Assembly (NCBI GenBank): GCA_028279595.1
Contig: JANQNK010000004.1
Span: forward strand, 32,001-96,000
Length of the DNA stretch: 64,000 nt
Source of the DNA: Thermoplasmatota archaeon
GTDB taxonomy: Archaea; Thermoplasmatota; JAKEGO01
Direction of reading: 5' to 3'
Shown here: piece after piece, positions 1-64,000 of the stretch
Layout of the letters: each line of letters opens with the position of its first letter
Position numbering within the stretch: the first letter of the stretch is position 1
Notes under the pieces: model-generated
The model's database searches: none
The model's input: only the letters and a program-made list of their open reading frames with translations
Told to the model about the DNA's origin: nothing
Program-made: the position numbers and the translations under genes

Positions 1-3000
1 GTTCCCGGCGAGGTCGATGGCGGTGACGTAATAGGCGACCTCGGTGGCGTTGTACGGTACGTTCGCGTACCACACGCGGAGCGTCACGTCGTAGATGTCC
101 AGATCCTCGTTCCACATGAAGGAGTTCCCTTCCGGATCCAGTCCGTTCAGGGTCCCGGCAACGATGGCGATGGTGTTCGTCCCGTCGAGTATCGTATCGA
201 ACGGTACTTCGAAGACGTTGCTGGTCGAACCGACCTCGAGGGTGCCGAGGACATTGCCCGCGGTCCTGTTCGGCTCGTTGAACCATACACCATCGGTGTC
301 GTGGTCGATACCGCCGGTCGATATCGTGAGGGTCGCCCTGACGATGTCCTCCGGATCGTCAACGTAGACATTGACGTATGCCACGTTGCTGGCGCGGCTA
401 TCACCGATGTAATGGTCGCCGCTGTTGAGGTGGTCCTCGTACTCCTCGTCGTACGCCATGAAAGCGCCCCAGCTATCGTCCGTTTCGTAAACATCGGCAT
501 GGAACCCGTATCCGGATATTCCGGTGTCAGAGGTGAACCTGATCAGCAGGACGTCATCATCGACCCAATCCGTCCATAGGTCCTCGTGCCGTCCAGTGAT
601 GGTCTGGATCAGGTTCTCCGAGCCGTCGTAGATCCTGACCTTGTCCAGTCCCTGCTCGAGCTCGATCTTGGTGAAATGGACCCTTATCGCTCCGACGCCT
701 GTCTCGGTTATTGTGTACCAGTCATCGACGTTCGAGTCGTAGGGATGTGTCGACTCCACGCCGTATACGTATTGATCGACCCCTGCGCCCGCCATGTCCT
801 CCATGACCTTCTCACCCGTCCACACATCGTCACCATCGTAGGTGAAATGGAGAGAGACGCTCTGGACGCCCGTGTCGTCGCTCAGGCTGGCCGTGACATC
901 GATCGGGTCCATTGTGTCGAGCAACGGGGTCGTCGGATATGTCAGGATGTCGTCGATGGCCGGTCCTTCTCCGTCGACGAAGTACGACTGCACGGTCGAG
1001 TTCTCCCATGTGTCGTTGATGGTGTCTTGGGTGACGATGTAGAAGTACGTGGTCGTCGTCATGCCGGCAGGTGGCAGGATCGCCTTGAAGATGAAGGCGT
1101 CGTCGTAGAGTGCCTTGAAATGAGCACCGAGGTCCTCCTGCTGGACTGCCGAATAGTCGTCCCAGTCATAACCCAGATAGCCGTCATCATCGTGGTCTCC
1201 ATCGACGATTATCCCGCCGCCGTGATAGATGAAATGGGACGTTGTCGAGTGCGAGACGAAGGATTTTATGCCCGCGTAGGTCACCCTCCTCAGGACCTCC
1301 TCGAACGTATAGTGGTCGGTAACGACCATGTGGCCGGAGGCTGCCCCGTCGATCACCGAGTCCACATAGTTGTTGTAGCGGTAACCGTCGAAGAACAGTA
1401 TCTCGTTGTCGTAGAAGTCATCGTCGGGCAGATAATTGTTGTAGGAGGCGTACCCACTGTTGTCCGTGTCGTAGGTCCCGGCATAGCCGGCGACCGGCTT
1501 GAGCCCGTAGGTGTACTGCCAGTAGTAGCCCTTGCTCCAGCCGGCGGTCGTCGGGGTCTCCGTGGCAGCCTCGATCACCTCTGCCTGGGTCCAGTTGCCG
1601 TCGCCCATCGTCCCGTTGCTGTCGAAGCTGTACATGATCGAATAGAGAGTGTTGTTGGTCTCGTTCCAGAACCCGAAGCTGACCTGGACCTCCTCCGATG
1701 CGTTGACGTACTCGTCGAGCACCCTGACGTTATAGAATCCCTCGGGTGCCTCGATCACGGGATCCATCGGGAGGTCGTCCCCGGTCCGGGAATTGAAGTA
1801 TACCGAGTAGAACCGGGATGCGGTGTCGTTGGTCGTACCGTTCATCGTCCATGTGATCTGGACAAGGGCGTTGTTCTCCGCATCGTAGGCACGGTCTAGG
1901 TAGTGCCCGAACTGGGTCGCATATCGGAACATATTCCGGGCCTTCCAGGTGCCCTGGGTGTTGTACGGATATCCTACCTCCTGCGCCTCGAGGATGAGGG
2001 TTCCGTCGCCTATGAACCTCTCCAGGGTAACGCCGAATTCGTCCGTGTCGGCCGAATCGACGTAGATCGGGTCGAAATCGTCCGACTCCCAGTTGGTCCA
2101 GTATCCGTTCGTCTCAGAGTAGCTCCATCCGTTGTAGCTCTGTCCGCCGCTGATGTCCGCGAGCGGGTGGTCATCGTCCACCAGAACGACGTTGTCGTTC
2201 CTCCATCCGGAGACGTGGTGGACCCCGAAGACGTCCATGGAGATGGTCGGGCACATGAAGATGAAGACACCACCTTCAGTGACGTAGTCGACTATCGTGT
2301 CCTGAGTATCCTGGTTCCCGATGTCGAACTCCGATGTGGCCTGGATGCCATCCATGATGACGATGTCGTAATCGTCCAGGTCCTCGATGATCGTGGAGGC
2401 CTCGGCATCGTTGTACTGGACGCGTTTTACCGATTGATAGTATCCTGTCGTCCTTGCAGCAAGGTTGTAATCCGTCCTGCTTCCGACCAGGTAGAGGAAT
2501 TTGGGCTTCGGTGAATAGGTGTTGTGGAAGAGGTCGCTCGCAAGAGGTACCCCTGCCTTGACCTCCGACTCCACCACCCATTTGATGGTGTTGTCGGCCG
2601 AGTATTCTACAACGATTATCGAATCCTCGTCCAAGGCCCGGTCGAATATACCCATGTCGGCGAAGACCTCGGTGAAGTTGACCATCAGCCGGACCTCTGC
2701 GTCCGTCCGGTTCTCCCCGGATGTGTTGATCTTCAATGGCATCCTGTAGCGCAGATTGGTGCTGTACCACGGGCTCTCGCCCTCCATCTCGCTGAGGTCC
2801 GACGAGAATGCCTGGACCAGCAGTGTGCCGTTCTCGATGGCCTTGCCGATGTTCGTCACGTTCACCATTATCTCGACGCCGTCGGCAACATAGTACACGG
2901 TGTCGTTCGCCGCCACGGTCATATGGGCCTCCAGTCCGTCGATCACGAGCGTTGCCGTAATCTGGATGAGGTCCCCGGTCTCGGTGTCCTTGGCGTTGAT

Positions 3001-6000
3001 GAGGGTGAAGTACTCGCCCGAAAGGGCCTGGTCGAAGATGTCGTATCCGAAGGTGATGTTCTCGTCGGCCATTATCGAACCGTTCTCCTCCATCCTCGTG
3101 AACCTCTGGTAGTGCGGATCGAAGATGTCGAGACTGAAGGTGTAGTTGGTATCGACACCGCCGTCGTTCCTCAACATGACGTCCAGGGTATCCTCGATGC
3201 TGAAGGAGAGGTTTGCCAGGTGGAGTTCGAGCTGCGAGGACGGTATCGTGAACTGGAACTCGTGATAGGCCGTTTCGTTCTGGGTGACGGTTACGTTGAT
3301 GAGGTGGGCGCCAGCCATGAGATATGTCGGAAGGGCGAAGACGGCCGACTGAGTGCTTCCATCTCCCGAGTCCAACAGCACGTTGTAGGCATCGCTGTCT
3401 CCGGTCTCGGGGATCGATATGACGATGTCAAGGTTCTGCTGCCATACTCCGGAATCGGTGATATTGAGGGTGTATCCAAGGTCCTCGCGGATGCGGTAGG
3501 AGGGCTTGTCCAGGTCGACGGTCAGGGCGTACCTGTTGGGGAGATCCACCCGTCCGGTCAGGGAACGGACGTCCCACAGCACCTCGTAGGCGAGGTAGTA
3601 CGTCCCGAAAACAGGCTCCGGCACGGTGATGTTGATCTCCTTCGATATCTCTCCATAGGCTGGTATTCCGAAGGAGCTGTTGACCATGGCGAGCTCGACG
3701 TCGTATGGATCGAACAGCTTGACGGAGAGCTTCGCGCCGGTCGCCGGGAGGGGACTATCGTTAGAGATGTAGACAGTGAACGTGTTGTTGGTGTTCGGAA
3801 CGATCGGATCCGGCAGGTCGACCTTCCGGACGAGGAGCTTCGGTCCGACCTCGATGAACTTGCGGTCCAGGGTCTGTTGACGAGATCCGCTGAACAGTCG
3901 TGCGCGGACCATGTACTGGCCGAACTGCATCGGGGCCGTCATGTCGTAATACTTGATCTCAGTCGAGTGGGCGGGCACTGTGATGTATGTAGTCGCCGAG
4001 CTGTAGGTCGTCTGCTGCAATCCGTCAAGGATGTCGAGGTATATCGTGTAGCTGAGTTCGTTGGCGTTCGGATTGTAAACGGACATGCTTACATTGATGG
4101 TCTCGTTCGGAGCGTAGTCGTCAAGGTTCGTGATGATATTGATTATGCTGGCTTGGCCTTTCAGTACGCCGTACCGGCGCTCTATGAAGGCGATCTGGTC
4201 CCCTGACCAATCGGATCCGGTGTACAGATAGGAGACCGTTCTGAAATCCCACTGCGAGGTCGCAAAGCGTTCCGTGTACTCGCCATAGGAGTTCGGGGCG
4301 ATGTTGACGTTCACCTTGTGGTACCAACCGTTTGCAGCGCCGCCGTAACCCCACCATAGGACGTGGCCCCTGCCCCACACACCGAACTTGACGCTGCCAT
4401 TGAACCAGGTGTCCTCGTGGTTGTTGATGAAGAACGTGACGAACCCAGGTTCGCCTCCGTCATCGTCGGGGCTTCCGTACGAACCTGTGACGTAGTAGTA
4501 GTTCTTGTCGAAGACCACCCAGAAGTCCACACCTTCCGGTATCACCTTCTTCAATGATTCGTTGAAGTCGCTTAGAGCAAAGGCATCGACGTCGTTCACG
4601 ACCGTGATGTTGTGGAACCCGTTATCGGCTCCGATGTAGTCGACCCGGTAGACACCGTGATCGTCGTATCCGGCGAGGTCGTTGAAACTCCCACCGACAG
4701 CTTTCACGCAATCTACGACCGTGCCGTTCGGTCCGATGATTATGGCGTACTCCGCTTCCATACCGGTCGAGTTCATCTCGAGCGGTATCGGGGTCTCGGG
4801 CTCGATCGTCTCTACGCTCGATGGTTCCGGCACCATGAGATAGGAGAGCATCGCGTCGAGGATCTCGATCTCGTCCGAGGTCCCGGACCCGAAGACCATC
4901 GCGAAGTCAGGATACATCGTCGTGGCCATGATGTACCCGTTCCCGTATGGATACATGACCATGGCCGGCATCTTGTTCGCGGCCCTGGTCAGCAGAACGG
5001 TGGCGTTCGTCGGCCAATCCATGAAGAAGCCGTCGATGTTCAGATCGAGGTAGACCTCGCCCTTGGAGTTCGGGGCCTTGACCTGGGACATCGGAGAGAA
5101 GACCGGATTGTAGTTCTCGATGTAGACGGAGCCGAGGAGACAGTTCTGGTCCTCCTGGTAGCCGTACCCGTCGAGTCCGCCGGGGAGTCCGGCCCACTCG
5201 TATCCGTACTGCTGGGTCATCGCAAGGATGTTCCCGCCGTTCTCGAGGAAGAGTTCGAGCTTCAATCTGACGATGTCCGATCCGCCGGAGGGATCGGTGA
5301 GGTCGTAAAGACCGCCCGAGGGGACGACAAGGACCTTCAGTTCGTTGAGCTCATTGATTGTTATGGTTCCGAGGTCCACGAATCGAGCATCGCGTCCCGT
5401 GCTGTTTATCAGCGTCATCATCTCGTTCGGGAATCCCTTGTCAACGATGCCGATCTCGGATTCCGGGGCATCCGTTGAGGTCACGTTGACCACATTGCTC
5501 CCGAGGACGAATACGTCGTCCGGATTGTAGGGCGGACAGTCCTTGGGGTCCTTGCATGGATCACAATTCGGCTGGTATGGGTCCTCGCAACACCATCGCT
5601 CCTTGTAATCCTGGATATGGCTACATTTATCACGTCGGCATTTCTTGTCGTCTGGGTTGATACAACATTTCTTGTTGTCACCTTCCAGCTCGTCGCAGCA
5701 CTGGCCGGTCTCGGGGTTCGGATCCTTGCACTCATCGCACTTGATCTTCATCCTGACCGTGTGTTTGGGGCGTTTACTGTCGTCGGTGGTCCTCTGGAAG
5801 ATGCAGCCGTACTTGTCGACCACCTTCATCTCGTAGTTCTTGGTCTCGCCGGCCGGTATCGTGACACGGTGCGTCCCCTTCCAGACGTCTGTATCCACGT
5901 ATTCGGCGGGATCGAGCTTTTCGATGATGGCGGTGAAGACCACGCCGCCATCCTCCTTAAGGGACACCTCTATCCCTTTACTTGGAACGGTACCGAGATT

Positions 6001-9000
6001 GTAGACCTCCATGTTTATGTCGTAGACACACGGTTCGTTGTTCTCACCGCCCGAGACCTTGACGGCCCGTATCTTCGCCCTGGGTTTGACCTCGCATTTT
6101 CGACCTTTGTCGGCAATGTAATCAATGAGCTTCCCGACCTGGGGACATATCAACTTGTTGCCGAGCCACCGGGCAGCGTAGAACGTGATCCTGTAGATCA
6201 GTGGAGCCGTCGCCGCGCCGATCCCAACCGTTAGTCCGGTGACGCCGGTGACCATGATGTTCCCGAGGGTAGCGTCGGCGATCAACCCTATGATCTCACC
6301 GCAGGCCCAGTCGAAGACTATCGTTAGGAACAGGCGTATACAACACCAGATGTACGTGGCGACGTTGAGCGCGGTCGCTGCCGATCCGAGGACACATTCG
6401 ACGAAACGCCAAACTTGGATTATGGCTTTCGCTATCTTTGGTATCAGGTCCAGCGGGATACCGAGTACGTCTCCGATCGGGCCCAGGATCTCAGCTGCGA
6501 AATCGAGAGCGCCCTCGATGGTATTACGGAACCATTCGAGACCTTCCCTCTCGCCTCTCCAGAGCTTTCGGAAGTTGTTCAGGACCTCCTGGACCTTTGC
6601 CTTTGCCTTGTAATACAGGTTCTTGATGATCGATACTGCCTTGATGCCCAGTTGCTTGGCGATGGGCTTTATCACCTTCCATTGCTCAACGATCCAATCC
6701 TTGATGTCGCCCGCAAGGGCCCAAAGGTCCTTGATCACCTTGATGAACCAGATGGCGTGCTGGTATTGGGTCGACAGAACGATGTTGGCGACGGCGCCGG
6801 TCTCAGGATCGACTATCCTGAAGGCGTAATAGAGCACACCGTCGACGATTATGCCGGCAGCGATGATGTCGACCTCGTATCCAAGGTCGATCGCATCCAT
6901 TATCCTCTCTAGGACCTGAGAGGGAAGCGTGACGTTCGCCAGTACTTCTTCGTAGTTGTCGGGCGTGATGTGAATTACCGCAATCCCAACCTGCGAGGCT
7001 ATCCCGAGCAGGTCCTCGTAACTCACGGCCCGGGTCTCGTTGAAGATGATGGCACCGACCATCGACTCGATGTAGGACGAGTATTCGCCCGAGTTCAGGG
7101 TGAACAGATAGTCGGCCGTGACCGGGTCCCGCTGCTCCGGGCGGAAGCTCGCCTGGACGGGATCCCTGAGCAGGTCCAGCGAGTACAACGGTGCGAAGAC
7201 AAGAGGTGCCCCGAATCCGAAATAACCGCCGCTGTTGGCGATGACCGCCGATGGGCCTGGGCGCCACCACCATCCGAGGAGGTCCGCAGCCTCGGTGTCG
7301 TAGCTCTCAGCGACCCAGACGTGGAGCATCGTTGCGGCCATCTCGAGATAGGCGTCTGTGGCGTCAGAGAGGGAGGCGTTCTCGACATCCCCGTGGTTCT
7401 CGAGTCGGAAGTTGAGGGTCCTACCGTTCATCTTTCCAACGTCGAAGCTGACCACGGAATCCGCACCGGCCACCGATACGGAGTTGGTGGTGTCCTCGCC
7501 CCAGGGCGCAGTGAATGTGATTGTGAGGTCGAGCGTATCACCGCCGTGGAGCACCATCGACGAGGTATCGATGGTCCTGGCGTTCATTTCGAGTGCCGGG
7601 GTGTAGCCTATCAGGAAGGGGGGAGCATCCCTGCCCATCTCGTCGATCAGGTCCTGACCGGTAGAGGTCGGCTCATACCTGATGTGCATCGGGAATGTGG
7701 CCATTCGCCCGGCGAAGCCGGAATAGCCCACCACGGAGGTGCCGTTATCCTTCAAAGTGACCGTGATCGTATGGCGCAGCGCGGTCGGGACCTCGGCGTA
7801 GTTGTCCGCTCTGGCCGTTACCGTATAGTTGAGACCTGTCGGGAACGCTGTCCTGTTGGAGACATCGGGCTCCTCGTAGGCGCTGAAGTTGGCGGCCCCC
7901 GAAACATAGGTAGTGCCGTCACTGACGAAGGTTCCGTTGATGGCCTCGAGGTCCTCGAAGTTCCATGACGGGTCCATCTCGACCCACTCCCCGTCCACCC
8001 AGGCCGCAACCCAGTGGTGCTCGAATATGATATCCGAGCCCATCATGTCGGCGGGTATCCCGCAGGACCGGAGGATAGCGGTCGCATTCTCCTGGGTATC
8101 GGTCCGCAGCCAATCTGCGACGTCGGCCCAGGGCGCTCGAACAGTACCGAAGACATACCGGCTGGCCACGTCCCTCTCGCGGAGCATGGCGATCAGTAGT
8201 GACGCCTGGTCGACATCGTTGCCGGACCTCTGCATAAGGGTCTGGTCCGCTCCCTTGAGCGACCCGAGGTACGGCTCATAGGCCACACCCTCGAGGACCC
8301 ACCAGAAGAGCTTCTCGACATCCATCGAGTTGGCCTTCTGATACACGGACTCGGATGACCAAGCATCCTTGGTCTCGTTCAGGTCCGCAGCCGTAGTGCT
8401 GACCGGCAGCGCGCTCGTGTCCATCACCGGTTGGTCCCCTCCATCGAGCTCGATGGTGAAATGTGACAGGGGATCGAGGTCAACACCCGAATCGGGGTCG
8501 GCGACGGTCGCTTCGTACACGACGTCCAGGACGTCCTGTATCTCAGCCTGATAGTTGCGGATGGATCGGAGTACCGCAACTTCACTGATGTCCTCGGGCC
8601 TCGATAGGATCGGAACTATCGTCTCTTCGAGCCAATCGGCCCGGCCCAGGACATCGTCCATCTCCGTCCGGTACGAGGTCAGAGAGGTCGAGAATGAAGC
8701 GTAGGCTTCATCCATCTGTGAGTCATTTCCACCGGCCATATCGCCAAGGAAATCGTCATAATCGTCGGAGATATCGATGAACTCCCCATAGGATGCCTCG
8801 AGCTTTTTGATGTCGAGTATCGTTGTTATCGTGTGGGCCTTCACGTATTCGAGGTACGACCCTCCCTCCTCGCTCTCGATGCCGAGCGCCACGGCCGCCT
8901 CGTTGCTGACATCCGTTATCTCTAGGGTCTGGGAACCGCAGAATGAACAGTTATCGTCCTCCTCCTCCTCGGGTTCCTCCTCTGTCGGATCGATTATCTC

Positions 9001-9285
9001 CCTGTAAAGGTTCTGGAGATCGAGGGTAAGGTTGTTCAGGTTCTCCTGCACGGCCATGAACGATCCGTAGAACTCTGCTGATTCGTTCAGGTAACCGGTC
9101 CTTGTTTCATTTCCCTCGTCCTGTGCGATCGGTACTGCGGCAGCGGCACCGCTGTCTCTCTTCCCATCGTCGGCGAATGCCAGGGCCTGAAGGTAGGCTC
9201 CGGCGAAGGTCGACGAAAGCAGTAGCACGACAAGGGCTACGCTGACGAACATTCCTCTCTTTCCAACACTAAATCTCCATCTCAT
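1..9285 (-). CDS. Giant (>3095 aa) secreted multidomain protein, 3'-truncated by the window: signal peptide, transglutaminase-like domain, Cys-rich insert, GATase-like domain, Ig/CARDB-like repeats, CUB domain
   Basis: Manual translation from ATG 9285 (SD-like GGAGATGA upstream): MRWRFSVGKRGMFVSVALVVLLLSSTFAGAYLQALA. The same frame was spot-checked open at ~8200, 5200-6950, 2100-2280, 500-760 and 1-60 (...YYVTAIDLAGN). The ORF track omits it, consistent with no in-frame stop inside the window. Confidence 0.92.
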   Translation of the reverse strand, partial: MRWRFSVGKRGMFVSVALVVLLLSSTFAGAYLQALAFADDGKRDSGAAAAVPIAQDEGNETRTGYLNESAEFYGSFMAVQENLNNLTLDLQNLYREIIDPTEEEPEEEEDDNCSFCGSQTLEITDVSNEAAVALGIESEEGGSYLEYVKAHTITTILDIKKLEASYGEFIDISDDYDDFLGDMAGGNDSQMDEAYASFSTSLTSYRTEMDDVLGRADWLEETIVPILSRPEDISEVAVLRSIRNYQAEIQDVLDVVYEATVADPDSGVDLDPLSHFTIELDGGDQPVMDTSALPVSTTAADLNETKDAWSSESVYQKANSMDVEKLFWWVLEGVAYEPYLGSLKGADQTLMQRSGNDVDQASLLIAMLRERDVASRYVFGTVRAPWADVADWLRTDTQENATAILRSCGIPADMMGSDIIFEHHWVAAWVDGEWVEMDPSWNFEDLEAINGTFVSDGTTYVSGAANFSAYEEPDVSNRTAFPTGLNYTVTARADNYAEVPTALRHTITVTLKDNGTSVVGYSGFAGRMATFPMHIRYEPTSTGQDLIDEMGRDAPPFLIGYTPALEMNARTIDTSSMVLHGGDTLDLTITFTAPWGEDTTNSVSVAGADSVVSFDVGKMNGRTLNFRLENHGDVENASLSDATDAYLEMAATMLHVWVAESYDTEAADLLGWWWRPGPSAVIANSGGYFGFGAPLVFAPLYSLDLLRDPVQASFRPEQRDPVTADYLFTLNSGEYSSYIESMVGAIIFNETRAVSYEDLLGIASQVGIAVIHITPDNYEEVLANVTLPSQVLERIMDAIDLGYEVDIIAAGIIVDGVLYYAFRIVDPETGAVANIVLSTQYQHAIWFIKVIKDLWALAGDIKDWIVEQWKVIKPIAKQLGIKAVSIIKNLYYKAKAKVQEVLNNFRKLWRGEREGLEWFRNTIEGALDFAAEILGPIGDVLGIPLDLIPKIAKAIIQVWRFVECVLGSAATALNVATYIWCCIRLFLTIVFDWACGEIIGLIADATLGNIMVTGVTGLTVGIGAATAPLIYRITFYAARWLGNKLICPQVGKLIDYIADKGRKCEVKPRAKIRAVKVSGGENNEPCVYDINMEVYNLGTVPSKGIEVSLKEDGGVVFTAIIEKLDPAEYVDTDVWKGTHRVTIPAGETKNYEMKVVDKYGCIFQRTTDDSKRPKHTVRMKIKCDECKDPNPETGQCCDELEGDNKKCCINPDDKKCRRDKCSHIQDYKERWCCEDPYQPNCDPCKDPKDCPPYNPDDVFVLGSNVVNVTSTDAPESEIGIVDKGFPNEMMTLINSTGRDARFVDLGTITINELNELKVLVVPSGGLYDLTDPSGGSDIVRLKLELFLENGGNILAMTQQYGYEWAGLPGGLDGYGYQEDQNCLLGSVYIENYNPVFSPMSQVKAPNSKGEVYLDLNIDGFFMDWPTNATVLLTRAANKMPAMVMYPYGNGYIMATTMYPDFAMVFGSGTSDEIEILDAMLSYLMVPEPSSVETIEPETPIPLEMNSTGMEAEYAIIIGPNGTVVDCVKAVGGSFNDLAGYDDHGVYRVDYIGADNGFHNITVVNDVDAFALSDFNESLKKVIPEGVDFWVVFDKNYYYVTGSYGSPDDDGGEPGFVTFFINNHEDTWFNGSVKFGVWGRGHVLWWGYGGAANGWYHKVNVNIAPNSYGEYTERFATSQWDFRTVSYLYTGSDWSGDQIAFIERRYGVLKGQASIINIITNLDDYAPNETINVSMSVYNPNANELSYTIYLDILDGLQQTTYSSATTYITVPAHSTEIKYYDMTAPMQFGQYMVRARLFSGSRQQTLDRKFIEVGPKLLVRKVDLPDPIVPNTNNTFTVYISNDSPLPATGAKLSVKLFDPYDVELAMVNSSFGIPAYGEISKEINITVPEPVFGTYYLAYEVLWDVRSLTGRVDLPNRYALTVDLDKPSYRIREDLGYTLNITDSGVWQQNLDIVISIPETGDSDAYNVLLDSGDGSTQSAVFALPTYLMAGAHLINVTVTQNETAYHEFQFTIPSSQLELHLANLSFSIEDTLDVMLRNDGGVDTNYTFSLDIFDPHYQRFTRMEENGSIMADENITFGYDIFDQALSGEYFTLINAKDTETGDLIQITATLVIDGLEAHMTVAANDTVYYVADGVEIMVNVTNIGKAIENGTLLVQAFSSDLSEMEGESPWYSTNLRYRMPLKINTSGENRTDAEVRLMVNFTEVFADMGIFDRALDEDSIIVVEYSADNTIKWVVESEVKAGVPLASDLFHNTYSPKPKFLYLVGSRTDYNLAARTTGYYQSVKRVQYNDAEASTIIEDLDDYDIVIMDGIQATSEFDIGNQDTQDTIVDYVTEGGVFIFMCPTISMDVFGVHHVSGWRNDNVVLVDDDHPLADISGGQSYNGWSYSETNGYWTNWESDDFDPIYVDSADTDEFGVTLERFIGDGTLILEAQEVGYPYNTQGTWKARNMFRYATQFGHYLDRAYDAENNALVQITWTMNGTTNDTASRFYSVYFNSRTGDDLPMDPVIEAPEGFYNVRVLDEYVNASEEVQVSFGFWNETNNTLYSIMYSFDSNGTMGDGNWTQAEVIEAATETPTTAGWSKGYYWQYTYGLKPVAGYAGTYDTDNSGYASYNNYLPDDDFYDNEILFFDGYRYNNYVDSVIDGAASGHMVVTDHYTFEEVLRRVTYAGIKSFVSHSTTSHFIYHGGGIIVDGDHDDDGYLGYDWDDYSAVQQEDLGAHFKALYDDAFIFKAILPPAGMTTTTYFYIVTQDTINDTWENSTVQSYFVDGEGPAIDDILTYPTTPLLDTMDPIDVTASLSDDTGVQSVSLHFTYDGDDVWTGEKVMEDMAGAGVDQYVYGVESTHPYDSNVDDWYTITETGVGAIRVHFTKIELEQGLDKVRIYDGSENLIQTITGRHEDLWTDWVDDDVLLIRFTSDTGISGYGFHADVYETDDSWGAFMAYDEEYEDHLNSGDHYIGDSRASNVAYVNVYVDDPEDIVRATLTISTGGIDHDTDGVWFNEPNRTAGNVLGTLEVGSTSNVFEVPFDTILDGTNTIAIVAGTLNGLDPEGNSFMWNEDLDIYDVTLRVWYANVPYNATEVAYYVTAIDLAGN

Positions 9286-9585
9286 GGTTTCATCTCCGAT
9301 CCTCGCACCCAAGGATTAGCCCCCACGGCGCCCATCCACGGTCCCCTGGATAGCGACCGTACGGTAACGGATGCAGGGATAATAAGATTAACCCTCGTAA
9401 TTGACCTACTGGATTGTCAAATTTTGCACAACTAATTAATATCGAAATCCATGTCAAATCTAGCCCGATCTTACCATTGTTCCAATGATAAAGGTCAGGT
9501 CGAGAATAAACGAAACGATGTAAAAGAATGTTCAAAAAGGTAATATATCAATTACCGCGAAGAGGAATGTAGAGAAGGGATCGAC

Positions 9586-10506
9586 GTGGTGGTTTGTGTA
9601 AAACGTATGTTAGCCAGCGGTGGCTTTGTCGGCGCGATCGTACTTGTGGTCGTGTTGATATTGCTCATGACATCTGAACAGGCGAGCGGGCAGACGATGA
9701 ACGAGATAATCATCAGGATTACCGAGACCAGTGGTGAGGTGGATGTCGAGCCGGGGAATCCCACCAACGGTATGTTCTACATGAACGGAACGGTCCGGAT
9801 CAAGAATCAAACAGACCCCCACATTGTTGTTACACAGACCATCTCTGCTGGCGGGTGGCCTTCGAACATTCATCCCGGTGGATTCGACTTCTGGGCTCAT
9901 GAGAGAGAGAACCGTGTCAAGCCATTCGCTGTCAGGATCAGAGCTCCAATCGGATATTCGACGAAGGTCTCTCAAAACGTCATTCTAGGGGGTTCATGGC
10001 AGGGTTCGGAAGGATTGGTGGGAGATCTCGACCAGAAGAGTTTCATCATCTTCGTCAAGCAATACTTCGCAGCTATGATCGAAGCGCCCGAACTTCACCT
10101 GACCGATGGTGGAAAACAGGTGTCAATCCCGATCTCATTATGGAATACCGGAAACGGTGTTGATGAGTTCTCTTTCAGGATCGAGAACCGGAGGTTCCTC
10201 GAAAAGAAGGGATGGACGATAGGTAGGACCGAACCTGTGGTCATCGAGGAGAAGATGAATACCAATTTCAAGATCAATGCACGAGCTCCAGAGGAGGCGG
10301 GTACGTACGAGTTCGTCTTTAACGTGACGTCTCTGGGATCGATCGAGAGGGGTGACAATTACACAAGATATTTTCTGAAGGTGTTCCACGTCAAGGTAGA
10401 GGTCGACAAGACATTGGAGATCTCATTGATGCTTATCGGAGGTTCCGCTGCAGTAACGACTGCGGTATTCTGGAGATGGAGGAAAGGGAGTTGGTCCTAT
10501 GCGTAG
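9586..10506 (+). CDS. Secreted, C-terminally membrane-anchored Ig-like protein (resembles the choice-of-anchor T family); paralog of 10689..11633
   Basis: N-terminal hydrophobic signal, VDVEPGNP..G motif, beta-rich body, C-terminal TM helix followed by basic residues (FWRWRK). Exact start uncertain. Confidence 0.75.
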   Translation: MVVCVKRMLASGGFVGAIVLVVVLILLMTSEQASGQTMNEIIIRITETSGEVDVEPGNPTNGMFYMNGTVRIKNQTDPHIVVTQTISAGGWPSNIHPGGFDFWAHERENRVKPFAVRIRAPIGYSTKVSQNVILGGSWQGSEGLVGDLDQKSFIIFVKQYFAAMIEAPELHLTDGGKQVSIPISLWNTGNGVDEFSFRIENRRFLEKKGWTIGRTEPVVIEEKMNTNFKINARAPEEAGTYEFVFNVTSLGSIERGDNYTRYFLKVFHVKVEVDKTLEISLMLIGGSAAVTTAVFWRWRKGSWSYA

Positions 10507-10688
10507 GTTATTAACAGTTTTTTAAAAATACATTCATTGTTGGTCATAGTAGGATCCTGTTGTTTCATCGGCTGGACCAATATCGGTAGGAAGCGGAGTG
10601 GGTGATCGAGGGCTGCGCCAACGGGAGAACGGCGCAGCCCTTCGATAGGTTTAAGATGAGATAGATTCTTGAATATTGGGGACCAGAC

Positions 10689-11633
10689 ATGAACCGACGC
10701 GACTTGAGGGTGTTCGCCCTGATTCTATTCGTAATAATATTCAGTCTATCGATGATGTTTTTCATACAGCCAGCGGAGGGACAGACCATCATCCCTGTTG
10801 TTAATGCACAATTCGATGATTCCTCGAAGACAGCGGACGTCGAGCCGGGAAATCCTTCCGGCGGTATTGTCAAGAACACCGGAACGATCCATTGCGATTG
10901 TGGCAGTCAGCCACAGGTGGATGTCAGCCTGACCATTTCGGCCGGAGGATGGGGTGCTGCGATAACTCCCAGCAGCATGACCTTCGTCTGGGGAGGTGAA
11001 GAAGAAAAGCCGTTCTCGGTGACGATAGCCGCACCGGAGGGCACGAGCCACAAGGTCGCCCAGAATGTCATTGTCGGGGGTTCATGGACCGGCTCTCTAG
11101 GATTGGTAGGTGACGTTGACGAAACCAGCATGATCGTTTTCGTCGAGCAGTACTTCGATTTAGTACTGGAGCTTGATGAGCCGGAATCCATCGCGCCAGG
11201 TGGAGGCGGAAACATATCATTCCAAATATTCAACCTGGGCAACGACGAGGACGATTTCATCGTTGATGTGGACAATCTGGCAGACCTCGCCCGGGACGGG
11301 TGGTCAATCCCGACCATTGGAAAACTGACCATAGAGGAAAAAGGAGCCCGGAGGATCAGTATCTATGTAAGTGCCCCCGATGAAGAGGACACATACCATT
11401 TCGAGATCACTGTGACCTCGGAGAAATCGCGGCTTGCGAATCCGGATGACGAGAGATCAGCCTCGCTCGATGTATTCGTCGAGGTCAAGAAGGGGGGGTC
11501 AGGTTCTGGAGGCGGGGGCGGTGGATCGAGTGACGACGACGATGGACTGCCTTTCCTTTCGCCATTCGAATTGATGGCAATGGTATGTGTTGTCTCGTTG
11601 GCCCATCGTCATCAAAGAAGAAGATCATCATAA
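10689..11633 (+). CDS. Secreted Ig-like protein (choice-of-anchor T-like) with Gly/Asp linker and PGF-CTERM-like tail
   Basis: Signal peptide; shares DVEPGNP, ISAGGW and QNVI(L/V)GGSW.GS.GLVGD with the upstream paralog; tail GGSGSGGGGGGSSDDDDGLPFLSPF-hydrophobic-RHQRRR. Confidence 0.8.
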   Translation: MNRRDLRVFALILFVIIFSLSMMFFIQPAEGQTIIPVVNAQFDDSSKTADVEPGNPSGGIVKNTGTIHCDCGSQPQVDVSLTISAGGWGAAITPSSMTFVWGGEEEKPFSVTIAAPEGTSHKVAQNVIVGGSWTGSLGLVGDVDETSMIVFVEQYFDLVLELDEPESIAPGGGGNISFQIFNLGNDEDDFIVDVDNLADLARDGWSIPTIGKLTIEEKGARRISIYVSAPDEEDTYHFEITVTSEKSRLANPDDERSASLDVFVEVKKGGSGSGGGGGGSSDDDDGLPFLSPFELMAMVCVVSLAHRHQRRRSS

Positions 11634-12437
11634 CTCGAACTCGGCGAATCCGTCGAAAATGGTGTGCGCCATTATCCCCTCATCAGTGTCTATAACGACA
11701 GCATGAAGTCTATCGGGACGCATGCCAGCGTTCACGGAGATCGTCCTACCGGTCTTCGTGAACCATTTCTCGGAGATGTAGGGCGCGTCGTGGATGTGTC
11801 CGTGCAATGTTATCGGAGGCTGTACCAGCCGTATGAAGTCCCGTATAGCCATGCTGCCTATGTGTCCACGGTCCGACATATCGCAATGCGTCCCGTACGG
11901 AGGGGCGTGGAAAAGGAATAACGTGTTAGGTGCATCGATCCTGTCGATCACACCGGCGAGGTCCTTCTCGATCGTGTCCGACCTGTCCGTCGGATCGAAC
12001 CTGATGTTCTTCCGCTCCGGGAACGAGACTACGCCCTCGAGGCGGTCCCATGGATTGGTCCTTGTCTCGTTGTCGAACTTCTCCCAGTCCTTGACGTCGA
12101 AGGGTGTGATGTCGACATGGGCGTAGCCGAAGACGTTGTGACCGAATAGGTCGACGTGCTGCATGTGAACATGCTCGATGTACTGTGAATCGTGGAGGAG
12201 ATGTTCGAACTCCCTCCTATCGTTGTTGCCCATCACCGCAAGGACCGGCACCCCTAGATCTTCAAGCCACGGTTCCATGAAACCTTTGAAGAACGCGTCC
12301 TGGTCCGTTGACCATCCGGCCGGGAACATGTCCCCGCCGATGAGTACGGCGTCCGCAGACTCGTCCCTAGCAAGTTCGCCGAGCTGTCCGTAGAGGTCTG
12401 CTATCCCGTGGAGGTCGGATGTGAATACGGCCCTCAT
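11628..12437 (-). CDS. Metallophosphoesterase (Icc/calcineurin-like)
   Basis: SDLHG, GGD, GNND, HAPP and HGHIH motifs. Confidence 0.9.
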   Translation of the reverse strand: MRAVFTSDLHGIADLYGQLGELARDESADAVLIGGDMFPAGWSTDQDAFFKGFMEPWLEDLGVPVLAVMGNNDRREFEHLLHDSQYIEHVHMQHVDLFGHNVFGYAHVDITPFDVKDWEKFDNETRTNPWDRLEGVVSFPERKNIRFDPTDRSDTIEKDLAGVIDRIDAPNTLFLFHAPPYGTHCDMSDRGHIGSMAIRDFIRLVQPPITLHGHIHDAPYISEKWFTKTGRTISVNAGMRPDRLHAVVIDTDEGIMAHTIFDGFAEFEL

Positions 12438-12444
12438 CTGTTCG

Positions 12445-15297
12445 TCACTCCATGTTGCCTATGAATATCGCGGGTTTGTACGGCAGAGCGTTCTTCGCCT
12501 TGCCCATCGGGTCCTCCGCCTGTCCCTCGGTCCAGACGTGGACCTTCCTGCCGAACTCCTGTGAGAGGAAGTCCGCCTCGTCGGATAACTTCTCGTTCTC
12601 GGCATCCATTCCGATGCCGTACGAGGCACGCTCCTGTATGAGGCGCTTGACGAGGGGCGGGACGACCTTTCCGTTCTTGCGGATCTCGGGGTCCGACATC
12701 ACCTTGGACATGACGTCCTGGAACTTGACCACGCCGTCGTCGACGGAATCGCGGACCGCATCGGCAAGGTGCCATTTCCAGTCGGCGGCGGTGTAGAGGT
12801 GGATGTCGCCCGGCGTGTCGCCGACCAGGCCCAGGACCTCCCTCAGGTCGTCCATGAGGTCGACGAGTACGGACTCGGCGTCGAGCGCGTCCGAGTCGAT
12901 CGAGCCAGGGTCCGGATCAGGTATCTGGCTGACAGACACGAATCCCGATCTACCGATGGTCTCCCAGACCTCCTCGGAGACGTGAGGTGCGAACACGGAG
13001 AGCATCTGTGTCGTCACCTTGATGAACTCGGAGATCACCGAGCGGTTCGGCTCGTCGCAGCGCCTGAGGTACCATCTCAGGTCTCTCTGAAGATCGTAAT
13101 ATCCCCGCTTGACACCCGCCCGGAACTCCATCAGGTCCATGTGGTCGCAGTAGTCCTCCACCGCGGAGTACAGGGCCGAACGGAACCACCGGTCGATGGC
13201 GCGTTCATCGTCGACGCCCTTTCCGTACCTTTCCTGAGCGAACTCGAGCCAAGTGTTGAACTTATCGCCTATGGTCCCGGCGAGGTCAGGATCGAAGTTC
13301 GGGTCGTCGAGCCCGTCGCCACCGTAGGCGAGCGTGAAACGGATAGCGTCGGCTGACCACTCCTCGATGGCGCTCCTCAGGGTGCGGAAGCTGCCGGAGG
13401 ACTTGCTCATCTTCTGTCCACCGATGAGTATCCATCCGTTCGTGCCGAACCCGCGGGGCCAGTGCTCCTGGGGGAAGATTGCGGTGTGGTTGAATATCGT
13501 GAACGAAAGGTGGTTCTGGATGAGGTCCTTCCCGGAGACCCGGAGGTCGAAGGGATACCAGTAGAGGAACTCCTCGCGCATGCGCTCGACGGTGTCGATC
13601 TCGGTGCCTGTCTCCATGGCGACCGTCGCGGCATCGCTCTTTCCGAGGAAGACATGGTCGAACAGCGAGTCGGTGAGTGCAGCCTCCGGAAGATCTGTGA
13701 TGATGTGTGATATCGTGTAGTACGCCATGTAGATGGTCGAGTCCGACAGGGATTCCACCATCCAGTTGTCGTCCCACGGCAGCTTGGTGCCGAGGCCGAG
13801 CTCGCGGGTGCAGGCCCAGTCGCGCAGCCAGCCGAGGACGTGCTCGAACTGCTTCCGGGCGACTTCGGGGTACAGGTTCATCCCGGCCAGGCATTCCCTC
13901 GCCCGTGCCTTCCAGTCGTGATCGCCGTACGCGATGAACCACTGGTCATCGACGACCTTGACTATGGACGGTGTCAAACATCGGCAGACCACTGGGTTGG
14001 AGAGCTCGAACATGAGAGCTGCTTCGCCTTTCTCCAGCATCTCGTCCCGGATCCGGTCCTTCGCCTCCTCGACGGGCATGCCAGCGTACTCACCTGCGAC
14101 CTCCCTCATGACGCCGGTGTAGAAACCGGACCTGTAGATGACGTGCTTAGCCTCAAGGAGCTTGTCCCGCTCCGTCTGGTCCTTGATCCCCATCCTCTCG
14201 ACGATCTCTCCAGCCGGGAAGTCACCCCAACCCTCGGAGGTTATTATCGCGATCGGTTCGACGGACCTGACCATCTCCGGGTCCAATCCATACCGATCCA
14301 TCCCGGCTTCGTCGGCCTTGATGTCGACGAGCGCGATCCAGTCGTCGGGAGCGTCCGACGGAACGGATGTCACTATTCCGGTCCCCTTCTCGGGATCGCA
14401 GAACGAGGACGGAAGTATCGGAATCGGCCGCCTGATCATCGGTGCGACGGCCTCCTTTCCCAGGAGTTGGGAGCCGAACACGGAGCCGACGGTCGCCACC
14501 TCGTGCTTCTGTTCAGATAGCTTCTGGGCGGCCTGCTTCGATAGTATCCACACCTCGCCGTCGACGTCCGCCTTGACGTACTCCTCCTCGGGATCGACCC
14601 AGAGGTTGGTCTGTCCGAAGACCGTCTCCGGCCTCAACGTCGCTGCGACGATGTACTCTCCATCTATCTCGAACTTGAGAAGGACGAACTCCTGGGGCAT
14701 CTCGCCCTCGCCCTCGATCCTGGCGTGGTCGCCGACTGGTGAGTTGTCATGGGTGCACCAGACCACCGGGTGCCTGCCCTTGCGGACCAATCCCTGTTCA
14801 TGGAGCCGATTGAACTGCCACCTGATGAAAGCGTCGTAGGCCGGGTTCAGGGATGTGGTCATGAACTTCCGGCGCCAGTCCACCGACACGCCGAGCCGGT
14901 TGAGGTCGCGCTCCGCCTCGATCGGAAAGTACTCGACCCAGTGGAGCGGATCGCTGAACGCGGACAACTCGTCCTCGGGTATGTCCATCGACCGGAGGAT
15001 GTTCATCTGGGACTCCTCGCCGTCCGCCACCCTTCCCGCCGCCGCCACGATAGGGGTGCCGGTCGCGTGGAAAGCGTACGGAAATAGGACATTGTACCCG
15101 CGAAGCCGCTTGTACCTGGCCATGAACTCGGTCCTCGAGTAGGTGAGCGTGTGACCGATGTGCAGGAGGCCGTTGATGTACGGATAGGGCACGTTGAGGA
15201 AGTACTTCTCCCCGTTGCCCGGCTCCGCCTCGAAGACGCGCTCCTCGCGCCATCGTTCCTGCCATTTCAGCTCCATTTCGGCCGTGTTCATCGCCAT
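12445..15297 (-). CDS. leuS: Leucine--tRNA ligase, archaeal type
   Basis: YPYINGLLHIGH and KMSKS motifs, CP1 ATLRPET, GTGIVTSVPSDAPDD, WMVESLSDSTIYMAYY. Start moved from 15501 to the ATG at 15297, which has a TTTAAA box ~25 nt upstream. Confidence 0.97.
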   Translation of the reverse strand: MAMNTAEMELKWQERWREERVFEAEPGNGEKYFLNVPYPYINGLLHIGHTLTYSRTEFMARYKRLRGYNVLFPYAFHATGTPIVAAAGRVADGEESQMNILRSMDIPEDELSAFSDPLHWVEYFPIEAERDLNRLGVSVDWRRKFMTTSLNPAYDAFIRWQFNRLHEQGLVRKGRHPVVWCTHDNSPVGDHARIEGEGEMPQEFVLLKFEIDGEYIVAATLRPETVFGQTNLWVDPEEEYVKADVDGEVWILSKQAAQKLSEQKHEVATVGSVFGSQLLGKEAVAPMIRRPIPILPSSFCDPEKGTGIVTSVPSDAPDDWIALVDIKADEAGMDRYGLDPEMVRSVEPIAIITSEGWGDFPAGEIVERMGIKDQTERDKLLEAKHVIYRSGFYTGVMREVAGEYAGMPVEEAKDRIRDEMLEKGEAALMFELSNPVVCRCLTPSIVKVVDDQWFIAYGDHDWKARARECLAGMNLYPEVARKQFEHVLGWLRDWACTRELGLGTKLPWDDNWMVESLSDSTIYMAYYTISHIITDLPEAALTDSLFDHVFLGKSDAATVAMETGTEIDTVERMREEFLYWYPFDLRVSGKDLIQNHLSFTIFNHTAIFPQEHWPRGFGTNGWILIGGQKMSKSSGSFRTLRSAIEEWSADAIRFTLAYGGDGLDDPNFDPDLAGTIGDKFNTWLEFAQERYGKGVDDERAIDRWFRSALYSAVEDYCDHMDLMEFRAGVKRGYYDLQRDLRWYLRRCDEPNRSVISEFIKVTTQMLSVFAPHVSEEVWETIGRSGFVSVSQIPDPDPGSIDSDALDAESVLVDLMDDLREVLGLVGDTPGDIHLYTAADWKWHLADAVRDSVDDGVVKFQDVMSKVMSDPEIRKNGKVVPPLVKRLIQERASYGIGMDAENEKLSDEADFLSQEFGRKVHVWTEGQAEDPMGKAKNALPYKPAIFIGNME

Positions 15298-15570
15298 CGT
15301 ACCGTGAAGGCGGAACCTGACATTTAAAGATGGTCCTCCTACCGACCATATCTTATCCCGACTGGTCAACCGCGTGGAGGACAGGTAGACTCGGATACCA
15401 TCACCATCATGGGTGTTGCGCGTTGAGGCCCGAACGATCCGGCCTCGAGCGCGTTTTCCAAGGGATCGATGTTGGTCCCCGGAGGATCGGGAATGGTCCA
15501 CATGGAGGGTCCCACGCTGCCAGTATTATTTTCGTATATCGGCCTGTAAGTGCCGGAGAACCGCAGGTTC

Positions 15571-15578
15571 TTTATAAA
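15571..15578 (+). promoter_or_regulatory. TATA box (TTTATAAA) for cdc48, probably leaderless mRNA
   Basis: Canonical archaeal TATA ending 21 nt before ATG 15600. Confidence 0.6.
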
Positions 15579-15599
15579 TGAATGCCGTTTCGGATATCG

Positions 15600-17780
15600 A
15601 TGACGATCTCTCTTCGCGTCAAGGAAGCTCATTCTGCGGACCCCGGATATTCCCGTGCTAGGATCGACCAGGACACGAGGGAGAAACTGGGCGTGAAGCT
15701 CGGTGATCCCATCGTGATCGAGGGCGTAAGGTCCACCAGCGCGGTGGCCCACCGCCTCTTCCCGGACGAGGAGGGGCGCGGGATCATCAGGATGGACGGA
15801 ATATTGAGGAAGAACGCCGGGGTATCGGTGGACGATGCCGTGACCGTCAAGACCGTCGAGGCAACGGATGCCAAATCGGTCACCCTGGCATTCTATCAGA
15901 CCGTGCCGGACGTCACCGTGGACGACGAGTTCCTGGGCTACGTCAAGAGGAACCTCCTCCAGAGGCCGATGATGGAGGGCGATGTCGTCGCGTTCCCGAT
16001 ATCGGCGTTCAACGCCCGGGTGCTTCCCTTCAGGGTCATGACGACGGAGCCAGAGGGAGTCGTCCTGCTCACCAAGGATACGGAACTGTCGATCCAGAAG
16101 GAGGCGGAGCTCGAGGAGGAGGAGCGCGGCGTCGGCATCACCTACGAGGAGATCGGCGGCCTGAAGGACGAACTCATGCGTGTAAGGGAGATGATCGAGT
16201 TCCCGCTCAAGAGGCCCGAACTGTTCAGGCGCCTCGGCATCGATCCTCCGAGAGGGGTCCTGCTGTACGGTCCGCCAGGCACTGGCAAGACGCTGATGGC
16301 GAAGGCGGTAGCGAACGAATCAGGAGCAACCTTCTTCCTCATACAAGGTCCAGAGATAGTTTCCAAGTACTACGGAGAGAGCGAGGAGCATCTGAGACGG
16401 AAGTTCGAAATGGCCGAGGAGCACGCCCCCGCCATCATTTTCATCGACGAGATCGATTCCATCGCGCCCAAGAGGGCCGAATCCTCCGGCGAACTGGAGA
16501 GGCGCGTCGTCGCCCAGTTGCTGACCCTGATGGACGGCATGGTCGGCCGCGGCCAGGTCATAGTCATCGGCGCCACGAACCGTGTGGACGCCATCGATCC
16601 AGCGCTTCGCCGTCCGGGACGTTTCGACCGGGAGATAATGATCGGTGTGCCCGACAAGATCGGCAGGAAGGAGATCCTCGAGATCCACACCAGGGGGATG
16701 CCCCTCACCGAGGACTTCGACCTCGAGAAGATCGAGGACATCACACACGGCTTTACGGGAGCGGACCTCTCGGCGCTTAGCCGCGAGGCCGCCATGAGGG
16801 CGCTCAGAAGGCTTTTGCCCACCATCGACGTCAACCAGTCCATCCCGCCGAAGGTCCTGGAGGACCTCCACGTGTCGATGGACGACTTCATCGAGGCGCT
16901 CAAGGGGATCGAGCCATCAGCCCTTAGGTCGTTCTACGTCGAGCTCCCTGACGTCGGGTGGTCATCCATAGGAGGACTGGACGAGGTCATCGAGGACATC
17001 AAGGAGGCCGTGGAATGGCCGTTGGAGAAACCGGAGGTCTTCACCGACATGGGTGTCAAGCCTCCCAGCGGTATCCTCCTTTTCGGACCTCCAGGCACCG
17101 GAAAGACCCTGATGGCCAAGGCCGCTGCGAACGAGGTCAAGGCCAATTTCATCCCCGTCCGGGGACCCGAGGTCATGTCCAAGTGGGTCGGTGAGTCCGA
17201 GAAGGCAATCCGGGAGATCTTCAAGCTCGCAAGGATGGCATCGCCGTCGATCATATTGCTGGACGAGCTGGACGCCCTCGCACCATCGAGGGGATTGGGT
17301 GCCGGCAGGGCCCACGAGCAGGTCGTCAACCAGCTGCTGTCCTCCCTGGACGGACTGGAGCAGATGAAGGGCGTCGTCGTCATCGGAACGACAAACCGAC
17401 CCGACATCATCGATCCGGCGCTTCTCCGAGCTGGCCGGTTCGACAGGCGTATCTACGTCAGACCGCCCGGCCTGGACGGAAGGAGGAAGATAATCGAGAT
17501 CCACACCAAGGACATGCCCAAGAAGGGCGTGGACATCGACGCCCTGGCCGCAAGGACCGACGGTTATGTCGGAGCCGACATCGAGGCCGCATGCAGGGAG
17601 GCGGGGATGATGGCCCTCAAGGACAATGTCAAGACGGTCAAGATGGCCCACTTCGAGGCCGCGTTCGACCGGATAGGCCCCTCGATGGACGATTCGACCA
17701 CGAATTTCTACGAGAAGATAGCCGGGGAACTCGAGGGAATGGGCCGCCGCGTCAAGGACGACGTCGAGGGATATCATTAG
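15600..17780 (+). CDS. cdc48: CDC48/VAT family AAA+ ATPase
   Basis: N-domain (IIRMDGILRKNAGVS), two AAA modules with GPPGTGKT, DEID/DELD and ALRRPGRFDR / ALLRAGRFDR. Confidence 0.96.
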   Translation: MTISLRVKEAHSADPGYSRARIDQDTREKLGVKLGDPIVIEGVRSTSAVAHRLFPDEEGRGIIRMDGILRKNAGVSVDDAVTVKTVEATDAKSVTLAFYQTVPDVTVDDEFLGYVKRNLLQRPMMEGDVVAFPISAFNARVLPFRVMTTEPEGVVLLTKDTELSIQKEAELEEEERGVGITYEEIGGLKDELMRVREMIEFPLKRPELFRRLGIDPPRGVLLYGPPGTGKTLMAKAVANESGATFFLIQGPEIVSKYYGESEEHLRRKFEMAEEHAPAIIFIDEIDSIAPKRAESSGELERRVVAQLLTLMDGMVGRGQVIVIGATNRVDAIDPALRRPGRFDREIMIGVPDKIGRKEILEIHTRGMPLTEDFDLEKIEDITHGFTGADLSALSREAAMRALRRLLPTIDVNQSIPPKVLEDLHVSMDDFIEALKGIEPSALRSFYVELPDVGWSSIGGLDEVIEDIKEAVEWPLEKPEVFTDMGVKPPSGILLFGPPGTGKTLMAKAAANEVKANFIPVRGPEVMSKWVGESEKAIREIFKLARMASPSIILLDELDALAPSRGLGAGRAHEQVVNQLLSSLDGLEQMKGVVVIGTTNRPDIIDPALLRAGRFDRRIYVRPPGLDGRRKIIEIHTKDMPKKGVDIDALAARTDGYVGADIEAACREAGMMALKDNVKTVKMAHFEAAFDRIGPSMDDSTTNFYEKIAGELEGMGRRVKDDVEGYH

Positions 17781-17836
17781 CCGTATACCAGTCCCAAAGC
17801 AACCTTTAAATCCATCAACCCAATGCGCAGAGTACC

Positions 17837-19906
17837 ATGGGTAAGGTATTCAAATCACCGTATCGGAGACCACCGACCCCCGAGGGGCTGCACAAGATCG
17901 AGAACAACACGATGGAGTGGTTCGACATCGAGATGTACTCGAACTTCAACACGGGTGTTCTCGAGCAGTACTTCGAGGAGAAGAATAAGTCCGACGGCTT
18001 CCATCGCAGTACATGGACATGGTGGAAGATCATCGTCGGCATCATCGTCGGAACCCTCTTCGCCGCCATCAACCAGTACGTCGGCCTGAAGGTCGGCATG
18101 GTCATCGGCGGTTCGTGGTACATATCCTACCTCATAGGTATGGGGCTGTTCTGGAAGCCCACCGAGATCAATCTATCCAGCGGCGCATCCACGGGTGCGT
18201 CGATGATCTGCACGGGATTCGTCTTCACGTTCCCTGCGATGTACATCCTGGCCTACGAGGACGGTTACATCTCGACAGGTTCGTTCCCGCCGATGTACGT
18301 GCCCATCACGGCAACGATCTTCGCCGGGTTCCTGGGCGTGATGTACTTCATCATCTTCAGGCGTGTCTGGCTCGTAGAGGACCCGCTCCCCATGCCCACC
18401 TTCGAGGCATGGGTCCAGCTCCTCGACATCGCGAACGACGTGTCGGAAGGAGAAGCGTCGAGAGCGAAGGAGACCATCAGAAAGGTGTCCATGATGGGAC
18501 TCCTGTCAGGTGGTTTCACATTCCTCAGGGACTTCCCGATAATGGAGAACAACCACAAGGACATCTTTCAGTCACACACGGCGGCAGGGACATCCTACGA
18601 TGAGCACATCTCGGTAATGGACCACTACTTCGCCGGCGATCACTACGATATAGGCGACGTCCACCAGCCCTACGCGAGCGCGGAGTACACGTGGATCGAC
18701 TTCCAGCTCTCGCCGATGCTGATCGCGACGGGATGGTTCATGAGGTGGAGGGCCGCCCTCCTGGTCTCGCTTGGCACGCTCTTCACATGGTTCGTCGTCG
18801 TACCGATAGCAGTCCATCACGGGATGCCCGTCGTGATCGAGGGGCTCACATACAATGTCCGGGACCTCGATCCTCCAGCCCTCACCGCTGCGGGTCAGGT
18901 CGCCAGGATAATGGCGATAGGGGCCATCCTCGGCGGTGGATTGACGGGGCTAGCAAAGATGGCACCCGTGTTCAAGACGGCAACCGCTGACCTCAGGAAG
19001 ATCAAGGGCGGCGGGGGAGGCGCGACCTCGGAGTTCATACCTGGACTCGGGTGGTACGAGTGGCCCATGTCCCATATCCTGGTCATGACGGTCGTGACGT
19101 TCTTCGGTGTCTCGATCGCCTTCATTTCCGCAGGGTATCCGGCACCCCAGGTACTCATGCTGTCACTCCTGCTCGTATCGCTCACCTTCTTCCTCGGGGC
19201 GATAGCGGTCAAGGTAATGGGCGAGACGTCGATCGAGCCGGTGTCAGGCACCAGCTTCATCGTACTGCTCATGCTCGTCGGTGTCTTCAAACTCATGGGC
19301 ACATCGAGGACCGAAACGGTCATACTGGCGATCATCGGCACCACCGTGTTCGGCGGCGCCATCTCGATGTCCGGCGACATCATACTCGACTTCAAGAACT
19401 CACTCTACATAGGCAATCGGCCCTACCAGCAGATGCGGGCCGAGATCCTCGGCATCATCCCGGGCGCGATAATCGCGGGTGTCTTCGCGATGATCTTCTC
19501 GGAACAGCTCGCAAAGGGCGAATTGAACCTCATCGCCCCGCAGGCCCACGCGTTCGCGTTCTTCACCAAGATGCTTGTAGGAGGCGATGTCAATCTGACG
19601 ATCTTCGCTCTGGGCTTCTGCATAGGCATCTTCATGGAACTGCTCACCGGCATGGGTACGGCGTTCGGTCTGGGGATGTACTTCCCGCTCGGACTGGCGT
19701 TCCCGCTGATGCTCGGGGGTGGCATGCGCGACCTGTGGCAGGAGAAGGTCTTCGAGAAGCAGGCGAAGGAGGAGAACTGGAGCGAGAGGACGAAGACACT
19801 TAAGCTCCTGGACACATACATGCTTGCGACAGGATTGATCATAGGCGAAGCCCTTGTCGGGACCATCGTCGCGATCTTCCTGTTCACCGTACCGGGGTGG
19901 GTATGA
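17837..19906 (+). CDS. OPT/YSL family oligopeptide transporter
   Basis: NQYVGLKVG, GFVFTFPA, GETSIEPVS, APQA and AFGLGMYFP motifs; many TM helices. Confidence 0.88.
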   Translation: MGKVFKSPYRRPPTPEGLHKIENNTMEWFDIEMYSNFNTGVLEQYFEEKNKSDGFHRSTWTWWKIIVGIIVGTLFAAINQYVGLKVGMVIGGSWYISYLIGMGLFWKPTEINLSSGASTGASMICTGFVFTFPAMYILAYEDGYISTGSFPPMYVPITATIFAGFLGVMYFIIFRRVWLVEDPLPMPTFEAWVQLLDIANDVSEGEASRAKETIRKVSMMGLLSGGFTFLRDFPIMENNHKDIFQSHTAAGTSYDEHISVMDHYFAGDHYDIGDVHQPYASAEYTWIDFQLSPMLIATGWFMRWRAALLVSLGTLFTWFVVVPIAVHHGMPVVIEGLTYNVRDLDPPALTAAGQVARIMAIGAILGGGLTGLAKMAPVFKTATADLRKIKGGGGGATSEFIPGLGWYEWPMSHILVMTVVTFFGVSIAFISAGYPAPQVLMLSLLLVSLTFFLGAIAVKVMGETSIEPVSGTSFIVLLMLVGVFKLMGTSRTETVILAIIGTTVFGGAISMSGDIILDFKNSLYIGNRPYQQMRAEILGIIPGAIIAGVFAMIFSEQLAKGELNLIAPQAHAFAFFTKMLVGGDVNLTIFALGFCIGIFMELLTGMGTAFGLGMYFPLGLAFPLMLGGGMRDLWQEKVFEKQAKEENWSERTKTLKLLDTYMLATGLIIGEALVGTIVAIFLFTVPGWV

Positions 19907-21214
19907 ATGGCAAAACTGGCGGTCCTGGGAACAAGCTACGTCGGCCTGATAACGGGCGTTGCGTTCGCCGAGTGGGGACACGACGTGACCTGTGTGGACA
20001 TAATCGAGTCCAAGGTAAGTGTCCTGAACGAGGGGAAGGCCCCCATCCACGAGGAGGGCCTGGACGAGCTGCTGAGGAAGCATGTCCCGGGCAGTCTGCG
20101 TGGCACCACTGACCTCGCTGAGGCGATGGAGGGTGCCGAATTCATTTTCATAGCTGTCCAGACACCAGAGGGGGAGGACGGCGCGATCGACCTGTCCTTC
20201 GTCAGGAAGGCGTCCGAGGACATAGCCGGTCATCTGAAATCTGGCCAGACCGTCGTCGTGAAGAGCACGGTCGTCCCGGGAACGACGAGCGATGTCGTCA
20301 TTCCCGCACTCGAAGGCTCGGGACTCGGGAAGGAAGAATACAACGTCGCCGTCAATCCGGAGTTCCTGCGTGAGGGGATAGCGGTCCACGACGCTCTGGA
20401 GCCGAGCCGGATCGTCATAGGAGCGACGGACGGGGAAACGGCCCGGGCGGTCGCCGACCTGTACGATGTCGAGTCGAAGTTCATGTTCACCGATCCTACC
20501 ACGGCCGAGGCCGTGAAATACGCCTCGAACGCCATACTGGCGGTCAAGATCTCGTTCGCGAACGAGGTGGCCACACTCTGCGAGGACCTGGGGATCGACG
20601 TCTACGACGTCATGGATGGGGTCGGCCTGGACCCCAGGATCTCCAGGAAGTTCCTGAACGCCGGCATGGGCTTCGGCGGTTCGTGCCTCCCGAAGGACAC
20701 CAAGGCGTTCGAGCGCCTGTTCGTCGACAGGGGCCTCTATCCAGGGCTCCTCGAGGCTGTCCACGAGGTAAATGACACGATACCGGTCCACGTCGTCAAG
20801 AGATTGAGCTCTATGATAGGGGACCTGAATGGCAAGAGGGTCGCCGTCCTGGGCCTTGCGTTCAAGGAAGGCACGGACGACGTCAGACAGTCACGGGCAC
20901 GTCCGCTCGTGAGGGAACTCCTGGAACGAGGGTGCGTGGTCGTTGCCCACGATCCGATCGCTTCCGGGAACTTCAAGCGTTTCGGGCTCGAGATCGAGTA
21001 TGCCGATAGCATATCCGATGCCCTCGAGGGGGCCGACGCTGCGATAATACAGACTGCCTGGGAAGAATATTCTGGTCTCGATGTCGATGACTTCGTCAGA
21101 ATGGCTGGACGCACGGTAATAGACGGCCGCCGCATTCTGAGCGCTGCGGCGATAGACAGGCTCTCCTCGGAGGGCTTCTCCGTCTACCTGCTGGGACGCG
21201 GGCCTATTCCGTAG
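19907..21214 (+). CDS. UDP-glucose/GDP-mannose dehydrogenase family protein
   Basis: Rossmann-type GTSYVG, KSTVVPGT, NPEFLREG, GFGGSCLPKD, GLAFKEGTDDVR. Confidence 0.95.
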   Translation: MAKLAVLGTSYVGLITGVAFAEWGHDVTCVDIIESKVSVLNEGKAPIHEEGLDELLRKHVPGSLRGTTDLAEAMEGAEFIFIAVQTPEGEDGAIDLSFVRKASEDIAGHLKSGQTVVVKSTVVPGTTSDVVIPALEGSGLGKEEYNVAVNPEFLREGIAVHDALEPSRIVIGATDGETARAVADLYDVESKFMFTDPTTAEAVKYASNAILAVKISFANEVATLCEDLGIDVYDVMDGVGLDPRISRKFLNAGMGFGGSCLPKDTKAFERLFVDRGLYPGLLEAVHEVNDTIPVHVVKRLSSMIGDLNGKRVAVLGLAFKEGTDDVRQSRARPLVRELLERGCVVVAHDPIASGNFKRFGLEIEYADSISDALEGADAAIIQTAWEEYSGLDVDDFVRMAGRTVIDGRRILSAAAIDRLSSEGFSVYLLGRGPIP

Positions 21215-21308
21215 CCCTTCGCTTCCTGTGGTCCAAGTTCACCGACATTCGCATGAGGGCTATCTCCTCGACGACCCTCCTGGAACGGATCTCATCGCTT
21301 TCTTGCAT
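21204..21308 (-). CDS. Putative 34-aa small protein
   Basis: MQESDEIRSRRVVEEIALMRMSVNLDHRKRRATE; AGGTG SD upstream and TATATATA at 21350-21357. Confidence 0.4.
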   Translation of the reverse strand: MQESDEIRSRRVVEEIALMRMSVNLDHRKRRATE

Positions 21309-21441
21309 CTCGACACCTTTCGTCCGTATACCTGATTTCACGTTCAGAGTATATATACCGTCGTTGGTGATTACCAACGATTTTGACGGTGTTATTACCA
21401 AAAAACAACGGTATTTGCCGTATGTTTCGTTCCTACCGACA

Positions 21442-22641
21442 TCAGTAGTCCTGAAGTGATATCGGATCGTCCGGTAGCTCGGCGCTGCCGTACTGGCCTC
21501 CTCCACCGGGGTGCAGTATGACCCTGCCGTCCCTGAAGGCCCGGATCGCGTGGACGACCCTGGGCTCGGCCACACTGGCTATCTCATCCATGGGGCTGTC
21601 GACGAGGACGCTCACCTCGTCGCCGAAGGCCTCGATCAGCGGGGTCCATCGCGACATCGCCTTCTTCGAGGAGGGGGACTTCACCCCAATGGCCATCGCG
21701 ATTATCTGGGCCAGTGGGATTATCGACACATATTCCGGTCGATGCCCGGGATGCCTGGGCTCAGGCCAGGAGGCCAGCTCGTTCACCCTGTCAACGACCC
21801 CCTTCTTGATCCGGCCGCCGCATGGGCATCGCCAGGACAGCTCTATTGCCTGCTCGAGGCCGTAGTGCACGAAGCATCTGCTGCAGCCGCTCTCGTTGTA
21901 CTTGCCCTCCTGGGGCGGCATGCCGACGTTGAGCACTGGCTTGCGTCCACCCTCGCGGTGAAGCGCCTTCCTCAGTTCGGGAAAGGTAGGCTCCTCCATT
22001 TCGAACCTGTTGAACTCGCGCGCCAGTCTCAGCGGGACAGGACTGTGTGCATCCGAGTTCGTAAGGAAAGTGACGTCCTGAAGGTGCTGGATCCTGTCAG
22101 CATAGTCCGAATTCGCACTCAGGCCCAACTCGAGGTACGAGACGCGGTCCGATAGGTCTCCATAACAGTCCTCCAGGGAATCGTGGAACCGGTACATGGC
22201 CGTCCACGGCGTGAATGCGTGACAGGGACCGTAGAGGGCGTCCACATCGACCGCCGCCTGGGCGATCTCGACGCCGTCCATCTTGACGTTCGGCCGGCCG
22301 TCCTTCGCGATGTTCGTTGACCGATCTCCGATTATCTCGATGAAGCCCTCGACCGAGGACAATGACGGGAATATCAGAAGATGATGTATCTTGTGCGCCG
22401 CCTCGACCTCGGCGGTCAGGACGACGCTGAGGTCCCCGACCCTGTATGTTCCCTCGTCGACCTCCTCGTGCGAGGCCACCTCCGACCTCCAGACGGGATG
22501 GAGGCAGTCCGAGCACCCTATGAGCTGGATCCCCTTCTGGGACGCTCCGGTGGATAGGTTCTCCATGGTCATGTCCCTGCTCGTGGCGAGGGAGAACCGG
22601 CTGTGGATGTGAAGGTCGGAATTGATCAGCAGGGAGGACAC
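21442..22641 (-). CDS. Endonuclease Q family PHP/zinc-ribbon protein (TIGR00375-like)
   Basis: DLHIHSRFS, HAFTPW, ELGLSA, NSDAHS, LAREFN, CSRC..CPCGG.IKKGV, GGGGQYG. True start may be CTG 22632. Confidence 0.9.
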   Translation of the reverse strand: MSSLLINSDLHIHSRFSLATSRDMTMENLSTGASQKGIQLIGCSDCLHPVWRSEVASHEEVDEGTYRVGDLSVVLTAEVEAAHKIHHLLIFPSLSSVEGFIEIIGDRSTNIAKDGRPNVKMDGVEIAQAAVDVDALYGPCHAFTPWTAMYRFHDSLEDCYGDLSDRVSYLELGLSANSDYADRIQHLQDVTFLTNSDAHSPVPLRLAREFNRFEMEEPTFPELRKALHREGGRKPVLNVGMPPQEGKYNESGCSRCFVHYGLEQAIELSWRCPCGGRIKKGVVDRVNELASWPEPRHPGHRPEYVSIIPLAQIIAMAIGVKSPSSKKAMSRWTPLIEAFGDEVSVLVDSPMDEIASVAEPRVVHAIRAFRDGRVILHPGGGGQYGSAELPDDPISLQDY

Positions 22642-22665
22642 CTCCTACCGGTCAGGACCGTGGGA

Positions 22666-23472
22666 TCACCTCGCGGCGGTCGCCACGACCGACCTGAAAA
22701 GACGGAAGCCGTCGCCCCACTCGTCGTCCCTGGCGCCCTTCCATCCCTCCGGGTGGAGGTGCCTGTAGAGCGACCTCTCGGGATGCGGCATCATTCCGAG
22801 CACGTTGCCGGCGGGATTGCATATCCCGGCGACGTCCCGCTGGGAGCCGTTGGGGTTCCACGGGAAGGCATCGGCCTCCCCGTCCGTGTTGACGTAGGTG
22901 AAGATCGCCTGGCCCTCCTCGAAGAGACGGCCGTACTCATCGTTCTCGATTATCAGCTTGCCCTCGGCGTGCGCGGAGGGCGCGAATATCACCGAGCCCG
23001 CGTCCAGTTCCCTCGTGAAGGGGGTCTGTATCCCTCCGACCTTCAGGAACGTCGGACGGCATTCGAAGTGACCGGAATCGTTCTGTGCAAGGATGGCCGT
23101 CGGCTTCTCGGTCATGGGGTCGTCGAAGGCGGGAAGCAGCCCGAGCTCGACGAGGACCTGGAATCCGTTGCAGACCCCGAGGACCGGGCGCTCGTCCTCG
23201 ACGAAGGACCGGATGTCCCGTCCGAGGGACGCCTTCAGGCGTGCGCCGAAAAGAGCGCCGGCCCTGACGTAGTCGCCGGCCGAGAATCCGCCGGGGAACA
23301 TCAGGATATCGTAATCCTCCAGGGATCGCCTCATGTCGAGGGGTGCATGGCCGGTCAACTGGTTGAGGTGGACCTTCTCCGGCTCGGCCCCTGCCTCCCG
23401 GAACGCCCTCTCGGTCTCGTCCTCGCAGTTGGTTCCCTCGATCCGCAGTATCGCGACGCGCACGTCACCCAT
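22666..23472 (-). CDS. purQ: Phosphoribosylformylglycinamidine synthase subunit PurQ
   Basis: EGTNCE, PGGFSAGD, GVCNGFQ, HAEG, NPNGS, MMPHPER. Confidence 0.96.
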   Translation of the reverse strand: MGDVRVAILRIEGTNCEDETERAFREAGAEPEKVHLNQLTGHAPLDMRRSLEDYDILMFPGGFSAGDYVRAGALFGARLKASLGRDIRSFVEDERPVLGVCNGFQVLVELGLLPAFDDPMTEKPTAILAQNDSGHFECRPTFLKVGGIQTPFTRELDAGSVIFAPSAHAEGKLIIENDEYGRLFEEGQAIFTYVNTDGEADAFPWNPNGSQRDVAGICNPAGNVLGMMPHPERSLYRHLHPEGWKGARDDEWGDGFRLFRSVVATAAR

Positions 23473-24553
23473 TCGCCCATCCTCCAGACAGTTCCCGGAA
23501 GGCTTCCCACAGTTTATCAACGTTTCCCGGCCCAAGCGACCTCCCTGCCACCGCTAGGTTCCTCTCCGACTCCCGCGCGGTCACGGCGGCATCGGCCGAG
23601 TACCTTGAGATGGCGTCGGCGATGGCCTTTCCTTCGGCTGCCTCGTCGATCGAGCCCTTGACGAGCTCCGGTACACCGCGGACGCCGGGGACGACCACGG
23701 GTTTGCCGGCCGCCACTGCCATCACGACGTCGTACGGCAGGTCCTGGTCGTGGGGGAGTTCGGGGATGCACACCATGTCGCACGATCTGAACACCAGCGG
23801 ACGCTCCACGGGAAGGAGCTCGTCGAAGTAGGTGACCCTTCTGGAGAGATGGGTCCGCTTGATGATCGCCTTGAAGGATTTCGGTATAGCCCCCGCGATC
23901 CACAGGACAACGGCCGGGTCGAGACGGTGCAGTGCGTCGATGACGGCCCTGCTCTCCGAGGGAAGCTGCGGGATGAGGACCGCGAACGACGTGCCGGTCC
24001 TTTCAAGGACTGCGCCTGTCGAGGCGGGATCGTAGGCAGAGGGATGGTTGACACCTGCTGTGATCCCCCTCTCCTTCAACCAGGATGCCGTGTACCTGCT
24101 CGATGCGAAGACGCGGTCGGCGTTCGATATCGCATCGACCATGGCCGGGGTCAGTGAATCGACCGAGTGGACCGTGATCGCGAGGGGGATCCCGGCCAGG
24201 TGCTTGGCGAAGACCGAGGACATAGCGGGGTTCCACCCTGTGTGGGTATGTATGATGGACGCATGGTCGCTCAGCACCCATTCCGCGAGGTTCGTGCCGA
24301 CCCTGAGGTCCTTGAACGCCTTCCACTTCATGGCCCTGGGATACAGGGATGCCTTCTCGAAGAAACCGGGCCTGGTCCCCTCGGCGAGAACGTCGCGGGA
24401 GTCGGAGGGAATGTTGGGCTCGGTGCGCCCGTCGGAGCTGTAGACGAATGCCTCGCATGGCCCCAGCTGCTTCAATCCTGAGATCTCGTCCCGGATCAGG
24501 GGCCCGAGGGTCCCCCCCGGGGGAACGATGTACGCGACCCTCGTTGGGTGCAT
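23465..24553 (-). CDS. Glycosyltransferase, GT-B fold (family 4-like), divergent
   Basis: IIHTH, GIPLAITVHS, ADRVFASSRYTA, AAGKPVV...GVPELV. Confidence 0.7.
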   Translation of the reverse strand: MHPTRVAYIVPPGGTLGPLIRDEISGLKQLGPCEAFVYSSDGRTEPNIPSDSRDVLAEGTRPGFFEKASLYPRAMKWKAFKDLRVGTNLAEWVLSDHASIIHTHTGWNPAMSSVFAKHLAGIPLAITVHSVDSLTPAMVDAISNADRVFASSRYTASWLKERGITAGVNHPSAYDPASTGAVLERTGTSFAVLIPQLPSESRAVIDALHRLDPAVVLWIAGAIPKSFKAIIKRTHLSRRVTYFDELLPVERPLVFRSCDMVCIPELPHDQDLPYDVVMAVAAGKPVVVPGVRGVPELVKGSIDEAAEGKAIADAISRYSADAAVTARESERNLAVAGRSLGPGNVDKLWEAFRELSGGWANG

Positions 24554-24560
24554 GGCCGCC

Positions 24561-25850
24561 TCAGAAGCCCAGCACTTCCTGGTAACCGTTCATGTCCATG
24601 AAGCCGTGCCCGCTGATGTTGAAGACGATGGTCTTCTCCTCGCCCGTCTTCTTGCACTTCAGCGCCTCGTCGATCGCGCATGCAGCGGAATATGCGGACT
24701 CCGGAGCGGGCAGGAATCCCTCGTTCTGGACGAAGATCTTCGCCCTCTCGAAGACGTGCCTCTCGTCTTTCGGATACGCGACCGTGTCGATGAGCCCAGC
24801 GTGCCTGAGTACGCTCAGGACGGGAGCGCAGCCGTGGTAGCGCAGGCCGTCGCCCTTGATCGGGTCCATGGAGGCGTGATGTCCGAGTGTGTACATCTTG
24901 AGCATCGGGGTTATCTCCGCATGGTCCGCGTGGTCGTACCTGTACTCTCCTTGAAGGTTGGGTGCGACCTCCGACTGGGCGGCGATGAACTTGATGTCTG
25001 CCTCGCCCCGGCAGACCTTGCCCAGGAACGGTATCGCGAACCCGCCGAAGTTGCTGCCTCCCCCGAGGCATGACACCATGATGTCGGGCTCGGCCTCGGC
25101 AGCGGCGAGCTGCTCCATGGTCTCGAGACCAATGACGGTCTGGTGGAGCAGGACGTGGTTGAGCACTGACCCGAGGGAATAGATGACGTTCGGGTCCTTG
25201 TCGGCGACCTCGAGGCCCTCGGACACCGCGATCCCCAGTGAACCGGGGTGGTTCGGGTCCTCGGCGAGGAGCTTCCTTCCGCACTCGGTCTGGTCGGACG
25301 GTGACGCATAGACCTCCGAGCCGAGCATCCTCATGAACGCGAGCCTGTCCGCCTTCCACGAATGGACTGCGCGGACCCAGAAGACCTTGGCCTTCAGTCC
25401 TGCGATGGAACACGCATACGAGAGGGCGGTTCCCCACTGGCCGGCGCCGGTCTCGGTGCTGAGGTGTTCGTATCCCTCCTTCACCGCGTAGTAGGCCTGA
25501 GCAAGGGCGGTGTTCACCTTGTGGCTGCCGGTCGGGCTGTAGAACTCGGATTTGTAGTATATCTTGGCCGGAGTGCCGAGATATTCCTCAAGACGGGTCG
25601 CCCTGAATAGGGGGCGGGGCCTGCCGGCCTTCGCGAAGAGCTCCCTTACGCCCTCGGGAATGTCGATCCAGGTATCCTCCGAGAACTCCTGCTTCAGGCA
25701 CTCGCCCAGAAGGAGGTTCGGGAGGTTCTGCACGCGGGAAGGGCCCTCCTCGGGGTCCATGGGCTTCGGCATGGGCTCCGGAAGGTCTGGAAGTATGTTG
25801 TACCACTTCTTCGGGATGTCGTCAACTGAGATGTTGAACTGGTTCTCCAT
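24561..25850 (-). CDS. trpB2: TrpB-like PLP enzyme (TrpB2)
   Basis: IPKKWYNI, SPTGSHK, TETGAGQWG, PGSLGIAVSE, LGSVLNHV, GGGSNFGG, PAPES, SGHG. Confidence 0.95.
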   Translation of the reverse strand: MENQFNISVDDIPKKWYNILPDLPEPMPKPMDPEEGPSRVQNLPNLLLGECLKQEFSEDTWIDIPEGVRELFAKAGRPRPLFRATRLEEYLGTPAKIYYKSEFYSPTGSHKVNTALAQAYYAVKEGYEHLSTETGAGQWGTALSYACSIAGLKAKVFWVRAVHSWKADRLAFMRMLGSEVYASPSDQTECGRKLLAEDPNHPGSLGIAVSEGLEVADKDPNVIYSLGSVLNHVLLHQTVIGLETMEQLAAAEAEPDIMVSCLGGGSNFGGFAIPFLGKVCRGEADIKFIAAQSEVAPNLQGEYRYDHADHAEITPMLKMYTLGHHASMDPIKGDGLRYHGCAPVLSVLRHAGLIDTVAYPKDERHVFERAKIFVQNEGFLPAPESAYSAACAIDEALKCKKTGEEKTIVFNISGHGFMDMNGYQEVLGF

Positions 25851-25938
25851 TGTGTCACCGACCCAACATATCAGTGCGAGTTATAAAACTGTTGGTCGGC
25901 GGCGGAACCTAGATAACCTGGACGGCCGATTCGGACCC

Positions 25939-26397
25939 ATGTCCGGGGAGATCGGGAAGGTGTACTTCGAGCCCATCGGGGTGATCCGGACCCCGTTCCG
26001 GACGAGGAACGATGCTCCCTTCCGACCGGGGGATGCCCGGGGCGAGGTCATCGTCAGACAGGGGCTGCAGGAAGGTCTGCAGGACCTCGAGGGGTTCTCC
26101 CACGTGGTCCTCGTCTTCCACTTCCACCTCTCGGAGGGTTACACGTTGACTCCGACGCCCCCGAGGGAGACGGAGCCCAAGGGGCTCTTCGCGACGAGGT
26201 CCCCGAACCGGCCGAACGGGATAGGTGTCTCGCCCGTCCGGCTCATTGGCATCGAGGGGATTGTCCTCAAGGTCGAGGGGGTCGACATGATCGACGGGAC
26301 TCCTCTACTCGACATCAAACCCTACATCCCGTACGTCGACAGCGACGAGATCGCGCTCGGGTGGCTTGCGGGATCGAGACATGAGGAAGGTGCTTGA
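25939..26397 (+). CDS. tsaA: tRNA (N6-threonylcarbamoyladenosine(37)-N6)-methyltransferase TsaA/TrmO
   Basis: PIGVIRTP, GLFATRSPNRPNGIG, DMIDGTPLLDIKPY; start at ATG 25939. Confidence 0.92.
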   Translation: MSGEIGKVYFEPIGVIRTPFRTRNDAPFRPGDARGEVIVRQGLQEGLQDLEGFSHVVLVFHFHLSEGYTLTPTPPRETEPKGLFATRSPNRPNGIGVSPVRLIGIEGIVLKVEGVDMIDGTPLLDIKPYIPYVDSDEIALGWLAGSRHEEGA

Positions 26398-26841
26398 ATG
26401 GAAGTGGACGATATTACGATCAGGGATTTCACGATGGACGATTTCGATGCTGTCATCGCGTTCTGGACGGAGGAGGATTCTGAGCACAAGCCCCTTGGGC
26501 GGGACCGAAGGGAATGCATCGAGAAGGAGCTCTCCCTTCCGACCTCTGCGTTCCTCGTCGCCGAGCTCGACGGACGTATCGTCGGCACAGTCTTCGGCAC
26601 CCATGATGGGCGGAAGGGCTGGATCAACAGGCTTGCGGTCGCCTCCGACCTCAGGAGGCAGGGGTTGGCCGGAAGGCTCGTCGCGGCGGCGGAGGAGAGC
26701 CTTCACGAAATGGGCATCGAGATCATCGGAGCCCTCATATGGGACACGAACGCCCCGTCGATCGCCTTCGCGGAGGGCATTGGGTACGAGAGGCACGACG
26801 ACTGCCTCTACTTCTCAAAGCGGAAGGGACCCGAGGTCTGA
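26398..26841 (+). CDS. GNAT family N-acetyltransferase
   Basis: DGRKGWINRLAVASDLRRQGLA acetyl-CoA binding motif. Confidence 0.92.
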   Translation: MEVDDITIRDFTMDDFDAVIAFWTEEDSEHKPLGRDRRECIEKELSLPTSAFLVAELDGRIVGTVFGTHDGRKGWINRLAVASDLRRQGLAGRLVAAAEESLHEMGIEIIGALIWDTNAPSIAFAEGIGYERHDDCLYFSKRKGPEV

Positions 26842-26963
26842 TCCTGATCGGTCGTCTAGCCCCGAGATCCAAGGCATAGCCAGACGGTCTGAACGAACGC
26901 ATTCCATCTGTGTCAAATCATGATGGGAAAGGATTTATAAGCATTCGGGTTCTGGACGGGGTA

Positions 26964-27770
26964 ATGGTCGACCAGGTGACCGCCGTCGTGATGGCGTCGA
27001 GCCTCGCACTCCTGGCAGTGGGCTATATCCTCAGGGACAGGAGGGCGTACGTATTCCAGTCCGTCGGATGGATCGCCATGGCGGGATTCTGGGCCATACA
27101 GACCGTCGTCTACGAGGCGGGCAACATGAGCAACGGCATCTTCACGGCGCTGGGTGCCTCGTTCTCGCTCTACCTCTCGTACTATTCCTTCGAGGCGTTC
27201 TACCGCAGTGTGGAGAGCGAGCCGCTCAGGTTCATCGCGGGGATGTCGGTCATCGCCGGCGGGATATACTACCCCTTCGAGTGGGTACCTGCCCTCGCCG
27301 GAAGATTGATCTACTTCACCGCAGCGCAGACCGCATGGGCGCTAAACCTCATAGGCTACGACGTCTACGCTGGTGAGATAATCACCGTCGGCGGGAACAC
27401 GTACGTCCCGATCGTGGGCACCAACGTCTCGATAATCCTGGCCTGCACTGCCATACAGGCGTTCGCGCTTTTCACAGGCGCCCTCATCGCCGTGAAGGCG
27501 CCATGGCGGACGAAATTGAAGGGGCTGGCCATCTCGCTCCTCGTCATACACGTGCTCAACATCGTCAGGAACGTGAGCATCATCGTACTCGTCAACGACC
27601 ACGGATACGACTTCGACTTCGCGCACAACGGGCTAGGCAAGGGCTTCAGCCTCCTGGTGCTCATCGTGATACTCTACTACCTCTTCGAGATGATCCCGAG
27701 CCTCTACGACAACATCATGGGGCTCTTCTCGCTGGACACGGACCTGCCGAAGGCGAAGAGGAGGTCTTGA
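26964..27770 (+). CDS. artA: Archaeosortase A
   Basis: Multi-TM protein with IILACTAIQ (catalytic Cys), LNIVRN (Arg) and AHN..GK; TTTATAA box at 26934-26940. Confidence 0.9.
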   Translation: MVDQVTAVVMASSLALLAVGYILRDRRAYVFQSVGWIAMAGFWAIQTVVYEAGNMSNGIFTALGASFSLYLSYYSFEAFYRSVESEPLRFIAGMSVIAGGIYYPFEWVPALAGRLIYFTAAQTAWALNLIGYDVYAGEIITVGGNTYVPIVGTNVSIILACTAIQAFALFTGALIAVKAPWRTKLKGLAISLLVIHVLNIVRNVSIIVLVNDHGYDFDFAHNGLGKGFSLLVLIVILYYLFEMIPSLYDNIMGLFSLDTDLPKAKRRS

Positions 27771-28253
27771 ATGCTCGATCTCGGGTTCCTGCCGCCTCCG
27801 GTGGCGGTCTTCCTCATGGCCATGCTGCCATTCGGCGAGCTCAGGCTCTCGATACCGGTGGGCATCTTGCATTACAACATGGACCCTACCGCGACCTTCA
27901 TCGTGTCGGTCCTCGGAAACCTGCTCCCGATACCTTTCATCCTGGTCCTCTTCCACAGGGTGGAGAGCTACCTGCGGAAGTATGACAGGTTCAACAGGCT
28001 GTTCGACCGCCTCTTCGACAGGACCATCAGGCGGGCGAAGGCGAAGATCCACACCTACGAGGAGATAGCACTCATCCTCTTCGTTGCCATCCCTGCACCG
28101 TTCACCGGTGCATGGACCGGTGCGCTCATCGCATACCTGTTCGACCTCGAGAACAAGAAATCGTTCCTGATAATCGCCCTGGGCGTGATAATCGCGGGAC
28201 TGGTCGTCACGGCGGTCGTGGTATGGGGCGGCGGTTTTCTGGGGATCCGATGA
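27771..28253 (+). CDS. Small multidrug export family membrane protein (COG2426-like)
   Basis: AMLPFGELRLSIP, LFVAIPAPFTGAWTG. Confidence 0.88.
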   Translation: MLDLGFLPPPVAVFLMAMLPFGELRLSIPVGILHYNMDPTATFIVSVLGNLLPIPFILVLFHRVESYLRKYDRFNRLFDRLFDRTIRRAKAKIHTYEEIALILFVAIPAPFTGAWTGALIAYLFDLENKKSFLIIALGVIIAGLVVTAVVVWGGGFLGIR

Positions 28254-28304
28254 ACGGACCCGTGGATATCATGATCTACCAGGTCTACAGACCCCTCAGC
28301 GGAT

Positions 28305-29249
28305 TCATTCCCACTCGATCGTGCTGGGCGGCTTGTTGGTGATGTCGTAGACTATCCTGGTGACCTCTTCGCCCATCTCGTTCGATATCCTTCTCGATAT
28401 CCGGTCCAGGACCTTGTGGTCTATTGGGCAGTAGGCGGCGGTCATCCCGTCCAGCGAGTAGACCGCGCGAACGACGATCGTGTAGCCATAGGCACGGAGG
28501 TCCCCGTGGACCCCGACGGAGCGTACCGGAAGGAGAACGGCGAAGTACTGCCACGGCTCCTCGTAATATCCCTCCTGGGCACCCTTGAGTATCTCCTCCT
28601 CGGCGATGTGGCACGCCTCCCTGACGATCCTGGTCCTGTCCGGCGTCGCCTCGCCGAGGATCCTTATGGCGAGTCCGGGCCCTGGGAAGGGCTGCCTGTC
28701 GTGGACCGGTATCTCGAGGAACTTGGCCACCTCGCGGACCTCGTCCTTGTAGAGGTCACGGATCGGTTCGATGAGGTCGAGACCGAGCTCATCGGGGAGC
28801 CCGCCGACGTTGTGATGGGACTTGATCGTGTCGCGGATGCCGCCCCCGGACTCTATCCAGTCGGGAGCGATCGTGCCCTGGATGAGGTGCTCGGCGTCAG
28901 TCTCGCCCGCTGCGTCCGTGAACACGTCGATGAACGTCCCGCCGATGACCTTCCTCTTCTCCTCCGGCTCGATCACGCCCTCGAGGGCCTTGTAGAACCG
29001 CTCCGACGCCTCGACGTAGTTGAGGTCGATGCCGAGGTCCTTGAAAATGCCCTTGACGTTCTCCCCCTCGCCCTTCCGCATGTAGCCCGTGTCGACGTAG
29101 ATCGGTATCAACCGGTCGCCTATGGCCCTGTGCGCCAGACAGGCGACGACCGTGCTGTCAACGCCTCCGGACGCCGCAACGATCGCCTTGCCCTCTATGC
29201 GGGACCTCAGGTCCGCTACCGCCTCCTCGATGAATGCCTCTATGTCCAT
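28305..29249 (-). CDS. guaAB: GMP synthase subunit B (ATP pyrophosphatase)
   Basis: SGGVDS, QGTIAPDWIES, IKSHHNVGGLP, PFPGPGLA, DITNKPPSTIEWE. Confidence 0.96.
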   Translation of the reverse strand: MDIEAFIEEAVADLRSRIEGKAIVAASGGVDSTVVACLAHRAIGDRLIPIYVDTGYMRKGEGENVKGIFKDLGIDLNYVEASERFYKALEGVIEPEEKRKVIGGTFIDVFTDAAGETDAEHLIQGTIAPDWIESGGGIRDTIKSHHNVGGLPDELGLDLIEPIRDLYKDEVREVAKFLEIPVHDRQPFPGPGLAIRILGEATPDRTRIVREACHIAEEEILKGAQEGYYEEPWQYFAVLLPVRSVGVHGDLRAYGYTIVVRAVYSLDGMTAAYCPIDHKVLDRISRRISNEMGEEVTRIVYDITNKPPSTIEWE

Positions 29250-29258
29250 ATGGTCACC

Positions 29259-30059
29259 TCATGTTCCTATCCTTGTGCTCCGCACGTATGCGTGCAGGGC
29301 GGCTATCGCTGACATTACGGCGAGCTCGCTCGTTCCAGGCGTCTCTGCCGATGGGACGTTGTCGAGGGCGAGGGTCATCCTACCGAAGTCCCCCTCGACC
29401 ACGAGTTCGTGCCTGTTCCTCTCTATATCCGGGTCCAGCGTGACCCTCACGATCAGACCGGCCTCGGCCATTGCGGCTATCGCGAGTGTCGATGATACGT
29501 TGACGTTACGCGGGAAGTACCTGATGGCCTGCTCGGGCGAGCCCTCGAATATCAGGGTCCGCTCCTTGATGGACACCGGGTCGATCCCGACCTCCTCGGT
29601 AAAGGCGTCCGAGGGCCTTACGGAGCCCGGATGCTTGACCGTGTTGAGCTCGAAGCGGTGGACCTTGCCGACGGAGGCGGCCTTCAACACGTCGATTCCC
29701 CCGATGGCTCCCGATGGGACCGAGATGATCGAGCCGGACCTGGCCGCCGCGGCCTCTGCCCAGCTCCTCAGTTCTGGGTCGACCAGTCCGCCGGAGCTCA
29801 GTACCATGACGTCCGCCCCGCGATCGAGGGTGCCCTCGAGTACCTCGCGGACGACGTCTGGCGCAGCTGCCTCGATGACGAGATCGGCCGCCGAAAGCAG
29901 GTCTGGAAGGTCGACGGCTTCCACCATGCCGCCCTCGAGCCCTCTGGCCCTCTCTCCGTGCCTGTCATGGACCAGAATGCGTTCCACGACGTCAAGGACG
30001 GCGGCCTCTTCGACCATCCGCCTTCCAATGGCTCCACAGCCGACGACTCCAAGGATCAT
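29259..30059 (-). CDS. nadX: L-aspartate dehydrogenase
   Basis: GCGAIG, IEAA, PSGAIGGID, FPRNVNV, N.HE. Confidence 0.9.
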   Translation of the reverse strand: MILGVVGCGAIGRRMVEEAAVLDVVERILVHDRHGERARGLEGGMVEAVDLPDLLSAADLVIEAAAPDVVREVLEGTLDRGADVMVLSSGGLVDPELRSWAEAAAARSGSIISVPSGAIGGIDVLKAASVGKVHRFELNTVKHPGSVRPSDAFTEEVGIDPVSIKERTLIFEGSPEQAIRYFPRNVNVSSTLAIAAMAEAGLIVRVTLDPDIERNRHELVVEGDFGRMTLALDNVPSAETPGTSELAVMSAIAALHAYVRSTRIGT

Positions 30060-30137
30060 CGGTCCTCGATTGGCAAACAACATGGACGCATTAAAAAGGA
30101 TTTGCATTGAACTGTTCGCATTGGTAAAGGCTCAGGC

Positions 30138-30518
30138 CTAGAACGAATAGGACCTTTCGGGGAGGGTCCAGGCGCCGAAAGCTGAGAATATCATGCAGAC
30201 CGCGTAGATGGCGATGATGGCCGTCCATTCCAGGAACTCGAGCAGGATGAATCCCCTCATCACTCGGAGGAGCATGACGACCGTCGACACCACGATGGAG
30301 GCCTCGACCAGTCCCAGCATGACGGCGAAGGGAACGGCCCTGTCGCGGTGCTCCCACATCGCCATCCTGGCCCCGAAGTACGGACCGAGGATGAGCCAGA
30401 CAGCGATACCGACGATCGGCAGCAGGATGGTCGGTATGAAGAGGAAGAACACTATGAGGCCGAGGAGCATTGCTGAGGGTCTCGTCGTCCTCATCCTGTC
30501 GGCGAAGGAGATGGTCAC
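30138..30518 (-). CDS. Hypothetical 4-TM membrane protein
   Basis: Four hydrophobic segments; TTTTATA box upstream on the minus strand. Confidence 0.7.
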   Translation of the reverse strand: MTISFADRMRTTRPSAMLLGLIVFFLFIPTILLPIVGIAVWLILGPYFGARMAMWEHRDRAVPFAVMLGLVEASIVVSTVVMLLRVMRGFILLEFLEWTAIIAIYAVCMIFSAFGAWTLPERSYSF

Positions 30519-30747
30519 ATATGGCTATTCGGCCGAAGGATATAAAAGTTGTCCGATGGACCGTCCTAGACGGTCTGCAAGGACCGAGGGGCATCTCCAT
30601 GGACGGTACGATCGGACGCCCGGGACTTGTCGCCAATATCGTATCTGTACCATTTTTTCCCGATGCCAGAGCCTGACAATAACCACCACCGGTCTGGGAT
30701 GACCACCAGATTAAGTTTTTATGCTTAAACTGTATTAAGGGACCGCA

Positions 30748-31086
30748 ATGACATTGGATATGATTGAGATCATCCAACAGAAGGTGGCGGAGTTCAACGA
30801 GAAGGTGTCCGCGGACGAGAAGATGTCCAAGGACCTCGGGGGCGTGACTAAGAACATCCTGATCGATCTGGGTGGCGAGAGGGTTTTCCTGGAATTGAAG
30901 GATAACGCGATAGGTATAGTCGATGAATTGGGTGACATCGACATGAAGATCGTGACCACCCCCGAAGTTCTCAGCGGAATAATCAACAAGGAGATCAGTC
31001 CGATGAGGGCGCTTCTGATCGACAGGACCCTGAAGGTCGAGGCGAGCCTGGAGGACAAGTTGCGGCTCCGAAAGCTGTTGGAATGA
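30748..31086 (+). CDS. SCP2 sterol/lipid-binding domain protein
   Basis: DMKIVTTPEVLSGIINKEISPMRALLIDRTLKVEASLED matches the SCP2 C-terminal pattern. Confidence 0.75.
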   Translation: MTLDMIEIIQQKVAEFNEKVSADEKMSKDLGGVTKNILIDLGGERVFLELKDNAIGIVDELGDIDMKIVTTPEVLSGIINKEISPMRALLIDRTLKVEASLEDKLRLRKLLE

Positions 31087-31099
31087 GGGTGGAGGACCA

Positions 31100-34000
31100 A
31101 TGAGCGGCCCGGACGAAGCGGAGAAGCACCGACTGAAAGGCAACGAGCATTTCAAGAGTGGTAATTATAGAGGGGCGCTCGACGAGTTCGAACTGGGTTT
31201 GAAGGACGACCCGGACAGCATCAGGATACTCAACAACATGGCCATAACGCAGAGGGCGCTGAAGCTCTTCAAGGAGGCTCTCGGCACCTATGACAGGATA
31301 CTCGAGATAGACGCGGACAACGACAAGGCCCTCGTGGGGAGGAAGAAGTGCCTCGAATCGATGCCCGATGAACCGGAAGAGGAGGAGGTCGAGTTCGAGG
31401 CGGGGGAGCCGCCGGCCGAGGAGGCCGAACTGGAGCCCGAGAAGGACCTTCTGGACGACGATGCCAGTTTCGACGACGTTTTCTCCGATCTCCTGTCCGA
31501 TGATGAGGATGAGGAGCCGGCCGTCGAAGAGGAGCCTGAGGAGAGACCGGTAGAGAAGCCAGGAAAGGAACCAGAACCAGAGCGAAAGAAGGCACCGGAA
31601 CCCGAGAAGGTCGTCGAGGAGAAGCGAGAGGCAAAGGTCGATACATCCAAGACGGACGATGAGATCAAGGCGGTGAAGGCTGCAGCGGAGGAGCAGAAGC
31701 AGGCCATAACGGACGAGCTCGAGGATGTCCGCGCAAGTGCCGAGAAGAAGAAGGAGTCCATCGTCCAGGAGATCGCCGACCTGCAGGCCAGCATGGACGA
31801 GAAGAAGCGCGAGATCGAGGAGGAGATCCAGCGAGAGACGGAGTCCGTGCGGAGGGTCACCGAGGAAAGGAAGCGGGTGATCGAATCCGACCTCAAGAAG
31901 CTCGAATCCCGGCTGGAGAGGAGACAGGGCGAGCTTGCTGGCGAGATCGAGGAGCTCGAGGAGGCCGCCAATGCGAAGAAGGCCGTCCTGCAGAGCGAGA
32001 TCGACGACCTGGAGGGGACGATCTCGAGGAAGAGGGCGGAGATAGATGAACAGATGGCCGAAGAGTCCTCCCGCATGGCAGCGGAGCTTGAGGAGAAGCG
32101 CGAAGCGGCGAAGGCGGGGATACAGCGCGAGATAGACGAGCTCGAGGCCTCGGTCGAGACGAAACGACAGGAAGTGAAGGACCGTATCGCCGATGAGACG
32201 GCAGACATCGAATCATACCTTCAGGAGAAGAAGGACGAGTTCGAACGTTTACAATCATCAATGGAGGAGGAGGTCGAGAAGGCTACCGAGGAGCGGAAGC
32301 GACTCATCATGGCCAAGGTCTCCAAGATCAAGGAAGCTGCCGAGAAGCAGAGGGAGCAGCTAAGCGCCGATATCAAGGAGCAGAAGGCAGAGCTCACGAA
32401 GCTCAAGGAAACGATAGTGCGGGGCCGTGGTGAGCTGGACCGGCTCAAGACCGAACAGGCGGCTGCGGAACGCGATATCGAGGCGGCCGTCGAGGAGAGA
32501 AGGGCCGCCATCACCGAGGAGCTGTCCGGGGTTGAGGGAGAGCTCCAGGAGATGACCTCGAAGAGGGAGGAGGCCCAGCAGGAGCTCGACGAGATCAATT
32601 CCGGCATCAAGGAGCGGCGGGAGGCCGTCTCCAGGATCGAGGGTGAGCTCGACGAACGCAAGGCGGCACTGCAGATAGAGCTCGATGAGATCGATACCGC
32701 CGTTGAGGAGCGGAAGGGCGAACTCACGGGCGAGATCGAGGCGCTGGAGGCCACCCTCGGGGAGAAGCGCGAGGAGGTAAACGGACACCAGAGCCGCCTC
32801 GCCAAGCTCAAGAGGGCCATCACGGACCGCGAGGACGAGATCGAGGCCGAGCTGGCGGACAAGCGGAAGGCGGCCGAGGAGGAGAAGACCGCGCTGGAGG
32901 AGGAGCTCACCGGCCTTCGGCAACAGGCGGAGGAGAAACGCAATATCCTCGTTCAGAAGGTCAAGAAGATCAAGGTCGCAGCCGAGAGTCAGAAGGCGAA
33001 GATCAACGAGTCGATCGAAGAGCTGAAGTCCCAGGAACAGGAGATGGCCGATTCGGTGGAGGTAGCCAAGGCGGAGCTTGCCGAGATGGCCGGAAGGAAG
33101 ACAGAGCTGGAGACGGAGGTGGCCGGCCTCGAGGGAACCGTTGAGGAGAGGAGCCAGGCCCTCGATGAGGAGCTCGCCGAGGTCAAGAAGGGCTTCGCGA
33201 GGAAGAAGGCCGCCATGGAAAAGGAGATCGCGGAACTCGAGGAGACCTCCAAGGAGAGGAAGGCGGACCTCGAGATCGCCATCGTCTCACTGGAGGAGGA
33301 GCTTGCCGAGAAGCGCGAGCCCGTAGAGAGGGAGATCGGTGAGCTGAAGGAGGAGCTGGCGACACTCAAGTCCGAGGCGGTCGAGAGGAAGAGGACCAAG
33401 GACGAGCAGATGGCGAAGCTCGACAAGCTCAAGCGCGCGATCGAGAAGAGGCAGGCCGCCGTGGACGAAGAGGTCACGGGACTCCAGGAAAAGCTGGAGG
33501 AGACCAAGGGATCCCTCGAGCGGGAGATCCAGGAGACGGCGGAGGCGGGGGAGAAGGAGAAGAAGCTGCTAGAACTCAAGCTCAAGAAATTGCGCGGGAT
33601 CGCCGAGGAGAAGAAGGCCGAGATCGAGGAGCGGATCGCAGGGATGGAGGCCGAGGCCGAGGAGCGGAAGGCCGAACTGGAGACGGAGTTCGGCGACCAC
33701 AAGACCGCCCTCGAGGAGGCCCAGAAGACCTACGATGAACAGAAGGCCAGCTTCGAGGAAGCGCAGGAGCGCGCAGAAAGCATCAACGAGAAGATCACAT
33801 CACTCAAGGAGACGCACTCGAAGTTGAGGGCGATAATCTCAAGGGACACCGAGAAGGCGTCAGGCCTCAAGGCCGAGCGCGAGAAGCTCAAGAAGGAGAT
33901 CGAGGAGAAGCGCGAGGAGATCGAGGCGGTCCGGTCCGAGCATGGCACGGCCCGCAAAGAGATCGACGCGAAGCTCAAGGAGCGGGAGTCGGAGCTCGAG

Positions 34001-36538
34001 AAGAAGGAGGCCGAGATCGACGGCCGGATCTCCAAGAAGAAGGCCGAGGTCACGGATGCCCTCGAGAAGCTCAACAAGCTCAAGGCCAAGCTCAAGGTCG
34101 AGAGGTCGGAGATCGACGACCTCAAGGACCAGATGGGTTCGGAGGCCGTGAAGGTCAAGGCCCTCGAGGAGGAGCTGGCCGAAAAGGAGGCGCAGATAGC
34201 CGAACGCGAGGAGCGCGTCGCCTCGGACAGGAAGAAGCTCTCGGCAATGAAGGACCAGGTCATGGAGAAGGCCAAGGCCATCAAGGCCGGTCAGGGGAAG
34301 AGGAGCGAGAAGGCAGACAACATTTCGGCCGACCTACTTGCCGCAAAGGCGGAGATCGCGACCCTGAAGGATGCGCTGGCAAAGGCCAATGCGACCATCG
34401 AGGAGATCTCGGGAACAGTCAAGGAGGCTATCGAGAGCGCCGGGGAGGACAGGGCGAGGCTGACCGGCGAGCTCGCCGAGAGGGAGAAGGAACTCGCCAA
34501 GAAGGAGAAGGACTTCGCCGAGAAGGACGCGAACACGAGGCAGCGCCTCAAGGACGAGATCGAGAAGCTCAGGGTCCGGAAGAAGGCCCTGGATGACAAG
34601 GAGAGGAGCAACGAGGAGCAGACGGAGAGAGCCTCGAACGCTCTCAGGAAGGCCAAGGCGAAGGAAGTGAAGTACGATCAACTCATGCAGGAGATGGGCG
34701 AACCCGAGGAGCTCGAGAAGCTAAAGGAGACGCTCGAGAAGGTCCAGAAGGCCCACGACGAGGCTATCGAGGAGCTCAAGGGAAGGAAGAAGTCCGCCAG
34801 CGAGGAGATCCAGGCGCGTAAGGACGAGCTTGCGGCCCGGGAGAAGGAGATCATCGACCTGGAGAACGTCCTAAGGGAGCGCCAGGGGATGGTCGAGGGC
34901 TCAGAGGAGCACATGTCGAAGCTCCGGAAGAAGGAGAAGGAGCTTGCCGAGCGCGAAAGGGACATAATCGAACTGGAGAAGGTCCTGCGGGAACGCCAGA
35001 AGGTGGTCGACGAGGACATCGAGGAGAGAAAGGCCTCCGTCGACGGGGACGCGAAGTCGCTCGAGGACCAGAAGAAGATGCTCGAGGACAAGGAAGCGGA
35101 GCTCGCCGAACTGGAGAGGGGCATCAAGGAGCACGAGGAGACCTTCGAGAAGGAGATCAAGAAACGGGACGATCTCCTGAAGGAAAAGGAACGCGACCTC
35201 AAGAGGCGCGAGAAGGCCCTGGAGGAGGGCGAAGCGCAGCAGGTCAGCGAGCAGGAACGTGACACTATCGAGAAGCTCGCCGAGATCAGCGTCCAGAACG
35301 ACGAGCTCAAGGAGAGGGCCGACGAGGCCGAGAAGAACGCGAAGTTCCTGGAACTGGAGCTCAAGAAAGCCCAGGACGCGAAGGAGGCAGAGATCGAGAC
35401 CCTCCGCGAGGAGTACGAGGCGGCATCGTTGGACGCGGGTGCGGCCGATGGAAAGCTCAAGGAAGAGATCGAGAAGCGCGACGCGCGCATCGCCAAGCTC
35501 AAGGAGGAACTCGACACCGTGGAGGAGAGATACACCTCCACCGGAAGCCTCAACGCAAAGATCGAGGCCTTGACCCGCATGCTTAAGAACGCCTCCGAGG
35601 AGGGCGGCATCGACAAGTCTACGGTCGACCGTGTCGAGAAGACGCTCAAGGAGGTGCTGTCGCACGAACTGGACGAGCGCACCGAGGACATGGAGAAGGT
35701 CGAGAAGGGTCTGCGGGACAAGATCGACCAGCTCGAAGCGCTTGTGGAGGTCGAACGCGGCGAGTGCACGAACCTCCGTCAGCAGCTCGAGGAGATGGAG
35801 AACGAGATGACCGACAGGGTCCTCGAACTGAGGAACGAGCTGAAGACTGCCAAGGCCGGAGGCGGCGAGGGCGACTTCGACGAGGAGACCGTCCGGAGGA
35901 TCATGGGCGAGCTCGAGGAGTTCAGGGAGGACCTTGACCGGAGAGAGGCCGAGCTCGCCGAGCGAGAGGCGGCCGGAGGCGGGGCGAGCCCCGAGATGGT
36001 CGAGGCCATGGAGACGCTCAAGGCGGAGCTCGAGGAGAGGGAAAAGGCCCTCGAGGCGAAGGAGGAAGAGCTCGTCGAGCGCGAGAGCAAGATACCCGAG
36101 GTCATCCCGGAGGGGGAGATCGACGCTAGGACGAAGAAGATCCTCGACGCCGAGAAGGAGCTCAAGAAGAAGGCGCAGGCCTTCATGAAGAAGAAGGCGC
36201 AGTTCGAGAAGAAGCACAAGGAGATCGAGGACATAGACAAGAAGATCAAGATCCGAGAGGAAGCGCTCGAGAAGGACAAGGCGCTGCTCGAGACCCAGCG
36301 AGACCTCCTCGGTGACGTCAAGAACGTGAGGAAGGTCATGAAGGAGAAGGCCGAGGAGGTCGGATCCGTCGCGGAGGCGGTCGAGGAGATGTTCGGGGCG
36401 ATGTTCGAGATCTCCGCAAGCGATTCCCTCGAGGACGCCGAGAAGAAGGAGCAGATAGACTCGCTCAAGGAGGACGTCGCAGCACTTCTGGCAGCGCTGA
36501 AGGACGTCGGACAGAACCTGAAATCGGGTTCAGCGTGA
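31100..36538 (+). CDS. Giant (1812 aa) N-terminal TPR plus extended coiled-coil protein
   Basis: TPR (AEKHRLKGNEHFKSGNYRGA...ILNNMA), acidic Pro linker, >1600 aa E/K/A/L/R-rich helix; GGTGGAGG SD; no Walker motifs or TM seen. Confidence 0.9.
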   Translation: MSGPDEAEKHRLKGNEHFKSGNYRGALDEFELGLKDDPDSIRILNNMAITQRALKLFKEALGTYDRILEIDADNDKALVGRKKCLESMPDEPEEEEVEFEAGEPPAEEAELEPEKDLLDDDASFDDVFSDLLSDDEDEEPAVEEEPEERPVEKPGKEPEPERKKAPEPEKVVEEKREAKVDTSKTDDEIKAVKAAAEEQKQAITDELEDVRASAEKKKESIVQEIADLQASMDEKKREIEEEIQRETESVRRVTEERKRVIESDLKKLESRLERRQGELAGEIEELEEAANAKKAVLQSEIDDLEGTISRKRAEIDEQMAEESSRMAAELEEKREAAKAGIQREIDELEASVETKRQEVKDRIADETADIESYLQEKKDEFERLQSSMEEEVEKATEERKRLIMAKVSKIKEAAEKQREQLSADIKEQKAELTKLKETIVRGRGELDRLKTEQAAAERDIEAAVEERRAAITEELSGVEGELQEMTSKREEAQQELDEINSGIKERREAVSRIEGELDERKAALQIELDEIDTAVEERKGELTGEIEALEATLGEKREEVNGHQSRLAKLKRAITDREDEIEAELADKRKAAEEEKTALEEELTGLRQQAEEKRNILVQKVKKIKVAAESQKAKINESIEELKSQEQEMADSVEVAKAELAEMAGRKTELETEVAGLEGTVEERSQALDEELAEVKKGFARKKAAMEKEIAELEETSKERKADLEIAIVSLEEELAEKREPVEREIGELKEELATLKSEAVERKRTKDEQMAKLDKLKRAIEKRQAAVDEEVTGLQEKLEETKGSLEREIQETAEAGEKEKKLLELKLKKLRGIAEEKKAEIEERIAGMEAEAEERKAELETEFGDHKTALEEAQKTYDEQKASFEEAQERAESINEKITSLKETHSKLRAIISRDTEKASGLKAEREKLKKEIEEKREEIEAVRSEHGTARKEIDAKLKERESELEKKEAEIDGRISKKKAEVTDALEKLNKLKAKLKVERSEIDDLKDQMGSEAVKVKALEEELAEKEAQIAEREERVASDRKKLSAMKDQVMEKAKAIKAGQGKRSEKADNISADLLAAKAEIATLKDALAKANATIEEISGTVKEAIESAGEDRARLTGELAEREKELAKKEKDFAEKDANTRQRLKDEIEKLRVRKKALDDKERSNEEQTERASNALRKAKAKEVKYDQLMQEMGEPEELEKLKETLEKVQKAHDEAIEELKGRKKSASEEIQARKDELAAREKEIIDLENVLRERQGMVEGSEEHMSKLRKKEKELAERERDIIELEKVLRERQKVVDEDIEERKASVDGDAKSLEDQKKMLEDKEAELAELERGIKEHEETFEKEIKKRDDLLKEKERDLKRREKALEEGEAQQVSEQERDTIEKLAEISVQNDELKERADEAEKNAKFLELELKKAQDAKEAEIETLREEYEAASLDAGAADGKLKEEIEKRDARIAKLKEELDTVEERYTSTGSLNAKIEALTRMLKNASEEGGIDKSTVDRVEKTLKEVLSHELDERTEDMEKVEKGLRDKIDQLEALVEVERGECTNLRQQLEEMENEMTDRVLELRNELKTAKAGGGEGDFDEETVRRIMGELEEFREDLDRREAELAEREAAGGGASPEMVEAMETLKAELEEREKALEAKEEELVERESKIPEVIPEGEIDARTKKILDAEKELKKKAQAFMKKKAQFEKKHKEIEDIDKKIKIREEALEKDKALLETQRDLLGDVKNVRKVMKEKAEEVGSVAEAVEEMFGAMFEISASDSLEDAEKKEQIDSLKEDVAALLAALKDVGQNLKSGSA

Positions 36539-36549
36539 GAACGGTCCCA

Positions 36550-37194
36550 TCATTCTACTGGAAGTATCTCCACTGTGACAGTGGATATGATCCTCTTTGC
36601 CCATTGAAGCTTGGCCATCTTGATCTCGGGGTCCCTGTGATGTGAGTGCTGGCCAAGGATGTCGAACCTGAATCCTGCCAGCCGGATGGAACGTGCACCG
36701 AGTTCGTCGGCTAGCATCACCGCCCGGTCGCCGTCAGTGAATCCTCCGAAGTTCCTAAGGGAGCCGAACGGACGTACCTGGGTGGTCCCGCATACCTTTC
36801 CATGGAACTCCGGGACGTACTCCTCGAGCGATCGAACATTGTCGCCGTGCGCATGGATCACGATCCTCTTGCCCGCCTCGCTGCACCTGATCTGGTCCTC
36901 GACGTCGCCGTCGAGGTCGGTGACCACGATGTCAGGGACGAACCCATAGTCGAGAAGGGGTGTCGTGGCTCCGTCGGCTGCGATCAGTACGCCGTCGGTC
37001 GGTGGTTCCGATCCCAGTGCGGCGCCGACGACGATCACGTCCCTTCCGCCGATGAGCTCCTCGACCGCAGACCAGTCGCATGTCGTGTTCACCATCCCAT
37101 CGAGCAGCTCCGCCGCTCTCCTGTCGGCCTCGGTGTCGAAGCCGAACTCCTCGACGATCCGTCCGTAGAGGTCCATCCATTCATCGATCCGCAT
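36550..37194 (-). CDS. mptE: 6-hydroxymethyl-7,8-dihydropterin pyrophosphokinase (MptE-like, DUF115)
   Basis: AADGA, VTDLDG, HAHGDN, GTTQ, NFGGFTDGDRAV, KLQWA. Confidence 0.9.
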   Translation of the reverse strand: MRIDEWMDLYGRIVEEFGFDTEADRRAAELLDGMVNTTCDWSAVEELIGGRDVIVVGAALGSEPPTDGVLIAADGATTPLLDYGFVPDIVVTDLDGDVEDQIRCSEAGKRIVIHAHGDNVRSLEEYVPEFHGKVCGTTQVRPFGSLRNFGGFTDGDRAVMLADELGARSIRLAGFRFDILGQHSHHRDPEIKMAKLQWAKRIISTVTVEILPVE

Positions 37195-38470
37195 TCCGGA
37201 CCTCCTCCACTATCCTCCGCTTCTTCTCCGCCGATCCCGCGGCCGCTTGAGCAAGGGCCTCTTCGATCTCGCTAAGGTCGGGTGTTCCGAGGGCGACCAC
37301 CCTCTTCAATGGTGTATACGGCTCCTCGCGGAACGAGGGCTCGACCCTCTTTCGTTCGTCTCCGAGGAGCACATGGCCCCCGCCCTGTCCCACGGTTCCG
37401 ACCACATGTGCCGTTCCACCACCGGTGAGGATCGCCTCCGAGACAAGATCGACCGCTTCCATGGGAACGGCCATGAGTATCGAGTCCGTGGAGACACCCA
37501 TGTGGTCGATCCCGAGGCCGTCAAGCATCCCGAGGACCGTTGGGTCGACGCATCTCCTGAGCGCCTCTGGGTCGAGATGGATGTCGATGTCCCTTCCGTC
37601 GACGAGGTCGAGGGCATCCCCCCTGATACCGCCGTTGGTAACGTCGACCATGGCGTGTATGGTGCCAAAATGGCCCCTGACCGATGATATGTCGCGATGG
37701 AAATCGATATTGAGGGTCCTTCCGACGACCTCGGGAAGGCCGTTGTAGATAGCCGTCGTCGCGATCGTGCCCCCGCCACGGCCTGCGGTCATGAGAAGGG
37801 CGTCTCCGACCTGGATCCCTGACCTGGCCATAAGGTCATCGGCGTATCCTACTGCTCCGACGCTGCCGGTCAGGCGGGTTCCGAGGACCATGTCGCCGCC
37901 GATGCGGAGGGTGCTCCCGCCCGCGACCGGAACGCCCGTGAGCTCGGAGACCGCGCCGATGCCGGCGACAAGGTCGAAGACGCTTCCAACGTCTCCGTCA
38001 TTGGCGATATGCACGTCGGAGGTCATGGCAAGGGGATCGGCCCCCATCACCATGACGTCGCGGAGTGCAGCCCTCGCGGCGTGGAAACCGGCCAGGAAGG
38101 GGAACCTGGACAGGCGAGAATGTATGCCGTCAACGCTTGCCACCATGTGACCGTCTCCGAGAGGGAAGGCGCCAGAATCGTCCATATCCTTCGGTGCTAT
38201 CGTCAGACCGGAGGTCGGGAGCAGGGACGCGATGAGGCGATGGATGATACTGTCGCCGGCGCCACGGCACCCGAGGCCCGATCCTCCCGCAGTGAGTCCT
38301 GACACGGATGGTACGGCGATCTCGAGGGAGCCAGCGCTCTCTGAGAGCGATATCTCCTCGAGGAGTGCGTCGAGGGCGTCCGGACCGATGGCGTCCTTCA
38401 GACGTTCCTTGAGACCGGCGTCCTTCCCGTCCGCGCGAAGGTACTGGATGGCCAACTCCTCGATGTCCAT
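37181..38470 (-). CDS. AIR synthase-related protein (PurM/HypE/SelD-like superfamily)
   Basis: DDSG, VDGIHSRLS, RDVMVMGA.P, GSTLRIGGDMV, DVTNGGIRGD, DHMGVSTDS. Confidence 0.85.
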   Translation of the reverse strand: MDIEELAIQYLRADGKDAGLKERLKDAIGPDALDALLEEISLSESAGSLEIAVPSVSGLTAGGSGLGCRGAGDSIIHRLIASLLPTSGLTIAPKDMDDSGAFPLGDGHMVASVDGIHSRLSRFPFLAGFHAARAALRDVMVMGADPLAMTSDVHIANDGDVGSVFDLVAGIGAVSELTGVPVAGGSTLRIGGDMVLGTRLTGSVGAVGYADDLMARSGIQVGDALLMTAGRGGGTIATTAIYNGLPEVVGRTLNIDFHRDISSVRGHFGTIHAMVDVTNGGIRGDALDLVDGRDIDIHLDPEALRRCVDPTVLGMLDGLGIDHMGVSTDSILMAVPMEAVDLVSEAILTGGGTAHVVGTVGQGGGHVLLGDERKRVEPSFREEPYTPLKRVVALGTPDLSEIEEALAQAAAGSAEKKRRIVEEVRNADR

Positions 38471-38479
38471 GCGAAGCCC

Positions 38480-39565
38480 TCAGAACCTCCAGTCGTCGAC
38501 CGCGGTCTGGGGGATTATGTGTTCCTTCAGGTAACCGTGCCCGATGATGCCGATCGAGGCGATGACCATCGCCGTCACGATGCTCCAGAAGATGCCGATG
38601 ACCGTATCGGACGTGGAATAGTCACGAATGTACTCGTAGAGACCGAGGGTCCCGTTCAGCAGGAAGCCGAAGGAGAGGAGGGCGAAGGAGACCGGCCAGA
38701 TCGAGTAGTCCTTCTGGTCCAGTCGAAGGTAGTCGTCCAGGACCTTGCCGAACACGATGAGCCATACCCCTCCGATGAAGAACCAGATGGCCGCCTTGAA
38801 GAAGAGGATTATCAGGTGTTCGAGGTTCTCGGACCCGAGGCTGTCAGTATATCCGAACAATATCCCGAGTACGATGAAGAAGAGTGCGAACATGTAGATG
38901 TATACGGAGATCGCACCAGTTCGCACGGCCTCCTTGGCGTCCTTTCCCAGGTTCATCACCAGGTTCTCGAGCCGGAATGCCCAGATGAACAGCGTGATCC
39001 CTATCATGAAGACGATCGCGCCGGTGCCCAGCTCCGGCCTTCCGGCGAAGGCCGCCATCGACCATAGTATGCAGGCCATGGCCAGAGGGATCATGACCCT
39101 CTTCCTGGCCTTCTCCTCCATCATGGTCTTCTTGATCATGTAGTAGAACGACTCGAAGCGCTCGCTCTGCTGGACTATGACCCTGACCTTCCGGTCGATT
39201 ATCACCCTTGATTCGATGATCGGCGCGATGGCCTCGTCCTCGGCGCCGTCGTCGAACAGTATGACCGACTTCGGTTTCAGGCGCTTCAGGACAGATTCCA
39301 GCTCGGTCTTGATCTTCTCGTCCGATTCCCGGCCGATGTTTATCGAGCCGCATATCGTCACTATGGAGACCTTCTCGCCCTGGGCCTTGAGGGTGTCATA
39401 CTCCTTGATGGCTGCGAAGAGGGTGTTCGCGTCTGAGTCCTCCGGGTCCGCCATGATGAGCTTCTCGGCTGCAGAGAAATTGTTACGTCGCCCGACTATG
39501 GGCGTGCTGACACCCGCCTTCTCCCCGAAGTCGTTGTCCCTGTCAACGCAGAGGATCAACCTCAT
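38480..39565 (-). CDS. DUF373 family membrane protein
   Basis: LCVDRDNDFGEK, DPEDSDAN, DGAEDE, VIVQQSE; C-terminal TM helices. Confidence 0.9.
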   Translation of the reverse strand: MRLILCVDRDNDFGEKAGVSTPIVGRRNNFSAAEKLIMADPEDSDANTLFAAIKEYDTLKAQGEKVSIVTICGSINIGRESDEKIKTELESVLKRLKPKSVILFDDGAEDEAIAPIIESRVIIDRKVRVIVQQSERFESFYYMIKKTMMEEKARKRVMIPLAMACILWSMAAFAGRPELGTGAIVFMIGITLFIWAFRLENLVMNLGKDAKEAVRTGAISVYIYMFALFFIVLGILFGYTDSLGSENLEHLIILFFKAAIWFFIGGVWLIVFGKVLDDYLRLDQKDYSIWPVSFALLSFGFLLNGTLGLYEYIRDYSTSDTVIGIFWSIVTAMVIASIGIIGHGYLKEHIIPQTAVDDWRF

Positions 39566-39747
39566 CGATGAATAGAGGGAGACTGTCGTATATTAAAATT
39601 ACCTCGTTTTCTGGACTTATGGAGGGTTTACGGGATGGACGGTTATGTTGGGTCCGCATTGGTACATGCTAGTTTGAAATGGTGCGGGCCCACCAGGCCA
39701 CTCATAGAAAGATATTTAGCATTGGAGGAAATACCATTGGCGATACC

Positions 39748-40566
39748 ATGAGATGGAATGTCATAGCGTTGACGCTCATTGCAGCGTTCTCACTCGTGCT
39801 TGTGAGCATGATCGGTGTTGTAGTAGCGCAGGAGGAGGGAGATCCGCAGCTATCCTACAAGCAGCCAACACTCTATATGAAATCGGACTCCGATGACGAT
39901 AGTGGCCGCATGTGGATGGATGCGAACCCAGATATGAACGGGAGTGTGGCGAGCCACACTTCACCCAACACACTTGGTTCAGGCACACATGGGGAGACCT
40001 ACAACCAGGATCCGGCACTGGATCACACCCTATACCTGGATCCATCAGCAGGAAACCTCGTTATCCATCTTCACATGGCGAGGTACGACTCCGGCACCCA
40101 CGACACCACTGTCCACTTCCAGCTCTCGGCGGGCAACATTGCTATCAACGCTGAGGTTCCAGAAGCCGAACCCGACCATTGGCATCTCGAGACCAACCTG
40201 AGCGACGACCAAACCGAGATAGCATCGGATACTACGATAACATTCTCATGGGACTACGACTTCTCGGGATCCGGCCAGTACGAGATGTGGTGTGATGGTT
40301 CGAGCTACATCACATTCCCTGTGGCCAAGGACACCGACAACGACGGCACTCCGGACACCATGGACGATGATGATGACAACGACGGTTATTCCGATGAGAA
40401 GGAGATCGCCGCGGGAACCGACCCGCTCGATCCAAACAGCAAGCCGAGCGGCGGCGGAGGCGGAGGAGATGACGACGAGAGCAGCAATCCTCTGCCCGGG
40501 TTCGAGAGCCTGATGGTACTGGCTGCCGCACCCGTCGCGATCATCGCGTTCAGGCGCAGGTTCTGA
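39748..40566 (+). CDS. Secreted PGF-CTERM protein with TSP3-like Ca-binding repeat
   Basis: Signal MRWNVIALTLIAAF...; DTDNDGTPDTMDDDDDNDGYSDEKE..GTDPLD; tail LPGFESLMVLAAAPVAIIAFRRRF. Confidence 0.85.
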   Translation: MRWNVIALTLIAAFSLVLVSMIGVVVAQEEGDPQLSYKQPTLYMKSDSDDDSGRMWMDANPDMNGSVASHTSPNTLGSGTHGETYNQDPALDHTLYLDPSAGNLVIHLHMARYDSGTHDTTVHFQLSAGNIAINAEVPEAEPDHWHLETNLSDDQTEIASDTTITFSWDYDFSGSGQYEMWCDGSSYITFPVAKDTDNDGTPDTMDDDDDNDGYSDEKEIAAGTDPLDPNSKPSGGGGGGDDDESSNPLPGFESLMVLAAAPVAIIAFRRRF

Positions 40567-40843
40567 TCCAAGTCCTAGGCAGGACTATAGGGACCAGGGT
40601 CCCTACCGAGGGGCCCACCATCCTTACATCTCAATAGTAGATCTAGTTCTTCTTCCGTACCGTCTACGGTATGCATACGACCTCCCATTGGAGAACTCAG
40701 AGACGTGGAAAGTCATTGTCCTGACCTGCTGGCGTTTTGACAGTTCGCGCTAGAACTGGAATTGACGGTTAGCACGGTTCATTCGGATGCATCAAATTCT
40801 AACCTTGAGAATGAGCCCTTTTTCCCACTTTTATAAAAAAGGT

Positions 40844-41173
40844 GGAACCGGGTCAAGGACATAAGCCCCCTTCTGTTCACCGGCCAAGGCCGGCTGGCGG
40901 CATTTGACTTAGCGCCCTACCCGCATCAAATGCAACTTGGGCTTGCTCCAACGGGGTCGGCCGTTTCATCAAATCCCGGCGGAACCTCTCCGCCAACGCG
41001 GTTCATAGTACACCCGCCGGGCTGTGTCGTTTCTGCTCCGTCGCGAATGCGCCCGTCCAGGACGGGGCCTGGCCTCTCGACCAGCGGAAGTGAATCCGCC
41101 CGCTTTTAAGATGGAGGGGGGACTTTCCTCAGCGCCATACGGCACCGTCAGCCGCCCGCCTTCTCCCGGTTCC
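40844..41173 (-). ncRNA. rnpB: Archaeal RNase P RNA
   Basis: Minus strand has GAGGAAAGUCCCCCCUCC and AACAGAAGGGGGCUUAU (P4), AGAAAC/UGAAAC conserved regions and GGAGCAAG. P1 pairs GGAACCGGG with CCCGGUUCC. TTTAAG box ~25 nt upstream and a T-tract downstream. Confidence 0.96.
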
Positions 41174-41293
41174 GGTCCCGAACGGACGGAGCGGCCTTAA
41201 ATAGGTGTCGATGTACGCGGGGTCATCGTACCGGATTTACCGTAAACTATTTGGCTACGGTCATCTACTCATCGAATTAGAGGAGGTGTCAGT

Positions 41294-43642
41294 CTGAAAG
41301 CAACCGCCTTTGTCCTGATATCGATCATGCTCATGACCGTCCTGGTACCTGTGGTCAGCTCGATCGAGCCTGCCAGTGGACCCGGGACCGCATTCGAACG
41401 ACCTGATGGGGACCCCGTTCTGCAGTGGGGCCTGGGCCTTATCATGGAGGACGCCGCGGACGACGAGCCATTCGAGGTCATAGTCCAGTTCCACGATCCG
41501 CTGACCAAGAGAACCACGGAAACGGTGGAAGCACTCGGATTCGAGGTCTACAGGGAGATCCCCCTGTTCGATGCCCTCTTCATGGAAGGAGCGAAGGCAT
41601 CCATCCTTACGCTTGCGGGGCGCGATGACGTTGAATTCATCGAATACAACGCACCGATGCAAAATCACATGAACCTCAGCGCCAAGACAATATCGGCCAC
41701 GGACGTCTGGAACAGGCAGGTCCTCAGGGATGACGGCGAGGAGACGATAGACGGAACTGGAGTTACGGTCGTCGTCCTCGATTCCGGCATCGACGGGACC
41801 CACCCCGACCTGCCATACACCCCCGTCAACATCGAGGGGGGATCGAGGCCGCAGAAGGGTGACAAGGTCATATTCAACGCCAAGAAGGACCAGGACATCA
41901 TCGGGGAGCCGTGGGTCCAGTTCATCGACACTGACACGACCTCCGGCCATGGTACGCATTGCGCCGGGACGGTCGGCGGTACCGGCGCTGCGGCCGCAGG
42001 CGCAAAGGCTGGCATCGCTCCGAACGCGTGGCTGATAGGCTTGAGCATGGGCGAGCTCTTCATGACGATCGACGAGTACTCCGGACTCGAGTGGGTCTAC
42101 GAGCATTCGCGCCCGGGTGACAATCCGGCCAACATCAGGGTCGTGACCAACAGCTGGGGACCGGGATGGCCGTTCGACGCCCTCGACCCCAACGAACTCT
42201 CGTCGCAGATGATCGACAAGATAGTCACAGAGAACAACGTCGCGGTGATCTTCGCAGCCGGGAACGACGGCAGCGACAACCACGATGGTTCTTCCGACAC
42301 GACCAACATATTCGCGAAGGTGCCCGTGTCGATAGGCGTGGCCGCCACCCAGAGGGACGGATCCGGATTGGCGACGTTCACATCGAGGGGTGACGTGACC
42401 ATGAACGAGACCTGGCCGGACGTCGGCGCCCCGGGCGTCGGGATCTGGGCCCCCGCCGCTAGGGTGACGATGATCGGGGCTGCGACCATGGGAAGCGACA
42501 TCATCAGCCTCAGACAGCACGATCCCTACTACATGGCCATCAGCGGGACGAGCATGGCGACGCCGCATGTCGCTGGCCTCACGGCGCTGCTTTGGCAAGC
42601 CTGTCCGAGCCTGACCATGAGCGACGTGGTCGAGGACGGCCACACGGCAGACGAGACCGGCCTCTCGCCGTTCATGCACGAGACCGAGGTAATCCTGAAG
42701 GCGACCGCCGATTACATAGAGCAGGACGGCGACAATGGCGTGCCGGACAGCGACACCGTGGAGATAGGGCTCCTTGACAGACCTTACGATTATGCCCAGG
42801 GTTACGGAATGGTGAACTCCACCAAGGCAGTGGCCGTCGCCCTGATGCTGGACAAGATGAGGGACACCGACCACGACGGGAAGGTGGACAATGAGGACGT
42901 TACGGTATTCGACGCGATCAAGAAATACGAGAGCATCCTGATGGACCGCTTCGAGTCGCGAAGCGTCGATGTGATCACGACGTCGTTCGAGGGCCAGTTC
43001 GTCCATCCCTGGGAGGTCATCGATACTGTCCTCAACCAGTCGGCCCCGATGTACGGCCGGCGGATACCCCATACGAACCTGTACAAGACCCTCTACATCC
43101 CCGAGGACGCACTCGACCTCCACATAGTCATGGACATCGACCAGTTATCGGGGGGCCTAAACGTAGCCGACCTTTACATCACGATCGACGTCGACGGGGA
43201 CGGCGACGAGGACTGGACCCCGGACGGGGAACCGAATCCCCTGGCCATCCAGGACCAGAAGGAGTGGTACATCCACATCTCCACCGGCTTCATGAGCGAT
43301 TGGCGGGGTAGACCGTGGGGTTTCAATGTTACCGGTACGGCCTGGGGATGGGACCCCGAGGACCGTTTCGGCGCCCACTTCGAGGTCGAGATCGAGGTGA
43401 TACTCGACAGCGTGAAGGATCCCACGGTGGACTACGCACCCTACAGGTTCGGTACTAGGACCGACAACTACGGGGGGGGAGAGACCACCCTGCATCTCTA
43501 CTACTTCGATCTGAGGTCCGACCAGGGGGACGATGACGACTCCTCCGTGGTCTTCGACATGGTTCCCATGATAATCGGACTGATGGCAGTCGCGGGAGTC
43601 GCCTATTTCATCCTCACGAAGAGGAAGGACACGACGGAATGA
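41294..43642 (+). CDS. S8 (subtilisin-like) serine peptidase, secreted with C-terminal TM anchor
   Basis: VVVLDSGID, GHGTHCAG, FAAGN, SGTSMATPHVAG; probable CTG start at 41294 after GGAGGTG (track start 41327). Confidence 0.94.
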   Translation: MKATAFVLISIMLMTVLVPVVSSIEPASGPGTAFERPDGDPVLQWGLGLIMEDAADDEPFEVIVQFHDPLTKRTTETVEALGFEVYREIPLFDALFMEGAKASILTLAGRDDVEFIEYNAPMQNHMNLSAKTISATDVWNRQVLRDDGEETIDGTGVTVVVLDSGIDGTHPDLPYTPVNIEGGSRPQKGDKVIFNAKKDQDIIGEPWVQFIDTDTTSGHGTHCAGTVGGTGAAAAGAKAGIAPNAWLIGLSMGELFMTIDEYSGLEWVYEHSRPGDNPANIRVVTNSWGPGWPFDALDPNELSSQMIDKIVTENNVAVIFAAGNDGSDNHDGSSDTTNIFAKVPVSIGVAATQRDGSGLATFTSRGDVTMNETWPDVGAPGVGIWAPAARVTMIGAATMGSDIISLRQHDPYYMAISGTSMATPHVAGLTALLWQACPSLTMSDVVEDGHTADETGLSPFMHETEVILKATADYIEQDGDNGVPDSDTVEIGLLDRPYDYAQGYGMVNSTKAVAVALMLDKMRDTDHDGKVDNEDVTVFDAIKKYESILMDRFESRSVDVITTSFEGQFVHPWEVIDTVLNQSAPMYGRRIPHTNLYKTLYIPEDALDLHIVMDIDQLSGGLNVADLYITIDVDGDGDEDWTPDGEPNPLAIQDQKEWYIHISTGFMSDWRGRPWGFNVTGTAWGWDPEDRFGAHFEVEIEVILDSVKDPTVDYAPYRFGTRTDNYGGGETTLHLYYFDLRSDQGDDDDSSVVFDMVPMIIGLMAVAGVAYFILTKRKDTTE

Positions 43643-43684
43643 GCGCGTGCCAGCATACGGATTTTTATAGTCCCAGTCCGTTCA

Positions 43685-44182
43685 ATGGACGGTGAGATGA
43701 TGGCGAGCGGCGACCAGCTGGAGAAGGGGCATATACACCTGGCGAACGGAGAGTACGACAAGGCCGTCAAGGCATTCAAGGCGGCCGTGAAGGAGGCGGA
43801 GGAGCCGGAGGGATTCTTCGGGCTGGCGGAGTCCGCATCGGCCCTGGCGAAGTACTCGGTCCAGGACATCGCAGGCTGGTACAGGAAGGCCATCGACCTG
43901 GATCCCGGGAACGTCTACTACAGGACGGCATATGCCGAGTTCTGCCTCGAGAACGGGATCTTCAATGCGGCGGAGGAGCAGTACCTGGCCGTCGCCGACC
44001 TGGACATCGAGAACGCTCATATCTACATGGCCGATTTCGCTGCCTCGTACGCGAAATGGGCTGTCGAGTTCCCGGAAAGGACAGGGCTAGAACCGGACCA
44101 GATCTCCCGGAAGGCGCTGGATTACGGCCTGAAGGCCCTGAACATGACCCCGGACGACGCCAAACGCCTCCTGGAAGGGTGA
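43685..44182 (+). CDS. TPR-repeat protein
   Basis: GEYDKAVKAFKAA, YRKAIDLDPGNVYYR. Confidence 0.8.
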   Translation: MDGEMMASGDQLEKGHIHLANGEYDKAVKAFKAAVKEAEEPEGFFGLAESASALAKYSVQDIAGWYRKAIDLDPGNVYYRTAYAEFCLENGIFNAAEEQYLAVADLDIENAHIYMADFAASYAKWAVEFPERTGLEPDQISRKALDYGLKALNMTPDDAKRLLEG

Positions 44183-44272
44183 AACGCCCATAACTGGTCG
44201 TATTTCCTGGGAGCCAACACATTTATATGTAATATTGGATTTCCTACCAGCAACAATCAAGGGGGTAAATGG

Positions 44273-44395
44273 ATGGACATATTTCCAACATGTCCTCAGT
44301 GTGAGGAGGGGAGGCTTCTTCCATTCTCACGGGGGGAGGATATATTCGAGCTTTGGAAATGCTCGCATTGCGGCTACACTGTTTACAAGAAGTGA
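44273..44395 (+). CDS. 40-aa zinc-finger microprotein (CPxC...CxxCG)
   Basis: MDIFPTCPQCEEGRLLPFSRGEDIFELWKCSHCGYTVYKK*; GGGGGT SD and TTTATAT box upstream; below the track's length cut-off. Confidence 0.8.
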   Translation: MDIFPTCPQCEEGRLLPFSRGEDIFELWKCSHCGYTVYKK

Positions 44396-44410
44396 ACGGG
44401 GAGGAAGGAA

Positions 44411-45622
44411 ATGTTCGAGGAGCTTTTCTCTAAGAGAACGCAAGCCATGAAGGCATCGGAGATAAGGGAGCTGCTGAAGCTCGTCACGTCGGACGACATC
44501 ATATCGTTCGCCGGGGGACTGCCCAACCCGAAGACGTTCCCGGCCAGCGAGCTGGCGGACGTATGCACGACGGTCCTGCAGGAGCATCAGGCCAAGGCGC
44601 TCCAGTATGGGACCACCGAGGGTGTTCTCAGCCTCAGGGAGGAGATCTGCAAGCGTATGAAGAGGACGATTGACCTGGACGTAGGTCCGGACAACATCGT
44701 CATCACATCCGGGTCCCAGCAGGGCCTGGACCTGCTTGGCAAGATGTTCATCGACCCGGGCGACGCCATCGTGGTAGAGGCTCCGTCCTACCTCGGAGCC
44801 GTCGGCGCCTTCAAATCATACGAGCCCAACTTCGTCGCGATCGAGCTCGACGATGACGGGATGAAGATCGATCTCCTCGAGGAGCAGCTCGCCAACCTCA
44901 AGAAGAGATTCGTTATCCCCAAGTTCGTCTACGTGGTCCCGACGTTCCAGAACCCCGCCGGGGTGACGATGACGGACAGCAGGCGCGACAAGCTCGTCGA
45001 ACTCTCGCATGAGTACGATTTCATCATCATCGAGGACTCGCCTTACGAAAACCTCAGGTACGCTGGAAAGGATATCAAACCGCTGATTGTCAAGGCGCCC
45101 GACCGTACACTGAATCTCGGAACGTTCTCCAAGACCTTCGCGCCCGGATTCAGGATCGCCTGGACCATGGGGCCGGCCGACCTGGTCAGGAAGGTCGTCA
45201 TATCCAAGCAGTCCGCGGACCTGTGCACCGCTCCCTTCTCGCAGTTCATCATCGCCGAATACATGTCGAGAGGGCTTCTCGACCCGCACATCGAGGAGAT
45301 CAAGAAGCTCTACAGCACCAAGCGGGACATAATGTTGAAGGCACTCGACGAGAACATGCCCGAGGAGGTCAGCTGGACGAAGCCGGAAGGAGGTCTTTTC
45401 CTGTGGGTAAGGGCGCCGTCCTACGTGGACACGAAGGACATGTTCCTCAGGGCTATCGAGAAGAAGGTAGCCTACGTGACCGGCACGGCGTTCTACGGCG
45501 ACGGCAGAGGCACCAACGAGATGCGTCTGAACTTCAGCTTCGAGACCGACGAGAGGATCCACACCGGAGTCGAGAGACTCGCCGAGGTCCTGAGGGACGA
45601 GATCAAGAGACAGTCCCCCTAG
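44411..45622 (+). CDS. PLP-dependent aminotransferase class I/II (LysN/Aro8-like)
   Basis: ISFAGGLP, ALQYG.TEG, PTFQNPAG, EDSPY, GTFSKTFAPGFRIAW, MRLNFS. Confidence 0.94.
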   Translation: MFEELFSKRTQAMKASEIRELLKLVTSDDIISFAGGLPNPKTFPASELADVCTTVLQEHQAKALQYGTTEGVLSLREEICKRMKRTIDLDVGPDNIVITSGSQQGLDLLGKMFIDPGDAIVVEAPSYLGAVGAFKSYEPNFVAIELDDDGMKIDLLEEQLANLKKRFVIPKFVYVVPTFQNPAGVTMTDSRRDKLVELSHEYDFIIIEDSPYENLRYAGKDIKPLIVKAPDRTLNLGTFSKTFAPGFRIAWTMGPADLVRKVVISKQSADLCTAPFSQFIIAEYMSRGLLDPHIEEIKKLYSTKRDIMLKALDENMPEEVSWTKPEGGLFLWVRAPSYVDTKDMFLRAIEKKVAYVTGTAFYGDGRGTNEMRLNFSFETDERIHTGVERLAEVLRDEIKRQSP

Positions 45623-45680
45623 GGTTCCCTGGAACGTGATTAACAGATCGATAGGTCAGTGATAACTGGGGTCCGTTCCA

Positions 45681-47552
45681 TCACTTCTTCTTGACCCTGT
45701 CCACGATGCCCTGGAATATCTCTTTGGCCTCGTTGTACTTGGTGACGTCCTTCAGGAGTGGCGTTAACCTTTCAATATCCCCCTGGAGGGCTGGGGCCTT
45801 GATCTTCGACACGACCGTCTGCATCTTGTTCAGGCGCTCGACGCGCTGCTCGAAGACAGTGAAGTTCTTGTTTATCTTAGCCTGATCGCCTGTGGCAACG
45901 ATCTTCTCCAGTATCGCGACGTCGAAACCGTCGGCCTTCCACTTGGCGATCGTGGCGGCGACGTCGTCCCCCTCGTCAGCCGCGGGAGCGGGCTCGGGGG
46001 GTGCTGGTGCCGGTTCAGGCACAGGCGGGGCCTTCGCGGGCTGGGCGAGATGGGCCTCGGCCTTCGCAAGCGTGCTCATGAGATCGTCCAGGAGCTTCCT
46101 GGCCTCGCCGACGCGATCGGGTTCGGAGAGCAGAACGAGGATACTCTGCTTTACCTTGTCCCCCTCGTGCAGGTCGAGGGCGTCCAGTTCCTCGCGCAGT
46201 GATGCGGCCTTCGCCACGTTATCGATGAATGCCGGATACTTTGCCTCGAATCCCGCGACATCACTGTCCAGGAGGCCCATCATCTTGTCGATGTTGTAAC
46301 CCTGCTCCCTGAGGACCCTGAGGTCCTCCTTGTACTCCGCCTTCTTGTCCTTCGGAGCGGCTGGTTCAGGGGGAGCCTCCTCGCCCTCGATGTCGATCTT
46401 CTTCATTCCCTCGATCCGATCGGAAAGGGTATCGACCTCGGCCATGAGCTTGTCGAGCTCCTTTTCGATGGTCTCACCCGTTCCGGACTCACCCGTCTCC
46501 TCGATCCCCGCGGTCTTCATCATCTGCTCGCCGAGCTCTGACGTCAGTGCAGACATCTTCTCCTCGGGGGTGGGCGCAGGCGCCTCGACCGGGGGTGGTG
46601 CCTCCGGTGCGGGTTCAGGTTCGGGCTTCGGTTCTGGCTCGGGCTCGGGTTCCGGTTCAGGTTCAGGCTCGGGTTCCGGCGCCTTCTCGGGCTCCTTCGC
46701 TGCTGGCGCGGGAGCCTTCTTTGCCGGCTTGCCCGGCTTGACGTGCTCCGCGAAGTCCTTCGGCAGCTCGGGGACGGTATCTCCCACTGTCATTCCGAGC
46801 CTCTCGATGATCTCCTCGGCGAGGGCCAGATAGGCCTTTGCGCCCTTGTGATAGGGCATGTAGTAGATGATCGGCTTTCCGACGTCCGGAGCCTCTGCGA
46901 GCTTGATGGTCCTCGGGATGATGGTCTCGAAGACGAGCGGGCCCATTGCCTTCTTGACCTCCTCGACCATCCTCTTCGAGAGGCGTGTCCTTGCGTCGTA
47001 CATTGTCATGAGCACACCGTCGATGACGAGGTCGGAGTTGATGTTGTCCATGACGAGCTTGACCGTGTCCAGCAGCTTGCTGAGACCCTCGAGCGCGTAA
47101 TACTCGCACTGTAGGGGAATGATGACAGAATCGGACGCACTGAGGTTGTTGATCGTGAGGAGACCCAGTGATGGAGGACTGTCGAGAATGATGAAATCGT
47201 ACTCGTCCCTTATCGAACCGAGCTTCCTCTTCAGGATCGTCTCCCTGTATATCTCCGAGACGAGCTCCAATTCGGCGGCCGCGAGGTTGACGTCCGAGGG
47301 GACCAGGAAGAGGTTCTCCCATTCTGTCGGCATGACGACGTCCTCGATCGGCAGGCGGCCGATCATGACCTCGTAGATCGTCTTACCGGGGGGCGGAGCC
47401 GTTCCGAGGCCGGTGGCAAGGTTGCCCTGGGAATCGGTGTCGATGAGAAGCACCTTCTTGCCGATCTTTGCAAGACAAGCGCCGAGACTGATGGATGTGG
47501 TCGTCTTGCCCACACCACCCTTCTGGTTTGCGATCACGATCACGCGTCCCAT
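45681..47552 (-). CDS. parA: ParA/Soj family ATPase with ~370-aa C-terminal extension
   Basis: NQKGGVGKTT deviant Walker A, DTDSQGN, LDSPPSLG, PLQCEYYALEG, IPRTIKLAEAP; followed by a Pro/Glu linker and helical repeats. Confidence 0.93.
   Translation of the reverse strand: MGRVIVIANQKGGVGKTTTSISLGACLAKIGKKVLLIDTDSQGNLATGLGTAPPPGKTIYEVMIGRLPIEDVVMPTEWENLFLVPSDVNLAAAELELVSEIYRETILKRKLGSIRDEYDFIILDSPPSLGLLTINNLSASDSVIIPLQCEYYALEGLSKLLDTVKLVMDNINSDLVIDGVLMTMYDARTRLSKRMVEEVKKAMGPLVFETIIPRTIKLAEAPDVGKPIIYYMPYHKGAKAYLALAEEIIERLGMTVGDTVPELPKDFAEHVKPGKPAKKAPAPAAKEPEKAPEPEPEPEPEPEPEPEPKPEPEPAPEAPPPVEAPAPTPEEKMSALTSELGEQMMKTAGIEETGESGTGETIEKELDKLMAEVDTLSDRIEGMKKIDIEGEEAPPEPAAPKDKKAEYKEDLRVLREQGYNIDKMMGLLDSDVAGFEAKYPAFIDNVAKAASLREELDALDLHEGDKVKQSILVLLSEPDRVGEARKLLDDLMSTLAKAEAHLAQPAKAPPVPEPAPAPPEPAPAADEGDDVAATIAKWKADGFDVAILEKIVATGDQAKINKNFTVFEQRVERLNKMQTVVSKIKAPALQGDIERLTPLLKDVTKYNEAKEIFQGIVDRVKKK
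46610..46680 (-). repeat. (PE)n low-complexity linker in ParA
   Basis: Degenerate 6-bp repeat encoding PEPEPEPEPEPEPEPEPKPEPEP. Confidence 0.85.
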
Positions 47553-47582
47553 ATCTTCACCTTGTTTCGACGTCGAACTCCC

Positions 47583-48314
47583 TCATGTCTCGATGAGGGT
47601 GTCAAGTTCCTGGCTCAGTTTCTTCAGTTCGTCTATGCCCTCGCTGATGGCTTCCTCGAAGCTCTTGCCGTCGTCCTCCAGATCCTCGTCGGGCGAGGGT
47701 CCGGGTTCCGGTTCCGCGGGTTCTGGTCTAGGAGCGTTCACCGTCAGCAACGGTGCCGGTTTCGCTTGCTCGGGCGCGGCTGTCACAACTGGCTCCGCGA
47801 TGACCTCGACCGGCACCGGTTCTCCGTCCTCGTGCTCGGCTGAGGGCTTCTTCTCGCTCTCCAGCTCCTTCACCTGTTCGGACACCTTCGCGAAGAGTCC
47901 GGTCAGACCCCGGCCCTTCTCGCCGTTCGTCGGCGAGTGCCGCAAGGCTTCCAGGCGCCGCTGCCTTCGTTCCTCGATGAGTGCCTTCTTGTCCTCGTTG
48001 GTCAGGACGAGCTTTGCCTCGGGGTTTGCGGCGATCACGGCATCGATGGCCTGCACGGTCCATTCGAACTGGTCCGTCCAGGTGCCTTTCAGGGACTTGA
48101 TCCTGTCGAGGGCCTCCTTGCCCAGCCATCTGCCCTCGTCGTCGATGAACTCGGCCGCCTGGGCCTCCCCGTTGACCGCCAGAAGGGCGGCATCGGCCGA
48201 CTCCTCGATTCCTGCGATAAGTAGATAACCGGTGACGGACCGACTTTTGATGATCTCAAGCGGGTCGCCGTCAAGCCCCTCCTGAACCCTCGTCCCTTCT
48301 AATGCCTCCATCAT
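47583..48314 (-). CDS. Hypothetical ParA-associated protein (DUF2226-like N-terminus, Pro/Glu linker, C-terminal helix)
   Basis: TGYLLI...NG...AAE...G..LGKEALDRI...NPEAKL resembles DUF2226 (by eye); ends 30 nt upstream of parA on the same strand. Confidence 0.75.
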   Translation of the reverse strand: MMEALEGTRVQEGLDGDPLEIIKSRSVTGYLLIAGIEESADAALLAVNGEAQAAEFIDDEGRWLGKEALDRIKSLKGTWTDQFEWTVQAIDAVIAANPEAKLVLTNEDKKALIEERRQRRLEALRHSPTNGEKGRGLTGLFAKVSEQVKELESEKKPSAEHEDGEPVPVEVIAEPVVTAAPEQAKPAPLLTVNAPRPEPAEPEPGPSPDEDLEDDGKSFEEAISEGIDELKKLSQELDTLIET

Positions 48315-48369
48315 ACGGATCGCCTGTCAGAGGCGTGTCTTTCCGCGCCCATGGGTTGGCGATAATGTA

Positions 48370-48385
48370 CTTTTATCTATAAAAG
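48370..48385. promoter_or_regulatory. Palindromic TATA/operator upstream of the partner-parA operon
   Basis: CTTTTAT-CT-ATAAAAG, 7-bp inverted repeat. Confidence 0.45.
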
Positions 48386-48564
48386 GGTATTGAGATTGTA
48401 ACCATTACTGGACCTTAATCCACCATCGTGAATTACCCACCTCCCAGGCACCATCATTTCCTGTGGAGATGAGGGGTATTCCGGGACTTCCGGCAGGCCG
48501 ATCATCAGCATTGCTGTTCCTGGTGATGAAAAGGGGTCTAGATATTGGATATATTCCAGGTCGA

Positions 48565-49668
48565 TCATCGGCGTCTTCGTACCAATATCACCGCTGCCGG
48601 GACCGCCAGGGCGATCAGGACCGCTTCGAAGCCTGGAAGCCAGCCGTCATCGTCGTCGTCTCCATCGCCGTCGCCGTTGTCCGGACCGTCGGGATCGGTA
48701 TCGATCATGATGTTCATCGTGATCTCTTGGCTTACGGTCATGTTCTCCTCAAGGTCGTAGTAGAACATGAAGCTGAAAGTGTCCGATGTAAAACCGTTGA
48801 TCGTTTCTGAGGTAACGGGATCGTCGGGGATGTCAATGATCACAACGACGGATTCCATGTCCTCAGAAGCAACGAGGAAAATGAACTCTGGGTCCATCTT
48901 CGTATCGGCGTCGACCGCGACAGTCTGGGGCCATAGACCGGGATCGTAGGTCTGATTGCATGTGACGTTGATATCCATGGTCCCAGGATTGTTGAGCTCG
49001 ATGACGAAGGTAGCCTCTTCACCGGGTGCTACGGTATCGTTCAGAGACAATACGCCGAAGTCGATCCCCGCTACCGAGTAGTTGCGTCCAGGCATCAGAT
49101 AGCTCTGGGCGGTGTCGCCCTGCTCGCGGGTTCCGCCGTAGGGGGTCCTCCAGACCGCGGCCCATGGCTTCGTGATCATTCCGGCCGGGGCTAGGCCGAC
49201 GTCGCCCTTGACCACGAAATAGGTGATCGTTCCAGCGTTGGAGTCCCAGTCGCCATCTATGTTCTGGGCGTCGGACTCGCTGCTGACGGACCCGTTCTCG
49301 TCGTATGTGACCGTCCGGAGCTCGTATCCAGCCTGTGTCCAGCCGGTGCCGAAGTTGAAGATTGAAACGACGACCCAGTTTGCTTCGCCAACGGAGAAGT
49401 AGACCTCGTACTCGAGGGTCTGCATGTTGGTCTGGACTGGCGGAAGCGTGTATATCTCCAGTGTGCAGTTGAGCTGGGTGCCGTTCTCGCCGTCGAACCA
49501 GGCCCACTCGATGTCGTCATCGTCCTCGTCATCGTCACCAGCAGCGTCTGGCTCGCCCTCGTCGATGACCTCGGGGTCCACTGAACTGCCCGCCTCGGCA
49601 TAGCCGACGGTGAGCACGAACATCAACGCTATCAAGAACGCTATGAGAAGTACGTGGCCGTTCCTCAT
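48565..49668 (-). CDS. Secreted PGF-CTERM cell-surface protein
   Basis: Signal MRNGHVLLIAFLIALMF...; acidic beta-rich body; tail DGDGDDDDDGWLPGFEAVLIALAVPAAVILVRRRR. Confidence 0.87.
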   Translation of the reverse strand: MRNGHVLLIAFLIALMFVLTVGYAEAGSSVDPEVIDEGEPDAAGDDDEDDDDIEWAWFDGENGTQLNCTLEIYTLPPVQTNMQTLEYEVYFSVGEANWVVVSIFNFGTGWTQAGYELRTVTYDENGSVSSESDAQNIDGDWDSNAGTITYFVVKGDVGLAPAGMITKPWAAVWRTPYGGTREQGDTAQSYLMPGRNYSVAGIDFGVLSLNDTVAPGEEATFVIELNNPGTMDINVTCNQTYDPGLWPQTVAVDADTKMDPEFIFLVASEDMESVVVIIDIPDDPVTSETINGFTSDTFSFMFYYDLEENMTVSQEITMNIMIDTDPDGPDNGDGDGDDDDDGWLPGFEAVLIALAVPAAVILVRRRR

Positions 49669-49799
49669 TCTATCACCGGTCCGTCCATTCCTCCAGAATG
49701 TAATAAACCTTTCCATTGCCAGTATGACGACCCGTAGCAGGGAGTGGCGCTATAGGCAACGCTGTCCGGGGGAGTGAAAATGGGAAAAATGGGGGGGGA

Positions 49800-50345
49800 T
49801 CACGCAAGGATGCCGGTCTTCCGGATCTCTTCCGTGATCTTCTCGATGGCCCGCTTGTTCTCGTCCATCTTGGTAGTGCCTGTGCAGACGATCTTGCCGG
49901 ACTTGAACAGCAGGATGGTAGCCTTGGGTTCCTCCATCCGGTAGATGAGACCTGGGAACTCCTCGGGAACGTATTCTATCCTCTCTATGCCGAGGGAGCC
50001 AACGAGCTTGCTGAGCCTTAGCTCCTTTCCGACGTCCGTCACGGACACGATATCCTGAATGTGGATCTCGATGTTCCCAGTGAGGGGTGCGCCGGCAGCC
50101 GTCAGCTTCTGTACGAGGGCGCCCATCGCCGCCCTAAGTTCCTTGAGGTTCTTGCACCCCGTGGTCACGACCTTGCCCGACCTCAGTATGAGGAAACCGA
50201 CCTTCGGCTCATCCAGGTTGTATATCAGACCCGGGAACGCCGTTGGATCGAAGTCGGTCACGCCCAGCTTCTCTGCTAGCGGGGACAGGTCGAACTCCTT
50301 TGCGATGGTGCAGGATGCGACTATGTTCTCTATGGTCGTCTCCAT
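49800..50345 (-). CDS. tbp: TATA-box binding protein (divergent paralog)
   Basis: Two repeats: ENIVAS..FPGLIY..PK..SGK..TG and QDIVS..FPGLIYR..PK..LFKSGKIVCTG. Confidence 0.95.
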   Translation of the reverse strand: METTIENIVASCTIAKEFDLSPLAEKLGVTDFDPTAFPGLIYNLDEPKVGFLILRSGKVVTTGCKNLKELRAAMGALVQKLTAAGAPLTGNIEIHIQDIVSVTDVGKELRLSKLVGSLGIERIEYVPEEFPGLIYRMEEPKATILLFKSGKIVCTGTTKMDENKRAIEKITEEIRKTGILA

Positions 50346-50392
50346 CGGATATCAGTCCTTGCCGGTATTGCAGGTTCAGGTGGACGGCGGGA

Positions 50393-51052
50393 TCAGAGGG
50401 CTTCCTCTTCCTCTTCTTCCTCTTCGTCCTCGTCCTCGAACTCGACACCGCAGACCGGACACTCCATCGCGTCGGCGGGGATCATGGCGCCGCAGTTCGG
50501 GCACTCCACCTGATCGTCGTCGAGCTCTTCCTCTTCCTCCTCCGGCTCGGGGAGGGGTGCACCGCACTCGGGGCATTCCGTTGCATCGGGGTCCTCGATG
50601 ACTGCGCCGCACTCCGGGCAATCCCTGATCGCCTCTTCCTCGAAGCTCAACGGTGCGCCGCACTCCGGGCACTCGGTGGCATACGGGTCGGTGATCATCG
50701 CACCGCACTCCGGGCAGTCCCTGACCTCTTCCATCGGCTCAAGGGGCGCTCCACACTCGGGGCACTCCGTCGCCATCGGGTCTGCGATGTAGGCACCGCA
50801 TTCCAGACAGTTCCGCTCCATTTCCTCTATCTCCGCTGGGGCGGCTCCGCCCATCATCATCCCCATGAGAAGGATGATAACACCCAACACTAGCACTCCG
50901 ACCCCTGCGTAGACGTACATCATCTGGGTGTCGCCGACCTCGCTGTTCCCCGTGTCCAGGGCTTCTATATCATCAGCTTTGTAGGCGACCATGGCCCCGA
51001 TGAGACCCAGTATCAGTACGATAAGGCCGATCCAAACCAACATCTTGTTCAT
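50393..51052 (-). CDS. 2-TM membrane protein with four zinc ribbons (8 CxxCG knuckles) and acidic tail
   Basis: Two hydrophobic helices; repeated CPECGA.I.DP.ATECPECGAPL; GGAGGTG SD; TTTATAAA at 51149-51156. Confidence 0.88.
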   Translation of the reverse strand: MNKMLVWIGLIVLILGLIGAMVAYKADDIEALDTGNSEVGDTQMMYVYAGVGVLVLGVIILLMGMMMGGAAPAEIEEMERNCLECGAYIADPMATECPECGAPLEPMEEVRDCPECGAMITDPYATECPECGAPLSFEEEAIRDCPECGAVIEDPDATECPECGAPLPEPEEEEEELDDDQVECPNCGAMIPADAMECPVCGVEFEDEDEEEEEEEEAL

Positions 51053-51280
51053 TCATCACACCTCCAAGGTCGAGCTCGTTCTCGACCTGCAAGGTAGTTC
51101 TCGACATCCCATGAGACCCACCTAGCACCAATGATATTTCTGGCGGCGTTTATAAAGTTTTGGATTTTCCCAGTGCCGGAAATCGACGTACTGGAACATC
51201 GTCGAAACGAGGAGGGATTTGGCCGGTCGCACGGCCCGTTCTCGGTGATTTTCGAGATGGCCCGCGCTGAAAGAATTTAT

Positions 51281-51315
51281 AAAAAAAAATAATGGGTCGG
51301 GGTCCTAGGACCCCG
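51281..51315 (-). terminator. Hairpin plus T-tract terminator downstream of 51328..51846
   Basis: Perfect 18-bp palindrome CGGGGTCCTAGGACCCCG (51298-51315) followed on the minus strand by a long T run. Confidence 0.7.
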
Positions 51316-51327
51316 GTTTGGTACGGT

Positions 51328-51846
51328 TCAGAAAGCAGCCTCTTCTTCTTCCTCTTCCTCGGCGGGCTCCTCTTCGTCGGAGTACTCTTCCTCGCCTTCT
51401 GCGGCTTCCTCTTCCTCGTACTCCTCCTCTTCGCCGTATTCCTCGTCCTCGTACTCCTCGTCGCCGTACTCCTCGTCCTCGTACTCCTCATCCTCGTACT
51501 CGGGCTCGGGCAGCGGCGCGCCGCACTCCGGACAGTCGACAGCTTCGGGGTCGTCGATCTCGGCACCGCACTCGGGGCAGTTCCTGATGTACTCTTCTTC
51601 GTACTCATCGCCGTACTCGTCCTCGCCGTACTCTTCGGCTGCAGCGCCGCCGAGCATCAGACCGGCCAGGAAGATGATCACGCCGAGCACCAGGACACCT
51701 ACGGCTGCGTAGATGTACATCATCTGGGTGTCGCCGATCTCATCGTTGTCTGTCTCGAATATCGAATCTGCCTGATAGGCGACCACGGCTCCGACGAGAC
51801 CCAGTATCAGTACGATGAGTCCGATCCAAACCAACATCTTGTTCAC
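51328..51846 (-). CDS. 2-TM membrane protein with one zinc ribbon and EY(E/G)DE repeats; paralog of 50393..51052
   Basis: Near-identical N-terminus MNKMLVWIGLIVLILGL; two CPECG; 15-bp tandem repeats. Confidence 0.88.
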   Translation of the reverse strand: MNKMLVWIGLIVLILGLVGAVVAYQADSIFETDNDEIGDTQMMYIYAAVGVLVLGVIIFLAGLMLGGAAAEEYGEDEYGDEYEEEYIRNCPECGAEIDDPEAVDCPECGAPLPEPEYEDEEYEDEEYGDEEYEDEEYGEEEEYEEEEAAEGEEEYSDEEEPAEEEEEEEAAF

Positions 51847-51970
51847 TCATATCACCTCACTCGAACGTCCTGTCTGCTTCTTTTTTCTACGGGTCGTTGT
51901 CGATACAGCGGCCCGCCTCCCAGTTGTATGAATAATATCCCTTATATATGTTTTGTGTCTGCCACTCGGG

Positions 51971-53383
51971 TCATTCAGAGAGGTAATCTTCGACCCTGTG
52001 CTGGAACCGCATTCGCTCGCTCGGAAGTTTCAGCGGGTATTCGCCGATTATGCAGCCCAGGCAGAGCTGTTCGGCGGGGAGCCCGATGGACTCGACCAGA
52101 CCCTTCGGGGAGATGTATGCTAGACTGTCCACGCCGATCTCCTTCTCGACCTCCTCCACCGTCCTGTCGTGGGCGATGAACTCGTCGCGAGTGGTCATGT
52201 CGATGCCGAGATAGCACGGATGACGGAGCGGTGGCGAGCCGACCCTCACGTGGACCTCGGCGGCACCCCTTCGGCGAAGGAGCGAGGCGATCTCGCGTAT
52301 GGTCGTCCCGCGGACGATGCTGTCGTCGACGAGGATTATCCTCTTCCCCGCGACGAGGTGGTCGAGGACGTTGACCTTGAGTCGGACACTCGTCCTCTGC
52401 GCGTCCCTGTCGGGCATGATGAAGGTCCTCGTCACATACCTGTTCTTGATGAGACCCTCGAGGTAGGGGATCCCGGAGCCGTGGGCGTAGCCGATAGCGT
52501 GAGCCCTCCCGGAGTCGGGGATAGGAGAGACGAGATCGGCCTCGACGGGGTTGTCCTTCGCGAGCCGTTCGCCGATCCGGAACCTGACATCGTATCCGAA
52601 GATGCCGTCGATACGGCTGTCGGGACGGGCGAAGTAGACCCACTCGAAGAAGCAGTGGGCCTTGTGGGTCTCGGGGAAGAGCTGGTACGAGATGAGCCTG
52701 TCCGGTGTCAGCTCGACGAGCTCTCCCGGCTCGACGTCCCTGAGGAACTCGGCGCCGAGCACCTGGATTGCTACGCTCTCGGAGACCGCCATGAACCCGC
52801 CGTCTGGAAGCCTTCCAAGGCACAGCGGACGGTTGCCCATCGGGTCCCTCAGCGCGAAGACCCTGTCCTGGATGATGAACGTAAGCGCATAGGAGCCCTC
52901 GGTCTTCCTCATCGCAAGACGGATCGCCTCCGTCACGCTCTTGCCGCGGTGGAGCTCCTTGGTGATAAGGTAGACCATCGCCTCCTCCTCGGTGTCAGTG
53001 AAGAAGATGTGGCCCTCCTCCCTCAGCTTATTCCTGAGGTCCGGGGAGTTGACGATTATGCCGTTGTGGGAGATCGCCATGGAACCCTCGGAGGTCTTGA
53101 CGATCACGGGCTGAATGTTCTCCCGCTTCGATAGTTTGATCGAATAAAGGAGGTGGCCGATGCCGGCGTTTCCGGTCAGCTCGTCGATGTTGTCTTCGGT
53201 CACGACCTGATGCACGAGGCCCTTGCCGCGGACGGAGTGGATGCCCCTTTCGTCGACGGTGGCTATCCCCGCGTACTCCTGTCCTCTATGCTGAAGTGTC
53301 CTGAGCGAGAAGAAAAGGGGTCTTGCCACAGGATGCCGGGACACGATGGCCGCGACGGCACACTTCTCCTGCGGCTTGTCCAT
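51971..53383 (-). CDS. purF: Amidophosphoribosyltransferase
   Basis: Propeptide-EKC, LQHRGQE, HNG, CFFEWVYFARPDS, VDDSIVRGTT, PCYLGID, LCLGC..GEYP. Confidence 0.97.
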   Translation of the reverse strand: MDKPQEKCAVAAIVSRHPVARPLFFSLRTLQHRGQEYAGIATVDERGIHSVRGKGLVHQVVTEDNIDELTGNAGIGHLLYSIKLSKRENIQPVIVKTSEGSMAISHNGIIVNSPDLRNKLREEGHIFFTDTEEEAMVYLITKELHRGKSVTEAIRLAMRKTEGSYALTFIIQDRVFALRDPMGNRPLCLGRLPDGGFMAVSESVAIQVLGAEFLRDVEPGELVELTPDRLISYQLFPETHKAHCFFEWVYFARPDSRIDGIFGYDVRFRIGERLAKDNPVEADLVSPIPDSGRAHAIGYAHGSGIPYLEGLIKNRYVTRTFIMPDRDAQRTSVRLKVNVLDHLVAGKRIILVDDSIVRGTTIREIASLLRRRGAAEVHVRVGSPPLRHPCYLGIDMTTRDEFIAHDRTVEEVEKEIGVDSLAYISPKGLVESIGLPAEQLCLGCIIGEYPLKLPSERMRFQHRVEDYLSE

Positions 53384-53385
53384 GA

Positions 53386-53550
53386 CTACCGCCCCTTCCG
53401 CCATCCGTATCCGCGGATCCGGCTTGTGGCGCCGTATCCGCACTTGGCGCACCGCTTCTTACGGATGTGGTAGGAGTGGTCACCGCATCGACGGCATACG
53501 ATGTGGGTCTTGCTGTTCCGCTTGCCGTGAGCCGTAGTCCCGCGTGTCAT
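53386..53550 (-). CDS. rpl37e: 50S ribosomal protein L37e
   Basis: MTRGTTAHGKRNSKTHIVCRRCGDHSYHIRKKRCAKCGYGATSRIRGYGWRKGR*; not in the ORF track. Confidence 0.96.
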   Translation of the reverse strand: MTRGTTAHGKRNSKTHIVCRRCGDHSYHIRKKRCAKCGYGATSRIRGYGWRKGR

Positions 53551-53646
53551 CTGATACCACCTTTGAAACCCCTAACTCCAGGTCCTATATTAACATTATT
53601 GCCATGATTCCAGGGAATGGACGCGATCGTTGAACGGGCGGACCGT

Positions 53647-54165
53647 TCAGATCTTCTCCATATCCGGCTTGCGGTCGCTCATGGTGGTGTCCGTCGTATT
53701 GATCTGGACCTCCCAATCCTCGACAGCGTCGGATATACCCTTGAAAACGCCGATGTTCTCCTTGAACCAGACGTCCCTGCGGACGATCTGCGACTTCGCC
53801 TTGTTGAGGTCGGCCTCGAGGTCCTCGGCCAGGGCGAAGAGCTTCGAGAAGCGCTCCATCTCGTTCCTCATGTCCGTCTCGAGGCTCTCGATCCGGGGCT
53901 CGAGCTCCGCGTTCCTGTGCTTGAGCTTGCTCCGCTCGATGTCAAGCTCGCGGATCTCCTTGTCCCGCATCTCGAGGACCTCCTTAAGGGATTTGACGAT
54001 CCTCTCCTTCTCGTCGATCTCCTTCTCGAGACCGAGGATCTTCGCGTTCAAGGTCTCTACATCGCGCTGCTGTACCTCGTACGCCTCCCAGAGCTTGGCA
54101 AGCCTCAGCTTCTCCTTCTCGAAGGCGTCCTTGTAATCGGTAATCCCTTCGCTCGTACTGACCAT
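53647..54165 (-). CDS. Hypothetical coiled-coil protein
   Basis: FEKEKLRLAKLWEAYE..., heptad-rich; AGGTGA SD before ATG 54165. Confidence 0.8.
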   Translation of the reverse strand: MVSTSEGITDYKDAFEKEKLRLAKLWEAYEVQQRDVETLNAKILGLEKEIDEKERIVKSLKEVLEMRDKEIRELDIERSKLKHRNAELEPRIESLETDMRNEMERFSKLFALAEDLEADLNKAKSQIVRRDVWFKENIGVFKGISDAVEDWEVQINTTDTTMSDRKPDMEKI

Positions 54166-54462
54166 AGTATCACCTGGTGTGAGCGTATCTTGGGGTAGTA
54201 TAGACTCTCCCTTGATAAACCTTTCCGGTTGTCCTTGGACGGTCTGGCACGCTGTCGTTCTATGGGAAGTGGAGGTCGTGGCTGGATGGGACATGGATGT
54301 CCATGGGGAGCTGCGGCCGGGATGCGTTATAATGGCCGAACGGACAATTATCAAGGGTGTCGTGATAGCGGATGACACGGTGATCGCCCGCCTCCATGGA
54401 AAGGTTAATATCCGTGCCAGGCATTGACCGGTGGGGGTAGGTTTCAGAGGAGGTTAAATGGA

Positions 54463-56220
54463 ATGATGTTCGCGTTGATGAACCGGAAGTCCGCTGCCAT
54501 CCTCATTCTGATAGTGCTTCTCATCGCCGGCCTGAACTACCAGCTCATTCCCTACAACAAGGACGAGGTCCTGGTCATCGAGACCCCAGCCGAGCCCAGG
54601 GGGCTCGATCCGGCGACCAATTACGAGACCGCCGGCGGGAACATCATACACAACATCTACGAGACCCTGATCTCGTACAACGGATCCTCTACGACCGACC
54701 TCAAACCCGTGCTTTGCACGATCATCCCCACGCCCGAGAACGGGCTCATCTCCCCGGACGGGATCAATTATACATTCATCATACGTCAGGATGTGAAGTT
54801 CCACAACGGCGACACGCTGACCGCCGAGGACGTCAGGTACTCGTTCGAAAGGGTCGTCAGGATGCGCCAGTCCCCATCATGGATGATAATGGACCGGTAC
54901 AATCCCGAGCGCAAGAAATGGGAATGGACGTACTGGCACAACCACAGTTACGACGATCTCGACGACAACTTCACCGTGATGACGGACAGCGAGGTTGACG
55001 ATTACAACGAGAGGGTTGACGCGCACAACAGCCGCCCCGAGGTCATCAACAACACGATGCGGAAATGGACCTATGCCGTCAAGGACTGGACGGTCAGGTT
55101 CAAGCTCGATGCCCCGTACTCGCCTTTCCTCTTCGTACTGACGCACACCGTCGGATCGATAGTCAACAAACGGACGGTCGAGGCGCACGGCGGTATCAAG
55201 GAGGGGCAGAAGAACGACTGGATGAACGAGCACACGGTCGGCACCGGCCCCTGGAAGTTGAAGAAGTGGGAACCTGACCGGACCAAGCTCACCATCGAGC
55301 GATTCGATGATTACTGGGGAGAGAACGCGAAGCTGAAGGAGGTCATCTTCCTGACGGTCCACCAGCAGACGACGCGGATCATCGACCTCCAGATGGGTTT
55401 CACGGACGTCGCCTACGTGCCCACGCCATCCCTGGACGAGGTGCGGGGGAAGGAGGGGATCATCGTCGACGAGGGGGCCATGAGGCTGGCTGGCTACTTC
55501 ATCGCGTTCAATTGCGAAGACTCGATATTCAGCGACGTCAGATTGAGACAGGCCTGCACGCTTGCCTTCGACTACGACGTCATGCTCAACGTCATATACA
55601 ACGGCCTGGGGCAGAGGTACGTAGGACCATGGGTCCACGGGATGTACGGCTACAACGAATCGATCGAGGTCTGGGAACAGGACATCGCCGCTGCCAAGGA
55701 CCTTGTCCAGGACTACAAGTCCGATAATCCAGGGAGCATAGAGGTCGCCCTGATGTACACCTCGAGCGAGATCTCGAGCCTCCTCGCACAGCTGTTCAGA
55801 TCGAACTGCGACGAGATCGGGATCGACGTCACGCTCCAGCTGTTATCGTGGCCCACGCTCCTCGAACTTACCGACAAGGGCGATTTCGACTGCACCCTGC
55901 TCGGATGGCTCGCCGACTTCCCGCATCCCGATGGGAATGCCCCGACGGTGATGTCCGAACAGAAGGGGCACTCCAACAATGCATGGTACGAGAACCAGAA
56001 GGTCGACGCATGGCTCCTCGAGGCCGTACAGACGAACAACGAGACGCGCCGGCTCGAACTGTACCACCTGGTGCAGAACCAGGTCAAGAGGGACTGCCCG
56101 TACCTGTGGACATTGCAGCCCAACGTACCAGCGGTGTACCGTGACTGGGTGAAGAACTACGTGGAGGCGAACAACCCGTTCCTCGGGAGATACTATGCGG
56201 ACGTCTACAAGGAGAAATGA
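54463..56220 (+). CDS. Peptide/nickel ABC transporter substrate-binding protein (family 5)
   Basis: LDPA, IYETL, VKFHNGDTLTAEDVRYSFER, GTGPWKL, GWLADFPHP; N-terminal TM anchor. Confidence 0.93.
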   Translation: MMFALMNRKSAAILILIVLLIAGLNYQLIPYNKDEVLVIETPAEPRGLDPATNYETAGGNIIHNIYETLISYNGSSTTDLKPVLCTIIPTPENGLISPDGINYTFIIRQDVKFHNGDTLTAEDVRYSFERVVRMRQSPSWMIMDRYNPERKKWEWTYWHNHSYDDLDDNFTVMTDSEVDDYNERVDAHNSRPEVINNTMRKWTYAVKDWTVRFKLDAPYSPFLFVLTHTVGSIVNKRTVEAHGGIKEGQKNDWMNEHTVGTGPWKLKKWEPDRTKLTIERFDDYWGENAKLKEVIFLTVHQQTTRIIDLQMGFTDVAYVPTPSLDEVRGKEGIIVDEGAMRLAGYFIAFNCEDSIFSDVRLRQACTLAFDYDVMLNVIYNGLGQRYVGPWVHGMYGYNESIEVWEQDIAAAKDLVQDYKSDNPGSIEVALMYTSSEISSLLAQLFRSNCDEIGIDVTLQLLSWPTLLELTDKGDFDCTLLGWLADFPHPDGNAPTVMSEQKGHSNNAWYENQKVDAWLLEAVQTNNETRRLELYHLVQNQVKRDCPYLWTLQPNVPAVYRDWVKNYVEANNPFLGRYYADVYKEK

Positions 56221-56260
56221 GATCCCGATCTCGGGGCATCGCAAGGGAGGGCCTTCCTAG

Positions 56261-57295
56261 ATGAAGCTCTTCGAATTCATAGTGCGGCGTCTGCTGCTCC
56301 TCATTCCGGTCCTCATCGGACTCTCGCTTGTCACGTTCGCCATCTCCCACCTCATACCGGCGAACCCGGGGAAGGCCTGGGCCGGCGAGAAGGCGACGCC
56401 GGAGGTGATCGAGCAGGTGGAGGATGAGTACCATCTCAACGATCCGCTGCACATGCAGTACTTCTACTACATGAGCGACCTGCTCCAAGGCGACCTCGGC
56501 GATTCTCCGACCACGAACCGTCCCGTTCGTGAAGATATCGAAAGTTACTTTCCAGCTACGTTCGAATTGACGTTGGTCGCGATGACCATCGTAGTGCTCG
56601 TAGGGATCCCGCTGGGAATATTCTCGGCAGTGAAACGCAACAAGCTCCCTGACCATCTGATCAGGTTGTTCTCACTGATGGGATCGTCGATGCCGATATT
56701 CTGGCTGGGATTGCTGTTGCAGATGGCGTTCTCGTTCTACCCCGGGATCGTGTTCGGGATCCCCCTGTTCCCACCAAAGGGGAGGATCGGTGCGTTCGTC
56801 GACGCGCCGGACAGGATCACCGGACTCTACATCGTTGACAGCGTGCTTACCCTGAACGGGGAGGCTCTCCTGAGCAGTCTGGCCCACATCATCCTTCCAG
56901 CGGTGACGCTCTCGTTCGCCATCCTCGGGATAATCATGCGCATCACGAGGTCAAGCATGCTCGACGTAATGAACAAGGAGTACATCAAGACCGCCCGGGC
57001 GAAAGGGCTGTCGTACAACGAGGTCATCCAGAAACACGCCGTCAAGAACGCGATGATCCCCACGGTCACGATACTCGGGATGTCCTTCGGCGGCCTTCTT
57101 GGCGGGGCCGTCCTAACCGAGACGATATTCGCCTGGCCCGGCATGGGCACCTATTCGCTCCAGGCCATCCAGCACCTGGACTTCCCGGCCATCATGGGAT
57201 TCACGCTCCTGATAGGGTTCGTCTACGTCATAGCGAACCTGGTAGTCGACATAATGTACGCGTACCTCGACCCGAGGATACGCCTGGGAGGCTGA
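56261..57295 (+). CDS. Peptide ABC transporter permease (DppB/OppB-like)
   Basis: EAA loop YIKTARAKGL, ETIFAWPGMG, LDPRIR. Confidence 0.95.
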   Translation: MKLFEFIVRRLLLLIPVLIGLSLVTFAISHLIPANPGKAWAGEKATPEVIEQVEDEYHLNDPLHMQYFYYMSDLLQGDLGDSPTTNRPVREDIESYFPATFELTLVAMTIVVLVGIPLGIFSAVKRNKLPDHLIRLFSLMGSSMPIFWLGLLLQMAFSFYPGIVFGIPLFPPKGRIGAFVDAPDRITGLYIVDSVLTLNGEALLSSLAHIILPAVTLSFAILGIIMRITRSSMLDVMNKEYIKTARAKGLSYNEVIQKHAVKNAMIPTVTILGMSFGGLLGGAVLTETIFAWPGMGTYSLQAIQHLDFPAIMGFTLLIGFVYVIANLVVDIMYAYLDPRIRLGG

Positions 57296-57301
57296 CGAGA
57301 C

Positions 57302-58210
57302 ATGGCTACGGCTCCGATGGTGGACCCCGATGTTCCGATCGACAATGCGCTCGCCCAGGAGTTCAGGTACAAGATGTACCTGTTCAAGAAGAGCCCCCTC
57401 GCCATCATCGGCCTTTTCATAATCATCACGATAATCATGATCGCGTTCCTCGCACCCTACCTCGCGACCCACGATCCCGAGGAGATCGATCCTTACAACA
57501 GGCACGATCCCCCAAGCGAGGACCACTACTTCGGTACCGACGACCTGGGGCGTGACATCTACTCGATGGTACTCCACGGAGCCCACCTGTCCCTCAGGAT
57601 AGGGATAATCGTCGTTTCCATAGCCCTTCTGATCGGGATCACGCTTGGATTGACGGCGGGATACTACGGAGGATGGGTGGACGAGATAATCATGCGCGGC
57701 ACGGACATCGTGCTTGCGTTCCCGGGACTGATCCTCGCCATGGCGATCGTCGCGACGCTTGTCGCCAACGACCCGAAGTCGGACAAACTGTTCTACGTCA
57801 TGATCGCCCTAGCGGCAGTTGGATGGCCGGGATACGTTCGTCTCGTCAGGGGAACGGTCCTCAGCGTCAAGGAGAACACGTACGTCGAGGCCGCCAGGTC
57901 CCTCGGCGCCGGGAATGGCCGGATCATGCGGCGCCACATCCTTCCGAACTGCCTCTCGCCGATAATCGTGACAGCCTCGATGAACCTGGGGTCCGTCATC
58001 CTGGCAGCGGCGGGTCTGTCCTTCATCGGTCTTGGGGCGGAAGCAGGAACTGCGGAATGGGGTCAGATGGTGGCGGTCGGCTCGGAGTTCCTGGTCAAGA
58101 GCTGGTGGATCGCGACGTTCCCCGGCCTGTTCATACTGATAACGGTCCTTGGATTCAACCTGTTCGGCGACGGACTGAGGGACGTGCTAGACCCGAAATT
58201 ACGGAGATGA
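57302..58210 (+). CDS. Peptide ABC transporter permease (DppC/OppC-like)
   Basis: FGTDDLGRD, YVEAARSLGA, GDGLRDVLDPK. Confidence 0.95.
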   Translation: MATAPMVDPDVPIDNALAQEFRYKMYLFKKSPLAIIGLFIIITIIMIAFLAPYLATHDPEEIDPYNRHDPPSEDHYFGTDDLGRDIYSMVLHGAHLSLRIGIIVVSIALLIGITLGLTAGYYGGWVDEIIMRGTDIVLAFPGLILAMAIVATLVANDPKSDKLFYVMIALAAVGWPGYVRLVRGTVLSVKENTYVEAARSLGAGNGRIMRRHILPNCLSPIIVTASMNLGSVILAAAGLSFIGLGAEAGTAEWGQMVAVGSEFLVKSWWIATFPGLFILITVLGFNLFGDGLRDVLDPKLRR

Positions 58211-58219
58211 GACGGAAAC

Positions 58220-59308
58220 ATGGTGCTCAGCGTTAGGAACCTGGTGGTCGATTTCGAGACCTTCGCCGGCGACGTCAAGGCCCTTGACGGCGTCAACTTC
58301 GAGATCAACCCGGGGGAGACCCTCGGGCTGGTCGGCGAGACCGGATGCGGGAAGAGCGTCACCGCACATTCTGTGCTCGGACTCCTGCCGGAAGCGGCGA
58401 ACGTCAGGTCCGGGGAGATCTGGTTCGAGGGCCAGAACCTCCTCACCAAGTCCGACCAGGAGATGCAGTCCATCAGGGGCAACCACATATCCATGATATT
58501 CCAGGAGCCCATGACGGCGCTCAATCCGGTGTTCACCGTGGGCGACCAGATCACAGAGGCGATCCTACTTCACCAGGCAGAGGAGGTCTACAAGGCATCC
58601 TTCCAGCTGCCGCCTGAGGGGCTCTCGGGCAAGCTCGGCCAGCTGCCCTTGATCAGGTCCATCACCAACAGGGAGATCAACTTCGAGGCGGAGAAGAGGG
58701 CCATCGAGGCGCTGAAGCTCGTCCGCATGCCCGATCCGCACAAGGTCATCGACCAGTATCCGCACGAGCTGAGCGGGGGGATGAAGCAAAGGGTCATGAT
58801 CGCCATGGCGCTCGCCTGCCGCCCCAAGCTACTGATAGCCGATGAACCCACAACGGCGTTGGATGTCACGATCCAGGCCCAGATCCTCCACCTCGTGGGT
58901 GGCCTGAGGGAGCAGCTCGGAATGTCCGTTCTGCTCATCACGCACGACCTCGGGGTCGTTGCGGAGGTGTGCGACCGCGTGGCGGTCATGTATGCAGGGA
59001 CCATCGTCGAGACCGGAACGGTGGAGGAGATCTTCAAGAATCCCCAGCATCCCTACACCCAGGGCCTGCTCAAGACGATACCGTCCATCACAGATTCGAA
59101 GGAAAGGCTTGACACAATATTCGGCTCGGTGCCGAACCTGTTGAAACCGCCGTCCGGCTGCCGGTTCAATCCGCGCTGCGGCCACAGGTTCGACCTCTGC
59201 CTCAGGGAGAAGCCCAGGGGCGTCACCCTTGAAGGCAATCAATACGTCTCCTGTCATCACTACGACGAGCCGCTGCTGAAACATTACGGATACGGGAGGT
59301 CGGGCTGA
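58220..59308 (+). CDS. Peptide ABC transporter ATP-binding protein (DppD/OppD-like)
   Basis: [37 protein letters not shown]. Confidence 0.96.
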
Positions 59309-60390
59309 TGACGAACATCGTCGACGTCGTCGGGCTGAAGAAGTACTACCCGATCAAGAGCGGGGTCTTCTCACGCACAGTGGGGAACGTCAAGGCCGTC
59401 GACGGGGTGGACCTTGCGATCCGACGCGGGGAGACGTTCGGCCTCGTCGGAGAGAGCGGATGCGGAAAGACGACCGTCGGCAGGTGCATCCTCAGGCTGA
59501 CCAATCTGACGACCGGCAAGGTCTACTTCGACGGGATGGACATATCGGCCCTGACGTCTGGACAGCTCCGCTCGACGAGGAGGAGGTTCCAGTGCGTGTT
59601 CCAGGACCCGTTCTCGTCCCTCAATCCCACCATGACGATCAAGAGCATAATCTCCGAGCCGCTGAAGATCCACGGCGTCGCATACGGCGCCGACCTCAGG
59701 AAGAAGGCGCTGCAACTGTTGAACACGGTAGGGCTCCGCGAGGAGCACATGAACAGGTTCCCGCACGAGTTCAGCGGCGGACAGAGGCAGAGGATATGCG
59801 TGGCCAGGGCCCTCGCCCTGAACCCGTCCTTCATAATGCTGGACGAGCCGACATCCGCACTGGACGTATCGGTGCAGGCTCAGGTCCTGAACCTCCTGAA
59901 GGACCTGCAGGAGCAGATGGGACTGACCTATCTGTTCATCTCCCACGATCTCTCGGTGATCAAGCACATCAGCCACCGCGTGGGCGTCATGTACCTCGGG
60001 AAGATAGTCGAGGTCTCGTGGACCGAGGAGCTATTCAGCAATCCGCAGCACCCTTACACCGAGGCACTCCTCTCCGCCATACCCGTCCCCGACCCGACCG
60101 CCGAGAAGAGGCGTATCATCCTGTCGGGCGATGTTCCGAGTCCGGTGAACCCGCCTAGAGGGTGCCGGTTCCACACTAGATGTCCGTACGCTAGAAAGGA
60201 CTGCGGAAAGGTCGAGCCCGACCTGGTCGAGGTGAGGCCCGGACACTTCACCGCCTGCAGGTACTCCCGGGAGATCTTCAAGGACACGGGTGAGAGGGAG
60301 GCCCCGGCCTGCCCCCTCTGCAGCGGGCACACGAATTATATCGCTGAGCATGGACGCCACTACTGCTACGACTGCGAGCAGTACGTCTAG
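59308..60390 (+). CDS. Peptide ABC transporter ATP-binding protein (DppF/OppF-like) with C-terminal zinc ribbon
   Basis: [25 protein letters not shown]; tail CPLC...CYDC. Confidence 0.96.
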
Positions 60391-60401
60391 GGGCGGTATC
60401 T

Positions 60402-60965
60402 ATGTACGACCAGGACCAGACCACGAAGGAGTGGTTCTATCACCATTATCTCAGGTACTGGTACTGGCTGGGGACCATTCTTCTGTTCGTAGTGCTGGCG
60501 GGGAGTGTGAAACCACACATGGACTACAGGACGTTCCTTTCGTTCCTCCTGTTCCTCCTGCTGTTCCTTACTATCTTCGGATACTACGTCTATCAGAGGA
60601 TATGGCCCGAGTCCATCAGGGGACCCAAGGACAAGATCAGGGCTTTGATCGAATCCCGCAGGAAGCGCGATAGGGAACAACGTATGGAAGTGGAACCTCA
60701 GGAAGAGGATGAATACCTCGCCCCGAGGGACAGCGCGGCGAGGGAACATCGGTCAGATCCGGTCGACGTTGCCCATGATGAGGAAGGGGAAAGGCAGGAA
60801 CCGGTCATCGTCTCAGGCCGGCTGGGTGGACATCCACCTCGCCGATCGGAAGGATCGACGTCGAGCCGTCCGGGTGGACGACCTGATAGGTTATCGCGGC
60901 GACGCCCTCCTCGACCCCCTTATTCGTCGGGTAAGCGTCGGTCACGACGATCTCGTCGAAGATGA
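60402..60965 (+). CDS. Hypothetical 2-TM membrane protein
   Basis: Two clear TM helices, then a charged tail; 3' end overlaps the SPFH gene. Confidence 0.6.
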   Translation: MYDQDQTTKEWFYHHYLRYWYWLGTILLFVVLAGSVKPHMDYRTFLSFLLFLLLFLTIFGYYVYQRIWPESIRGPKDKIRALIESRRKRDREQRMEVEPQEEDEYLAPRDSAAREHRSDPVDVAHDEEGERQEPVIVSGRLGGHPPRRSEGSTSSRPGGRPDRLSRRRPPRPPYSSGKRRSRRSRRR

Positions 60966-61410
60966 TCCCGGTGTCCTTGAAGACCTTCTCGAGCCCTTCC
61001 TTCAGGACGGGGGCCATCTCCTCCTTCTTCAGGCAATCCGCGCGCCTCATCGCGGAGACCCTGGTCCTCAGTGTGTAGTGACAGGTGTATCCGATTATCG
61101 TGGGAAGGATCTCGATGTTCTTGAACGGGTCCTCGGTGATGTACCGCTCCATCTCGTCGGGAAGGTGGACCTTGACGAGGGCGGCCACCTCGGGATTCTT
61201 GATCGTGTAGGTAACCTCGTAACGGAAGTCCATGTCCGTGCCGTCGACCGAGGGCAGCTTCTGGGAAACGATATCCAGTATCCTGGGGCGGACATCCACC
61301 CGGATGAGCTTGCCGAGGAACAGACCGAGGCCGGGTTTCAGCATGCCCGCTACCCTTCCCCTTCGAACGATGACGCCCTTCTCGTTCGGCTTCACCCGCT
61401 TGAGGCCCAT
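60805..61410 (-). CDS. SPFH/band 7 domain protein
   Basis: VKPNEKGVIVRRGR....LKPGL, VDVR, TLR..V, GIIFDEIVVTD. Confidence 0.78.
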   Translation of the reverse strand: MGLKRVKPNEKGVIVRRGRVAGMLKPGLGLFLGKLIRVDVRPRILDIVSQKLPSVDGTDMDFRYEVTYTIKNPEVAALVKVHLPDEMERYITEDPFKNIEILPTIIGYTCHYTLRTRVSAMRRADCLKKEEMAPVLKEGLEKVFKDTGIIFDEIVVTDAYPTNKGVEEGVAAITYQVVHPDGSTSILPIGEVDVHPAGLRR

Positions 61411-61544
61411 GGCGCTCGATTGCGGGTTCTGTATTAATATCTTAGGGAAGAAAATGGAGCCATGGGCTCATGGTCGGAACTCGGGACCCGTTGTCCGAGA
61501 ACCGGGCCTGGAAGAGCATGGACTGGTATGTCAGGGAGGGACAT

Positions 61545-61652
61545 GAGACGCGTTGTTCCCCGAGGGGGTCGGGAACGAGCGCGTTGACCGACATTGAAAA
61601 AGCGCACGATCGAGACGCATTGTCACCCGATGACATCGGGGACGAGCGCGTT
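61545..61652. repeat. Two tandem 41-nt hairpin repeats (33/41 identical) with a 26-nt spacer
   Basis: GAGACGCGTTGTTCCCCGAGGGGGTCGGGAACGAGCGCGTT (61545-61585) and GAGACGCATTGTCACCCGATGACATCGGGGACGAGCGCGTT (61612-61652). Confidence 0.8.
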
Positions 61653-61719
61653 CGCTAAGAAGAATGAAAAATGGTACGCACCGCCGGCGCATGGCCGGCG
61701 GGCGTTTTGTTGTTCGGTC

Positions 61720-62547
61720 TCACTTCCGCTCGATTATGTGCACCGACCTCTTGGTGTACGGTGCAGCGAATCCCTCGGTAGCGAAGGAGTCCTTGAGCGA
61801 CTTCTTCAGGTCGAAGTAAACGTCCCAGTAGTCCGCGGTCTTGACCCACGGCCTCGCGACGATCTTGACGACGGAGTCGCCCATCTCGTTGACCGCGACC
61901 TGGGGTTCCGGATTCTTCAGGACCTTCGGATGCGCCGTCAGGACGTCCATCGTCGTCTTGATCACTCGATCGACGTTCTCGTCGTAGCCTGCAGCGACCT
62001 CCATGTCGATCCTGCGGGTCTTGTTCCTGGTGTAGTTGATGACGTTCGTCGACCAAACGAGCCTGTTGGGTATGATCACGCGTTTGTTGTCGACGGTGTC
62101 CATTTCCGTGGTGGTGATTCCAACGACCCGGATCGAGCCGGACTCGCCGGACACATCAACGTAGTCGCCCTTGTGGAAGGGTTTCGTTATCGATATCATG
62201 AAGCCGGCCGCTATGTTTCCGAGTGTATCGCCCAGGGCGAAACCGAGGACGAAGCCCATGACCACCGCGATGCTCAGGAGGGCATATCCCAGGTCTATGC
62301 CGAGAACGCCGATGGCGAACCCGAAGACGAAGATGTACAGCACGAGCTTCAGGATCCGGGTGGTGAAGTTCGCCAATATCTCGTCGACCTTCATCTTCCT
62401 GAACGACTTCAGCATTATCCTTGCCAACAGCTTGACTATGAAGATCCCAACGACCAGCACCAGTATGAACACTATCAGGTTCCAAATACTGAATCCCAGC
62501 AACGGCATCGGGTCCTCTATGTCCAATCCCATGAATTCTACTCCCAT
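61720..62547 (-). CDS. mscS: Small-conductance mechanosensitive channel
   Basis: GFALGDTLGNIAAG, PFHKGD, IIPN, NYT, P.P.V, RPWV. Confidence 0.93.
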   Translation of the reverse strand: MGVEFMGLDIEDPMPLLGFSIWNLIVFILVLVVGIFIVKLLARIMLKSFRKMKVDEILANFTTRILKLVLYIFVFGFAIGVLGIDLGYALLSIAVVMGFVLGFALGDTLGNIAAGFMISITKPFHKGDYVDVSGESGSIRVVGITTTEMDTVDNKRVIIPNRLVWSTNVINYTRNKTRRIDMEVAAGYDENVDRVIKTTMDVLTAHPKVLKNPEPQVAVNEMGDSVVKIVARPWVKTADYWDVYFDLKKSLKDSFATEGFAAPYTKRSVHIIERK

Positions 62548-62658
62548 ACGAGATCACCTCTACCAATCGATAAGGGCGAGTTTATTAACGGTTGCCCCTG
62601 ACATGATACCCTTCGAATCCGCGGGCGATAGTGTGTTGGGGGGCTTCAAAGGCCGTCC

Positions 62659-63999
62659 CTATGTTGGAATGTTGTAATTGCAGACCCCGTTCAGCGTCCT
62701 CACTGTCGCGGTCTTGATCCCGGCGTAGGTCGGGGTCGTGGTACCACCGTCCTGTATGGTCATCTCGGTGTTGCCCGTCGTCTCGGTGTAGGTGGCATCG
62801 ATCCTCCATCCGTCGCCGACGGCCACCTGAAGGAGGTCGGTCGTCGTTCCAGCCGTCCTGAGTGTCTTGATCGCTATACGTTCCCCGGACGTGAAGCTCT
62901 GCCATGCCCCATTGTTGTACTTCACCTTGACGAACCTGACCTTCAATATCTTCCAATCACCTGAGAACGACTTGGTGTTCTGCAACTTGAACTTGGCGAC
63001 GTTACCGGCATGGTCGGTGATGATGTACGTGAATGTTGTTCCTGCCTTCTTCTTGATCCTTGCGGGTGAAGGATCGAGCTCATCCGTTGCGTACTTCCGC
63101 AACTTATCCGTGGAGGATTCATAGAAGATGCGCATCTCCGGAGGTGTCGTGTCTATCCTTACAGTAATATTGTGTGCGGTCTCGTTGTTTCCGATGTTGT
63201 CGATGCTTCCGTATTCGACGTAATGCAATCCGTCGGCGCTATGGTCCGACGGGGCGTTGACCGTTGCCGTGTTCCCGGTTCGCCACGGGCCTCCGTCAAC
63301 CCGGTAGTAGGTTTCCAACACACCGGTCTCGAGATCGAATGCGGTAAGATTGATCTGGGTCGTGAACCGGCGCCAGGTTCCGTCGTAGTCGTCGAAAGTG
63401 GAAGGTGCAGTAGTATCATGATAGTACAGTTGATCGAAGGTCTCGTTCCACCATGGACTATATGCGACAGTGCCCCAAATTGGATTGTCATTCTCGTCGT
63501 AGATCAACGACAGGATGTCCATCTCAGAGATCGTGCCCCAGTGATTGTATGTGGCCGATACATCGTTCGTCTGAGAGTTGTATACTGCGTACAATGTGTT
63601 GTTGTGAATGCTGTTGTTGTTGATCTCGAGACCAGTATTCGTATCGATCCGTACCCCATAATCGGAATTCCAGGAGATCACATTGTTGTGGACCTGACTC
63701 CCAGATGTAATTCTGATATATATACCTGAATCGCTGAGGCTGCAGTTGTTGGCCTTTACGATGTTCGAGTCGGAATCGTATATGTAGATACCGTATTCCC
63801 AGTTCTCCAAGCATGTATTGTTATCCACGACATTGTTGTTGGTATCCTCGTACAGGCGGATCCCATACCGGTCATTGTTCACACATGTGTTGTTGGCGAT
63901 CGTGGATGAGCTCGACCCGTTCCATAGATAGATCCCAGCGTGTGTGTTCAATTCGCACCAATTCTCCGATACCTTCACATATGATGATTGGCCTACGAA
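62659..63999 (-). CDS. Likely secreted protein with parallel beta-helix (NosD/CASH-like) repeats and Ig-like domain; 5'-truncated
   Basis: Repeated N...GIYL..S..N.I.NN; ATYNHWG; DTTAP..TYYRVDGG..YGSIDNIGNNE..IDTTPP; frame open to the window end. Confidence 0.88.
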   Translation of the reverse strand, partial: FVGQSSYVKVSENWCELNTHAGIYLWNGSSSSTIANNTCVNNDRYGIRLYEDTNNNVVDNNTCLENWEYGIYIYDSDSNIVKANNCSLSDSGIYIRITSGSQVHNNVISWNSDYGVRIDTNTGLEINNNSIHNNTLYAVYNSQTNDVSATYNHWGTISEMDILSLIYDENDNPIWGTVAYSPWWNETFDQLYYHDTTAPSTFDDYDGTWRRFTTQINLTAFDLETGVLETYYRVDGGPWRTGNTATVNAPSDHSADGLHYVEYGSIDNIGNNETAHNITVRIDTTPPEMRIFYESSTDKLRKYATDELDPSPARIKKKAGTTFTYIITDHAGNVAKFKLQNTKSFSGDWKILKVRFVKVKYNNGAWQSFTSGERIAIKTLRTAGTTTDLLQVAVGDGWRIDATYTETTGNTEMTIQDGGTTTPTYAGIKTATVRTLNGVCNYNIPT

Positions 64000-64000
64000 G

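Follow-up and report, generated by a model that had tools for sequence, protein, structure and literature searches.

What can a Soj-type ParA work with where no ParB accompanies it? The question is raised by a locus of a Thermoplasmatota archaeon, a member of a phylum whose cell and genome organisation is, to our knowledge, essentially unknown. In the window (the whole stretch of 64,000 nucleotides that was analysed), an earlier note had described a two-gene operon made of a 243-aa partner and a Soj-like ParA with a 30-nt gap between them, and the open reading frames bear this out in order, length and spacing (Table 1). Its statement that the window lacks a ParB gene also held and extends to the whole genome, which is 86% complete (Pfam ParB_N PF02195, TIGR00180). 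Other genomes with such ParAs gave the same picture, as none of 30, a set with 12 genomes of 90% completeness or more, encodes a ParB above the cut-off; the single weak match among these 30 belongs to a hexapeptide-repeat fusion and was rejected. No parS site was found in the 86%-complete genome with up to two mismatches allowed to the Bacillus-type consensus. Promoter, terminator and repeat scans stayed at chance level. We read the operon as a ParB-less Soj-type positioning module with a peptide-bearing adaptor and, most likely, a protein cargo, a reading that we favour with some caution.

Table 1. Features of the adaptor-ParA operon, in window coordinates.
Feature	Position	Strand	Basis
Adaptor gene (P0001), 243 aa	47583..48314	-	ORF; 6 close and 2 distant homologs
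DUF2226/PatA_N-like globular domain, aa 1-105	48000..48314	-	Predicted model, atlas match, homolog P0015, charge
Putative ParB-type ParA-binding peptide, internal, aa 134-141	47892..47915	-	Motif comparison
Pro/Glu-rich variable linker of adaptor, aa 153-215	47670..47858	-	2-19% identity to homologs
Adaptor C-terminal helix, acidic amphipathic, conserved, aa 216-243	47586..47669	-	54-81% identity
Intergenic gap, 30 nt	47553..47582	.	Between adaptor and ParA genes
Soj-type ParA (P0002) with C-terminal extension, 623 aa	45681..47552	-	ORF and domain matches
ParA ATPase domain, aa 1-254	46791..47552	-	AAA_31 E 4e-65, 219 bits; best PDB match 8RAY, E 4e-74; residue table
Acidic helix of ParA extension, aa 358-385	46398..46481	-	Collinear with helix in f9/f16/f45 peptide-bearing partners
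ParA helical repeat 1, ~85 aa	46086..46340	-	Repeat profile
ParA helical repeat 2, ~85 aa	45714..45968	-	Five-helix model, pLDDT 89

The description of the ATPase as Soj-like is correct for its first 254 residues, which are 50-55% identical to bacterial Soj, while the 370-aa extension of the protein had been left out of the earlier note. The deviant Walker A with its signature Lys, the catalytic Asp and Walker B are all present, and K11, G12, K16 and D40 match all 78 bacterial Soj sequences compared. By sequence, R188 and K217 are the DNA-binding residues, the latter at the position of M. xanthus R238, where 12 of the 78 bacterial proteins also have Lys. All ten positions of the ParB pocket (Y60, E61, N89, L95, E96, L129, L131, I134, L166 and I171; positions from PMC12462528) are identical to, or within the range of, the same 78 proteins. 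The second ParA of the genome, on contig C11, carries Leu at a Tyr that is invariant in this set, and the operon ParA thus appears best equipped to receive a ParB-type peptide. An assignment to archaeal MinD was rejected, with 89.6 bits to TIGR01969 against a cut-off of 201.75 and with Soj-type DNA residues present. The extension combines a Pro/Glu linker and an acidic helix with a five-helix repeat of about 85 aa that is present twice. A search for solved relatives of this repeat gave none beyond generic helical bundles (best Z 7.7), from which novelty of the fold does not follow.

The partner, hereafter the adaptor, has an N-terminal domain and, after it, first a helix and the peptide, then a variable linker and lastly a conserved acidic helix at its terminus. 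The proposed DUF2226-like nature of the N-domain is supported indirectly. P0001 itself has no Pfam match and does not reach the gathering score of PF09987, but its homolog P0015, recognised by the adaptor family profile with E 7e-18, does so with 34 bits against a cut-off of 22. Moreover, residues 1-105 are modelled as a confident sheet-and-helix domain (pLDDT about 90) that resembles DUF2226/PatA_N clusters of the atlas (TM 0.60 and rmsd 2.3 for 104 residues, in a comparison of two predicted models). No solved relative of this domain was found by Foldseek and the best VIA match reached Z 5.4, which again does not imply a novel fold. The domain is acidic (9 K+R versus 20 D+E), and the model of residues 1-150 shows the sheet domain plus a helix with no RHH pattern. 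The adaptor thus shares its modelled fold with DUF2226 (PF09987) and PatA_N (PF14332), to which the homolog chain connects it at the Pfam cut-off, but differs from them in joining this domain to a ParB-type peptide. No published function for DUF2226 was found in the literature searched. Cyanobacterial PATAN domains contact pilus motors.

The internal peptide, GRGLTGLF, lies exactly where the earlier note had placed it and is a degenerate form of the ParB motif. In M. xanthus ParB, binding depends on L11, L15, L18 and I19, whereas R13 is needed for stimulation; R13 is not an arginine finger, and Lys is common and partly functional at this position (PMC12462528). The adaptor retains the Arg at the R13 position and three of the four hydrophobic positions (as does P0014, while P0015 has all four), but has Lys at the L11 position, a Leu found in 66 of 69 bacterial ParBs. 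In a matrix built from the 69 ParB N-termini of fetched bacterial loci, the peptide scored 4.2 bits, far below the 19-36 bits of real ParBs (in-sample) because the first Leu is replaced by Lys; still, only 19 of 631,280 windows of the proteome scored higher (top 0.003%). Taken alone, this score is suggestive only. The loose GxGLxxL pattern occurs at chance level in the proteome (6 matches versus 3 expected), and a tighter pattern, unique in the proteome, was written after the motif had been seen.

The case that the peptide goes beyond chance rests instead on the homologs. As the reading of the earlier note requires, the motif is conserved, with G[RK]GLxxL[FL] at the same place in all nine full-length family members. 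The two most distant of these, P0014 and P0015, read KGKGLSALLP and IGKGLAALLP and reach 16-17 bits with the same matrix, above every window of the source proteome. The identity of residues 132-141 is 80-100% (60% in P0014) versus 58-62% (41% in P0014) for the globular domain. These figures come from a small family of mostly close kin, in which three divergent sequences derive from one metagenome sample; it is present in 3 of the 401 genomes of the phylum that were searched, and a metagenome scan gave no match. A match in genome G134 was spurious (ribosomal P12), and a weak one was seen in G017.

The adjacency of the two genes, likewise required by that reading, was found in six of the seven loci examined, in one of these across an assembly gap. 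The adaptor precedes a ParA with the same extension in L004, L009, L010 and L013, the last with different flanking genes. In G002, from another family of the same order, the N-domain stops at a contig edge, while a matching C-terminal helix lies 5' of a 931-aa ParA on another contig, and these halves presumably belong to one gene broken by the assembly gap. The peptide is visible in neither assembled half, as the middle is missing from the assembly; since the gap could not be bridged, the peptide of this homolog is unobserved rather than absent. P0015 has the peptide without an adjacent ParA on its 8-kb contig.

How such an operon might function can be outlined from these parts. Judging from its conserved residues, the ParA would form an ATP-dependent dimer that binds the nucleoid non-specifically. 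The G[RK]GLxxL[FL] peptide of the adaptor would form a short helix that docks at the edge of the dimer, in the pocket for ParB, where, by analogy with M. xanthus ParA/ParB, its basic residue would trigger hydrolysis and release from DNA. The adaptor and the ParA-fused repeats would then couple a protein assembly to the ATPase cycle, in the manner of McdAB or PomXYZ (PMC11407121, PMC13170346), with the cargo reached via the DUF2226-like domain and/or the repeats; the ParA extension may carry this link as much as the DUF2226-like domain. The earlier idea of a non-ParB adaptor that activates ParA therefore stands in its anatomical part (conserved motif, gene adjacency, an intact pocket and the same type of peptide on other non-ParB bodies), while we infer binding and stimulation; by this analogy, the adaptor probably activates the ParA through its peptide. 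When the complex of two peptides with an ATP- and Mg-bound ParA dimer was predicted, the score was 0.04 (mark 0.32), and the result is counted for neither side. Among the points against this reading are the loss of the first Leu, critical for binding in M. xanthus, and the internal position of the peptide, which in characterised activators usually lies at or near the N-terminus (PMC13170346). A precedent for the latter is PomY, in which a helix away from the N-terminus is predicted to use the ParB site (PMC11407121, PMC13170346).

In a different view, the peptide of this lineage is a decayed or repurposed remnant that might, e.g., open an amphipathic helix (aa 134-152) for membrane binding or dimerisation; the two proteins would then pair via their acidic helices, or the ParA would be regulated by its own extension. 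The missing Leu and the low score fit this view, and the motif leads on into an amphipathic helix with 82-91% conservation among close kin. The C-terminal helix of the adaptor, visible in every operon including that of the order-level relative G002, shares the i, i+4, i+7, i+8 hydrophobic spacing of the peptide, and the second ParA as well as short DnaA-like proteins start with GLF/GWL-type basic helices. Against a remnant speak the near-canonical motif that two distant homologs have in the corresponding place, the retention of G, a basic residue, G, L and L at 31-37% overall identity, and the intact ParA pocket. The Pro that follows the motif in the distant homologs argues against a long membrane helix, and the similarity between the adaptor C-terminal helix and the acidic helix of the ParA extension is not significant (hhalign probability 3.6%), which weakens the pairing of acidic helices. 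We regard a remnant as unlikely.

The preferred reading of an activating peptide finds further context in related Soj systems of the phylum. The closest ParAs elsewhere (families f9, f16, f45, f18 and f44) are plain Soj proteins of about 253 aa, and in 22 of the 23 cases examined the gene 3' of the nearest Thermoplasmatota ParAs starts with an L-G[RK][GS]-type peptide on a non-ParB body. These bodies consist of helical repeats plus TPR in f9, f16 and f45, of zinc ribbons in f18, and of small proteins, RHH-like by eye only, in f44 and f34. The ParA extension of our operon is homologous to the commonest of them, that of f9/f16/f45 (hmmsearch E 1.5e-15, hhalign probability 97%), and collinear with it over the acidic helix and repeat. 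The operon therefore looks like a rearranged version, and the simplest reading of these sequences would be that the adaptor body became fused to the ParA while the peptide came to lie on a DUF2226 protein. The ParA tree supports the clade of the source order (100/100) and, each on its own, that of f9/f16/f45 (100/99). It does not establish a joint Thermoplasmatota clade, nor is one rejected (p-AU 0.14), and as the backbone is unresolved, we make no claim of a single transfer, a donor or a direction of fusion.

Among characterised systems, the closest comparison is ParABS (Soj/Spo0J; M. xanthus, PMC12462528, PDB 8RAY), with which the operon shares the catalytic, DNA-binding and ParB-pocket residues of ParA and a G[RK]GLxxL peptide encoded by the neighbouring gene. 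Unlike ParABS, it has neither a ParB CTPase/HTH protein nor parS, which is why we do not class it there; further, its peptide is internal and sits on an upstream DUF2226-like protein, and its ParA bears the repeat extension. McdAB, PomXYZ and ParC/PpfA (PMC11407121, PMC13170346) likewise combine a nucleoid-binding ATPase with a non-ParB activating adaptor that has low-complexity and helical parts, but no homology between their adaptors and that of the operon was detected, and the operon peptide is recognisably ParB-derived. In its mode of action, the operon would resemble a ParA that is paired with an activator of the ParB type, as a ParA-plus-adaptor variant that is not described in the papers searched.

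Whether the cargo might be DNA is best judged against the archaeal two-gene operons HpaAB (PMC13722703) and SegAB (PMC12139799, PMC8682754), which also pair a ParA with a non-ParB partner contacting the ATPase through a short segment, to which the operon peptide can be likened. Chromosome segregation of this kind, in which a centromere would be bound by the adaptor or by some third, unlinked protein, would suit a chromosomal-type Soj with DNA-binding residues and the occurrence of the same peptide at the head of the RHH-like proteins of f44 and f34, and Haloferax HpaB and Sulfolobales SegB are indeed non-ParB centromere binders (PMC13722703, PMC12139799). The partners in HpaAB and SegAB, however, are RHH proteins with an N-terminal contact, whereas the adaptor has an acidic domain, DUF2226/PatA_N-like by model, with the peptide behind this 105-aa fold and no DNA-binding part recognisable in the model of residues 1-150. 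Moreover, no parS was found and no repeat array was seen in the sequence upstream of the operon, and a motif scan found SMC and FtsZ encoded in the genome. Nothing supports classing the operon as SegAB or HpaAB, and we consider segregation quite improbable. The DNA option of the earlier note, which had left DNA and a protein complex side by side as cargo, is without support given the acidic N-domain, the lack of a DNA-binding fold in that model and the lack of parS, and we lean slightly towards a protein assembly rather than a centromere.

For such a protein cargo, the genome offers one candidate. The DUF2226-like and repeat profiles each match, genome-wide, only the operon protein and the product of C11:4264-6867, an 867-aa protein in which a DUF2226-like domain and two of the repeats are combined with a DnaA ATPase core of bacterial type (E 5e-59) and with DUF835. 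Being the only other protein with either domain type, it is the best candidate, though we infer its role from shared domains, which do not show binding, and find it doubtful that this fusion specifically is the cargo. The DUF match is modest in this genome (E 3e-4 proteome-wide) and stronger among orthologs of the fusion (1e-9 to 1e-11 within a small set); a direct hhalign comparison of the adaptor profile with the single N-domain of the fusion failed, and the atlas feature score of 0.84 is a lead only. Proteins with the DUF-(repeats)-DnaA layout are also present in six further families. A DnaA ATPase domain is present in all 27 genomes with the closest Soj matches versus 43 of 401 overall, and in 16 genomes DnaA occurs where this Soj does not; as the cut-off was set after the data had been seen and the genomes span only seven related families, we treat this co-occurrence as a lead rather than as a test.

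In B. subtilis, DnaA is a target of Soj. Replication control of this type, in which the peptide protein would take over the switch function of Spo0J, could draw on a DnaA domain III that closely resembles the B. subtilis protein (E 2e-69) and retains the Walker A/B, arginine finger and sensor II motifs, and on a fusion that shares its accessory domains with the operon, co-occurs with it and is encoded some 4 kb away from the second parA on contig C11, but it is very unlikely, since domain IV is absent from the fusions and from the five genomes checked and Orc1/Cdc6 genes are present, which makes the DnaA-core proteins unlikely initiators. Rather, the fusion of DnaA cores to DUF835, an inactive KaiC (PMC5847659), to zinc ribbons or, in one case, to a secretion/pilus ATPase points to signalling or to the assembly of surface structures.

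In a wider and clearly speculative outlook, which may well not hold in full, several Thermoplasmatota lineages could have taken up a bacterial Soj, the ParB peptide and the DnaA core and lost what reads DNA in these systems, namely the body of ParB and domain IV of DnaA. Shared DUF2226 and repeat modules would connect the remainder into a protein-only circuit, where a Soj that surfs on the nucleoid would position or switch a scaffold of the DnaA-core ATPase; our operon would be the version with the repeats fused to Soj and the peptide moved onto a DUF2226 protein. No literature on DnaA/ParA systems in Thermoplasmatota was found in the papers searched. If the preferred reading is true, the activating peptide of ParB would be a portable switch, which a single phylum has placed on four or more unrelated bodies (repeats with TPR, zinc ribbons, RHH-like proteins and DUF2226) and which works even from an internal position. 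It would also give DUF2226 a first functional context and the unexplained archaeal DnaA-core fusions a partner. Lastly, the single-copy purF of the genome lies about 3.7 kb upstream of the operon, and in f9 and f16 a purF gene is found directly 5' of parA, a weak hint of synteny.

A second ParA, which carries a GWLRR-type helix at its N-terminus, forms a pair with a coiled-coil gene that is conserved between another contig of the window's genome (G000:C11) and a genome of the same order, G002. The giant coiled-coil gene lies directly ahead of the ParA, encoding 1839 aa in the former and 1196 aa in the latter, and a Holliday-junction-resolvase-like gene is found close by. Together, the pair possibly constitutes a polar scaffold system.

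Features in the window and in other loci (L-numbers)
Feature	Position	Remarks
Second ParA and coiled-coil gene pair	L008:6018-12438 (G000:C11); L024:7389-12015 (G002)	
Soj, then 100-aa protein	L059:4656-5712 (G021)	ParB-type peptide and two zinc ribbons
ParA, then 90-105-aa protein	L055:1495-2522; L057:1495-2522; L056:1211-2370; L060:4189-5269	ParB-like peptide
P0015, 563-aa DUF2226 protein	L014:5562-7253	Near-canonical ParB peptide and TPR-like tail
P0037, 867-aa fusion protein	G000:C11:4264-6867 (L058)	DUF2226-like domain, two helical repeats, bacterial DnaA ATPase core, DUF835
TBP-family gene	window 49800-50345	Just upstream of operon; PF00352 in syntenic loci L009, L010
Two tandem paralogous small membrane proteins	window 50393-51052, 51328-51846	
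Two secreted acidic proteins	window 39679-40566, 48565-49716	PGF-CTERM-like sorting signal at end (by eye)
Subtilase	window 41327-43642	
1812-aa protein	window 31100-36538	TPR-like segment at start

Peptide-bearing proteins also occur behind ParA as small products, and those of 90-105 aa display, by eye, an RHH-like strand-helix pattern. In family f34, a recombinase-like gene lies near this pair, and the locus is perhaps a mobile element. No ParA adjoins the gene of P0015, a distant adaptor homolog, in L014, and P0015 is a possible unlinked second adaptor. In G002, a ParB/Srx-like domain is fused to a hexapeptide-repeat (gamma carbonic anhydrase-like) domain (L180:1345-2238).

DnaA cores were found in 43 of the 401 genomes of the phylum, with at most eight matches per genome, and that of P0037 is devoid of domain IV. 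An 813-aa protein of G021 (L174:3356-5797) joins a type II/IV secretion (pilus-type) ATPase to a DnaA ATPase core. Short DnaA-core proteins of ~420 aa (L170, L171, L177) have a basic, amphipathic helix at the N-terminus and an acidic one at the C-terminus, as well as a coiled coil.

Around the window's operon, the paralogous membrane proteins are almost the same at their N-termini; CxxC zinc-ribbon repeats come next, four in one protein and one in the other, and then an acidic tail. L009 has the same cluster upstream of the TBP gene. Further, G002 carries a large TPR, Pro/Lys-rich gene near its own copy of the operon (L023:1-2964) that is similar to that of the 1812-aa protein.
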